64,000 nucleotides of DNA, from the NCBI GenBank assembly GCA_028826165.1, contig JAPDFW010000056.1, positions 372,001-436,000 on the forward strand. Reading direction: 5' to 3'. Shown here one piece after another: positions 1 through 64,000 of this stretch. Position 1 is the first letter of the stretch, and every line of letters begins with the position of its first letter. Under the pieces are notes generated by a model. It saw nothing but the letters and a program-made list of their open reading frames with translations. It was not told the origin of the DNA and made no database searches. The DNA comes from Anaeramoeba ignava BMAN. Lineage: Eukaryota; Protista; Anaeramoebae. The position numbers and the translations under genes are program-made.

Positions 1-3000
1 GAGAATTTTGGAATAATTTTCCGCGGACTTGAAAATATTTTCCACGATCCAAATATTCAAGTGATGCAAAAATCATTGAAATGTTTCCAGAAATTATTAT
101 ATAAAACAAAGAGAGTATCGCGAGCAATTCTTCCCGAATTCATTCCGCAGGTGATCAACAAAATATCCGATCCAAAATTAAAAACGACCATTTTCGAAGT
201 TCTTACTAGTTTAACGGAAATATTCACAACCCAAAAAATTTTCCAGAATATTTACGAACCAGCACTTAGCCATAAGAGCCCTAAAGTATTAACAGAAGTG
301 CTAAATTGGATTAATACAGCACTTCTTGAATTCGGGACGCCGACTCTTGATGTGAAAGGATTCCTTGAATTCATCAAAAAATGTTTTGGTAACACAAATC
401 CACTTGTGAAGAAAGCTGCTCTTGATGTTGTTCATACATCTCGTTTGTATTTTGGCGAATCAATTCGCGTTGTTTTTGAAGAGCTCAGTCCTTCAATATT
501 GAAAACAATTGATGCCACAATCGAAAAAGCTTCAAAAGCACAAGTACCAACACCAACAAAAACAATGAGAATTCCTAAAGAATCGCCGAAAAAACAAGAA
601 TCCAAAAAACCGAAGAAAACTTCGAAATCAAAAACATCAGGAAAATCGAAAGCAAAACCAAAAGCAAAACCAAAAGCGAAACCAAAAGCGAAAGCAAAAA
701 CAACGAAAAAACCGCAAAAAGGCAAAGCGGAACCAGCACCACAGCAAAATTCGCAACAACAAATTGACGAAGAGTTGGTGAATCTTTTGAAATCCAAGGA
801 TTGGAAAATGCGACAAAAAGCACTTGAAACATTGCAATCAATTTTCAAATCATGCACAGAAAAAACATCTTTTCCGTTTCAAACGGAAATATTTGAATTA
901 TTAAAAGGACGGTTATCAGAAACAAACAAAAACCTAGTGGTTGTAGTAATCCAAACACTTGAAGCGATAGCAGTGCCTAGCGGGAGCGATCTGAAGCCAC
1001 ATGTAGGAACGATTATGCCTATTGTGCTAACGAATTTCAACGACAAAAAACCGAACATGCGGGAGGCAGTGAGACTGTGTCTGAATGAATGGACAAAACA
1101 AATAGGATTCGATGATTTCCTCCCGATTATTCCTGAAGGACTCAGCTCGCTCAAACTGTCGGAGGCGCGCCAAGACATGTGTGAGTGGATTGCGGCCAGT
1201 ATTCCCACTGTCAAAAAAGCGGATCTTCTCATCCCGATAATGAAACCCATCTTTTTATGTGCCGAGGATAGACTCGCAGGCACAAGAAAAGCTGCTGAGG
1301 ATTCGATCCGAGAAATGATTCTCCAGATCGGCCATAAAAAAATCGCAATCCAAATGGATGGTCTTAAACCAACTACACAGCGCACTATAAATTCTATTCT
1401 TGAAAAATATGCGGATTTGAAACCCATTAAAAAAGAACCCGCAAAAGGAAAGAAACCAAGGAAAAAAAAAGAAGAAACAAACCAGAACAGAAAAAAATCA
1501 CCTGTCAAAAAAAAGGGAAAATCAACAAAAACAAAATCAACAACTGGAAAATCAAAAGCGAAATCAACGAATAAATCAAAAAAGGAGGACAATTCCAACG
1601 CGCAAAACACTGCAGACAGCGAGACAGGAATTTTGAAGATGATCAAAAACGGGAAGAAGAAAAGAGAGGAGCAAATCCACCAAAACAGGTTCAGTGTGGA
1701 AGATTCAAAGAAGGTGCAGGAATTCTTCGATTGGATAAGAGAAGCTGCCAAACTGCTTGTAGAAGAATCTGTCCACGAGCTTCTTTTCTCAGCCAACTTC
1801 AAACTTTTCATCAAGGGAATTGATGCAGTACAAAAATCGATCCAAACACAACCGAAAACAGTGCTTGAAACAGTCGACATTTTCTTCTCGTTTTCAGCAA
1901 TTCGTCTTCATGAAGGAAACATGACGGGATCGATTAAGGTGCTTGAGTTTCTTGTTGAGCTATTTAAATACTTATCAGCAAGCACTTATCAGTTGACAGA
2001 ATGCGAGGCGGGAATAATTATGCCGATACTTATCGACAAAGTTGGCGGAAAAGATAATCTGCGCAACCCAATTAAGGAGATTTTCTCAATGGTGAACGAA
2101 ATGTATCCTCATCCAAAACTGTTTGTTTTCTATCTCGATGGATTGAAGCACAAAAACGCGAAAGTGAAAGCGGAGTGTCTCGATGAAATGACGCGAATTG
2201 TGCAAAAAACTCGCGTTACCGAACTCATTCAACCACGCAAAATGCTTCCCTTCAATTGGTGCGCTTGTGACCGATCGCGATACCACAATAAGAAACAACT
2301 CGCTTAATCTTCTTGTTGAGTCGTATTTGTGGCTTGGATACGACGAATTCCAAAAATGTGTGCTTGATCTCTCACCAGCAGCAAAATCCACAATCGAGGA
2401 CAAAATCAAAAAGGCTCCTCCTTGTCATCCTTTGGAAACAACAGCTAAAAAAGGTGCAGGAAAAAATAAAGGAAAATCAAAAGGAAAAAATGCAGGCAAA
2501 AAAAACGACAATTCGGGACAAAAAATGACAAAGCTCAAAACGAAAGGAAAAGGCAAAACAGAAAAGAACGACGATGGCGGTAATGGCAAAAACAAGACTC
2601 CGCGTCTTTTTACGCTTGATATGGAGAGTTTGCAGTTGCCAAAGGTGGAGTTTGTGGATGTGCCTACACAAGTGATGAAACCAACACCTTCGCCAATCAA
2701 AACAATGCATCCACCTCGCCTGCCATCTCAACTGAGGAAATCTGGGGCCAATACACGCACATCAGAGATCTATCAACTAATTTCACAACTGACAACATAC
2801 AATCCACCAGAAATGATGGAGGCACTATCTCAGGTAACCCAGAAAGTGTTCCTGCGCAAGGACGAGGCAATTGTACCTTACATCAAGAACATCGTGCTTA
2901 CACTTGCGGCGCAGATCCACTTCCTCTTTGTAAGCAAACCGCCAGAAACATCAAGAAGAAGCAAAAGTGCGAAATCGGACTTATCCTCAGATTCCCAGCT

Positions 3001-4169
3001 TGCGGCAAAGATTTTCGATACTCTCATAGCCATATACAACGAAACCCATCTTGTCGACACGCTCGATCTCTCCTCGACCCAGCATCTTCTCCAGGAATCC
3101 TTGATCTTCCTTGTCTCCAAACAGATCAAAATCCTGGACACCCAAGATTCACTTTGCAAACAGATCAACATCCTCATTTTAAAAATACTCGAGAACACCC
3201 ACAAGAACATCATGTATGCCAGCATTATCCGCACACTCCGACTTCTTCTTTCCTCGCCGTATTCGGAGTTGGGACTCAGCAATCTCCAGTCTCCGCCCAT
3301 GTTTGAGAACCAGAGGGATGAGTCTCAGTCGAATCGAAAATCGCAAAAAAGAGCCAAGGATTTGAACCAAAAAACGGAGTTCACAATTCTGCTCCTCAAA
3401 TGCCTGTTCTATTTGGTTCGCAATCTCCCGCGCAATATCAACCATCTGAATCTGGATTCATTGATGTTTGAGATCCATCTGTTCCTGAACACTCATCCTG
3501 TTCACATTAATCCACGATCCAAAAAATGGAAATATGAAAACGATTTTTCGTTGCGCGCAATCAAAACGCTTCTTGTAGAGATCATCAATATCAAGAAGTC
3601 AGATGTTCTCAATCATCTCACAAAAATCCCGCTTGATTCAAATCCTGTCATTGTTTCTTATATCAAAATGATCCTCAAATCATCCAATCTTGACGTCGAT
3701 TTTGATGAAAAAGGACGATTTCAAAACTCCCACAAAATATCCCAAATCAAAAGCACAAAATACCTCCGACGAAACCATTCCTGATGAGGTTTCAACCCAA
3801 TTGGACCAAATACTGTCAAAGGTTGTTGATCCGCAAAAATCAACGCAAGCATTCACTGATTTGCATCAATTTTCTGTCAAAAATCCTTCTGTTGATATCC
3901 AGCAAAAATTGACAAAATTCCCAGAAACTATTCGTGGTTATATTTCACGTGGTTTGTCTCTTAGAAACTCGGAACACAAACACCGTGTTTTGGGTTTAAA
4001 AACTTCAGATGATTTGAGAAAGAATTTAAATCAATTGAAATTTCTTCTTGATCAAAAGAAAAAATCACAACAAGTTCGACAACCAAGAAAATTTAACTTA
4101 AAAGAACAATTTTCAATTGCTGGATTGAGAGATAGATTGGATGCTTTGAAAAAAAGATCAAATAAATAA
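1..4169 (+). CDS. CKAP5: XMAP215/ch-TOG/Dis1 microtubule polymerase (TOG HEAT domains). 5' end lies outside the window; two +1 frameshifts (~2240 and ~3710)
   Basis: Frame 1 is open from base 1. TOG signatures: SHKSPKVLTEVLNW, LKSKDWKMRQKALE, RLSETNKNL, LTECEAGIIMPILIDKVG, KHKNAKVKAECL, DRDTTIRNNSL, plus the C-terminal YISRGL region. ORFs 61-2307, 2198-3784 and 3690-4169 are collinear parts of one protein. Confidence 0.9.
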
Positions 4170-4369
4170 ATAAGAAAATTATTATTATTAATAAAAAAGA
4201 AAGAAAATTATTATTAATAAAAAAGAAAGAAAAATTATTATTATTATTAAAAAAGAAAGAAAATTATTTTTAAAAAAAGAAAAGTCAAAATTAATAAAAA
4301 AAAAGAAAAAAAAAAGAAAAAATTTTTTTTTATTTAATTAATTTTCATTTTTTTCCTTTCTTTTTTCAA

Positions 4370-7300
4370 ATGAAACTTGATAAAAATAATTTAATTTATG
4401 GTGCTGTTGGAGCATTAGCAGTTTCATTAATATTAGGAAGAGTAAGAAATAAGATATTTTTTAATAAAAACCAAAAAAAAAAAATTGAAAGAGATGACTC
4501 AACAAAATAAATTTGGAAAAATAAATGAAAAATAAATGAAAAATAAATGAAAAATAAATGAAAAATAAATGAAAAATAATGGAAAAATAATTGAAAAATA
4601 AATGAAAAATAATTTAAAAATAATTGAAAAATAAATGAAAAATAAATGAAAAATAATGGAAAAATAATTGAAAAATAATTAAAAATAATTGAAAAATAAT
4701 TAAAAAATAAATGAAAAATAATTGAAAAATAATTGAAAAATAATTGAAAAATAAATGAAAAATAAATGAAAAATAATTGAAAAATAATTGAAAAATAATT
4801 GAAAAATAATTGAAAAATAATTGAAAAATAATTGAAAAATAATTGAAAAATAATTGAAAAATAATTGAAAAATAATTGAAAAATAATTGAAAAATAAATG
4901 AAAAATAATGGAAAAATAATTGAAAAATAAATGAAAAATAATTGAAAAATAATTGAAAAATAATTGAAAAATAATTGAAAAATAATTGAAAAATAATTGA
5001 AAAATAATTGAAAAATAAATGAAAAATAAATGAAAAATAATTAAAAAATAATTGAAAAATAAATGAAAAATAATTGAAAAATAAATGAAAAATAAATGAA
5101 AAATAATTTAAAAATAATTGAAAAATAATTGAAAAATAATTGAAAAATAATTGAAAAATAATTGAAAAATAATTGAAAAATAATTGAAAAATAAATTCGA
5201 CAAATTTTTACATTTTTCTTTTTATTTTAAAAAGCTTCCAAATATTAGCTTTCAATTTAAATTAATTATGATGATAATTGGCGGTATTGCTGCTGTTTTA
5301 GCAAGTACTCATTTTATAAAAGAAAAAGAAGAAGAAAAAGAAGAAGATAAAAAAGAAGATAAAAAGAAAAAAGAAGAAAAAGAAGAAAAAGAAGAAAAAA
5401 AAGAAACAATTACCCATAAAATTGGTTTTATTGGAAGGTTTTAATTGAAAAATTTTTGCTTTTTTTTAATTTATAAAAAAAAATATCAAAAATTTTTCAT
5501 TTCAAATAATTCATTAGTGGTAATATGGCTGAAGCAATTGCTAGAGGAATTGTTAATGCTGGTCTTGTTAAACCTGAACAAATTATGGGATCTGATCCAA
5601 TTGAAGTTAGAAGAGAACTTTTCAAAAGCTTTGGAATGAAAACAACTGAAGATAATGAATTAGTTGTTGAATATGCTGATATTATTATTCTTGCAACAAA
5701 ACCACAAGTTGCACAAGACATGTTACAACATTTGAAAAACAAAAATTTAGCTGGAGAGAAAGTAATGAATATTCAATTTATATTTAATTCAAAATTGTTT
5801 TAATATTTAATTAATATTAATTCAAAATTGTTTTAATATTTAATTAATATTAATTCAAAATTGTTTTAATATTTAATTCAAAATTATTTTAATATTTAAT
5901 TTATATTTAATTCAAAATTATTCTAATATTTAATTCAAAATTATTTTAATATTTAAATTAATATTTAATTCAAAATTGTTTTAATATTTAATTCAAAATT
6001 GTTTAAATATTTAATTCAAAATTATTTTAATATTTATTTTAATATTTAATTCAAAATTATTTTAATATTTAATTAATATTAATTTAAAATTGTTTTAATA
6101 TTTAATTCAAAAATTGTTTTAATATTTAATTTAATATTTAATTCAAAAATTATTTTAATATTTAATTCAAAATTGTTTTAATATTTAATTCAAAATTATT
6201 TTTAATATTTATTTCAATATTTAATTCAAAATTATTTTAATATTTAATTCAAAATTATTTTTAATATTTAATTCAAAAATTGTTTTAAAATTTAATTCAA
6301 AATTATTTTAATATTTAATTTAATATTTAATTTAATATTTATTTCAATATTTATTTTAATATTTAATTCAAAAATTATTTTAATATTTATTTTTAATATT
6401 TAATTCAAAATTATTTTAATATTTAAATTCAAAATTGTTTTAATATTTAATTTAATATTTAATTCAAAAATTATTTTAATATTTAATTTAAAATTATTTT
6501 AATATTTAATTCAAAATTATTTTAATATTTAATTTAATATTAAATTAATATTAATTTAAAATTATTTTAATATTAATTCAAAATTGTTTTAATATTTAAT
6601 TCAAAATTATTTTTAATATTTAAATTCAAAATTGTTTTAATATTTAATTCAAAATTGTTTTAATATTTAATTCAAAATTATTTTAATATTTAATTTAATA
6701 TTTAATTCAAAATTGTTTAAATATTTAATTCAAAATTGTTTTTAATATTTAATTTAATATTATTTTAATATTTAATTCAAAAATTGTTTTAATATTAAAT
6801 CCAAAATTGTTTTAAAATTATTTTAATATTTAATTCAAAATTATTTTAATATTTAATTTAATATTTAATTCAAAATTGTTTTAATATTTAATTCAAAATT
6901 ATTTTAATATTTAATTTAATATTTAATTCAAAATTATTTTAATATTTAATTTAATATTATTTTAATATTTAATTCAAAAATTGTTTAAATATTAAATTCA
7001 AAATTGTTTAAATATTTAATTCAAAATTATTTTAATATTTAATTTAATATTAAATTAATATTAATTTAATATTTATTTTAATATTTAATTCAAAAATTGT
7101 TTTTAATATTTAATTCAAAATTATTTTAATATTATTTTAATATTAATTTTTATATTTAATTCAAAATTGTTTTAATAATTATTTTAATATTTAATTCAAA
7201 ATTATTTTAAAAATTATTTTTAATATTTAATTCAAAATTGTTTTAATATTTAATTCAAAATTGTTTTAATATTTAATTCAAAATTATTTTTAATATTTAA

Positions 7301-10300
7301 TTTAATATTTAATTCAAAATTATTTTAATATTTAATTTAAAATTGTTTTTAATATTAAATTCAAAATTGTTTTAATATTTAATTAATATTAATTCAAAAT
7401 TGTTTTAATATTTAATTCAAAATTATTTTAATATTTAATTAATATTTAATTCAAAATTATTTTAATATTTAATTTAATATTATTTTAATATTTAATTCAA
7501 AATTGTTTTAATATTTAATTCAAAATTGTTTAAATATTTAATTCAATATTTAATTCAAAATTATTTTAATACTATCATGTTCCTCGATAAGAGATTTAAC
7601 GGAAAATTCTTTTTTTTAAACATTTATTTCAACATAAATTTCAATTCTATTTGCAAAAATATCGAGTACTTGAGAATAGAATATTTCTTTTTCTTACCTA
7701 AGTTTAAATCATCATTATTTATTTTTTTAATTTGGCAAATTTTCCAAAATTTTTAACCAAAAAATTTGTTCCTCGATATGAGACTTTTAAATAAATTCTT
7801 ATTGGAGATCAACAAAAAAAGAATTTTTCGTCGATCCCGTTTTTTCAAGTTTTGTTTTTTTTTCCACAAAAACAATTAATCATATCATAATTGGATCTTT
7901 TGGTTCTTTCCCAAATCCTAAATGAAAACAGAATATCGGATAAAAATTTTTTTTAATTTTTTTGCTTTTTTTAATAAAATTTTTCTTTTATTTAAATACC
8001 AAGAAAAAAATGATTTTCAAATTTATTCAAATCTCAAACTCTTTATTTCCTAATCTTAATTAATTTTGGAGAGAAATCACTTTTTTGTTTTATTCTTAAC
8101 AAATTCCATATTTTTTCTGGAATTTTGATTATTTCATTTAATTCCATTTAATTTCATTTAATTTCATTTAATTCCATTTAATTCCATTTAATTTCATTTA
8201 ATTCCATTTAATTTCATTTAATTTCATTTAATTTCATTTAATTCCATTTAATTTCATTTAATTCCATTTAATTTCATTTAATTTCATTTAATTTCATTTA
8301 ATTTCATTTAATTTCATTTAATTTCATTTAATTTCATTTAATTTCATTTAATTTCATTTAATTTCATTTAATCTCATTTAATTTCATTTAATTTCATTTA
8401 ATTTCATTTAATTTCATTTAATTTCATTTAATTTCATTTAATTTCATTTAATTCCATTTAATTTCATTTAATTTCATTTAATTTCATTTAATTTCATTTA
8501 ATTTCATTTTAATTTCATTTAATTTCATTTAATTTCATTTAATTTCATTTAATTTCATTTCATTTAATTTCATTTAATTTCATTTAATTTCATTTAATTT
8601 CATTTAATTTCATTTAATTTCATTTAATTTCATTTAATTTCATTTAATTTCATTTAATTTCATTTAATTTCATTTAATTTCATTTAATTTCATTTAATTT
8701 CATTTAATTTCATTTAATTTCATTTAATCTCATTTAATTTCATTTAATCATTTAATTTCATTTAATTTCATTTAATCTCATTTAATTTCATTTAATCTCA
8801 TTTAATTTCATTTAATTTCATTTAATTTCATTTAATTTCATTTAATTTCATTTAATTTTCATTTAATTTCATTTAATTTCATTTAATTTCATTTAATTTC
8901 ATTTAATCTCATTTAATTTCATTTAATCTCATTTAATCTCATTTAATCTCATTTAATTTCATTTAATTTCATTTAATTTCATTTAATTTCATTTAATTTC
9001 ATTTAATTTCATTTAATTTCATTTAATCTCATTTAATTTCATTTAATTTCATTTAATTTCATTTAATTTCATTTAATTTCATTTAATTTCATTTAATCTC
9101 ATTTAATTTCATTTAATTTCATTTAATTTCATTTAATTTCATTTAATCTCATTTAATCTCATTTAATCTCATTTAATCTCATTTAATCTCATTTAATTTC
9201 ATTTAATTCCATTTAATTTCATTTAATTTCATTTAATCTATTATCAATGAATTTTTTGATTTTGGATTTTTTTTTCATTCTTTGACTTTTAAAGAGAAAA
9301 TGAACTGATTTCCTTAAATCTCTTCTTTTTCCTTGAATTTTTTTGTTTCAAAATATTTTTCTCCTTTCCAAAATTTTTAGAAATTTAGAAAAAAAAAAAG
9401 GGGAAAGTCTCTTATCGAGGAAAAGGCGAAAAATCAAGGTTTAATCATCTTTTTACATTTATACGAAATATGGAATTGCAATAAATTTTTCTCTTTCTCC
9501 TTCAAACTTACTTATATATTATTCTTCCTCATTTTAACATCACTTACGAAAGAAAAAAAGCCAAAATCTCTTATTGAGGAACAAAAAAAATTCTCTTCTA
9601 AAAAAGTGTCCCTCATAAAAACAAATAAAATGAAATAAAGAAGAATTAGTTGAAAGTAAAAAAATAAAAATAAAAATGAGATTTAAGATTATAAATATGC
9701 AGTTTGTTTATTATTTTATTATTTATTGATTTCATCTGAATTTTTCAAAGTCTCATATTGAGGAAAATCTCTTATCGAGGAACATGATAGTATTTATTTT
9801 AATATTTAATTCAAAATTATTTTAATATTTAATTCAAAATTATTTTAATATTTAATTTAATATTTAATTCAAAATTTAATTCAAAATTGTTTTAATATTT
9901 AATTCAAAATTATTTTAATAATAAAAATTAAGATCGTTGTATCAATTATGGCAGGAAAAACTATTCCATGGATCAAAGAAAACCTTGGAGAAAAATCCAA
10001 AGTTATCAGAATCATGCCAAACACACCATTGATGGTAGGATGGGGATCAAGTGGAATAGTAGGATGCAAAGGATGCACAGGAAACGACATCGACTTGATA
10101 GTAAAAATATTCAAGTCAGTTTCACATGTTGAAGTTTTTGAAGATGAATCAAAATTGGACGTTGTGACAGGACTTTCGGGCTCAGGTCCAGCATACATTT
10201 TCCGATTAATCGAGGCAATGACACAAGGAGGAATCGAAGGAGGACTCAAGGAAGAAGATGCACTTGAACTCGCTATTCAAACAATTATTGGTGCAGGAAA

Positions 10301-10481
10301 ACTCGCTAAAGATAGACTTAAGGATAACATCCTTCCTGATAAACTTAGAGTAATGGTCACAAGTCCTCACGGAACAACAGAAGCTGGTCTCAACTATATG
10401 AACGAAAATGGATTTATGGAAGCTGTTTCTGGTGCTGTTAAAAAGGCAACAGAAAGATCTGTTGAACTTGGAAAGAACTAA
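4370..10481 (+). CDS. proC: Pyrroline-5-carboxylate reductase with N-terminal hydrophobic extension; exons 4370-4441, 5235-5437, 5518-5761, 9933-10481
   Basis: GT-AG splicing rebuilds KIGFIGSGNMAEAI (Rossmann fold), ILATKPQ, VSIMAG, IRIMPNTP, GLSGSGPAY and VTSPHGTT. Exon 1 is less certain than the others. Confidence 0.92.
4510..5195. repeat. 11-bp tandem repeat (AAAAATAATTG / AAAAATAAATG)n filling ProC intron 1
   Basis: Directly visible array. Confidence 0.95.
7572..9790. mobile_element. Non-autonomous TIR DNA transposon (MITE-like), TA target-site duplication, probably Tc1/mariner superfamily
   Basis: Perfect 26-bp TIRs CTATCATGTTCCTCGATAAGAGATTT (7572-7597) and AAATCTCTTATCGAGGAACATGATAG (9765-9790). 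TA at 7570-7571 and 9791-9792. Internal copies of the TIR core at ~7767-7786, 9404-9422, 9564-9583, 9747-9766. No transposase ORF. Confidence 0.9.
8131..9237. repeat. 10-bp tandem array (ATTTCATTTA)n, about 110 copies, inside the transposon
   Basis: Directly visible; variants ATTCCATTTA and ATCTCATTTA. Confidence 0.97.
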
Positions 10482-10743
10482 AACTAAAAAAAAAGAAAGC
10501 AAAAAAAATTTTTTCCGTTTTTTTTTTTCGAATTTTTTCTTTTTCTTTTTCTCTTTCTCAATCAAAAAATCCTTTTTACGAAATTGATTTCTTCCTTTTT
10601 TTTTTAGTCAATTTCTTTCAAACAAAATTTAATAAAAAAAAAATTTAAAGATAATTTTCTAAATTCATTTTTTTTCTTTTTTCTTTTTGAAATTATTTTC
10701 TTTTTGAAATTATTTTTCTTTGCGATTGATTGTTTAAACTCAA

Positions 10744-12930
10744 ATGCAATATATTGAAGAAATAAAAAACGAACCAGAACCAGAACAACAATTGCAAGCA
10801 CTTCGGCGAATCAAAAACTATGTTATTGGAAACAAAATCCACAAAAAGCAAATGATGGAAAATGGAATAGTGAAAATATTAGTTGAAATAATAAAGAAGA
10901 ACGAAGACGAAAGAAGGGTAACAGAAGCAGCAACGATACTCGGGAGCTTTGCATGCAGCACAACACGCGCGGAGGTTGAGGGACTTATTAAGGAGAGAGC
11001 GGATATAGGGCTTTGGGAGCTTGTACTGAAAAGCAAAAACGAAAAAGTCCAAGAGTCAGCGCTGCGTTCGCTGAAGATCATGTACCAATCAGCAGAACCG
11101 CCAGAGCATAATGTGTATTCTGAGGAGAATGCGGCGGTTGTTGAGACCCTTATCAAGATGCTGAGCTCAGAGCGGATCAAAACACGCGAACTTGCAGCAT
11201 TTTTGGTTGCCCGGTCTTGCCGGACAGATTCACAAAAGGCGGTTTTTATCTCAAAAGGAGGCGTTAACGGACTTCTTTCCATCCTTAACGAGCGGGCGAT
11301 ATCCGCGTCCAAATCCCACGAGGCTGCACTGGATGCACTTGCATCACTTCTTCATGAAAATGCGGATTGTGCGCGGATTGTTGCCGCCAAAACACCACAT
11401 ATTGTGGCGATGGCCTTTTCATTTATGAAAGATTCGAGCAATGTGTTCAAGCTGATCTCGTCGAAAATTCTGACGAGCTTGCTCAAGGCAGACTCGATCT
11501 CCAACGAGAAAGACCGTGCAAAAGTCGAGACACGATTACTGCCAATTCTAGTTAAACTTCTTGATGACAGCGACGTTGTTCTCCGCTCAGAAGTTCCCAG
11601 AGCCATCGCAGCTTTCTCTCAGCACAGCGATAAGGCGCGCAAGGACATCGCGGAATCCAACGCCATTGATAAGCTCGTTAAAATCTTCAGCGACATGCTT
11701 TCCAAGCCTGACGAATTCGTCGAAATTCCACAAGACACCCCGCCTGTCCTCACAAACACAGGCGCACAAATCATCTCCAGCTTCCTTTTTTCCGTTCAAA
11801 TCTTCTCAGAGAACTCAGATGATCTCCGTCGCAAAATTTCAGACGCGAAAATTCTCTTGAAAATCGCCCCCTTTTTGCGCGCAAATATCCCAGATATCGC
11901 CCTTAATACCGCTAAAATTATCCGAAATCTCACCCGCTCAACTAAGCAATTCGATCCTGCGCTTTCTGACGATTTTCTCCTCGACTTACTTTTCGCCGTC
12001 TTCAGACAATCACACTCAAATACCAAGGAAATAATATGCATCATTTTTTGCAACATGTCTCTTCTTTCTTTAGATTTCAAAAACAAGCTTTTTGAAAAGG
12101 ATCTTCTTCAAGATCTCTCAAGTCTTATTGATTCCCCCGTTGCTGAACTCCGTTTAAATGCCTTCTGGGCTTTGAAAAATATGCTTTATCGCGCTTCTTC
12201 CCAGATCAAGCAAAAATTTCTTGCTCAAATTCCCTTTAAAAAGCTTTTTTCCTTTCTTTCCTCTTCAGAAACCCAAATAAGAGAGCAAGTTTTTGGTATT
12301 TTGAGAAATTTTGCAAGCGGAAAAGTTGATGATGTTCAAATGATACTTCCTGTTCAAGAAGATCTTGTTGTTTTTATTGAGAAAGAGCTTATTTTTTTTA
12401 TGGATTCTACTTTAAATACAAATTCACAAGAAAAATCAAATGAAATGAAAATTGAAATTCCAAATGAAAATTCAAATCAAATTTCAAATGAAAATTCAAT
12501 TCAAATTTCAAATGAAAATTCAAATCAAATTCAAACAGATTCAAAAATGATTCTCGAAAAAGAAAAAACCCTCAAAACAACAAACCCTCAAAATCATAAA
12601 AATTTGGCTTTAAATACAATCTATTTAATTTCAAATTTATCAACTGGAAATGAACAGCAAAAAATTTTACTTCTAAAGAAAAATATCATCGATACTTTAA
12701 ATAAATTACTTTTCTTTCCTGATGATGAAATACAAAAAGGTGTTATTTGGTGTTTTATTAATTTATCATGGAATTGTCCAGATCAAGAAATGACTAAAAA
12801 AAGGATAAATGAACTCAAATCTTTTGGAATTGTTCCAAATTTACAAAAAATTGTCAGTTCTCATAAAAAAACAGAAATTCAAGATTTAGCAAAAAAAGCA
12901 ATTAACAAAATTGAAATCAAATTGAAATGA
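10744..12930 (+). CDS. ARMC8: Armadillo repeat protein 8 (Vid28/GID5, CTLH/GID E3 ligase subunit), intronless
   Basis: N-terminal ALRRIKNYVIGNKIHKK and EAATILGSFA; LRLNAFWALKN; IREQVFGILRN; ARM repeats throughout. Confidence 0.85.
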   Translation: MQYIEEIKNEPEPEQQLQALRRIKNYVIGNKIHKKQMMENGIVKILVEIIKKNEDERRVTEAATILGSFACSTTRAEVEGLIKERADIGLWELVLKSKNEKVQESALRSLKIMYQSAEPPEHNVYSEENAAVVETLIKMLSSERIKTRELAAFLVARSCRTDSQKAVFISKGGVNGLLSILNERAISASKSHEAALDALASLLHENADCARIVAAKTPHIVAMAFSFMKDSSNVFKLISSKILTSLLKADSISNEKDRAKVETRLLPILVKLLDDSDVVLRSEVPRAIAAFSQHSDKARKDIAESNAIDKLVKIFSDMLSKPDEFVEIPQDTPPVLTNTGAQIISSFLFSVQIFSENSDDLRRKISDAKILLKIAPFLRANIPDIALNTAKIIRNLTRSTKQFDPALSDDFLLDLLFAVFRQSHSNTKEIICIIFCNMSLLSLDFKNKLFEKDLLQDLSSLIDSPVAELRLNAFWALKNMLYRASSQIKQKFLAQIPFKKLFSFLSSSETQIREQVFGILRNFASGKVDDVQMILPVQEDLVVFIEKELIFFMDSTLNTNSQEKSNEMKIEIPNENSNQISNENSIQISNENSNQIQTDSKMILEKEKTLKTTNPQNHKNLALNTIYLISNLSTGNEQQKILLLKKNIIDTLNKLLFFPDDEIQKGVIWCFINLSWNCPDQEMTKKRINELKSFGIVPNLQKIVSSHKKTEIQDLAKKAINKIEIKLK

Positions 12931-13082
12931 TTTTATAATAATAATTTTTTAAAAAGAAAAAAGAAACATTAATTTAAAAAGAATAAGAATAAGAAACTAA
13001 AGAATAAAAATAATAATAAAAAAACAAATTTTTCATTTCCATTTTTCATTTTTATTCTTTTTATTTTTATTCTTTTTATAAA

Positions 13083-13532
13083 ATGAGTGAAAAACAACTT
13101 TATCCAAATTTACCAAACCAACAACCTCCTCAACAACAACAACAACAACAATATTATCAACAACAACCTCCTCCACAACAATATTATCAACAACCTCCTC
13201 CACAATATTATCAACAACAACCTCCTCAACAATATTATCAACAACCTCCTCCTCAACAATATTATCAACAACCTCCTCAACAACAATATTATCAACAACA
13301 ACCTCAACAACAATATTATCAACAACCTCCTCCTCAACAATATTATCAACAACAACCTCCTCTTCAAAAAAATATCAAAGTGGAAAAGAAGAAAAAAAGT
13401 AAAGGTCTTATGGGTCATTTGAATAAAGCAGCAAAAAAGATTAATAAATCAACTAACAAAGTAGTTAAAACAATCGACAAAGAACTAACAAATGCTGGAA
13501 AAGGAGTTTCTAAAGAATTAAAAAAAATTTAA
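13083..13532 (+). CDS. Small Q/Y/P-rich (QQYYQQPPP repeats) protein with basic amphipathic C-terminal helix
   Basis: AAAATG start preceded by TTTCATTT motifs; intact 149-aa ORF with non-repetitive N- and C-termini. Confidence 0.75.
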   Translation: MSEKQLYPNLPNQQPPQQQQQQQYYQQQPPPQQYYQQPPPQYYQQQPPQQYYQQPPPQQYYQQPPQQQYYQQQPQQQYYQQPPPQQYYQQQPPLQKNIKVEKKKKSKGLMGHLNKAAKKINKSTNKVVKTIDKELTNAGKGVSKELKKI

Positions 13533-13793
13533 ACCCATTTTCTTTCACTTTTTTTTTTCCTCAATTCAATTCAATTTAAAAAAAATTTTTTTTTCTTTCA
13601 AAACAAAAGAAAATTAAAGAAAAATTAAAGGTTCATTTTAGTTTTGATGGAAATAATAATAATAATAATATTATTATGAACCAAAAGAATAATTGGTAAT
13701 GAATACAAAAACAAAACAAAACAAAAAAAAAAAAAACAAAATAAATTTTGATGAAATAAAAATTTTGTGTTGGTTTTTTCCAACAAAAAGATT

Positions 13794-16133
<2,340 letters not shown>

Positions 16134-16326
16134 AAAGAAAAATAAAATTAAAAAAAAAGAAAAAATGAAAAATGAAAAATGAAAAATGAAAAAAAAAAAT
16201 GGAAAAAAAATTTTTTAATTAATTTTTAAATAAATAAAAAAACAAAAGATGACTAAAAAGAAAATAAAAATTAATAATTTAATTTAATTTAATTTAATTT
16301 CATTTTTTCTTTTTTCATTTTTTTTA
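16134..16326. promoter_or_regulatory. Compact bidirectional promoter (Rab5 / aminopeptidase) with initiator-like motifs
   Basis: Four AAATGAAA copies at ~16162-16192 facing Rab5; TTTCATTT at ~16298 and ~16313 facing the aminopeptidase. Confidence 0.55.
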
Positions 16327-19202
16327 ATGGAAAAAAATCAAGAAATAACAGAAAAAGATTTAAAATCTAAATTATTTTGGGAAAAGAAAAATGGTTATGA
16401 AGAAATTGATGAAAAATCTTTAAATGAAATTTTTGAATTTGCAGTAAAAATAAAAATTCGGAAAAATAAATAAAACTTTTTCAATAATATTTGCTTTAAA
16501 TTTAAAAAAACAAATTAAAAGGAAGAATTTAAAAAATTTCTTGATTCATCTAAAACAGAAAGGGAATGTATTAATACAATTGAAGAAATAAGTGAAAAAA
16601 GTGGATTTGTAGAAATTTCAAAAGCATCAAAAACAGATAAGAATATTTTTTGTCAATTTGATAGAGTTTGTGGAGCACTTATTTATTTAAAAGACCCACA
16701 AAAATTGGAAGATGGGTTTCTTATTGTTGGTTCTCATATAGATTCACCAAGATTAGATCTAAAGCAAATGCCAATTTATGAAACTTTAGATATGGGTTAT
16801 GCTAAAACTCATTATTAGTAAATTTGATTTAATTTTGATTTAAATTTGATATAAATTTGATTTAAATTTGATTTAAAATTGATTTAATTTTGATTTAAAA
16901 TTGATTTAAATTTGATTTAAAATTGATTTAATTTTGATTTAAATTGATTTAAATTTGATTTAATTTTGATTTAATTTTGATTTAAATTTGATTTAAATTT
17001 GATTTAAAATTGATTTAAATTTGATTTAAATTTGATTTAAATTTGATTTAAATTTGATTTAAATTTGATTTAAATTTGATTTATATTTGATATAAATTTG
17101 ATTTAAATTTGATTTAAAATTGATTTAAATTTGATTTAAATTTGGATTTGATTTAATTAAAAGTGGCGGAATTAAGAAATATCAATGGTAATCAAAAAAT
17201 CACTTCCTATTTCAAAAAAAAAGTAAATTTAAACTAAAAATCTTAATTGAATTATTAAAGGGTTACAAGACCTCTTGCTCTACATGGTGTAGTTATTCTT
17301 CAAACAGGAGAAGTAAAAAAAATTGTTATTGGTGAAAATTTAAATGATCCTGTTTTCACTATTAAGTAGTTTTTTTTTCTAAATTTACAAATTTAAATTG
17401 AATTCATTTTGGTTTTAAATTGTTTTTAAATTTTATTATTGAAGTGATTTACTTCCTCATCTTGCAGCAAACCAAATGGAGAAAAAAGGAAATAAAGTTA
17501 TTGAAGGAGAAAATTTGAATATTCTTGTAAATAATTGATTTTTGATTAAATTTCTCATTTTAAATTGATAAAAATCAAATATTCAAACTTGATTATTATT
17601 TTGTTAGATTGGAAGCATCCCATTAAATTTGAAAAAGGATACAAATTCAATTAAATTAAATATTCTCAATATTCTTCATGAAAAATATGGAATTGTTGAA
17701 GAAGATTTTATTTCATCTGAGTTACAATTAGTTCCTGCTGGATTATCAAGAGATGTTGGTTTAGATCGTTCTTTTGTTGGTAATTAAAGATTAATAATTG
17801 AAAAATAATAACAATCTTCAAAAAAAAAGAAAATTTGATTTTAATATGAATTGTGATTTATTTGTTTTATTCATTCCATTTTTTGTTGAAAAAGGTGGTT
17901 ATGGTCAAGATGATAGAGTTTGTTCATTTTGTGGAATGAAAGCATTTTTGGATCTTACTTTAAATCATCAAGATTTAATTTCAAAGAATATTATGATGTT
18001 ATTCTTTGATAAGGTATGACTTATTTAGTTATTTTCCTTTCTAAAAATGAAAAATAATTAAAATAATCAAAATAATCAATATAATCAAAATAATCAAAAT
18101 AATTAAAATAATTAAAAGGAAGAAATTGGTTCTCAAGGAAATTCAGGTGCAAATTCAAATTTAGTTAAAAGAATATTTAGTCAAATATTAGAAATTCATG
18201 GGAAAAAAGAATATAATTCTCTTCTTCAAACATTAACTAATTCTCAATTATTATCTGCAGATGTTGAGGGTGGTATTGAACCAGAATGGAAAAATCTTTG
18301 GGAGGAAAGAAATGGTTCTAAAATTGGTTATGGAGTTTCTTTATCAAAATATACAGGTTAGAAAATTTAATCAAAAATTTAATCTAAAATTTAATCAAAA
18401 ATTTAATCCAAAATTTAATCAAAAATTTAATCCAAAAAATTTCTGAATTTGATTTTGAATATTAAAAGGTTCAAGAGGAAAATCTGGTTGTAATGAAGCA
18501 CATGCTGAATTTGTTAGTAGAATTCGAAAAGTTTTTAATGAAAATGGTGTCCATTATCAACCGTCTGAATTAGGAAAAATTGATCAAGGAGGAGGAGGTA
18601 AAATTAATCAAAAAATTAATCAAAAATTAATTAAAAAATAAATTATAAAATTAACCAAAAAATTAATTATAAAATTAATTATAAAATTAAAAAATTAATT
18701 ATAAAATTAATCAAAAAATTAATCAAAAAATTATAAAATTAATTATAAAATTAATTATAAAATTAATTATAAAATAAATTATAAAATTAATCCATAAAAA
18801 TTAATCATAAAATTAATCATAAAATAAATTATAAAATATTTGCGAAAATTGGGATCTTATTATTTTTATAAAAAAAAAAAGGAACCATTTCTAAATATTT
18901 AGCTAATTTAGGAATGCAAGTTTGGTAAGTGAAAATTACAAAAAAGAAAATTATTGAAAGAAAAATTTTTTCATTTTGAATTGTTTCCTTTTTATTTTTT
19001 TTTTTGGATTTTGAAAATAATTTTAATAGTGACTGTGGAACTCCAATTTTATCAATGTAAATTATTGGAAAATTTGAAATAAATTTTTATTAAATTTTAA
19101 TTATTGAAAAATTTTATTAGGCATTCTCCATTTGAAGTTTCTTCAAAAGCAGATATTTTCCATACATTTAAAGCATTTCAAGCATTTTTTCAAATGAAAT
19201 GA
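16327..19202 (+). CDS. apeA: M18-family aminopeptidase of bacterial aminopeptidase 1 (ApeA) type, 12 exons
   Basis: Spliced product: FLDSSKTERE, GSHIDSPRLDLK, KTHYYGGIKKYQWVTRPLALHG, DLLPHL, RDVGLDRS, GYGQDDRVC, DKEEIGS, KYTGSRGKSG, ELGKIDQGGGGTI, MHSPFEVSSKAD. Confidence 0.9.
16820..17150. repeat. 11-bp repeat (AAATTTGATTT)n in aminopeptidase intron 2
   Basis: Directly visible. Confidence 0.92.
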
Positions 19203-19476
19203 AGAAAAAAAGAAAAAAAATTTTCATTTCAACAAAAAAAAAATTTGGAAGATTTAATAAACAAATTTTCTCAAGTTTTTTGGTTCTTCTTTTTTTTTTT
19301 AAACAAATTTTCCTTTATGATTCTTTTTGATTCTTTTTTTTTTTGTTGAAAAAAATTTTTTTTTTGAAATGGAATTTTTTTTCATTTTTTTTTCAATTAA
19401 TTTTTTTTTATTTCGTTAAAAAATAAAAATATTTTTTCAACAAAAAAAAAACAATAAAATCAAAGCAAAAAAAAAA

Positions 19477-22270
19477 ATGGGACCTTTGATGAGTAAAAAG
19501 CAAATGATTGAGAACTCATTTCAATTAATTGATGAATTACCAGAAGAGCTTGTTTTTTATGTATTTCAATTTCTTGGAGCAAAAGATTTGATTAAAATAT
19601 CGTTAGTTTGTAGATATACTCATTCAATAGCAAATGACAATTTTATCTGGAGAAATTTGTTCGTTAGGAAATTTACTCATTTAATCCATGTTCCTGTTCC
19701 TCCTCCTTCTTTAAGAACATGGAAACATTATTATCTTCATAGAGTTAATTGGACAAATAAAGTATGAATTAAAATGAGAACTGAAATTGCAAATAAAAAC
19801 GAAAAGAATTCGTTAAATGGGAAAAGAAATCAAAATCAAAATCAAAATCAAAATCAAAATCAAAATTAAAATCAAAATCAAAATCAAAATCAAAATCAAA
19901 ATCAAAATCAAAATCAAAATCAAAATCAAAATCAAAATTAAAATCAAAATTCAAAATCAAAATCAAAATCAAAATTCAAAATCAAAATCAAAATCAAAAT
20001 CAAAATCAAAATCAAAATCAAAATTAAATTCAAAATCAAAATCAAAATCAAAATCAAAATCAAAATCAAAATCAAAATTAAAATCAAAATCAAAATCAAA
20101 ATCAAAATCAAAATCAAAATCAAAATCAAAATCAAAATCTAAATTAAAATGAAAATCAAAATCAAAATCAAAATCAAAATCAAAATTAAAATCAAAATTA
20201 AAATCAAAATTAAAATTAAAATTAAAATCAAAATTAAATTCAAAAATAAAATTAAATTCAAAATCAAAATTAAAATCAAAATTAAAATCAAAATTAAAAT
20301 TAAAATTAAAATCAAAATTAAAATCAAAATCAAAATCAAAATTAAAATTAAAATCAAAATCTAAATTAAAATCAAAATCAAAATCAAAATCAAAATCAAA
20401 ATCAAAATTAAAATTAAAATCTAAAATCAAAATCAAAATTCAAAATTAAAATTAAAATCAAAATCAAAATTAAAATCAAAATTAAAATTAAAATTAAAAT
20501 CAAAATCAAAATTAAAATTAAAATGAAAATCAAAATCAAAATCAAAATCAAAATCAAAATCAAAATTAAAATCAAAATCAAAATTAATTTTCTTTTCATT
20601 AATCGAAATAGTGGTATAAGAAAAACTCAAGAATATTATTCCAAATAAGATATGAAGGAGGATCAAACAGAGCAAAATTTACTTCTCATGATGAATTTGC
20701 AACAGCAAATTGGGATGGAACAATAAAATTATGGAGTATTTCAAAGAAAAAATGTTTATGTACACTTCCTATTGAATATATTGGACCTGCATGGTCAATT
20801 TGCGTTTCTTCAAATAGAACTCAAATAATTGGCGCAGCAAAAAATAACGATATTCATATTTACAATCTTCCAAAACCTAATAATCGTGGGAATTTATTTT
20901 CATCAATAAAAAAAAGTCCAATTTTTCAGAAAAAACCAAAAAAAAAGGAAAAAAAACAAATGATTGAAAGTGGAATGAGTAGTATTAGAAGATACCTTCA
21001 TTTTAGACGCAGTATTGAACTTTCTCAAGAAGACCAACAAACTATAAATACAAATATAAATAATCCCAATTTAAATAATTCAAATAATTTGAGTTATTTG
21101 AATCAATCAAAAAATATTAACTTGGAAAATTCAAATCAAGAAATAAATTTGGAAAAATCAACTCCAAATCCAAATCCAAATCCAAATTCAAATTCAATTC
21201 AAAAAATTAAAAAAACTCGAAGTAAAATCAAAGAAAGAGAAATTGAAAAAGAAAAATATGAAATCAAAAAAAAGAATCAAATTGAAAATCAAAATCAAAA
21301 TCAAAATCAAAATCAAAATGAAAATGAAAATGAAAATCAAATTCAAAATGAAAAAGAAATTGAAAACCAAATTCAAAATTCAAATCCAAAAGAAATTATA
21401 AAAGAAAACAAAATAGAAAATGAAAATGAAAATGAAAATAAATTTATAAATGAATTTATAAATGAAAATGAGAAAGAAAAAACAAAAAATTCTCAAAAAA
21501 TAAACTACGATTTATTATCAGAAAAATTTGAAAAAGAAAAAGAAATCACTGAAGAAGAAACAGAAAAACAAAAAATACTAGAGCCAATAGTACTTCGAGG
21601 GCACGAGGGAAACATTTCGTGTGTAAAATTCAATTCCGAAATATTAATCAGCGGGTCATCTGATTCAACTGCTCGAATATGGGATCTTGAAAAATACGAA
21701 TGCAAGTCTGTATTACATCACCAGAACGCGGTATGGGCATTAGATTTCTTAGGGGAGCATCTATTAACAGGATGCAAAGACACAGCAGTGTGGTGGTGGA
21801 ACACATCAAGAGAAGAAGTAGTTGAACTACTTTTTGGTCATAAAGGCCCTATTTCAACGTTACAATATCAAAAGTCTCTTGTTATTAGTGGTTCGTATGA
21901 TAGTACGTGCCGTGTTTGGGATCTGCGCTCTTCAAATAGATGTGTGGGAAAATTAAAGGGACATACTGGTCCTGTCAGTTGTCTTCAATTTGATGATAAT
22001 ATTGTTGTTACTGGAAGCTTTGATTCAACTGTTAAATTTTGGGATCGTAGAAAACTATCAGCAGGTGCTGTTCTTACTTTGAAGGAAAATGATTCAAAAA
22101 CTTGGATTCTTTCAATGGAATATTTGGATGGAAAAATTCTTTTATCTTCAAATATGGGTGAAGTTAAAATTCTTGATTTTCGTACTAAAGAAATGCTTGA
22201 AGTTGAAGAAAGTGAACTTATTTCAAAATGGACTAAGATGTCTAGTGATGAATTATATTTTTGGTGGTAA
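19477..22270 (+). CDS. F-box/WD40 protein (SCF substrate receptor, FBXW7/beta-TrCP-like); exons 19477-19761 and 20612-22270
   Basis: F-box LIDELPEELVFYVFQFL...SLVCR...IWR. Exon 2 is in frame with ORF 20960 and has GH...SGSxD...WD repeats; NQ/NE linker interrupts the propeller. Confidence 0.88.
19826..20585. repeat. Hexamer microsatellite (AAAATC/AAAATT)n in the F-box/WD40 intron
   Basis: Directly visible; explains the KI/DF/IL spurious ORFs. Confidence 0.95.
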
Positions 22271-22359
22271 AGAATTAGAAAGAATTTCTTTATTTTTTTT
22301 TTTAAAAAATTTGTTTCAATAAATTTGAAAATTTTGAATAAAAACAAATTAAAACTAAA

Positions 22360-22790
22360 AAAGAATTTAAATTTAAAACAAATTAAAAACAAATTTAAAA
22401 CAAATTTAAAACAAATTAAAATAAAAATAAATTTATAAATGAATTAAAAACAAATTAAAACTAAAATTAAAACAAATTAAAAACAAATTAAAAATTAAAA
22501 CAAATTAAAAATTAAAACAAATTAAAAACAAATTAAAAACAAATTTAAAACAAATTTAAAAACAAATTAAAAACAAATTTAAAAACAAATTAAAATTAAA
22601 AACAAAAAAAGTGGAACAAAAAAAGTGGAACAAAAAAATATTTTATTTTTATTTTTTATTTTATTAAATTTTGAATTGAAAAAAAGAATTGAAAAAAAAA
22701 AGAATTGAAAAAAAAAAGAATTGAAAAAAAAAAGAATTGAAAAAAAAAAGAATTGAAAAAAAAAAGAATTGAAAAAAAAAAAAGAATTGG
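22360..22790. repeat. Intergenic repeats (AAAACAAATT-type units, then GAATTG-A8-11 units) between convergent genes
   Basis: Directly visible. Confidence 0.75.
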
Positions 22791-22794
22791 AAAA

Positions 22795-25700
22795 TTAATT
22801 GTTTCTTGATCGAATAAAATTGTTTAATAACTTGAAAACTTCAATAAAATTTTCCATTTGTAAATTTGATGGGAAATAATCCCTAATTTGTTGAGCTAAA
22901 TGATTTTGATTTTGATTTTTATAAATTGCAAAATCAATCAAATATTCTTTAAGATTTCCAAATTCTGGAATATTATTTTGATTTTGATTTTGATTTTTAT
23001 CTTTTAAATGCTCAATAATAACTTTGAATAAATTAAATAATTTTGAACTATTAATTTTAGAAAATGCTTCTGAAAGAATTCCATCCATTTTTAATAATTT
23101 TTTCTTAAATATTGTTGGAATATTTTCAAATGGATCAATTAAACGTTCTTGAATTTCTTTTTGTAAAAATGGAACATTTTTTAATTTTGGAATTGTTTTG
23201 AAATTTGGTGAAGCATCAACAATTCCATCAATTAAATCATTTTTAAATTTTTCTTTTGCAAAATTATAAATGGTTGTTTCTAAATATTCATTTGTTAACA
23301 TTTCTGAATATTTCTTTTGAAGTAATTTATAAATTTGATCAAGAAGAAACTTGCAATTTTGTGTTTGCGATTTTTTATCAATTTCATCTAGCATTTGATT
23401 GCATTCTCTAAGATTTAATCCTTGTTCTTTAAATTTGAAATCTTCTTCAATTTCTCTTCTAAATTCTAGATCTGAATCTGAATAAACAAAATTAGAAACT
23501 TCAATTTTAAAAGGTTTTAAATCTTTGTATAATCTTTCTAATCTCATTTCAAATTTTCTTTCAATTTGATTAAAGCATTCTTCATTGAAAATTTTTTGAT
23601 TTAAATCTTTGTAAATATTCTCAAAATCATAAATTTCTGGAATTGTTTTGATTAAATAATCAACAATAGGGAAACTCATTGTTAATTCTTCAATTTTTCT
23701 TTTTTGATTTTGTTGAGTTATTTCCTTTAATTTCATAAAATCATCTAATTTCTTAATCATATCATTATTAAGTGAAATTCCAAAATTAATCAAAATTTTA
23801 ATAAATGAATGTTGATTATCATTTCCAGGTAACAAATAATCAATTGATTTTGTTGGATTCATCAATAAATCTTTGAAATCACTAAATACTAATGAATAAT
23901 TTGTTGTTAAATGCTTCATTTCTCTCCAACATAAATCCCAAAATTTAGCAAATCCTTGATACATATTATTCGTTTTTTCTTCTGTATCTTTTGTTTGTTC
24001 GTCTAAAAATTTTTTAATAGTTTTTTCTTTTGCATTGTTTTGATTGATATTTCCTAGTAATTTATCAAAAATAATACTTGTAAATGAAAGAAATTGTGGG
24101 AAGTAGTGAAGAATATTCAACTCTTTCCAATTTTGAAGAAAGAAGTTAATTGAGGATTTGTTTTGTTCTTTTTTTGGTTTTTGAGTTATTAACTTGATAT
24201 GCTGGAAAATGTTATATTCTTCAAAATTATAAAAGATCCAAGGTTTTTCAATAGAATATATTTTGATTTCTTTAATTAAATCACTTTCTTCAAATAAATT
24301 TGTTCTTAATTTTTGCATTATTTTGTTATGATATCTTTCTTGTAAATCACAAATAATTTCTTCAAATGAATCTCTTGTTGTTTTATTTTTGAAATTATCA
24401 AAGTTTTTGAATTCACGATATCTATGCTGATTTCCTTTTAATTCTTTAGATAATTTAGAAAGAAATAGATGATAATAAATTTCTACACTTTCAAATGGAA
24501 GTTCCAATAATTTTGATAACATCCCAAAATCATTTCGAATATGTTTTAAAAGAATTTCTTTCATTTCTTCTTTTGAATTTTCATTTTGATAATTTTGAAT
24601 GATAAATCTGTTTAATCTTTTTTCTGAATTTGGAAAGATTGAAAAAGGAAGAAGTGATAAATGAATAATCAATTTAATAATTCTAAATGAAATTGGATTT
24701 AATTTTCTAACAGTGAAAATTGGATTATCAATTAATTCTGAACTAATAAAATATGATATCAAATCTTTTAATTGATTTGGATTATCAATTTTCTTTTTTT
24801 GTAACTTTTCTTTGCAAATTGGACATTTTCCATCTTTAATTTTTGTTGTTTCAATTAAATGATAATTCTCACAATATATCCAATTTTTAAAGTTTTTTAA
24901 TGTTTCTATATCAATATAAACACTTTCCATTGTTGGCCAATAAACTGAATATATTTCTTTCCGTTTGATATTTCCTATTGAATAAATAAATTTCAAAGTT
25001 TCATTAATAGGTTCAATTTTTTGTTGAGTAACTATTTCTATTGTGTTTAACATCATATTTTGAATTTGATTTGATTTAATAAATTCAAAAATTTGTTGTT
25101 TTTTATCAATTAAAAAGTTTAAAATATTTTGTGAATCCCTATTTAAATTATTAATATCTATGTTTTGAAGATTGTTTTCAAGTTGAGATTTGAATAAAGT
25201 TGTATCTTGAGAAGAAATGTTCAATAAATTTTTGCTTGATAAAATCATTTGTTTGAATTCTGAACTTGATGGAATTTTAATTCTTTTGAAAGATTGAATT
25301 ACATTATTTAATAAATAAACTCCGTATTTTTTATAAATTTCTTCAAAAATGAAAAAAATCAAAAATTTTACTTCTTCAAATGAATCACTTCCTTTTTCTA
25401 TTAATGAAATGAAATTATAAATATTTGGCAATATTTCATTTCTATTTTCAATTATATCTTCTAATTGTTCCAATTTTTTAATTTTGAAATTTTTAATTAT
25501 ATCAATAAATCTTTGAATTTTAATTTGATTTTGAATTTGATTTTCAATTTGATTTTGATTTTCAATTTGATTTTGATTTTGATTTTGATTTTGATTTTGA
25601 TTTTGATTTTGATTTTGATTTTGATTTTGATTTTGATTTTGATTTTCATTTTGATTTCATTTTGATTTTGATTTTGATTTTGATTTTGATTTTGATTTTG

Positions 25701-28700
25701 AATTTGATTTTCAATTTGATTTTCATTTTTATTTTCGATTTGATTTTGATTTTGATTTTGATTTTGATTTTGATTTTGAATTTGATTTTGATTTTGATTT
25801 TGATTTTGATTTTGATTTTGATTTTGATTTTGAATTTGAATTTGATTTTGATTTTGATTTTGATTTTGATTTTGATTTTGATTTTGATTTTGATTTTGAT
25901 TTTGATTTTGATTTTGATTTTGATTTTCATTTTCATTTTGATTTTCATTTTCATTTTCAATTTGATTTTGATTTTGATTTTCATTTTGATTTTCATTTTG
26001 ATTTTGATTTTGATTTTGATTTTGATTTTGATTTTGATTTTCGATTTTATTTTCGATTTGATTGTGATTTTGATTTTCATTTTGATTTTCATTTTGATTT
26101 TCATTTTCATTTTCAATTTGATTTTGATTTTGATTTTGATTTTGAATTTGATTTTGAATTTGATTTTGATTTTGATTTTGATTTTGATTTTGATTTTGAT
26201 TTTGATTTTGATTTTGATTTTGATTTTCATTTTGATTTTGAATTTGATTTTGATTTTGATTTTGATTTTCATTTTCGATTTGATTAAAATTATTAAATAT
26301 CTTATCAAAATTTGTGAATCTATTAAAATCATTGTTTTGAGATTCTTTTACTCTCAAATAATAAAAGGGAATCCAATTATATAAATTTTCTTGAATGTTT
26401 CTTGAATTAATTTTCTTTATTAATTGTTTCATTTCAATATTCAAATCATTTTCAAATTTAGGATCTTCCAAAGAGAATACATTTTCAAAAAATTGTTTTA
26501 GAATTGGATTATAAAATTCTTTGTTACTTTGATTAATTCTTAACAAAAAATTATTGTATTCATCTTCAATAATAAGATTTAAAAATCCACTTATGTTTCC
26601 TTCAGATTTTATCAAATCAGAACCATATTCATATCTAAATTTTAATAAATCAAAAATCATAGTTCCAATAAATTCAAAAAATGGTATTGCTTCTTTCATT
26701 AATTTTTGAATAATAATTTTATGTTTTTGAACTGATTTTTCTCTTTCAATAATTTAAAATGTGGTTTATCAATAATCTCTTCGTTACAATTAAAGCATAT
26801 TATCTTCTTTTTCTTTTTCTTTTTCTTTTCTTTTTGATCTTTTTCATTTTTTTTGATCTTTTTCTTTTTGTTCTTTTTTTTTTTCTTCTTTTCTTTTTGA
26901 TCTTTTTTCTTTTGTTTTTGTTCTTCTTTTTCTTTTTGATCTTTTTCTTTTTTATCTTTTTTTTTTGTTCTTTTTTTTTTGTTCTTTTTCTTTTTGTTCT
27001 TTTCTTTTTTTCTTTTTGTTCTTTTTCTTTTTGATCTTTTTTTTTTTGTTCTTTTTTTCTTTTTGATCTTTTTTTTTTCTTTCTTATCTTTTGTTCTTTT
27101 TTTCTTTTTTTCTTTTTCTTTTTTTCTTTTTTTTGTTCTTTTTCTTTTGATCTTTTTCTTTTTGATCTTTTTCTTTTTGATCTTTTTCTTTTTGTTCTTT
27201 CTGTTCTTTGTTAAAAATTCTTTCATTATATTTTTTATTATCCTTATTGCAAGACCAAATAAATAAATCTTCATTATTTTCTAAAATTAAACTTTCCATC
27301 TCTTTTAAATTATTAAAATTACTTGAAATCCATTCCTTTGTTTTATTAAATATTTCTTTTTGATTGAATTCAAATTGGAATAACAATAGATTCTGTTAAA
27401 TTATTTTCACGAAATTTATCAAAACTAAAATTTTTGAAAATTCTTCAATTCTCTTAGATTTTAAATTTGTTAATAAATTAAGAGTATGCATTTTGAATAA
27501 AATAAAATACCATTCATGTATTAAACCTAAAATTTCTTCTTCTTCTTTTAAATTAATAATTAATTCTTTGAATTGAATTTCAACTTTTGGAATAAATTCA
27601 TCAAATTTTTCTAGATTATCCAAAGATTTTTCAATTAATGAAAAACAATAGGAAATAAATTCTTCAATTGAAAATTGTTCAATTTTTGATATTCTATTAA
27701 TAATTTCTCTTTAAAGATTAATTCCATTTCATTCCAAATTATTCGAATATTTTTCAATAATTTTTGTATTGAAGAGAAATAAATTTTATGAATTTTGAAT
27801 ATATCTAATGATTCATTTTTCTTCTAATTTTGATTTAATAAGATCCAAAATATTAATTTTAAGTTTTTTCACAAAATCTCTTTCTTCAGAAGATAATGCT
27901 GAATTTTGGAAATCTTCCACATATATATTAAGTAAACCTTCATTATCACTTATTTTTTCTAGAATTGTTTTCAAATTTTCATTTTCTTGATTAGATATTG
28001 TGTTTTGTTGAATTAATGAATAAATATCAAAGAAAAATGGGAATTTTGATTCTTTGTATTCAATATTTGATTCAGGAATAATTGAACAAGGCAATGTAAT
28101 TTCATTAGCAATTTCAATCCATTTTTGTTTAATATATTTATTCTCAGAATAATAAAGCTTCAAATTATTGTTCCGACAAACACTTTTCAGGAAAATAGAA
28201 AATATTTCAATCATTTTTGTTGTAAAAAGTTGAGAAAGGAATGAATTGAAAGATTGTTGTTTTCCTTCTTTTTTCCATTCTTCTTGAATTATTGAATTTA
28301 AATTCCATTCATAGAGTTTGTTTTTTTCAAGTATTCCTTTTTTAGTCATTCTAAGCAATGTGTTGGAAATAATTTTAAAAAATTCATCTTCATCAATTTC
28401 CTTAATTAATTTTTCTAATGAATAAATGTATAACTCTTTGGTTGGATCTAAAAATTGAGAAAGAGAAAATCCAATAATATCTTTAAGTGTTTTGCGAATA
28501 GAATTTTCTTCATATCTAAACAGAAAATCAAAAATTGAAATATCTTCATTTTCAGTTTTTTTTATGAAATTAAGAATTGGTGAAATTTCTTCAACATAAA
28601 AATATTCCCAAAATTCTTCAAAACAAAATGAAAAATCAGTTTTGAATGTATGTGATGAAAGATACACAATAAAAATAACATAAAATTTTTGTTCTTGTTC

Positions 28701-31700
28701 TTTTTGTTGATCTTTTTGTTTAAGAAAATTTTTGATTTCAGTTTCAATAAGGTATTTTGTTTGATAAAAAACTTCTGATTGTAAGTAATTTGGATTAAAA
28801 TAAAGTAATAAAATATGTTTTTTCTTATCAGATGATTTAAGGTTTTTTTGAAACCAATTATTTGATAAATGTTGTTTTAATTTTTTATCAGTTTCAAAAT
28901 TATTAAGATTTATTGATTCACATTCATAACTTTGATCAATTTCAATTTTTTGGAATTCTGGTGAAAGTGTAAAAATAATTGAATTTCGGATTTTTTTTGG
29001 AATAATTTCATTATCCAATAAATCATTTAAACTTTGGTGAAAAGAATTAAGATATTCATCACATAAAAATTCTAATTTTTCTGAATTATAATCATATTCA
29101 TCTCCATCTTTATCTTTATCTTTTTGTTTTTCTAAATAATTTTTTAATTCAATAATTTTATCAACTTTACATAATCTAAGCCAATATTTTGTCCAATCTT
29201 TTTCCAAAGGTTTCCATGAATTTTCATTTCCGATTTCATTTTCAATTTCATTTTCAATTTCATTTTCATTTTCAATTTCATTTTCATTTTCAATTTCATT
29301 TTCATTTTGATTTTGATTTTCATTTTCATTTTCAATTTCATTTTGATTTTCATTTTGATTTTGATTTTGATTCTCATTTTTATTGTTATTGTTATTGTTG
29401 TTTAATTTTTTGAAAGATTTTTGCATTTTAACTCCAAGAGTTGAAAATAAATCATCATTATAATTCGAAATCAATGTATCAAATCTAATTAATTTTTTTG
29501 TTTTTGTTTCTATAAGTTGTAAATATTCTTCTTGCATTTTTATAAAGTTTTTAATATCATCATTTTTAATAAAATCCATTGGAATTAAAAGTTGTTTTTC
29601 AAATCTATTCAAAATAGCTGGTGATTCAAATCCATATGCTCTTTTTTTGGTTGTGATAACAATAGCCCTGAATTCTGGATTAACAGGAATATATTGTGAA
29701 TCATTTCCAAATGAAATTCTTGCAAAAAGTTGATCTCCTGTTGATTGATATTTCTGATCAAAAAGATCATATAATGGCTCAAAAAGTTGTTGATTATTGC
29801 AAAAAATAACTGTTTGTCCTAATGAAACTGCAAATTTAACTTTTCCAATATTTTCTAAAATTCTAAAAATTTTCTTATCTTCTGAAAATGAAGATCCAAA
29901 TAATACAATGCATTCCTTAGAAATTTGTGAAATGAATAAAGGAAATTGTGATAAATCATTCAAAATAATCATTAAATGTCTTGAAGTTTTATGAATTTCA
30001 TTTTGATTTAATTCATATTTTTTTTCTTTTTCTTTTTCTTTTTCTTTTGGAAGTAAATATCCTTTTAAGTTTTGTTTAATTAATGAATATGATTTTGGTT
30101 TTGATTCTAAATCAAATTTAGAAATATTCAATATTTTAGATATTTCTGGAATTAAATCTTCAAATAAATCAGGACGAGATCCAAAATTACGATAAATGAA
30201 ATTCAACATAACTTTTGGATCTGTGTATTCTTTGTGAAATTTTGAATTGGATAATGCAATCATTTTTAATAAATGATAAAAGTCTCTTAATCCAAAATAA
30301 CTTCTTTTTGAAACATTCTTTGTTGTTTTATTAGATTTATTAATTTGTGAAATTCTTTGATTTTGTTCTTGAATAATAGCTAAATATAAATTTGTTAATT
30401 TTTGAGAAAGAGTTTCAGAATCTTGAAATCTATAATTATAAGAAGAAGAAGAAAGTAATAATTTTGAAGTTTTTTTAAGATCATCTTTGCTTAATTCTGG
30501 TCTACGAAGTAAAATAGCTCTATTTGTATTTGCTGGATCTAATTGCCAATTAGAAATTGCAAGAACAGAAACTGGTCTTTGATTTTCATTTTCATTTTCA
30601 TTTTGATTTTGATTTTGATTTTGATTAAGATCTATTTTATCTGAATGTTCAAGTTCAGAATGTAAAACTTTTAAAGGTAAGTCAGGACTTAATTCAGCTA
30701 AAGCAACTTCATCTAAAATTACAACAGGAATTATATCTGTTTGACTAATACTTTTTGCATGATGTCTTGCTGAATCAAATGTTTTTTTAATTCCTTCTGA
30801 TGTTGTAACAGGAGAACATTGAATATAAAAAGGTTTTAATCCTGGTAAATTCCATTTTTGAATAAACTCATTTTTATTTCCTGGTCTTAAAATATCAATT
30901 AAAATTTCAATAGAAAGAGATTTAGAAGATCCTAAATAAAAATATAAATAAATATCAAAATAAAAATCAATATTTATTAATTAATAAATTCTTTTCTTTC
31001 TTTTTTGGGAAATTTACCTGGTTTTCCAACAATAAATAATGGGATATGAGAATAACAAGAAATAAATACTAATAATAAATTTTCTTTAATTGCTTCATTT
31101 AATGCTATTGTATTATCATGTTCTTTAATTCCTAATTTTTCAACTAAATTTTCTTCAATCACACTTAAAATTTCTTTTATAGAAGGAACTTGATTACCCC
31201 ATCCCCTTAAACGAGAATATTTTGATTGGAAACTTAATAGAATATCTTCTCTTTTTTTTCCAATAAATCTAATTGCATAACAAGCAAATAAAGATAATAA
31301 AATAGCAGAATCAACTTTGGAAGCTCCATCAAATAATGGAGAAAGAAGAGCTTTTCCTGCTTGATTTTCTAATAACCATTTGAATAATCTGAGAGTTTTT
31401 GATACATCTCTTAAAGAAACTGAACTTTTTTTATCACTTGAATTTCTTCTGGTTAATTCATGAGCAAGACTAATCATTTCTGTAAAATTATCAACTACAT
31501 TCTCAGTAAAGTAAGTTGTGTTTGTGTTTTGATTTGATTTTTTTAATTCTTCGATTGTTCTAAAAACCATTTTATTAATGTATTTTTTTTCTAAATCTTC
31601 TATAATTTCTCCATAATCATAAATATCATCAAGAAAAGAATCTGGAATAGGATGAACTCGATATACAGCTTGTCTATTTCTTTTCATTTCTTCTTGTCTT

Positions 31701-34700
31701 TCTCCATAATCAAATTGAAGTTCTTCATTTATGAAAAGTTCACTTTCTTCATCATAATCATCATCTCCATAATAATTTAAATCTAAATTAGAATTATAGT
31801 TTGAATGTTTAGAATAAATGTGATTATATTGATTATTATCATAAATATAACCAAAATGTCCTCTATTTTTTCTTTCATTTTCTTTTTTTTCATTTGATTT
31901 AATTCTAAGTCTATAAGGATTTGCTGCTCCTAATAATCTAAGTCGTGAAGAAAGAGGTTTTCCATTAATAGATCTATCAATTAAAATTTCTTTTAATAAA
32001 ATAATGCAATCTTTAGATGCTGTATTAAATTCATCAAAGAAAATATTAACAAAAGATAAATTATCTTCATCTAATAATTCATTTGCTTTTTGAATTGTTT
32101 TGATTATATCTTGTCTTGTTGTTCCTCCATGAGTATTATGTACTATCAAATTTTCTTGCATAACAACTTTAATTAAATACTCAATTAATGCAGTTTTTCC
32201 ACATCCAGTTTCTCCTAATAAAATTACAGGAAGACCTGCAATTAATTTGTTTTGAATAAAAAGCATCTTTAAAATATTATCATCTGTTAATACATATCTT
32301 GTTTGTTCTTCTTTAAGTCTTTTTATAAGATCCTTTTTGATACTTTCCTCAACTTGTCTCAATTGCTGTGAAATTCTACCATTATTTGGATGAAGTTTTA
32401 ATGAAGATAAAATTCTAGATGTATCATTAATTTCAGCAGTTTGTTCTAATTTATTTGAAAAGTCTTTTGTAATCCCAACTTTGTTAGTTTTAAGGGGTTC
32501 TTGAATTTCACGTGGAAAAATTTTATTCATCATCTTTTGATCTTGAATAATGATATCAAATGAAATTTGACCTGTTTCATTATAAATAAGCAATAAAAGA
32601 ATCAAATTTCTTTCACTCCATTTTTTTGTTTCTGAAAAAAGTTGAGATAAAGTTTCTAAATTATTTGAATTTTCATCTTTTGCTTGATTTGTCCAATTTA
32701 CTGAACGTGAAACCATATTAAATGCAGTTAATGTGAATATTTCCCAAAATTTCTGAAGGAATGTGTTTGCTTGAGATTCATTTCCTTCAAAAATCCATTT
32801 TGCTGTATTAGGGTTTAAAAATTCATATTTTGATAATTGGATAATGTTGAATTTTAACATTGAACCTAAATTTGAAATGATTCTAAAAGTAAGAGAATTA
32901 TCAGTTACTTTTAAAATTTCTTTTAAAGACTTAAAGAAATTAATTAAATTTGGTTCTTGTTTCAAAAGATCTTCTCTTTCATCATCTTTCTTATCTTTAA
33001 ATGCTTGGAATAAATCCTTTTTTATTTCAAATAATCTTGCCATTTTTTTCAAATCTTTATCAATAATCCTTTGAATTCCTGAATAATCTATTTGAAAATT
33101 ATCAAAACTAAAACATTTTTCATCAACAAAACATTTCTTTTCTTGTAAATATTTTAATGGAGTAAAATGATTTATTCCATTTTCAGAATTTAATGTTCTG
33201 CTACTTGGTATTTCAAATGCAATTTCGAAAGTTGAATCCAATGACCAAATTAATAATTTTTCTTCAGAAATGTATCTTTTGGTTTCAATTGATTTCCACA
33301 TTAGTAATGTCCAAAGAAGATTTAATGTTTCTTGTTCTGGAAAGAATGGAAGTTCAATATGAAGATATTTGATACTTTTTTCATCAAGATTTTCTTGATT
33401 AATTTTTTGTATTTGTTTAAGGAATTCTTTTTTTGTTCCTTTTTTAAGAGAAATATTAAAATAGAGATATTTTTTTTGATTTTTATCTTGATTTGATTTT
33501 TTCTCATAAAAATTTTTTTGAATTTGATAAGTTTTCCCACAACCTGCAAGTTCAGATGTAAAAGTTTGAATATTTTCTTGATAATCTTTAAATTTAGAAA
33601 AAATGTATTGAAATTGGGTTCTTTCTAATGTTTGAATATTTTCATTGATATTTCCATTGTTAAATGCTTGAAGATAATTGAAATATTGATAAGAATCTCC
33701 TGAACAAATAATTAATAAAGGATATCTTGTTTTATAATTAATTAATTGAAGTTTTTGAATTAGAATATCACAAGTTGTTTTGTTTAAATCTTGGCCAAAT
33801 AAAACTGTAAACAGGAATTTTTGATTTTGATTTTCACTTCTTCCTCCTCTTTTTTCATTTTCAATTTCATTTTGATTTTCATTTTCATTTTCATTTTCGT
33901 TTTCATTTTCAATTTGATTTTCATTTTGATTTTCATTTTGATTTTCGTTTTGTAATTCATATATTTCAGATGATGTATTATAAATTTTATAAATAAAAAG
34001 GAAATTATCAATATCTTCTTCATTTGTTTCTGGATTGCAAATCAAAACATTCTCTCTTAAAGGAAAACTTGAACAATATCCAAAATATAAAGAAGTTGCA
34101 ATATCATAAATTGAATTTTTGTTTTCTGTTTTATAAAGGAATATAAGTGGATCTTGTATTGTTCCTTTTCTTTTATGTAAAATTTGACTATATTTGTTTA
34201 AAAATTGAAATTCTTGTGTATTAATTTTTGGTATTTTTCTAATTCTTTCTGGAATGGTTTCTTCAAATTTAATTTTTGTATTTAAACTTTTATAAAAAGA
34301 TTTGAATAATGAAGATTCTTTTTTCTGCTTAATATTTTTCATTTTCTTTTCTAATTTTGTAATGAAATTATATGATTTTTTTGAGGAAATTGTTTCTTGT
34401 TTAAAAAATTGGAAAAAGAATTTTGTTTCTTGTATATTTTTTTCAAAATAAAAATGATTAAAAATTGAGAAAAGTTGTTCATGAGAGAAAATTCTTGTTA
34501 TTCTAAACTCCAAACTTTCATTAATTTGTTTTTTCCAATCAATTAAATCTTCTTCATATTTATCTTTTAAAAATTTCAATTCATTTTCCCAATTTGAATT
34601 TGGTGTTAATTCTAATTTATCATTAAATTGTGAGTGATGATATTTGAAATGAGATTTATGAATTAATTCATCAAGAGTTCTTGATATTTTTTCAATTATA

Positions 34701-37700
34701 GGGAATATTCTTTGAAAATCTTCAATATATTGTTTTTCTATTGGATCTTCTTTTTTATCAAAAAGTTGAGATTTTTGACTTTGTGCTATTTGTGTATCTT
34801 GCAAAACATAAATCATTTGATAAAAATCATCAAACTTAAGTTCATCACTTCCTACATTACAAATAAAATTTCCTGATTGATTTTTATCCTTTTTTTTTGA
34901 AAAAAATTCGAAAATACAACCTTCGCTAAACATTTTTTGGATATTATCAAAAGCTTTTTGTTGAATAGATAAGTTAATTGATTTCAATTCTTCTAAAAAT
35001 TCATAAAACATGGAATGCAAAAGTTTAAAATCAAAGCTATAATTACTATGTTTGTTTTGGAAATCTTTTTCTGATTCTTCAATTTCATGAAGGAGTTGAT
35101 CAATATCTTTAAATTTTTTTTGATATAAATATTTTTCCATTCTTTTTCTTAATAATGTAATCAATGTTATTTCAACAAAAACTCGAGGATCACCAATAAG
35201 AGCACATTTCTTCATTGTATTTCCAAATTCATTATCATCTTTTTGTTTTCTGAGCCAATTTAAAACATCTGTTTGGAATATTACTTCTTCATTTTCTGAT
35301 TGAATTTGAATTTTGTTTTTAGGTTTTTCTTTTCTTGAAAATTGAACACCTTGATTTTCATCATTTGATTTTTGTTCTTCTTGTTTTTCATTTGTTATTT
35401 GTTCAAAATTATCTTTGGATCTTTGTTGGATAAGTTGTCCAATAAAATCTAAAATTGTGGAAGTGAGATATTTCATTGTTAATTGTGTTGTTTCTAATAT
35501 TTTTTTGGAATCTTTCAAGGTTTTTGTTTTATCAATTTTTTTTGGAAGAAATTCAGGTTGAGTTTCAAATTCAAATTCTTTGCAAAATTCTTTCATAGAA
35601 CGTAAATTTTTGTTATTTTTGATAGATTGATGATAATTCAAAATATACTCTGGACCAATTTTATATGTTTGTGCTCCAGGAAAAAAATAATTTAATTTTG
35701 AGATTTGTTCTTTGATTTCTTCTTGTGTTAATTCTAAAGGGAAAAGTTGTTCTATTTTTAATAAAGTGATTTGTTCTGTTCCAAATTCTTTTTGAATTAA
35801 TTCCCATTTTTCTTTGGATTTTTTGAAAATAACATTTTGCATATCTTGAAAATTTATTTTAGTTTTAATTTTGTTGTAATATTCTTCTTTTTCTTCTTCC
35901 CAAATATCAAAAAATATATGACTTTGTTTCAAATTGATTAAAGTATTTATAATTTCAAAACTTATAGCAATATCAGAACCAAAAATAAAATTTGAAAAGA
36001 TTAATGTTTCTGCATTTGAAAGTTTAATTTCATTTTGATTTTGATTTTGATTTTGATTTTGATTTTGATTTTTTTCTTTTTTTTCTTTTTCTTTTTCTTT
36101 TTCATTTTGATTTTGATTTTGATTTTGATTTTGATTTTCTTTTTCTTTTTCTTTTTCTTTTTCTTTTTCTTTTTCTTTTTCTTTTTCTTTTTGATTTTCA
36201 ATTTCATTTTCATTTATTTCAGTTTCTAATTCTTGATTAATTTGTTCAATTTTTTGATCAATAGAAGAAATATCAAAGAAAGTATTATCTAAAAATAGTG
36301 AAGAAAAGGAATTCAATGATCCTTTTTTGGAAAGGATATTGCTATAACTTTCTTCAGATTTTTGGAATATAGAATTAAGTTTGAATATTTGGAAATATTG
36401 AGGATATTTTGCTTTGTTTTTATTATAATCTGAAAATAACTTGATAGAACATTGAGAAGGATTATTTAAAATTTGATTTCTAATAAAAATTTGTTCTTTC
36501 CATTTTGTAATTAAATTCCAAAACTTATTTTGTTTAAATTTTTCTAAATTTTCAGTTTGTGAATTGGAAATTTTTTGAAACCAATTAAAAACAATAATAA
36601 GTTTTTGTGGATTTAATTTATCATTCTTAATTAAAGTAAAAAATTTTTCATTTTCAATTTCATTTTCTTTTGTTGAAGAGAATAAATATCTTTGAAATAA
36701 ACGACATTGATAAGGATCAACAGGAAAAGTTGAAAGAATATATTTATCGCTCATCATTTGTTGTGGATCAACTTTTTTAAACATTGAAAAAATAAATTTG
36801 TCAGATAATTGTTTGAATAAATCTAATTTGAATTTGAATTTAGTAATGAATTTGTTTTTTGATTCATTTTGCAAGAAATTAAAAGGATTTAGATTTTTCT
36901 TAAAGGAAGATAATTTGTTTTTAAGGAATTTCTTAATATTATTTTCTTGATTATTTTCTTCAATAAAATATTTTTTAAATTGATCAAAAAAATTATCCCA
37001 AAATATAATAAATTCTTTTAATTGAAAAGTTTTAAAGTTAACACCTTGAATTAATCTTAATCTTTGTTCTAATGAAATTATTTCCAACATATTTTCAATA
37101 ATTTTATTCTTTTGAATCATTTTTTTGAAAAAATTATAATCAAAATAATTTTTTTGTAAAAAGAAATCTATAAAGTCCCAATTTAATTTTGATTGGAAAA
37201 ATTTTGAGCTTTGGAAAATATTAATCATTTCAATAAATTTTTGTGGAAATTCATTTTTCTTAATAAAATTTGGATTTGGTTTATTTTGGATATTCAAAGC
37301 ATGATAAAGTGGATAATAGAAAGCTGATTTTATTTCTTTTCGGTTTTTTTCCAATATTTCAATTAAATTTTCAATAAATTTTGTTTTATCAGTTATTTTC
37401 CTATCTTGCATTTCTCCAATTAATTCAATAAAATTAGAAATTTCTTTTTCATTTCCAGGTAAAACAATATTGAATAATTGTTTTGAAGATGGATCAATGA
37501 ATAAAATGATAAAAATCCTTGATAATAAAGATAATTTATGAGAATTTTGACTTTCTAAAAATTTTTGTTGATTAAAAAATTCAGGAATAAAATCTTTTTG
37601 TTTAAAATTTTGATTTGACATTTGTTCAACTGCAATCATTGTTTGTTGAAATTGAAAAATAATATCAACAGAAGATTTTTGAATATATTTAAAAAAGGCA

Positions 37701-38701
37701 GAAAGAAATTCAGCACCAATTTCTTTTGGGAGATCTTCCTTTTTAGATCCAAAAAAGTTTGTGATTTTTTTCCCCAATTTTTTTAACAATCCTTTTTCTG
37801 CAAATCCAATATGAAACAAGTATTTATTCTTATCTTTTTTTAAACTTTGAATTTTTAATGTATTTGGTAAATCAAAATAAACATTTGTTTTTGGATAAGA
37901 TGCTTGAAATTTCAAATTTGTTTCTTTTAATTTTTTTTGGAATTCAAAAACCCAAATATTATTTTGATTTCTTTCTAATTTTTTTATTCCATTTTTTTGA
38001 TTTTTAAATTGTAATTTAATTTGATTTGGATTTGAAATTTTTTCTTTTTCTTCTTTTTTTTTGACTTTTTTTTTGAGTTCTTCAATAACTTGTTTGGAAT
38101 CAGCATAAATAAAAATAATTGCATTATAATCACCAATTTGTTCTTTAACTTTCTTTTTCTCTTTCTCTTTTTCTTTCTCTTTCTTTATATGTTGATGTTT
38201 TTGATTTTGTGATGTTTGTTTTGGTTTTTGATTTGTTTGTTTTGGTTTTTGATTTGTTTGTTCTCTTCTTTGATTTGTTTGTTTTGGTTTTTGATTTGTT
38301 TGTTTTGGTTTTTGTTTTTGATTTGTTTGTTCTCTTCTTTGATTTGTTTGTTCTCTTATTTGATTTGTTTGTTTTGGTTTTTGTTTTTGATTTGTTTGTT
38401 CTCTTCTTTGATTTGTTTGATTTGTTTGTTCTCTTCTTTGATCTGTTTGTTTTTGTTTTTGATTTGTTTGTTTTGGTTTTTGTTTTTGATTTGTTTGTTC
38501 TCTTATTTGATTTGTTTGTTTTGGTTTTTGATTTGTTTGTTCTCTTCTTTGATTTGTTTGATTTGTTTGTTTTGGTTTTTGTTGTTGATTTGTTTGATTT
38601 GTTTGATTTGTTTGTTTTGGTTTTTGTTGTTGATTTGTTTGTTGAATTTGTTTCTTTTCTTGTTCTTTTTCTTTTTGTTGTTTTGTTTCTTCGTTTCCCA
38701 T
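22795..38701 (-). CDS. RNF213: Giant RNF213/mysterin-like dynein-type AAA+ protein (~5,000+ aa); one intron at 31017-30932; several frame disruptions between ~25.6 and 27.8 kb
   Basis: LAGCGKT, LLGETGCGKT, IFFDEFN, AANPYR, VYRVHPIP, VSLRDV; spliced GKPGSSKSL; QCSP, VILDEVALAE..PLKVLH, ISNWQLDPA, FGLRDFY, RNFG, FGSSF, LNRFEKQ; degenerate RZ finger near 24805-24882. Confidence 0.88.
25520..26280 (-). repeat. Coding hexamer repeat encoding poly-(NQ/NE) tract in the RNF213-like gene
   Basis: (TTTTGA)n on the + strand; a 1-nt indel near 25660 switches NQ to KI. Confidence 0.9.
38210..38645 (-). repeat. Coding minisatellite encoding QTNQ-KPK / QTNQ-RRE N-terminal repeats of the RNF213-like protein
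   Basis: Visible modular repeat within ORF 30977-38701. Confidence 0.85.
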
Positions 38702-39131
38702 TTAAATTTTTAGTAAAAAAAAAATGAAAATAAATTTTTTTTTTTTGTTTTTATTTTTATTTGAAATGAAAAAGAAAAAAAGTGAACATTTTTTTTTAAT
38801 TAAAAAATTAATAAAAGAAAACAAGTTTACGATCCAATTCTGTTTTCTTATTTAATTTATTTTTTTAATTTAAATTCAAAATAAAATAAAATTTATTATG
38901 TTTGATTTTAATTAACAATTAAATTGGAAAGAAAAAGTGGAAAGAAAAAAAGAAAAAGTGGAAAGTGCTTAAATCAGTCATTCCATCAATGATTATTTGA
39001 GTCATTGTATTTTTTGAATGAATTAATTAATAAAAAATTAAAGCAGAACTTTAATATTTGATTTATTTTTGAATTGATTTATTTTTTGGTTCATTTTAAA
39101 TGATTTTTGATTTATGATTTAATTTATTTAT

Positions 39132-39877
39132 TTATTTATTTATCCCTAAAATCCTGACTTTATGCATAAAAGGAACTTTAGCAATAACAATCACACCTGA
39201 AGCAAAAATATTTAAACCAAAAGCAGTTAAAGATAATTTTGTATGACTAATTGTTATCATAAATCTATTTAGATGAAAAAATAAATAAATAAATTTATTT
39301 AATTAATAATGAATTAATGTAAATTAATTTTATATTATTTTTTTCAATATGGAAAATAATCAATTCAAATTTTTAACTTAAATTGTTCTTTTTATTAGAA
39401 TTATAAAAATTTAATTCAAAATGATGAAAAAATTACAAAACAATCGGAATGACAATAAGCACTTTTCGAGTCCAAGTATTTTGGACTTCAAAATCAATCT
39501 GTTCCCAAAAAGTATGTCGATCAAATCTACCTTGGTCATAATCAAAAGGAGTACCTTTAACCCAATGAAAAGCAAAAAAAGTAATCTTTAATTAAAAATT
39601 CAAAGAAAGAATAAAAAAAAAATTTTGTTAAAAATTTCATTTCATTTCATTTCATTATATTATATTATGAGTATACAATAGTGTGAGTAATATTTGTTAT
39701 TGTCCAAGCTGTTCCAGCATTTTCAACTCCAATCATCCACATAAAAACTCGAAATCCAACAATTAAACAAAGATAAATTGCCCAGAAATATTTATCACTT
39801 GCCCAATTAACACTTCGAATAACAACTGGTTCTCCATTATTTTGTACTTGTTTTTCAGATGGAACTTTTAAAAGCAT
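39132..39877 (-). CDS. ORMDL: ORM1/ORMDL serine palmitoyltransferase regulator, 3 exons
   Basis: Spliced: AWTITNITH, FHWVKGTPF..DQG, TFWEQID, TRKVLIVIPIV, IAKVPFMHKVRILGINK. Confidence 0.93.
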
Positions 39878-40136
39878 TTTTTTTTTTGATAATTAAAAAA
39901 GGAAATTAAAAAAAAAATGAAAATTAAAAAAATTGAAAAAAAAAAAATTGTTTTTTCTTTATTTTTTTTCCTTTTGAAAAGATTAAAAAAAAAATAATAT
40001 TTTCTTCATTTGATTAAAGAAAAAAGAAAAAAGAAAAAAGAAAAGAAGAAGAGAAGAAAAAAAAAAAGTGGAAGAAATTGAAAAATTAGATCAAAATTCC
40101 AAAAAAAAAAAAAATAATAAGATTGATTTTTAAAAA

Positions 40137-41681
40137 TTAATTATCATTTGATCCAAGTGACTTAAAAGAAAAAGGAGTAAATTTTGTTCCTTCTCCAGAA
40201 TAAAATTTATTTTGGAATTCAACCCAATGAAGTCTTAAAGAATGAAGAAAAGCAGAAAACGATTCCATAACCATAAGAACTCCAATAGTAATTGCAGCCC
40301 AAATAGCAAAACCGAAAAAAACAATAAAAGAATATGTAGTTAACGGAAGCATTACGAGTTTATCCCAAAAAACTTTACTTAATTCTAATATTTAAAAAAT
40401 TTATTATTATTATTATTTATTTGATTTGATTTGATTTGATTTGAAAAAAATACGGGAATGTGCTAAAGAAAGTGCCCATAAACGAAGATATGATGCTGTG
40501 TTTGAAATGGAACCCAAAACAAATTCAATTGTTTCGATAATTTGTTCAACAAAAATTTCTGAAATTGGTATGTTCTCTTCATCCTCTTCTTCTGAATCTT
40601 TTTTTTCTTGGAATCTTTCCACTTTCGGTTTTTGTAAAACTATCTTTTTTTGGTTATTGTCATCTGATAAATCTTCAATTTCAAGTTCATCATTATCTGA
40701 TTTACTCTCGATTAATTTTTTCTCAATTTCGTTGGTATTTAATAATTCTCTACTATCTTCAAAATTGTCATTATGAATTTTAACCAATTTTTTTTGGCCT
40801 TTCATCATTTTCTTTTTCTTTTTAATTCTATGTCTCAAAATCCAAGGTTTTGGACAAAGCATCCACGGTATTGAAATAACAACCATAAACAAGAGAATTA
40901 ATTGAACAGTTCCTTGTTTTTCATAAATTTGGTCATCAGTCTTCACAGATCCTGGAGATAACACAAACTTGATTAAAGTGTTGATTAGCATAACTCCTCC
41001 ATGTTGTTTTGGATTGCTTCGTTGATTCCATCTTATTGTCCATTTGTAAAATACCAAAAATACCATATATCCAAAAAAACTGACCATCAGTACCATTTGT
41101 GGAAGAAATTCAAACCAAACATTGATCCACTTTTTGAAGTGAATTGAATTCATTAAACTCAATACAATTCCCATAATCATCTAAAAATTGATTTATTTTT
41201 GTTTTTGATATAAGAAGATAAATATTTTTTTTTCAATTAAATTCAATTCAATTCAAATATTACATGACTAACGCCATAAATCACAGACATTTTCATTTTC
41301 AATGAATTGACATATAATAATTCATTTTTTTTATGAACCCATTCTTTTTATCAAATAATAAATAAATAAAATTAATAAATAAATAATTAAATAATTAAAT
41401 AAATAATTAAAGTACGTGGATCAACACCAACTGGATAAACACAATCATTATATTTCAGAAGATAATGATCTCCTCCTGTTGCATTTTTTTCCCAACATGT
41501 TCCAAAAAAATCAATTGGAATTGAAAATGTTTCATTATAAAGAAAACCTGTATACATGCTGAATATTCCCATCATTAGCATAATATATCTTCCCTCAAAA
41601 AGTGTTAATGAAATCTTTTTTATTTTCATTTTATTATTATTTTTATTATTATTTTTATTTTTATTTTTATTTTTATTTTTA

Positions 41682-41712
<31 letters not shown>

Positions 41713-43531
41713 TTGATACATCAGTTAAACCTAATCGTAATAACTTCCTTTCAAACATAACTAATATTAATCCAGTCAAAGTTAGAATAAACCCATGACC
41801 CAAATCTCCAAACATAACTGCAAATAAAAAGGGGAATGTGATCATTGTAAAAGGACCTGGATTAACTTCTTGATAATTTGCTATTCCATAAGAATCAACT
41901 AAATTTTGGAATCCTCTTTGGAATTTGTTTGTTTGAAAATATGTTGGTGGCATTTCTTTGTCTATTCTTAAAATATTCAAAATTGCAGGAATTTGAACAC
42001 CACTTGTATCCTTTTATATTTTTTTTTAATTTATTAAATTAAATCAAATCAAATCAAATCAAATCAAATGAATAATTACAGATGCTTTTTTGAGTAAAAT
42101 TCTGATATTATTGATTAAAGATGTTGGACACCATCCTTCTCCTATCCAACATTTCTTATTTGGATCATATCGAAATAAATTCATTGTATGATAAATTAGT
42201 TTTTCTCTTTGGATCCTTTTTTTCCAGAATTCTATGTTTGTTTTGACTCTTTCAAGAGTATTTTTGATTTGACGTAATCCTTTATCAACAACAGATCGGA
42301 TTTCTCTGTTTTATTTATTAATAATTTCTAATTTTAATTTTATTAATTTTATTAATTTTTTTTTTTACGCAATCTCTTGATCAGTTTTATTGAAAAGTTC
42401 ATTTCTTTCATTTTGTTGAGATGGGATTTGAAATAATTTTGCTCCGAAACTTTGAATAATTCTTTGCACTCTTTCTCCCAATTGTTCTCCTTCACAAAAA
42501 AACACAAAAGCTTTCTTTCCAACTTTTCGATTTGCCTAAATATAAATTATTATTAATTTCATTTTAAATTCAACAAATTTAAACAAGTTTTATTGAAGAA
42601 AAATACTTTTTGGAAATCATTAAACATAATTTCATCATCTGAGAATTTCAAAAGCATATTTCCTCTTGTTGTTCTCCACAAAATTCTTTCTAATGTTGCG
42701 ATTTTGTCTTTTTCAACTGAACCGCTATAATATCTTTAATTCATGAAAAAGGTTTGGTTTGTTTTTTGATAAAAAATTTAATAAAAAGTTTAATGTGTTT
42801 TCTTGGATATTTTCCAAATTGCAAATTTTAAATTCTAAATGAAAAAAAACCTTAAATTTATATCTTGATCATTATCAATTAATGAGAGTTCTAAGTCATT
42901 TGGATCCTTAAATTGATTTTGTTTATTTTGCTCTATATTTATAGCTCCTCTTCCCTTTAAAAATATAAATAAAATAAATTATAAAAATATAAATAAAAAT
43001 AAATTAATACATCTCCATAAAGATTTTGGCTTTGTAAAATGACGAATCTTTTTTCTTTCAAATCAAAATATCTTTCACGAATTTCTTTCTGACTTTCATT
43101 GGTTTGTTGGACATCTTCAAAAATTTGATCAATTAAAGCTTCCAAATTTTCGAAAGAAGATTCAGCAATTTGGTCAATATCATCTTTTTCTAAATGCTGA
43201 GAACGAATTTCAAATGATGCGCTTTCAATTTGCAAATCAAAATATCGTAATTTTCTTTCAATTTCATCACATCTTCTAACTTCATTAATATAACTTCTTT
43301 CAAATGATTTCAAAGTTGTATTTGTCTAGAAAAATGTATAAAATTTTGTTTTGTAGAAATAAAATAATTATCCAAATAAATTGAAAAAAGGAAAAAATAG
43401 AGAATTATTTTTACATCAATAAATTGAATTGCTCCCATTTCTCCAAGTTGATTTAAAGTTTCATATAAAGAATCAGGTTGGAGATAAAGTTCAATTTTCG
43501 ACATTTCTTGACTTCTTAAAAGGTTCCCCAT
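40137..43531 (-). CDS. ATP6V0A: V-type ATPase V0 subunit a, about ten introns
   Basis: [91 protein letters not shown]. Confidence 0.95.
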
Positions 43532-43669
43532 TTCTAAAAAGAAATTTAAATATGATTCCAAATGTAATTTATAATTAAAAATTATATTTATATTTTTTGT
43601 TTTAAACAAGTTGGAATGGTTTTTGAATGATTTTTGGATTATTGAGTTGTTTTTTTAAAAACACATAAA

Positions 43670-43985
43670 TTTAAAAATAAATCCAAAAATAAATTTAAAA
43701 ATACAATTCAAAATAAATTCAAAAATAAATTTAAAAATAAATTTAAAAATAAATTTAAAAATAAATTTAAAAATAAATTTAAAAATAAATTTAAAAATAA
43801 ATTTAAAAATAAATTCAGAAATACAATTAGAAATAAATTCAGAAATACAATTAGAAATAAATTCAAAAATAAATTTAAAAATAAATTTAGAAATAAATTT
43901 AAAAATAAATTTCTAAAATAAATTCAGAAATACAATTAGAAATACAATTAGAAATAAATTCAGAAATAAATTTAGAAATAAATAA
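43670..43985. repeat. 12-bp repeat (AAAAATAAATTT / AGAAATACAATT variants) in the divergent intergenic region
   Basis: Directly visible. Confidence 0.85.
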
Positions 43986-44076
43986 TTGCTTACTTTAAAA
44001 TGATTATTTGGAAAATTGAAAAAAAAAAATGAAAAAATTTTTTTTCATTTTCTTTTTAAAATTAAAATAAAAAAAA

Positions 44077-46227
44077 ATGGAATCATTACAAAAATTTAAA
44101 TTAGAATATGAAAAATACGCAACTATTCCAACAATTTCATCAGGGAAATTATTTTTAAATCCAAAAGATCAACAATTATTTTCTTTTCTTACATTTAAAC
44201 AAACACATTTTCCAGCATTAACTAAAACAACTTTTCTAAATAATTATCATATTGATCTTGCCCAGAAAACAAGCATCAAAATTCCATTTCCAATTGAAAT
44301 TGACAACGAGACTCTTTTCGCCTTTTCTGAAAACGGGAATTTTTATGCAACAATAAAAAGTACTGATGAAAATAATACAACTTTGATTTCTGTTTGGGAT
44401 CAACACAGAAAACTTTTCACTCAATCAATCAAGGATATGCATAAGAAAATTTACAACGAATCCTTCTTCTCATGCTTTTCCTTTTCGCCAGATAACTCAA
44501 AGCTTCTTTATGTTGCTGAGTTTTTTGACAAAGAAAACCAGAAAAACCCAAATTTTGGAAATAAATCCTTTTGGGATAACGATTGTATCCGTAACCAGCA
44601 AGATTGGGGTGAAGCCTTTTCTGGATTATCTACACCCATGTTGTTTGTTTTTGATATCAAGCAAAAAACCTCGCAAATTGTAAGCGGAATCCCTGAGAAT
44701 ATCAGTCCTGGATCTGGGATCTGGAAAGATGATAACACAATCATATTTAATGGATATGAAAAACCAGATGTTTTAATGGGAATTGAATATTGCTACAACC
44801 GCAAATCAGCAATCTATCAAATTTCCCTTGACAAAGAGTCTCCAAATCTTGAAAGATTAACCACTTTTTTCACAGTGCGTTCACCAAGATTAAACTCAAC
44901 AAAAACACAACTTGCTTTTCTTGCTGCTGATGAATTCAAAGTTCATAATAATCCTGTCAAACTTTGCGTGCTTGATCTTCAAACAAACAAAATTCGTGTT
45001 CTTGTGGATGTTCCCAAATCAAAGAATGTCAAGGATGATTATGTCTTGTTTGAGGAAAAGAAGATTTACTTTCCTGGTTTGTTTCTTCATCAGCTTATTG
45101 AAAATTGTTGGATTGAAAATGACACAAAAATTATATTGAATACGCAATGGAAAAGCACTGGTAAAATTCTTTCTGTTGATGTTACTCAAGAAAATGCACA
45201 AAATCAACAGTTTGCAAATGTATCTTTTATCACAGATCCTTCTGACGATGGAGTTTGGTCTCTTTTAGATTCCAATCACAATTCTATTATCGCAAAATAC
45301 TCGACGCCGTGTCTTCCTTATCAGGTTTATTATGGAAATCCAATCGATTTTATAAGCTCAAATATGATCCAAAAAAATTGTGTTTGTTTGGAAAATTCGT
45401 TGGATGTGATTAATATTGATAATGATTTCGAGTGGAGTTTGCATCAGATACATGTTGATGATATCGAATCTGAATATGAGATGATTGTTCTCCAAAAAAA
45501 GCGCTCAACAAAAGAATCTGAAGAAAAGAAATATGCTCTTGTAAGTCCGCATGGTGGACCTGTTTCCATTTATTCCACATCGTTTATATTCACAAATCTG
45601 TTTCTTTGTTCTCTTGGATATCAAATCCTTATTGTTAATTATCGAGGTTCACTTGGGTTTCATCCAAAAATACTCAATTCATTAACAGGAAAAGTTGGAA
45701 CACAAGATATTAATGATGTTCAAAATGCTGTGAAATTTTCTCGAGAGAACCAAATCATCTCTGAAAAAACTCAAATTGGAGTTATTGGAGGTTCACATGG
45801 AGGATTTATCACTACACATCTTATTGGACAATTTCCTGATTTTTACAAAGTTGCTGCTGTTCGAAATCCTGTGATTAATATTGCCATCATGAGCACAACA
45901 TCTGATATTCCTGATTGGTGTACTGCTGAAACAGATATTCCAAAACAGCCTTTTACACTCAATTCGGATGATTTAAGAGAAATGTGGAATGCTTCCCCAA
46001 TCCGTTATGTTGATAATGTGAAAACTCCCATTTTAATGTTAATTGGAAATGTTGATCGACGTGTTCCAAAATCACAAGGAATAGAATTTTATAAGTCTTT
46101 AAAATTACGAGGAAAAACAACCGAAATTGTTATATATGAAAAGGATCGACATCCATTATCTCGACCCGAAACACAAGCAGATATGTTTATTCGGATGGCA
46201 CTTTGGTTAGAAAAGTATTTTGATTAA
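44077..46227 (+). CDS. APEH: Acylamino-acid-releasing enzyme (S9C peptidase), intronless
   Basis: QDWGE, YCYNRKS, PHGGP, VNYRGSLGF, nucleophile GGSHGGF, RNPV, SDIPDW, DRRVP, catalytic His in DRHPL. Confidence 0.93.
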   Translation: MESLQKFKLEYEKYATIPTISSGKLFLNPKDQQLFSFLTFKQTHFPALTKTTFLNNYHIDLAQKTSIKIPFPIEIDNETLFAFSENGNFYATIKSTDENNTTLISVWDQHRKLFTQSIKDMHKKIYNESFFSCFSFSPDNSKLLYVAEFFDKENQKNPNFGNKSFWDNDCIRNQQDWGEAFSGLSTPMLFVFDIKQKTSQIVSGIPENISPGSGIWKDDNTIIFNGYEKPDVLMGIEYCYNRKSAIYQISLDKESPNLERLTTFFTVRSPRLNSTKTQLAFLAADEFKVHNNPVKLCVLDLQTNKIRVLVDVPKSKNVKDDYVLFEEKKIYFPGLFLHQLIENCWIENDTKIILNTQWKSTGKILSVDVTQENAQNQQFANVSFITDPSDDGVWSLLDSNHNSIIAKYSTPCLPYQVYYGNPIDFISSNMIQKNCVCLENSLDVINIDNDFEWSLHQIHVDDIESEYEMIVLQKKRSTKESEEKKYALVSPHGGPVSIYSTSFIFTNLFLCSLGYQILIVNYRGSLGFHPKILNSLTGKVGTQDINDVQNAVKFSRENQIISEKTQIGVIGGSHGGFITTHLIGQFPDFYKVAAVRNPVINIAIMSTTSDIPDWCTAETDIPKQPFTLNSDDLREMWNASPIRYVDNVKTPILMLIGNVDRRVPKSQGIEFYKSLKLRGKTTEIVIYEKDRHPLSRPETQADMFIRMALWLEKYFD

Positions 46228-46960
46228 AGAAGAATTACAAAAGAATTTTAATTATAAAAGAATTTTAATTATAAAAGAATTATAAAAGAATTACAAAAGA
46301 ATTACAAAAGAATTACAAAAGAATTACAAAAGAATTACAAAAGAATCATAAAATAATTACAAAAGAATTACAAAATAATTACAAAATAATTATAAAAGAA
46401 TTACAAAAGAATTACAAAAGAATTATAAAAAAGAATTACAAAAGAATTACAAAAGGATTATAAAAGAATTACAAAATAATTAATTACAAAATAATTATAA
46501 AATAATTACAAAAGAATTACAAAAGAATTACAAAAGAATTTTAATTACAAAAGAATTACAAAAGAATCATAAAATAATTTTAATTACAAAATAATTATAA
46601 AATAATTATAAAAGAATTTTAATTGATTAAAAAATTATAAAAAGAATTAAATTAAAAAGAATTTTTACAAAAGAATTACAAAATAATTAATTACAAAATA
46701 ATTATAAAATAATTACAAAAGAATTACAAAAGAATTTAATTCCATTTTTAATTTGAATTACAAAAGAATCATAAAATAATTTTAATTACAAAATAATTAT
46801 AAAATAATTATAAAAATTTTAAAAAAGACTTTTTATTGAATTACAAAAAATTTCTTTTTAATTATAAAAAGAATTAAAAAAATTTTAATTATAAAAGAAT
46901 TACAAAATAATTAAAAGAATAAGAAATTATAAAATAATTACAAAATAATTACAAAAGATT
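46228..46960. repeat. 11-bp repeat (AAAAGAATTAC)n starting immediately after the APEH stop codon
   Basis: Directly visible, degenerating with distance. Confidence 0.88.
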
Positions 46961-47155
46961 TATAAGAAAAATAAAATAAAAAGAATTAGAAAAGAATTTA
47001 ATTGATTAAAATTAATTTCTTTTTTTCTTTCATTAAAAAAATTAATTAAAAAAGAAAAAAAAATTTAATTTCCATTTTCAATTTGTTCCACTTTTTTTTA
47101 TTGTTTTTTTTTTCTTTTTTTTTCTTTTGCTTTGTTCTTTTTGAAAAGAAAAACT

Positions 47156-49519
47156 TCAATAATGTAAATAAATCGAAAAAATTAAAATAAAAATTGTGAG
47201 GAAAGAAAAAAATGATCGAGGATTATCAATCAAATAAACTAATGGCCACAATAAAACACGAACCAAAAAGCGTAATGAATCATGCTTGGAAATGAAATCT
47301 GCAATAGGAGGAGAAACATAATAATAAAACTGGGTTAATTTATTTGGGAAAATATTGTCTCTCATCCAACGCAAAGAATCCAATTTAGGATGCATTGAAG
47401 TACCATAAGCAGCAGTTGCAATAAAACAAGCAGACTTTTTTCTGGAATATTTTGGAGCAGCACTGTAACATAGATCTGAAGATTGATTCAACATCGGCGC
47501 ACTTCTCATTGCTGAATATTCTTCTTGATAATCCATTGGATTCAAAGAAGGAACATCAACAAGTTCCATTTCCTCAATTTCTCCGTCATTGTCCCTTTCC
47601 TCAACAGCAACGAAACTTGTGTGTTTGCTTGCTAATCCATATTTGGTTGCCAACTCAACAATTTTATCCTTGTCCTCAATATCTGCCATTGTCAACTCCT
47701 TGATCAAAGCCTTAGCTGCCAACGTCTTGATAATGTCATCGTAAATTATCTGCACAGAATCCAATGAAAGCTTGAAACAAACTTCTTCTCCTGTTGGAAG
47801 TGCTGCTGTCAATTTCACAACCTTTCCTTTGATGTTGTTAATGTCATCAGCAAGAAAGCCATAAGCAATAAAACGGTCGTGATTGAAGATGGGAGGCAAT
47901 ACTTTTGGAGCTTGGTCAATATTAAGTCCATCCCAATCAATTTTGATTTGTGTCAATGCCGGTTGCATTCCTCTTTGTATTTGTTTGATCACTTTTTTTT
48001 CAAGATCTTTTCCTGAATCATCGATAAAAACCGCTTTTCCATTCCCAGCACGAGCAATTCCGTTGACAAGTTCTCGCGAAGCTCCTGCGCCAATGCCAAA
48101 GCTAAAACAACGGGCAGTAGAAGAGTTTCTGCGGATCATTTTCATGACTTCTTCTGTGTTTGAAATGTCACCGTCAGTCAAAATAAATATCTGTCTTGGT
48201 CTGTTTTTTGCCGGAATTATTGAGAAGATTTGTTCAAGTGGTTTGTGTAGATCTGTCCCTCCAAGATCAGCTTGCATGATTGACACATGTGTCAATGCCT
48301 TTTCTCGAATTTCCTTACTTATTTGCACTGATTCGTCAAAAAGTTGTTCCACTTTTGTGCCAAAGCCAATTACATTGAAATAACAATTATCAGGCAGTTG
48401 TTTGATCACTTGTTCCATTGTTTTTGATGCTGATCGTATTCTGTCGCCTGACATTGACCCTGAACGATCAATAACAAAGATCATTTCCATTTCGAATTTG
48501 TCTTCCACTTTGATTTCAGGATAGAAAGTCACCATCATGCCAGGATCATGTTTTTTTTGATCTTTTTTGGGTTTTTTTTCGTGTTTTTCCTTTTGGTTTT
48601 TTTTCTTTTTCTTTTTCTTTTCCTTTTCATTTTTCTCCGGCTTGTTTTCTTTCGATCCTTCAACCCAAACACGAGGCTCGAAAGGTTGTTCTGTTTTGAT
48701 CTTTAGAACAAAATCTCTATCGAGACTTGTTGTTTTTTTAGGGTTGCCGAGTTCGATAGCAGCTGTGAATTTGGAAGGGTATTTTACATCAATGTCATGT
48801 GAAGGAGACAAGACATTAACAATCTTAGATTGCATTCCCACTTTGATGTCGACTTTCAACCCATAAGGCACTGAGCTGACATACTTCGGAGTGATTCTTT
48901 CAGCTTTTTCTTCTAGATTTTTGTTGGGTGGTGTGTATCTTGGAGAAATCACAGTTGGAAGAACAAACCGGATTTGGTCATCATCTTCAGCTTCCAGTTC
49001 CGCAACATAAAAAATGGAAATTACCACTTGTTTTTTAGATGGTAAATTCCCGACACTCAAAGTGAAAATATCTTCTGTTTCTTGTTCCATCAAATACGCT
49101 CCTATTTTTGTTTTTGGAATTAAATGGATTTTTATAAAACATGGATTAGGGATTATTTTATTTTGTTATTATTTTGATTTTGTTATTATTTTGATTTTAT
49201 TATTATTTTGATTTTGTTATTATTTTGATTTTTTGATTTTACCATGTCCTTGAGCTAAAGCATCATCATAGATTTGTTGTGCTTCATTTTTTTCTTTTGA
49301 TACTCCTTTTACAATTTTTCCATCAATATAAGCCTCAAAACCACAAATTGCTGCAGCTTCATCCATTGGAAATTTATAAACAGCTTCGATTGGATGATCA
49401 TAGTTGTTTTCGTATTTTTGTCGAACAACAACTTTTGCAACAAAATCAAAAATTTTGGCTTTAACAGAAACACCAACAAGTGGAATATCTTCTTGAGTTT
49501 TTGAAATTAAACCAAACAT
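47156..49519 (-). CDS. VIT + vWA domain protein (VWA5A/PARP4-like) with C-terminal CFI-box-CTERM domain and terminal TM helix; intron 49242-49102
   Basis: VIT: IEAVYKFP..AAICGFEA, GHGAYLME, FTLSVGNL. vWA MIDAS DRSGSM, GGT, ILTDG. Tail CFIATAAYG..LRWMRD..FYYYVSPPIA..RVLLWPL. Confidence 0.9.
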
Positions 49520-49683
49520 AAGTTAAAAAGGGAATTAAAAAAGAAAAAATGAAAAAATTAAAAAATTAAAAAAAATTGCTTTTTTTATTTTTATTTTTAT
49601 TGTTGTAGAAAATTTAGAGAACAAAAGAATTTGATATTTTTCATTTTTTTTCATTTTTTTTCATTTTTCATTTTTCATTTTAA
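49520..49683. promoter_or_regulatory. Compact bidirectional promoter with oppositely oriented TTTCATTT initiator-like motifs
   Basis: AAATGAAA at ~49547 next to the - gene; tandem TTTCATTT at ~49638-49680 next to the + gene. Confidence 0.55.
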
Positions 49684-52600
49684 ATGTTAAATTTTGAAAA
49701 TCAATTTGTTATTCAAGAAAAATTAAAAGAACCATCAACTTCTGCAAAAAAAATTATTGATTCAATTAATTCAATTATTTCTGATAAAAAACAAACCAAA
49801 AAAATTAGATCTCTTCTTCAAGATTTATGTATTTTTCGAATTGAACAACATCAAATTGATAATTTTTTAAGTTGTGCATTTAAAAGTAAATTCCAAAACA
49901 AAACCAAAACCAAAAGAAAAAGAAAAAGAAAAAGAAAAATTGTTTTGAATTTACAGATAAAATTTTATTTTCTGTTTAGTTTTAAGTCAATATGACAACG
50001 AAAAAATTATTCGATTAACTCATTATTTAATTACAAGTCTTGGCAAATTAGACTTAAAGCAATCAACTGTAAATAAATTAATTATTTAATCAAAAGAAAA
50101 ATAATTATTTAAGTTTCAATAGAGTTTATATAACCAACTTGAGAAAGAGATTAAATCCACAAATATTGGTAATCAAATATTATCTATCCATACTTTAGGA
50201 ACTTGTTTATGTGTGAATACATTCAAGGGTAGAAAAATCTTAAACAAAAAAGAAATTCAAATCAAAATCAAAATTCAAATCAAAATTAAAATCAAAATTA
50301 AAATCAAAATTAAAATCAAAATTAATTTAGAGAGTTTTCTTAATTATTTGATTGAACGAATGGAAATGGGTTTTCAAACACAAATAACACCCAAAAAGAA
50401 AGGATTTTCAAAGAAATCGAAACAAAGTGATGATTATATATTTCTTCAAACTGCTTGTTTAAAAGTAGCAGCTATTAGATTTCCTAGATCACAAAAATTG
50501 AAGTCTGTAAATAGAAAAACAAAATTAAAATTAATTTATAAAATTAAAATTAATTTATAAAATTTAAAATTAAAATTAATTTATAAAATTAAAATCAATT
50601 TACAAAATTAAAATTAATTTATAAAATTAAAATTTATTTATAAAATTAAAATTCATTTACAAAATTAAAATTTATTTATAAAATTAAAATTAATTTACAA
50701 AATTAAAATTAATTTATAAAATTAAAATTTATTTATAAAATTAAAATTAATTTATAAAATTAAAATTAATTTATAAAATTAAAATTAATTTATAAAATTA
50801 AAATTTATTTATAAAATTAAAATTATAAAGATTGTCTTAAAATTAATGGAATCAAAAGATGAAGAGGCTGTGAGACTCTCTATTAATTTGTTTTATGGGT
50901 TGATGAATAAAAATATTAATATGTATCAATCTTTAATGGGCATCCTTCCAACTAATGCGACTTTTGAATCAAAATTTATTGTGAAGAAAAAGCATACGAA
51001 AAAAAAGGATGAGAAAAATTTTCTGCAGAACCCAGAAATCAACCTCACAAGCATACAATCTCAATCATCATTTCTACGACTGATTGAGAAGATGATGGTT
51101 TCAATTCCAAAAGAAGCCAAACCAAAATTCTACAACGCTGTACTTTTGGTGATGAAGTACAACATCAATCTTGAAGAATTGAATACAGGATCACGCAAAA
51201 ACGAGCCAGAAAATAGTAAGACCAACGAAAGCCAAGGAGAGCAATCAGCACAAACAACAAGCAAAGTGGGGCTCACACACCAAATGAAGCATCTTGAGAT
51301 TTTTCTTGCAGGAATTGGAGCACTTTCAAGTGGAGAAAATTCATGGGAAATAATGCATCAATTATCAATCAATCATCAAGAATTCCCACTCAATAAACGA
51401 GCGCATAACTTCGAGCAATTCTCGGAACAGAAATACTCCATAAACGACTTTATTTTGCAGCAAATTTACATTATAATTTCAAGATACAACTTCCAATTAC
51501 GCAAATCAAGATCCTCCGGCTTCTCTGTTTTTGGAGATCCGGAAACAACATCCAGTAAAATAGATTTTGTTCCTGAAAAGAACCCACGCGATATCGGCAA
51601 TGCAGAGCTTGTCGGTACTCTTCGCGCATTGTGCAAATTTGTTACTTCTTTTAATTCTTCAAATCCGCCCAATAAATTTGCCAAGAATTTAAGCATTTTC
51701 CATCCTATTCAGAACCAACTTTATGAACTTGCGAGCTTGTCAAAATCACCAACAATCAAAATGTGGGTTGTTTGCTCGCTGATTTGCTCGTATCAACCAC
51801 CTCACAACTTGCAATCACAAGAATCAGCTCCAGTTCAATCCCAGCAAACTCAGCAATTGCAAAATGTGTATGAATTCCAGAACCAGAATTCCTTCAAGAT
51901 TCTCCAGGAAATCATCATCAAGGAGATCAAAAAGAAAACCTTTACGCCACATCTTTTTAATTTCATTTTGAAAACATTTGAAGAACGACTTCAAATCACA
52001 CCAAAAATCACCCCAGTTGCACTAAGTATTTTCCAGAAGGTTTCACAGAAATCAATCGAACTATTCGAGTCTTCACTCCTTGTTTCTCATTTCGAGAAAA
52101 TTATCCAATTCAACTCATATAATAGAATTCTTATGGAAACAATCATAATTATTCTTGATTCTGATCCAAAACCAGAGTTTTTTCTCACACTAAAAAATAT
52201 CAAAAGCAAAATTATCCATTTCGTTGGGAATCAAATACATAAAATACTTGGGCTAAGTGTGGATTCTTTGTATTCCCCACTTGCACAAGACAATCCTTCA
52301 ACAAATGCTGCCAAAACTCTTCTTGATTCGATTATTCTTCGATTGAAGCATTTTGCTATTTTGGGTGATTATGATCTCCAGATTCAAAGTATTTTGGCAA
52401 TTTGGAAAATTCGCAATTAGACTTGGATCTCCTGTTCTTGAAAATGCAATTAACTTTCTTACTCAATTGAGTCAAATGAAATTCTTTTTCATGAGCTCTT
52501 TAATGTTTAATTTACTTCATATTCTTAAACTTATTCAAGCAAATCGTTCAAATTTAAAACAATTTCTTCAATCAAATTCCCAAAAATTAAATTTCCAAAT

Positions 52601-52754
52601 TTTAGAAAAGATTTTTCAATTTCATTCAAAAATTATTCTTCAAACAAAATTCTTTTGTTCTGATTTAGAAGATGATTTCCCAATTTTGGGAGTAATTTCA
52701 AAACAACCACTTTTGGAATATAAAAAAATTCAAGAAGAAAAACAATTTGATTAA
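49684..52754 (+). CDS. Alpha-solenoid protein, probably TSET complex large subunit TSAUCER (TASH3-like); 4 introns and a +1 frameshift near 52400
   Basis: Exons join by GT-AG. Frame-corrected ILRLKHFAILGDYDLQIQSILAIGKFAIRLGSPVLENAINFL resembles, from memory, the TASH3/TSAUCER block LTRLQRCAFSGSWEVR...MAIRSGEPFRLQIYEFL. Confidence 0.55.
50520..50830. repeat. ~18-bp AT tandem repeat in intron
   Basis: AAAATTAATTTATAAAATT-like units. Confidence 0.85.
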
Positions 52755-53116
52755 TTTTTTAATAAACAAAACAAAAAAAAACAAAAATAAAATTTTTTTT
52801 TTTAAATTTTTAAATTTCATTTTTTTTTTTTACAAATTAAAAAAAAAAATATATATAAACTCTATGATGAATTTTGTGTTTTAATTTAGACAAGCATATA
52901 ACTGAATTTTAAATTGATGAAACACATTACTGAGAGTTTTTTATTTATATTTTTTATTTATAAAAAAAATTTTTTTTATTCTTTTTTTTAATTTTTTATT
53001 TTTAAAAAACAAACCGTTAAAAAAATAACATAAAATAAAATAAAACAAAACAAAATAAAACTTTTCATTTTTCTATTTTTTTCTATTTTTTTCTATTTTC
53101 AAATTAAAACATTTTA

Positions 53117-54191
53117 ATGGTGAAAATTATTAAAATAAAAAATTAATAATTAAAAATTAAATAATTAATATTTAATAATTAATAGGAAAAACAAGCAACA
53201 AAAAATCCAATTACATTAAGAGGTTCAACTGAAATTGTAACAGAATTTTTCAATTATAGTATAAATAATATACTTTTTATGAGAGGAATTTATCCTGTTG
53301 AATCTTTTAAAAGTATTAATAAATATGGTTTAACTATCCAAACAACAACTGATGAAGAACTTCAGAATTATTTAAGTCAAGTTCTTCAACAACTTTCTCG
53401 TAACTTTCTCTTAAAAAATTATTTGCTTCTTCTCTTTTTTTTTGATATATTTAAATTTGTTCCACTTTTTTTTTTTTTCTAAAATAATTTTTTTTTTCAA
53501 AAGAATGGTTAATGAAACATCAAGTGAAAAGTTTAGTTTTAGTTTTAACAAATGTTATTACAAAAGAAGTAATGGAAAGATGGGTTTTTAATATTGAATG
53601 TGATAAAGCCATGACTGAAGACTCGTAAATCAAAATCATTTATAAATTCAAAATCAAAATCATTTATAAAATCAAATTTAAAATCAAAATCATTTATAAA
53701 TTCAAAATCAAAATCATTTATAAATTTAAAATCAAAATTAAAATCAAAATCAATTATAAATTCATTTATAAATTCAAATTCATTTATAAATTCAAATCAA
53801 AATCATTTATAAATTCAAATCCATTTATAAATTCAAAATCAAAATCAATATCATTTATAAATTCATTTATAAATTCAAATTCAAAATCATTTATAAATTC
53901 AAATTTAAATCAAAATTTAGAAAACCAAAACAAAAATCAGAAACTGAAATTAGATTAGAAATACAAGCAATTATTAGACAAATCATGGCAAGTGTTTCTA
54001 TTCTCCCTCTTTTAGTTGATCCATGCACATTTGATCTTTTGATTTATACTGATGATGATATCGAAATTCCAAAAGCATGGGAAGAATCAGATCCAAAATT
54101 TATTACAAATTCACAAGAAATTAAACTTCGTTCATTTACAACCAAAATCCATAAAGTTGATACTTATATCTCTTATAAATTTGAAAAATAA
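53117..54191 (+). CDS. MAD2: Spindle checkpoint protein MAD2 (HORMA); exons 53117-53119, 53186-53399, 53504-53624, 53920-54191
   Basis: ITLRGSTEIVTEFF, RGIYP, KYGL, MERWVFNIE, EIQAIIRQI, CTFDLLIYTD, WEESDP, LRSFTTKIHKV. Confidence 0.95.
53630..53915. repeat. Composite tandem repeat (TCATTTATAAAT + AAAATC) in MAD2 intron 3
   Basis: Directly visible. Confidence 0.8.
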
Positions 54192-54228
54192 TTGGAATAT
54201 TTTTTTTATTGAAAAAAATCAAAAAATA

Positions 54229-54260
<32 letters not shown>

Positions 54261-54306
54261 AAAATAATTGAAAAAATAAAAGAATTAAATTTGGAATTTG
54301 AATTCA

Positions 54307-55726
54307 TCAACAATTTCCACAATTTCTAACACAAATTAGTAAGCACAAGAAAAGTGTAAAGCAAGCATATAAAATATAAAGAGGTAAAAAAACAACTGCA
54401 AAATTTTGATAGGAAACTCCATCCATTTTTCTTGAAAACATCCATTCAACTCCAAAAAAAAACAAAGCAATAACAAAATTAACAAAATTTATGATTTGAA
54501 TTGTTTTATAAATATCGTTCATTTCCTCTTTTACAAATGAAATTATAAGGAAAACAAGCATTATAATAAGTGGACTAAAACTTGAAATAAAAAGAGGAAT
54601 AAAAGCACTTTTCCAAGAAATTGATTCATGACCAAAATCAAATTTGGCAGATAATATGAAAGAGGAAATGCAAAGAGAAAAGAGATAAATTTGGAAATGA
54701 AGATAGAAGATTACTTTAGGCAAAATAAATCTTGATTCACGTTCACTCATTCTCTTTTCTTCTCGGATTTCCAAAATAACAAACAATATCGAAAGAAAAG
54801 TAATTAAATAAAGAGGAATGCAAACAACCAAAAGTGAAACATCTTTAAAAGATTTCTGATCCAGTTTCAATCCAAAAATGACCAAAAAAACAATCAAGAG
54901 AAAACTTGCAAAAATGTTTGAAAGATCAATCCAAAACGGATTTTCTCTTCTATAATAATTCTCCAAAAATGAGAAAAAGGAAAATATTGCGAAGTGAGCC
55001 AAAACAAAAAACAAAGGAGCAAAAGAAGCAACCCAAGAAGAGCGAATCTCATTATCAATTCTTAAATTAATCAAGATCAGAGGAATAAAAGTCAAGCAAA
55101 AAAAACTCAAAAAAACAAATAAAGGATGGTTTATTTTCCCATATAAAATGTGGTGAACCTTCTTCTCTTTTCTTTGGTTCATTTTTCGAAATTTCGTTCT
55201 TTTTTTTTGTTTCTTAATTTTTGTTATTTGATCTAAAAAGAGTTTTTTTGGATTTTCCATAATTTGTTTTGAAATTGGGAGGTTTTTTCGTTGATCTTCA
55301 GGTGATTTAAAATAATAAGAAAGTCCCAAAGAATTCATATAAGTTAAAGTATGAAAATCTTGTGAAATGTAAGCAATTTTTTCAAAATCAATCAAAGGGG
55401 AAAATTTTCGAACACAATTTCTCCATAAAAATACATCATCTGAAATTAAATTGAATTGAGAATTAACTTGTGAACAAATTCCTAAATAAAATGGTGAATC
55501 TAAATAACTAAAAATTTCTAATAAAACTAAAGAAAAACAAAAATAAGAAAAAAATTTTTTGTTGTTTTTTTTGGATTGTTTACTTTCATTTGGAAGATTA
55601 ATAAAAGGATCTTCATCTGGTAAATTATTTAAGTTTTGAAAATTATTATCTTTTTTTCGATAAGTATTTTTGGGTTTTAATGAATTTAAAAGAGTTTTTA
55701 AAGAAATATGATTTGTAAGATTCCAT
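54307..55726 (-). CDS. F-box fused to TMEM185/TMEM60-type multipass membrane domain; one short intron (~55584-55527); +1 frameshift in exon 1
   Basis: Spliced F-box PFINLPNEILLEIFSYL...SQVN...LWRN. About 8 TM segments with repeated K/R-L/I-D...W...F.PL motifs. Cys-rich C-terminus. Confidence 0.75.
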
Positions 55727-55810
55727 TTAATAAATTAAGTCAAAAAAAAACCAAAAAAAAAATAAATAATTTTTTTCATTTTTTTTTCATTTTTTTCATT
55801 TTTTTTTATA

Positions 55811-58800
55811 ATGGAAATTAATCAACAAATAATATCAATAAAAAAATTATTTACAGAAAAAAATATAACTCAATTAATTTCACTTTTAAATCAAATTCTT
55901 TCTCAACAAAAATCAAATTGTAAAAAAAAATATAAAAATATAAAAATATAAAAATATAAAAATATAAAAACTAAAACTAATAACAATTAATAATATAAAA
56001 GCAAATACGTTATCTTTATATGTTGAAAATGGATTATTAACAGAAATGACAGAACTTTTTCAATTAAATTCTCAGAAAATTACATATTTAGTTTTAGAAA
56101 TTCTTGGTGAATTAACTTTTTATGAAGGAAATCGATCTAAAATTTCTAATAATCAAATTTTTGAACATGTTATTTCTCTTTTTGATAAAAATGATACTGA
56201 AATATGGAGATTAATAATTCGTCTTTTTGCGAATCTTTGTGTTGATAGTGGTATATTTTTAAATGAATTTTAATTTTGATTTTAATTTTAATTTTAATTC
56301 AATTTTAATTTTAATTTAATTTTAATTTTAATTTTAATTTTAATTTTAATTTTAATTTTAATTTTAATTTTAATTTTAATTTTAATTTTAATTTTAGATG
56401 AAAATCAAGAAAAAATTCATCAAAAAAAAATTATTGATAAAGTTTTAAAGGTTTTTCAAAATACATCTACAACTGAAACAAATCTTTTACGATCTTGTGT
56501 TGTTTTTATTTTAAATATGTCATTTGGAAATGGTAAAAAATCTAATTAAAAAATTCAAAAAAATTTAATTAAAAAATTCAAATAAATTTAATTAAAAAAT
56601 TCAGCTGAAATTCAATTAGAATTTGGGAAAAAACAAGCTATTGTTTACTTAGTATCGTTATTAAAAATTAAAAACCAAAAAGAATTGTTAATTTTATCTT
56701 TAAGAGCTTTATCGGTTTTGATGGAATTAAAAGAAAATCATAAATATTTAGCAAACATAAATTATATATTAAGTTTTCTTGAATTTATGGAAAATTTAGA
56801 TGGAGAAATTCAAGAATTATCTTTTGAAATTTTTTATCGTATTTCTTCGGAAGGTAGATTTATATTTATATTTATATTTATATTTATATATTTTAAATAT
56901 TTATATTTATATATTTTAAATATTTATATTTATATATTTTAAATATTTATATTTATATATTTTAAATATTTATTTATAAAATATTTTATATTTTTATATT
57001 TTAAATACTCAAATTATGATTGAACAAAATTGTCATTTAATTTATAAATTAATTTTATATCTGTAATGTGGTTGGGAATTTGATTCGAACTGGTAAATTA
57101 GATTTTTATACATTTTTAAAATGAATTTTTCTATCTTTTTATTTATATTTATTTTTAATAGAAAAATTAATTTATACAATTTTTAAATATTTTTAGAATT
57201 TTAATGGTACTAATTTTATTTTCAAAAATAAATTTAAATTAAAAATTAAATTCAAATATTTAAAATTTTAAAATTAAATTAAATTAAAAATTAAATTTAA
57301 AATTATATTTATATTTTTATGTATTTATATTTAAGAAAAATGTCGATTAGAAATTATAAACAATCAACTGATTTTGAGAATTCTTTCGTTAGAAAAATTA
57401 AATCTTTCTCCTGAAAATTTGAATTTCTATTATCGATTTTTAGCTTATCTTTCATTAGAAGAGAAAGCAACTCAAATTATGATTGAACAAAATTGTCATT
57501 TAATTGCAAGTAAATTAATGGAATCACAAGATATTGAAATTGTGATATCATCTGTAATGTGGTTGGGGAATTTGATTCGAACTGGTAAATTAGATTTCAT
57601 AATAGATGATAGATAACATTTTTTTTTAAAATGAATTTTTCTATCTTTTTATTTATATTTATTTTTTTTAATAGAAAAAATGAAAATTAAATTCAAATCA
57701 AAAATTAATTTATTAAACAAATCCATTTTACAATCTTTATCAAAAATTAAATTTAAATCAAAATTAAATTAAATTTTTTAAAAATTTAAATCAAAAATAT
57801 TAAATCAAAAATTAAATTAAATTTAATTTAAAACTAAATCAAAAATTAAATTTAAATCAAAATAGATTTAAAAATTTTTCAAAATTAAATTTAAATCAAA
57901 AATTAAATTCAAATCAAAAATTAAATTTAAATCAAAAATTAAATTTAAAAATTAAATTCAAATCAAAAATCAAATTCAAAATCAAAAAAATTAAATTTTA
58001 GAATTAAAAATAAAAATTAAATTAAAAAAAATTAAATTAAAATTTAAATTTAAATTAAAAATTAAATTCAAATCAAAAATTAAATTCAAAAATTTAAAAA
58101 TTAAATTTAAATCAAAAATTAAATTTAAAAATTTAAAAATTAAAGAACAAAACAGAATTCATTTTCAAGATTTCCCAAATATGATCAAATCAATGATTGA
58201 ATTATCTTCTGATCAAAGAATTCAATCACAATATCTTTCTGTTTCTGCATTATCATGGTTATCATTAAGTAAAGAAAACAAATCAAGCAACAATTTTTAA
58301 ATAATATTACTTATATTACTTTTTATTATTTGATTTGGAAAATTAAAGACCCAAGAATTGCTAAAATGATCTCAGAAATGAATGGATTTACTTCTTTAAT
58401 GAAAGTTATCAAAGGCAAATACCCAAAAAGAGTCCGATATTGTGCATCCAGAATAATAACTAATATTGTTTTAAATACAGAATCACAAGAAAAATTATGC
58501 AATTTCATCAAAAATCAATTGAGTTATGCAATTAGTTATTTAATGAAATCTGAATATAATACTTTGAAATTTGAAGGAATTTCAATTTTGAGACATTTAA
58601 CAACACAAGGTAATGAATATTCTTTTTGATTTAAATTAGAAAGTTTATTTTGAACAAAACAAAACATTCTTTTTTTTCTTTTGATAAATTTTAGAAACAA
58701 CTAAGAATTGTTTGTTTTCAAATCATTTTAAATTGGAAGGGATTAAATCTCTTCTTCATTCACAAAATAATGATATTCTTGATGCTTTGAGTGAAACACT

Positions 58801-58963
58801 TATAAGTTGTTTGGATAATAATCAAGCAAAAAAAGTTTTATTTAAGATCATTGATGATTTAAAAGATGCAAGCTTAAGTATTTCAATTAATACAAGTGTT
58901 GAAACTAGATTACAAGAATGCTTTAAAATTTTAGAACTTCAAAAAGAAGAAAAAAGAAAATGA
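55811..58963 (+). CDS. Armadillo-repeat protein, multi-exon
   Basis: Exons with ARM helices (IIRLFANLC, SLRALSVL, SVMWLGNL, ASRIITNI) separated by GT-AG introns. Confidence 0.7.
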
Positions 58964-59234
58964 AAGAATAATTTTTAATTTAATTTTGATTTTAATTTTA
59001 ATTTAATTTTAAAAATAAAAAAAGAAAGAATGAAATAGTAAAAAAAGATTTTAATGAAATGATATTCAAAAAAAAGAAAAGGAAAAAAAATCATTAATTG
59101 GTTTTTTTTCTTCAAACAAAAAAAAAAACGAGAATTTCTTTTTGGAATCAATAAAAAAAAAAGTCCACAGAAATTTTCAAAGAAAATTATCAGAAAGAAA
59201 GAAGATTTTTCAAGTTGATTTTTTTGAATGAAAA

Positions 59235-60401
<1,167 letters not shown>

Positions 60402-61107
60402 TATATTTTTTTTATTATGCAAAAAAAAAACAAATAAAAGGAAAAAAGCAAAAGCAAAAGAGAAATAGAAATAAAAATAAAAAAATAAAAAGAGAAAAAT
60501 GAAAAGTAAAAAAAATTAAAAAAAAAATTTTTATTTAAAAAAAAACAAAACAAAAATTTAAATAAAAAAAGATCTGAAAGTAAAATTGTTTTGTTTTGTT
60601 TTCCTTTTATATTCTTCAATTAATTTTAAAACTTTAATCTTTTCTTAATTCACTTTTCCAAAAATAAAAAAAAAAACAAATTTTTTATAAAAAAGAGATA
60701 AAAGGAAAAAATTAATAAAAAAAAAATTTCAACAAAATTCAATTTAAAATAATAAATTTTAAATATAAAAATTAATTCAAAAAAAACCCCAAAAAAAAAA
60801 AATAATTTTGATCTTTAATTTTATTAATTTTAATTAAATTAAATTCTTTAAAAGATTAAATTAAGAATGTAAATAAAATTATTCTAATAGATTAATAAAT
60901 TAATTCTTGATCATTTGATTAATTGTTAATTTTTGTTTTTAATTTTAATTCATTCGAAAAAAAATAAAATAAAAAAATTAAATAAATAAAAAGAGGAAAA
61001 ATTATTTTTTATTTTTTTTTTCGTCTTTTTCATTTTTCTTTTTTCAATTTTTCTTTTCTTTCAATTTATTTTATCTTTTCTTTTTTTTATTTTATAAAAT
61101 TACAAAA

Positions 61108-63800
61108 ATGAAAAAATTTCGTTCTTCTATTACAAGAAAAAAACAACAATTTATGCAAAAAATTGGTAAAGCTGAAAAAACAGCTGATCCAGATTTTGAT
61201 GAAGCATTTGAAGTGTGTTGAAAAAAATATAATAAAAACACATTCAATAAAAAAATTAATTATAAAAAAAATTTAATAAAAAATTTAATAAAAATTAGGA
61301 TTTTAAAAATCAAGAAAAAGACACAAAAAGATTGTAAGCAATTTAAATATAAAATTATTTATAAAATTATTTATAAAATTATTTATAAAATTATTTATAA
61401 AATTAAATATAAAATTATTTATAAAATTAAATATAAAATTATTTATAAAATTATTTATAAAATTATTTATAAAATTAAATATAAAATTATTTATAAAATT
61501 ATTTATAAAATTATTTATAAAATTATTTATAAAATTATTTATAAAATTATTTATAAAATTATTTATAAAATTATTTATAAAATTAAATATAAAATTATTT
61601 ATAAAATTAAATATAAAATTATTTATAAAAATTAAATATAAAATTATTTATAAAATTAAATATAAAATTATATATAAAATTAAATATAAAATTATTTATA
61701 AAATTATTTATAAAATTAAATATAAAATTAAATATAAAATTATTTATAAAATTAAATATAAAATTATTTATAAAATTATTTATAAAATTATATATAAAAT
61801 TAAAATAAAATTATTTATAAAATTATTTATAAAATTATTTATAAAATTATTTATAAAATTATTTATAAAATTATTTATAAAATTATTTATAAAATTATTT
61901 ATAAAATTATTTATAAAATTATTTATAAAATTATTTATAAAATTATTTATAAAATTATTTATAAAATTATTTATAAAATTATTTATAAAATTATTTATAA
62001 AATTATTTATAAAATTATTTATAAAATTATTTATAAAATTATTTATAAAATTATTTATAAAATTATTTATTAAATTATTTATAAAATTATTTATAAAATT
62101 AAATATAAAATTATTTATAAAATTATTTATAAAATTATTTATAAAATTATTTATAAAATTATTTATTAAATTATATAAAATTATTTTATAAAATTATTTA
62201 TAAAATTATTTATAAAATTAAATATAAAATTAAATTAATTATTTATAAAATTAATTATAAAATTAATTATAAAATTATTTATAAAATTATATATAAAATT
62301 ATTTATAAAATTATTAATAAAATTATTTATAAAATTATTTATAAAATTAATTATAAAATTATTTATAAAATTATTTATAAAATTATTTATAAAAATTATA
62401 TAAAATTATTTATATAAAATTAATTATAAAATTATTTATAAAATTATTAATAAAATTATTTATAAAATTATTTATAAAATTATTAATAAAATTATTAATA
62501 AAATTATTTATTAAATTAATTATAAAATTAATTATAAAATTATTTATTAAATTATTTATAAAATTATTTATAAAATTATTATATAAAATTATTTATTAAA
62601 TTATTTATAAAATTATTTATAAAATTATTCTTTGAATTTAGAAATGTTCATATTAGAAGATTTGTTGTTTCTTTTGATTCTTTTAAAGAAGCTTGTAAAT
62701 CTTTATGTCTTGGAATTGATGATTTTTATGGATCATGTGGAAAAGAATTGAGAAAAGATCCATTTACTTTCCGACAAAATCTCGATACAATATCAACTCT
62801 TATTGAAAATTCAATGGTAAATTTCATTCCAAATTTTTTTTAAAAAAAAAATTGGATAAATTAAATGGATTGATTTATTAATAATAAAAGGATGATTTGA
62901 GAATTAAAACACTTGAGCCAGTGCAAAATATGATTAAACAAATGGATGATTTGAATCGACGTGTTAAACATCACAAATCAGTTAAATTAGAATATGATTC
63001 TGCTAAAAATAATCTTTCTAAATTGATGAATAAAAAGAAAAAAGAAGAGACTAAAATTGCACAAGTAAATTTATAAATTTGAATTAAATATTTATAAATT
63101 TGAATTAAATATTTATAAATTTAAATTTGAATTAAATATTTATAAATTTGAATTAAATATTTATAAATTTGAATTTAAAAGGCTGAAAAAAAATATCATG
63201 ATGTTCAAGACATTTATGATGAAGTTAATCAAAAATGTAAAGAAGATTTTAAGAAATTAAATGATCAAAAATATCAAGTTATGAATGGGCCAATTCAAGA
63301 AATGCTAAAAGCATTTACAAATGTTATTAAAGGAACAGCTGAAAAAATGGATAAAATCTCAGAAAAAGATATTTTTTAATAATAATAATAATCCCGAAAA
63401 TGAATCAAATGAAAAAGAAAATAAAAACAAAAATAAAAATAAAAAGAATAACAACAAAAATCAAAAAGAAAAAGAGAATCAAAAAGAAAAACAAAAAGAA
63501 AATCAAAAAGAAAAAGAAACAGAAAAAGAAACAGAAAAACAAAAAGAAACAGAAAAAAATGAAACATCAAATTCAGAAACATCAACTTCAGATTCTGATG
63601 ATGAAACTGATTCAAGATATGATTCTGATTCAGATTCTGATTCAGATGACCAAAAAGATAAAAATCAAGTTTATTATTCAACTCAACAAAAAACAAATAC
63701 AGAACAAAATGAAAAAGAAAATGAAAATAAAACAAACAAAGATTCAATGAAAAAATCTCAATCAAGTGATGATCTGTTAGAAGAAATTGATTTGAATTGA
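61108..63800 (+). CDS. N-BAR domain protein (amphiphysin/Rvs-like) with charged low-complexity tail; 4 introns; probable +1 frameshift at ~63375
   Basis: RKKQQFMQKIGKAEKTADPDFDE, LEPV, RRVKHH..KLEYD, KIAQAE..YDEVN. The BAR frame stops at 63378 (TTT TAA) and the tail continues in the +1 frame to 63800. Confidence 0.8.
61345..62630. repeat. 12-bp (AAAATTATTTAT)n array in BAR gene intron 2
   Basis: Same family as the Rab5 intron array. Confidence 0.95.
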
Positions 63801-64000
63801 TTTAAAAATAATTCGGAAATTTTTTCCTTTTTTTTTTTTTCAAAATTTTAATTTTAAATTCCCCAAAAAAAAAATAAGTATTTAAAGTCAAATGTTCCAG
63901 AAAAAAGAACTTTAACGTCATTTCATTTTTTTTATTTTTTTCATTTTTAATTTTTATTTTTTTCATTTTTTCATTTTTTTCATTTTTTTCATTTTTTTCA

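Follow-up and report, generated by a model that had tools for sequence, protein, structure and literature searches.

A prokaryotic-type CFI-box-CTERM module at the C-terminus of a VIT-vWA protein in Anaeramoeba ignava

The gene studied here raises the question of how an intron-containing gene for a VIT-vWA protein in Anaeramoeba ignava has come to end in a CFI-box-CTERM domain, a module whose relatives are bacterial and archaeal, and what such a module may be doing in a eukaryotic cell. The explanation that we consider probable, with considerable room for doubt, is that the gene encodes a resident, expressed cytosolic VIT-vWA protein in which the usual helical end has been swapped for a prokaryote-derived CFI module that would now act as a tail anchor with inverted topology. 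A literature search found no publication that mentions CFI-box-CTERM, and the main text of the Anaeramoeba genome paper, which reports many transfers, mentions neither the vWA nor the CFI domain. New here are the replacement of the helical end, the failure to find a VIT-vWA+CFI fusion among prokaryotic sequences, the CFI tails on four eukaryote-like metagenomic sequences and the charge flip in the eukaryotic tails.

Gene structure and residence in the genome

The tail is encoded on the minus strand of the window, that is, the whole stretch of 64,000 nucleotides that was analysed, and the encoded protein of 740 amino acids is identical to the public A. ignava protein KAJ5077882.1 (P0240). Exon 1 (49243..49519, minus strand) starts with the ATG at 49519-49517 and encodes amino acids 1-92 and the first base of codon 93; its N-terminus is identical in the public model. 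It is followed by a spliceosomal intron (49102..49242, minus strand; GT...AG, phase 1, 141 nt, 15% GC) that splits the VIT domain. Exon 2 (47159..49101, minus strand) encodes amino acids 93-740, comprising the end of the VIT domain, a Lys-rich low-complexity insert, the vWA domain, the post-vWA body, a linker, the CFI box and a transmembrane helix, and the stop codon, read from the open reading frame, lies at 47156..47158 on the same strand. The intron is real: the VIT match, which covers model positions 2-79 on exon 1 and 83-111 on exon 2, becomes continuous (2-111) only once the gene is spliced as in the public 740-amino-acid model, and the predicted splice equals that model exactly. The two exons were searched separately and P0240 supplied the whole-protein coordinates, while the tail of a paralogue on contig C24 and two open reading frames on the metagenomic contig L111, to which we return below, were treated piecewise.

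A tail of this type could be an artefact, whether from contaminating bacterial DNA, a chimeric assembly or a wrong annotation, or else a functionless relic in decay. The open reading frame, however, runs unbroken from the vWA domain into the tail in a eukaryotic window of 22% GC, with eukaryotic genes on both sides; the divergent neighbour starts at 49684, leaving about 165 bp of 5' intergenic space. The tail has 29.8% GC (GC3 22%) and its composition matches the host; prokaryotic CFI loci have 36-72%. Evidence for transcription comes from an independent transcriptome open reading frame in EukProt (P0001), which spans the vWA domain, the linker and the CFI box to the same stop at 98-99% identity. 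The carrier contains an intron, as had been claimed, and is also expressed; its transcript reads through the junction into the tail.

The genome also contains the paralogue on contig C24 (about 659900-662400), with a body that is 47% identical and a CFI tail in which a spliceosomal intron interrupts the box. Decay would be suggested by an in-frame stop that lies just ahead of its transmembrane helix in the assembly, next to a T-run where a frameshift may have arisen, but both paralogues keep the invariant CFI residues despite the divergence of their bodies, which indicates that the two CFI copies have evolved under purifying selection. Composition, introns, transcript and paralogy rule out contamination or a chimera, and we give an artefact or a functionless relic next to no credence. 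The graft is resident and old, as seen from its host-like composition, the transcript across the junction and the paralogue with an intron in the CFI box.

A CFI box in place of the helical end

The CFI-box-CTERM domain (47237..47428, minus strand, amino acids 651-714) has four predicted helices and contains the invariant cysteine, Cys651, encoded at 47428-47426. The NCBIfam model NF041770, for which the curated cut-off is 40 bits, was matched over its entire length (positions 1-69 of 69), with scores of 65.4 bits (E 3e-18) for the exon-2 protein, 70.1 bits for the last 100 amino acids and 65.1 bits for full-length P0240. When all six frames of the 42.8-Mb genome were searched, the locus scored 69.7 bits (E 7.5e-18), and all 21 of the 21 invariant columns in an alignment of 48 sequences, including 47 prokaryotic tails, were kept by the copy in the window. 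Agreement of this kind is far beyond chance. The earlier note had observed a tail of this type on an intron-containing VIT-vWA gene and had recognized it as CFI-box-CTERM, with bacterial and archaeal relatives. Both points are upheld, the HMM check giving 65-70 bits against 40. The relatives recovered in an exhaustive search with the tail, 9403 representative clusters, were overwhelmingly prokaryotic, and the nearest ESM-Atlas clusters were all 100% Bacteria or Archaea. At least 575 bacterial or archaeal genome stretches contain the domain, in lineages that include Desulfuromonadales, Desulfobacterales, Dehalococcoidia, Nitrospirota, Gammaproteobacteria, ANME-1 and Thermoplasmata.

Like the prokaryotic members of NF041770, the A. 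ignava tail retains the motifs C-F-x-A-T-A-A-Y-G, L-R..R-D, Y..S-P-P-I-A and R..L.P, and is predicted to fold into a box of four helices with a transmembrane helix behind it; like them, it closes a multidomain protein. It differs from the common prokaryotic form by a deletion of five amino acids between helices 2 and 3, and also in its passenger, which is VIT-vWA in A. ignava, whereas the prokaryotic proteins carry DUF11, YVTN propellers, subtilases, fn3 or Flg_new_2. The terminal transmembrane helix (47159..47215, minus strand, amino acids 722-740) follows the residues D-N-P-R and runs to the last residue of the protein. It had been described as a further hydrophobic helix, but it is no addition to the module, since the standard prokaryotic layout consists of a linker, the CFI box, a transmembrane helix and a basic tail. 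An AF2 model of the 100-amino-acid tail (pLDDT 83), in which the last helix covers tail residues 80-99 (amino acids 720-739 of 740), resembles the C-termini predicted for surface proteins of bacteria and archaea (TM 0.85). Foldseek searches against the PDB with the tail model returned nothing at E <= 0.001, and the best Z of 4.0 in a wide structure comparison with VIA-align equals noise for helical models.

The body is that of a VWA5A/PARP4-type VIT-vWA protein (PF08487 with PF13768/PF00092). As in these proteins, there is no signal peptide and the VIT domain (amino acids 15-124, minus strand, 122 bits) is located at the extreme N-terminus, beginning at about residue 7-15 with no hydrophobic segment ahead of it; the absence of a signal peptide had been noted before and is upheld here. 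The vWA domain (47999..48487, minus strand, amino acids 298-460) matches VWA_3 with 100 bits (amino acids 298-451) and VWA with 50 bits, and has an intact MIDAS-type motif, in which D-x-S-x-S reads DRSGS. The conserved post-vWA region ends in ...T-S-F-V-A-V-E-E, also as in the family. Family members, and their bacterial homologues, then continue into a helical C-terminal domain (W-A-T-A-x-A-L...E-W-x-L), unlike the A. ignava protein, which has the linker, the CFI box and the transmembrane helix instead. The earlier statement that VIT-vWA relatives normally end in the helical domain is accurate: this end was seen in every inspected C-terminus among the 119 nearest body homologues, none of which has the CFI motif (0/119), and also in the A. 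ignava paralogues on contigs C5, C70, C71 and C59. The genome holds about 13 VIT-vWA paralogues, of which several retain the helical end and only two have the CFI box. As judged from these comparisons, the CFI module has taken the place of the helical end that is usual in the family.

Origin of the fusion

The best-scoring matches to the body are bacterial VIT-vWA proteins (40% identity, 369 bits); animal proteins and another A. ignava paralogue score 303-314 bits. This would be expected if VIT-vWA and CFI had already been joined in a prokaryote and the eukaryote had received the gene intact, with introns gained and the signal peptide and basic tail lost afterwards. Other C-terminal sorting signals are indeed found on bacterial VIT-vWA proteins, as exemplified by TIGR03788, a marine proteobacterial sortase target that shares with the A. 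ignava protein the pairing of a VIT-vWA body with a terminal signal for sorting or anchoring. With 280.6 bits over positions 4-597 of 629, the match of the body to this model stays far below the equivalog cut-off of 551.65 bits, and TIGR03788 proteins differ in being bacterial and exported and in having a sortase motif where the A. ignava protein has the CFI box. The two parts were, however, found together in none of the 119 body matches, and the VIT-vWA body was absent from the 80 best prokaryotic CFI loci (0/80). Of the 145 best tail representatives, P0250 alone has a match to the body, and it is encoded on a eukaryote-like contig with a eukaryotic RPC5 gene.

The phylogenies bear on the same question. 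In the best body trees, 36 (or 12) bacteria form a single clade (100% support) to which the CFI pair from A. ignava does not belong, and the pair groups with sponge-type eukaryotic sequences (98-99%). In agreement with a prokaryotic fusion, the pair is also placed apart from the other A. ignava paralogues, and in AU tests (26-28 rows, LG+G4) a clade of the CFI pair and bacteria is only marginally disfavoured (p 0.053), which is no clear rejection. Taken together, we consider it very unlikely that the gene was transferred whole, and the scaffold of the body is likely eukaryotic. The earlier proposal of a graft onto a eukaryotic scaffold thus holds up in that the body falls outside the bacterial clade, although the AU test and the bacterial top matches keep this part of the proposal from being firm. 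We infer that the module was transferred from prokaryotes to eukaryotes. The tail tree, based on 78 columns, is poorly resolved, with 2 starred branches out of 81.

CFI tails are also present in four eukaryote-like metagenomic sequences, three of which have VIT-vWA-family sequence upstream, including one PARP-VIT-vWA gene. The contigs concerned are ERZ15610578 NODE_8117, JGI 3300048575 Ga0498942_032048, JGI 3300031119 Ga0061017_12510091 and one from ERZ17292901. These eukaryote-like homologues were recovered in the exhaustive tail search and missed by a word-index search with the tail; a word search with the tail of P0243, one of the eukaryotic-type copies, found no named eukaryote. The cysteine and all other invariant residues are kept in both A. 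ignava copies, P0243, P0245 and P0250. On sequence evidence, the VIT-vWA+CFI architecture is not unique to A. ignava, and the graft would either predate this gene or have spread beyond it. The earlier note had counted an architecture already common in eukaryotes, or transferred intact from a prokaryote, against its proposal: the paralogue on C24 and the three metagenomic sequences show that the fusion is not a one-off, which bears on the first of these points, but no prokaryotic fusion was found. The AU test weakly disfavoured a grouping of the CFI-carrying bodies, all together, in one clade (p 0.044), so that one acquisition and several are both possible. The favoured explanation, a prokaryotic tail on a eukaryotic body, would amount to a transfer from prokaryotes to eukaryotes at the level of the domain rather than the gene, in which a full anchoring module was placed on a eukaryotic-type family and came under selection in two paralogues.

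Charge flip, topology and possible function

Bacteria and archaea have the module at the end of exported surface proteins, with the CFI box outside the cell and the Arg/Lys-rich tail in the cytoplasm. A crude hydrophobicity test identified an N-terminal, signal-like hydrophobic segment in 89 of 106 complete prokaryotic carriers. The A. ignava protein departs from this pattern in its eukaryotic host, in having no signal peptide, in having no Arg/Lys tail behind the transmembrane helix and in having a basic patch, K-Y-S-R-K-K-S-A (47429..47452, minus strand, amino acids 643-650), immediately before the invariant cysteine, where the prokaryotic proteins have an uncharged, Gly/Pro-rich linker. The 12 amino acids before the cysteine include four Lys or Arg residues (median of the 222 prokaryotic tails, 0), and none follow the transmembrane helix (median of the same tails, 4; only two of them, 2/222, have none). 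The five eukaryotic tails have 3-5 such residues before the cysteine and 0-1 after the helix. Positive charge has shifted, in the eukaryotic versions, from behind the transmembrane helix to before the cysteine, a flip that is consistent with tail anchoring and a cytosolic N-terminus.

The charge shift, the missing signal peptide and the position of the transmembrane helix at the very C-terminus predict post-translational insertion as a tail anchor. The chain end alone would cross the membrane, leaving both the VIT-vWA head and the CFI box on the cytosolic side, and a metal-dependent, protein-binding head with an intact MIDAS would in this way be tethered to an endomembrane. The predicted topology agrees with the earlier suggestion of a tail anchor on a cytosolic membrane face, to which the charge flip now lends support, and we infer an anchoring function for the tail. 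Like eukaryotic tail-anchored proteins, the A. ignava protein lacks a signal peptide, has one transmembrane helix within about 30 amino acids of the C-terminus with few charges behind it, and would have a cytosolic head. Ordinary tail anchors consist of the transmembrane helix alone. The A. ignava protein, unlike these, adds a conserved, prokaryote-derived juxtamembrane domain of 64 amino acids. If correct, this would mean that some VWA5A/PARP4-like proteins form a membrane-bound subclass, and the charge flip predicts that the same module has been re-used in the opposite orientation to the cytoplasm.

The module could, alternatively, still act as a processing or sorting signal in the eukaryotic cell, with cleavage or lipidation at or near the cysteine, either autonomously or by a host enzyme. 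The invariant residues kept in the A. ignava copies, P0243, P0245 and P0250 exceed the needs of simple anchoring, and Ala, Gly or Ser stands directly before the cysteine in 99 of 109 prokaryotic tails. The order of cysteine motif, transmembrane helix and basic tail also parallels MYXO-CTERM (PMC11980579), which is cleaved by a CPBP-family intramembrane protease, myxosortase, in a manner that depends on conserved cysteine residues (Guo, Haft & Wall 2025, PMC11980579). MYXO-CTERM and other tripartite cysteine signals resemble the prokaryotic CFI tails in having an invariant cysteine, a transmembrane helix and an Arg-rich cytoplasmic tail on exported proteins (PMC11980579). The sequences are unrelated, however, and MYXO-CTERM is a short signature with a known protease, whereas the CFI box is a helical domain of 69 amino acids, far bigger than known sorting motifs.

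Clustering of all open reading frames across 80 prokaryotic CFI loci revealed no conserved neighbour gene. The recurrent clusters near these loci that were considered as a partner enzyme turned out to be antisense open reading frames or generic histidine kinases. To our knowledge, no sorting enzyme has been described for the CFI box. The eukaryotic CFI box would moreover face the opposite side of the membrane from any ancestral partner, and P0244 has kept the cysteine but lost F-I and Y. We therefore regard continued processing or sorting as unlikely, and nothing was found in support of the earlier idea that a partner enzyme had been acquired along with the tail, or that the cysteine is lipidated or cleaved.

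Under the tail-anchor explanation that we prefer, the CFI box probably has a role of its own at the membrane surface, for example in packing or oligomerization, since all invariant residues are kept in a protein that the transmembrane helix alone would anchor; the invariant cysteine lies 90 amino acids from the protein end, with a single transmembrane helix after the CFI box. If the CFI box works in the eukaryotic cytosol, no prokaryotic envelope partner would be needed, and the A. ignava protein would offer a way into a prokaryotic domain of about 9400 representative clusters that is uncharacterized and for which no publication was found. A bolder and rather doubtful hypothesis takes the CFI box to be a juxtamembrane module that functions autonomously on whichever side of the membrane it lies, for instance through oligomerization or through self-processing or acylation that depends on the cysteine. 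It may then have been co-opted in inverted form by Anaeramoeba and several uncultured eukaryote lineages, where it would tether PARP4/VWA5A-like scaffolds, some with Ras, WH2-like and polyproline modules, to endomembranes; the target in Anaeramoeba could be the symbiosome network.

On the metagenomic contig L111, a CFI tail terminates a gene with PARP and Ras domains. Such domains are cytosolic by nature, and in this homologue they agree with a cytosolic N-terminus.

Identity and residence of the CFI tail

The VIT-vWA-CFI gene is encoded on the minus strand of the window (22% GC), where it starts with an ATG at 49519 and consists of exon 1 (49519-49243) and exon 2 (an open reading frame at 49101-47159), followed by a stop codon at 47158-47156. 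The exons are separated by a 141-nt intron (49242-49102; GT...AG, 15% GC) that splits the VIT domain, and the Pfam VIT model is cut exactly at this point, with positions 2-79 in exon 1 and 83-111 in exon 2. The spliced product is identical at every residue to KAJ5077882.1 (P0240, 740 aa), which carries the database name "von willebrand factor a domain-containing protein 5a". Whole-protein coordinates were taken from P0240, and the exons were searched separately. The protein contains a VIT domain (aa 15-124), a Lys-rich insert, a vWA domain with D-R-S-G-S (aa 298-460), a conserved post-vWA body ending in ...T-S-F-V-A-V-E-E, a linker of about 55 aa and the CFI box (aa 651-714), after which D-N-P-R is followed by a hydrophobic helix up to the final residue.

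The earlier note had recognized a prokaryotic CFI-box-CTERM tail by eye, and the NCBIfam model NF041770 bears this out, with a match of 65-70 bits (curated cut-off 40 bits) that covers all 69 model positions. In a six-frame scan of the whole 42.8-Mb genome, the locus was matched with an E-value of 7.5e-18. All 21 invariant columns of an alignment with 47 prokaryotic tails are present, and there is a 5-residue deletion after R-D relative to these tails. An AlphaFold2 model built from the same alignment (mean pLDDT 83) has five helices, at tail residues 12-18, 24-36, 39-58, 60-78 and 80-99, and it resembles predicted structures of the C-termini of DUF11, fn3 and Flg_new_2 proteins from bacteria and archaea with a TM-score of 0.85. 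Among the matches listed, the nearest atlas clusters were 100% Bacteria or Archaea, and the fold search identified no solved structure resembling the model.

The module resides on an expressed eukaryotic protein, and we consider this well supported. The GC content of the tail is host-like (29.8%, GC3 22%), compared with 36-72% for prokaryotic CFI loci. The vWA-CFI junction is transcribed, since it is spanned by the EukProt transcriptome ORF P0001 (496 aa), which begins at the Lys-rich insert, covers vWA, linker, CFI box and transmembrane helix, ends at the same residue and differs by one substitution within the common part. The P0001 contig breaks or diverges exactly at the Lys-rich low-complexity insert (48535-48700, within exon 2), which the A-rich tract probably caused during assembly.

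Only one further CFI locus was identified in the A. ignava genome by the six-frame scan, on contig C24 at ~660-662 kb. It forms the end of a VIT-vWA paralog with a body 47% identical to that of the window protein, and it lacks the VIT intron; of its two tail-region introns, one interrupts the CFI box between ...I-N-S-L-R and W-L-R-D... The different intron positions and the deep divergence show that the fusion is older than an old duplication. In the assembly, the C24 copy (G000:C24 ~659935-662400; L002, 1100-1715; L006) has an in-frame TGA directly after D-N-P-R-K-F-F-Q-F, and a hydrophobic stretch in the neighboring frame would give a transmembrane segment exactly as long as that of the window copy. 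Either the assembly has a one-base error in a T-run, or the frameshift is real and deprives this copy of its anchor.

As to the surroundings of the window gene, an intron-less gene for a 716-aa acylamino-acid-releasing enzyme (APEH_N and Peptidase_S9; 44077-46227, plus strand) lies convergently ~0.9 kb past its 3' end. On the other side, a small divergent ORF (49684-49995, plus strand) starts only ~165 bp upstream of the ATG, and a 524-aa ORF with no Pfam match was found at 50846-52420 (plus strand).

A replaced C-terminus and its carriers

Only the window copy (contig C57) and the C24 copy among the ~13 VIT-vWA paralogs in A. ignava carry a CFI box, and several of the others keep the helical C-terminal domain typical of the family. 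The CFI motif is absent from all of the 119 nearest body homologs, among them proteins of Acidobacteriota and other bacteria, of corals and of a sponge, as well as P0232 of A. ignava; the C-termini inspected all correspond to the helical domain, except in a sponge-type group with another C-terminal region. Furthermore, the window body gave no tblastn match to the 80 best prokaryotic CFI loci. Judged from these sequence comparisons, the CFI tail of the pair is a replacement of the usual C-terminus. The sponge-type proteins (P0230, P0171, P0201, P0224 and P0229; ~930 aa) are the nearest tree neighbors of the pair, and their C-terminal region, in which Pfam gave no match, recalls a Cys protease by its C-W-L-D and C-G-H-F motifs.

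The exhaustive search recovered four more tails on eukaryotic-looking contigs that had been missed by the word-index search. The first, P0243 (CFI box 69 bits), is located on L111 (ENA ERZ15610578 NODE_8117, 11.2 kb, 53% GC) together with a P-type ATPase, cofilin/ADF and a 1272-aa ORF with PARP, VIT and vWA domains that ends in ...T-S-F-I-A-V-E-D...V-D-E-I-P-H-C-S-S-W. The 78-bp gap between this ORF and P0243 has GT and AG at its two ends, the frame is restored across it, and its flanks are contiguous in the homolog P0250. On these grounds, L111 5400-11047 is almost certainly a single gene for PARP-VIT-vWA, Ras-like, polyproline and acidic regions, the CFI box and a transmembrane helix; its product appears to be, in effect, a membrane-anchored PARP4-like protein of an uncultured eukaryote. 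P0250 itself, on the JGI contig L112 (60% GC), has a CFI box of 83.8 bits and a transmembrane helix, ends in C-C-C and adjoins a gene for the RNA polymerase III subunit RPC5. It starts within the end of a VIT-vWA body (blastp to window body aa 429-616, E 2e-15), also matches TIGR03788 and has a linker that, judged by eye, is WH2-like and polyproline. Likewise, P0244 on L113 (42% GC) starts in ...T-S-F-I-A-V-E-D and keeps the Cys in a weaker CFI box (40.4 bits), and P0245 (124 aa; 53.7 bits) shares its contig with P4-ATPase flippase genes.

CFI-carrying VIT-vWA proteins are thus not limited to this amoeba, since P0244, P0250 and the probable single gene that ends in P0243 show body sequence and a CFI tail on other eukaryote-like contigs. 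No named eukaryote besides A. ignava had a CFI tail in the word-index and exhaustive searches; that none was seen in A. flamelloides may be due to gaps in the databases or gene models.

By far the most parsimonious reading of the taxonomic distribution is that the module moved from a prokaryote to a eukaryote. In the body trees, the bacteria form one clade with 100% support that excludes the CFI pair, which is placed with the sponge-type eukaryotic sequences (98-99% SH-aLRT; 98/91 in the careful run), apart from the other A. ignava paralogs. Forcing the pair with the bacteria costs 22 lnL units, too little for a firm rejection (p-AU 0.053). The L111 and P0250 bodies form a pair (100/100) whose long branch leaves a poorly supported backbone, and uniting all four CFI-carrier bodies in one clade lowers lnL by 7.3 units, which is borderline (p 0.044). 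The tail tree is without resolution and compatible with a single origin. Given the borderline body tests and the poorly resolved tail tree, there may have been one acquisition or several, and the body may be of ancient eukaryotic origin.

Layout and orientation of the module

In prokaryotes, 9403 representative clusters matched the tail at E <= 1e-3 in the exhaustive search, and at least 575 CFI stretches were confirmed in species-representative genomes, the taxa including Geobacteraceae and other Desulfuromonadales, Desulfobacterales, Dehalococcoidia, Nitrospirota, Gammaproteobacteria, Oligoflexus, ANME-1 and Thermoplasmata. Their order is uniform: a Gly/Ser/Pro-rich linker, an invariant Cys (with A, G or S before it in 99 of 109 tails), the 69-aa box, an (N/Y)-P turn, a transmembrane helix of ~20 aa and an Arg/Lys-rich end. 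The "further hydrophobic helix" of the earlier note is present, but given this uniform layout it is an integral part of the module rather than an addition to it. A signal-like N-terminal segment was detected in 89 of 106 complete prokaryotic carriers with a crude hydrophobicity test.

The window tail is a member of the prokaryotic family by sequence, but its host, export signal and charge layout differ. Lysine and arginine residues were counted in the 12 residues before the Cys and in the segment after the helix for 222 prokaryotic tails with a transmembrane helix. The median is 0 before the Cys (three or more in only 11 tails) and 4 after the helix (none in only 2), whereas five eukaryotic tails, one of which has an acidic extension, have 3-5 and 0-1, respectively. 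A basic K-R-D-R stands just before the Cys in the C24 copy. By the positive-inside rule, this pattern is as expected if the module were reversed relative to the cytoplasm, with the VIT-vWA head and the CFI box in the cytosol and the C-terminus luminal or external. Such a topology agrees with the lack of a signal peptide, the helix that ends the protein and the cytosolic-type PARP and Ras domains of the L111 homolog, all of which lend support to the suggestion in the earlier note that the protein is tail-anchored. We consider it most likely that the module serves as a tail anchor with inverted topology.

Alternatively, the module may have kept a processing role in the eukaryote, with the Cys being modified or marking a cleavage site. 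It shares its tripartite logic with MYXO-CTERM, in which a Cys signature, a transmembrane helix and an Arg-rich cytoplasmic tail are cleaved by the CPBP protease myxosortase (PMC11980579). The CFI box differs in being a much larger helical domain, no conserved neighbor gene was found across the 80 prokaryotic CFI loci, and our literature search found no mention of the box. We know of no enzyme that acts on it. We regard a retained processing role as improbable, and favor the inverted tail anchor.

We also observed a "short" CFI-box subfamily on Flg_new_2 passengers (P0264, P0249 and ~14 others; L114, L115 and L116) that lacks the transmembrane helix and has a basic amphipathic helix at its end. 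The compact, co-directional contigs on which it lies carry an intein-containing glycosyltransferase and are prokaryote- or virus-like in appearance. The 5-aa deletion and a similar L-P-x-K-x-T motif are common to this subfamily and the A. ignava tails, of which it is the closest neighbor in the weak tail tree.
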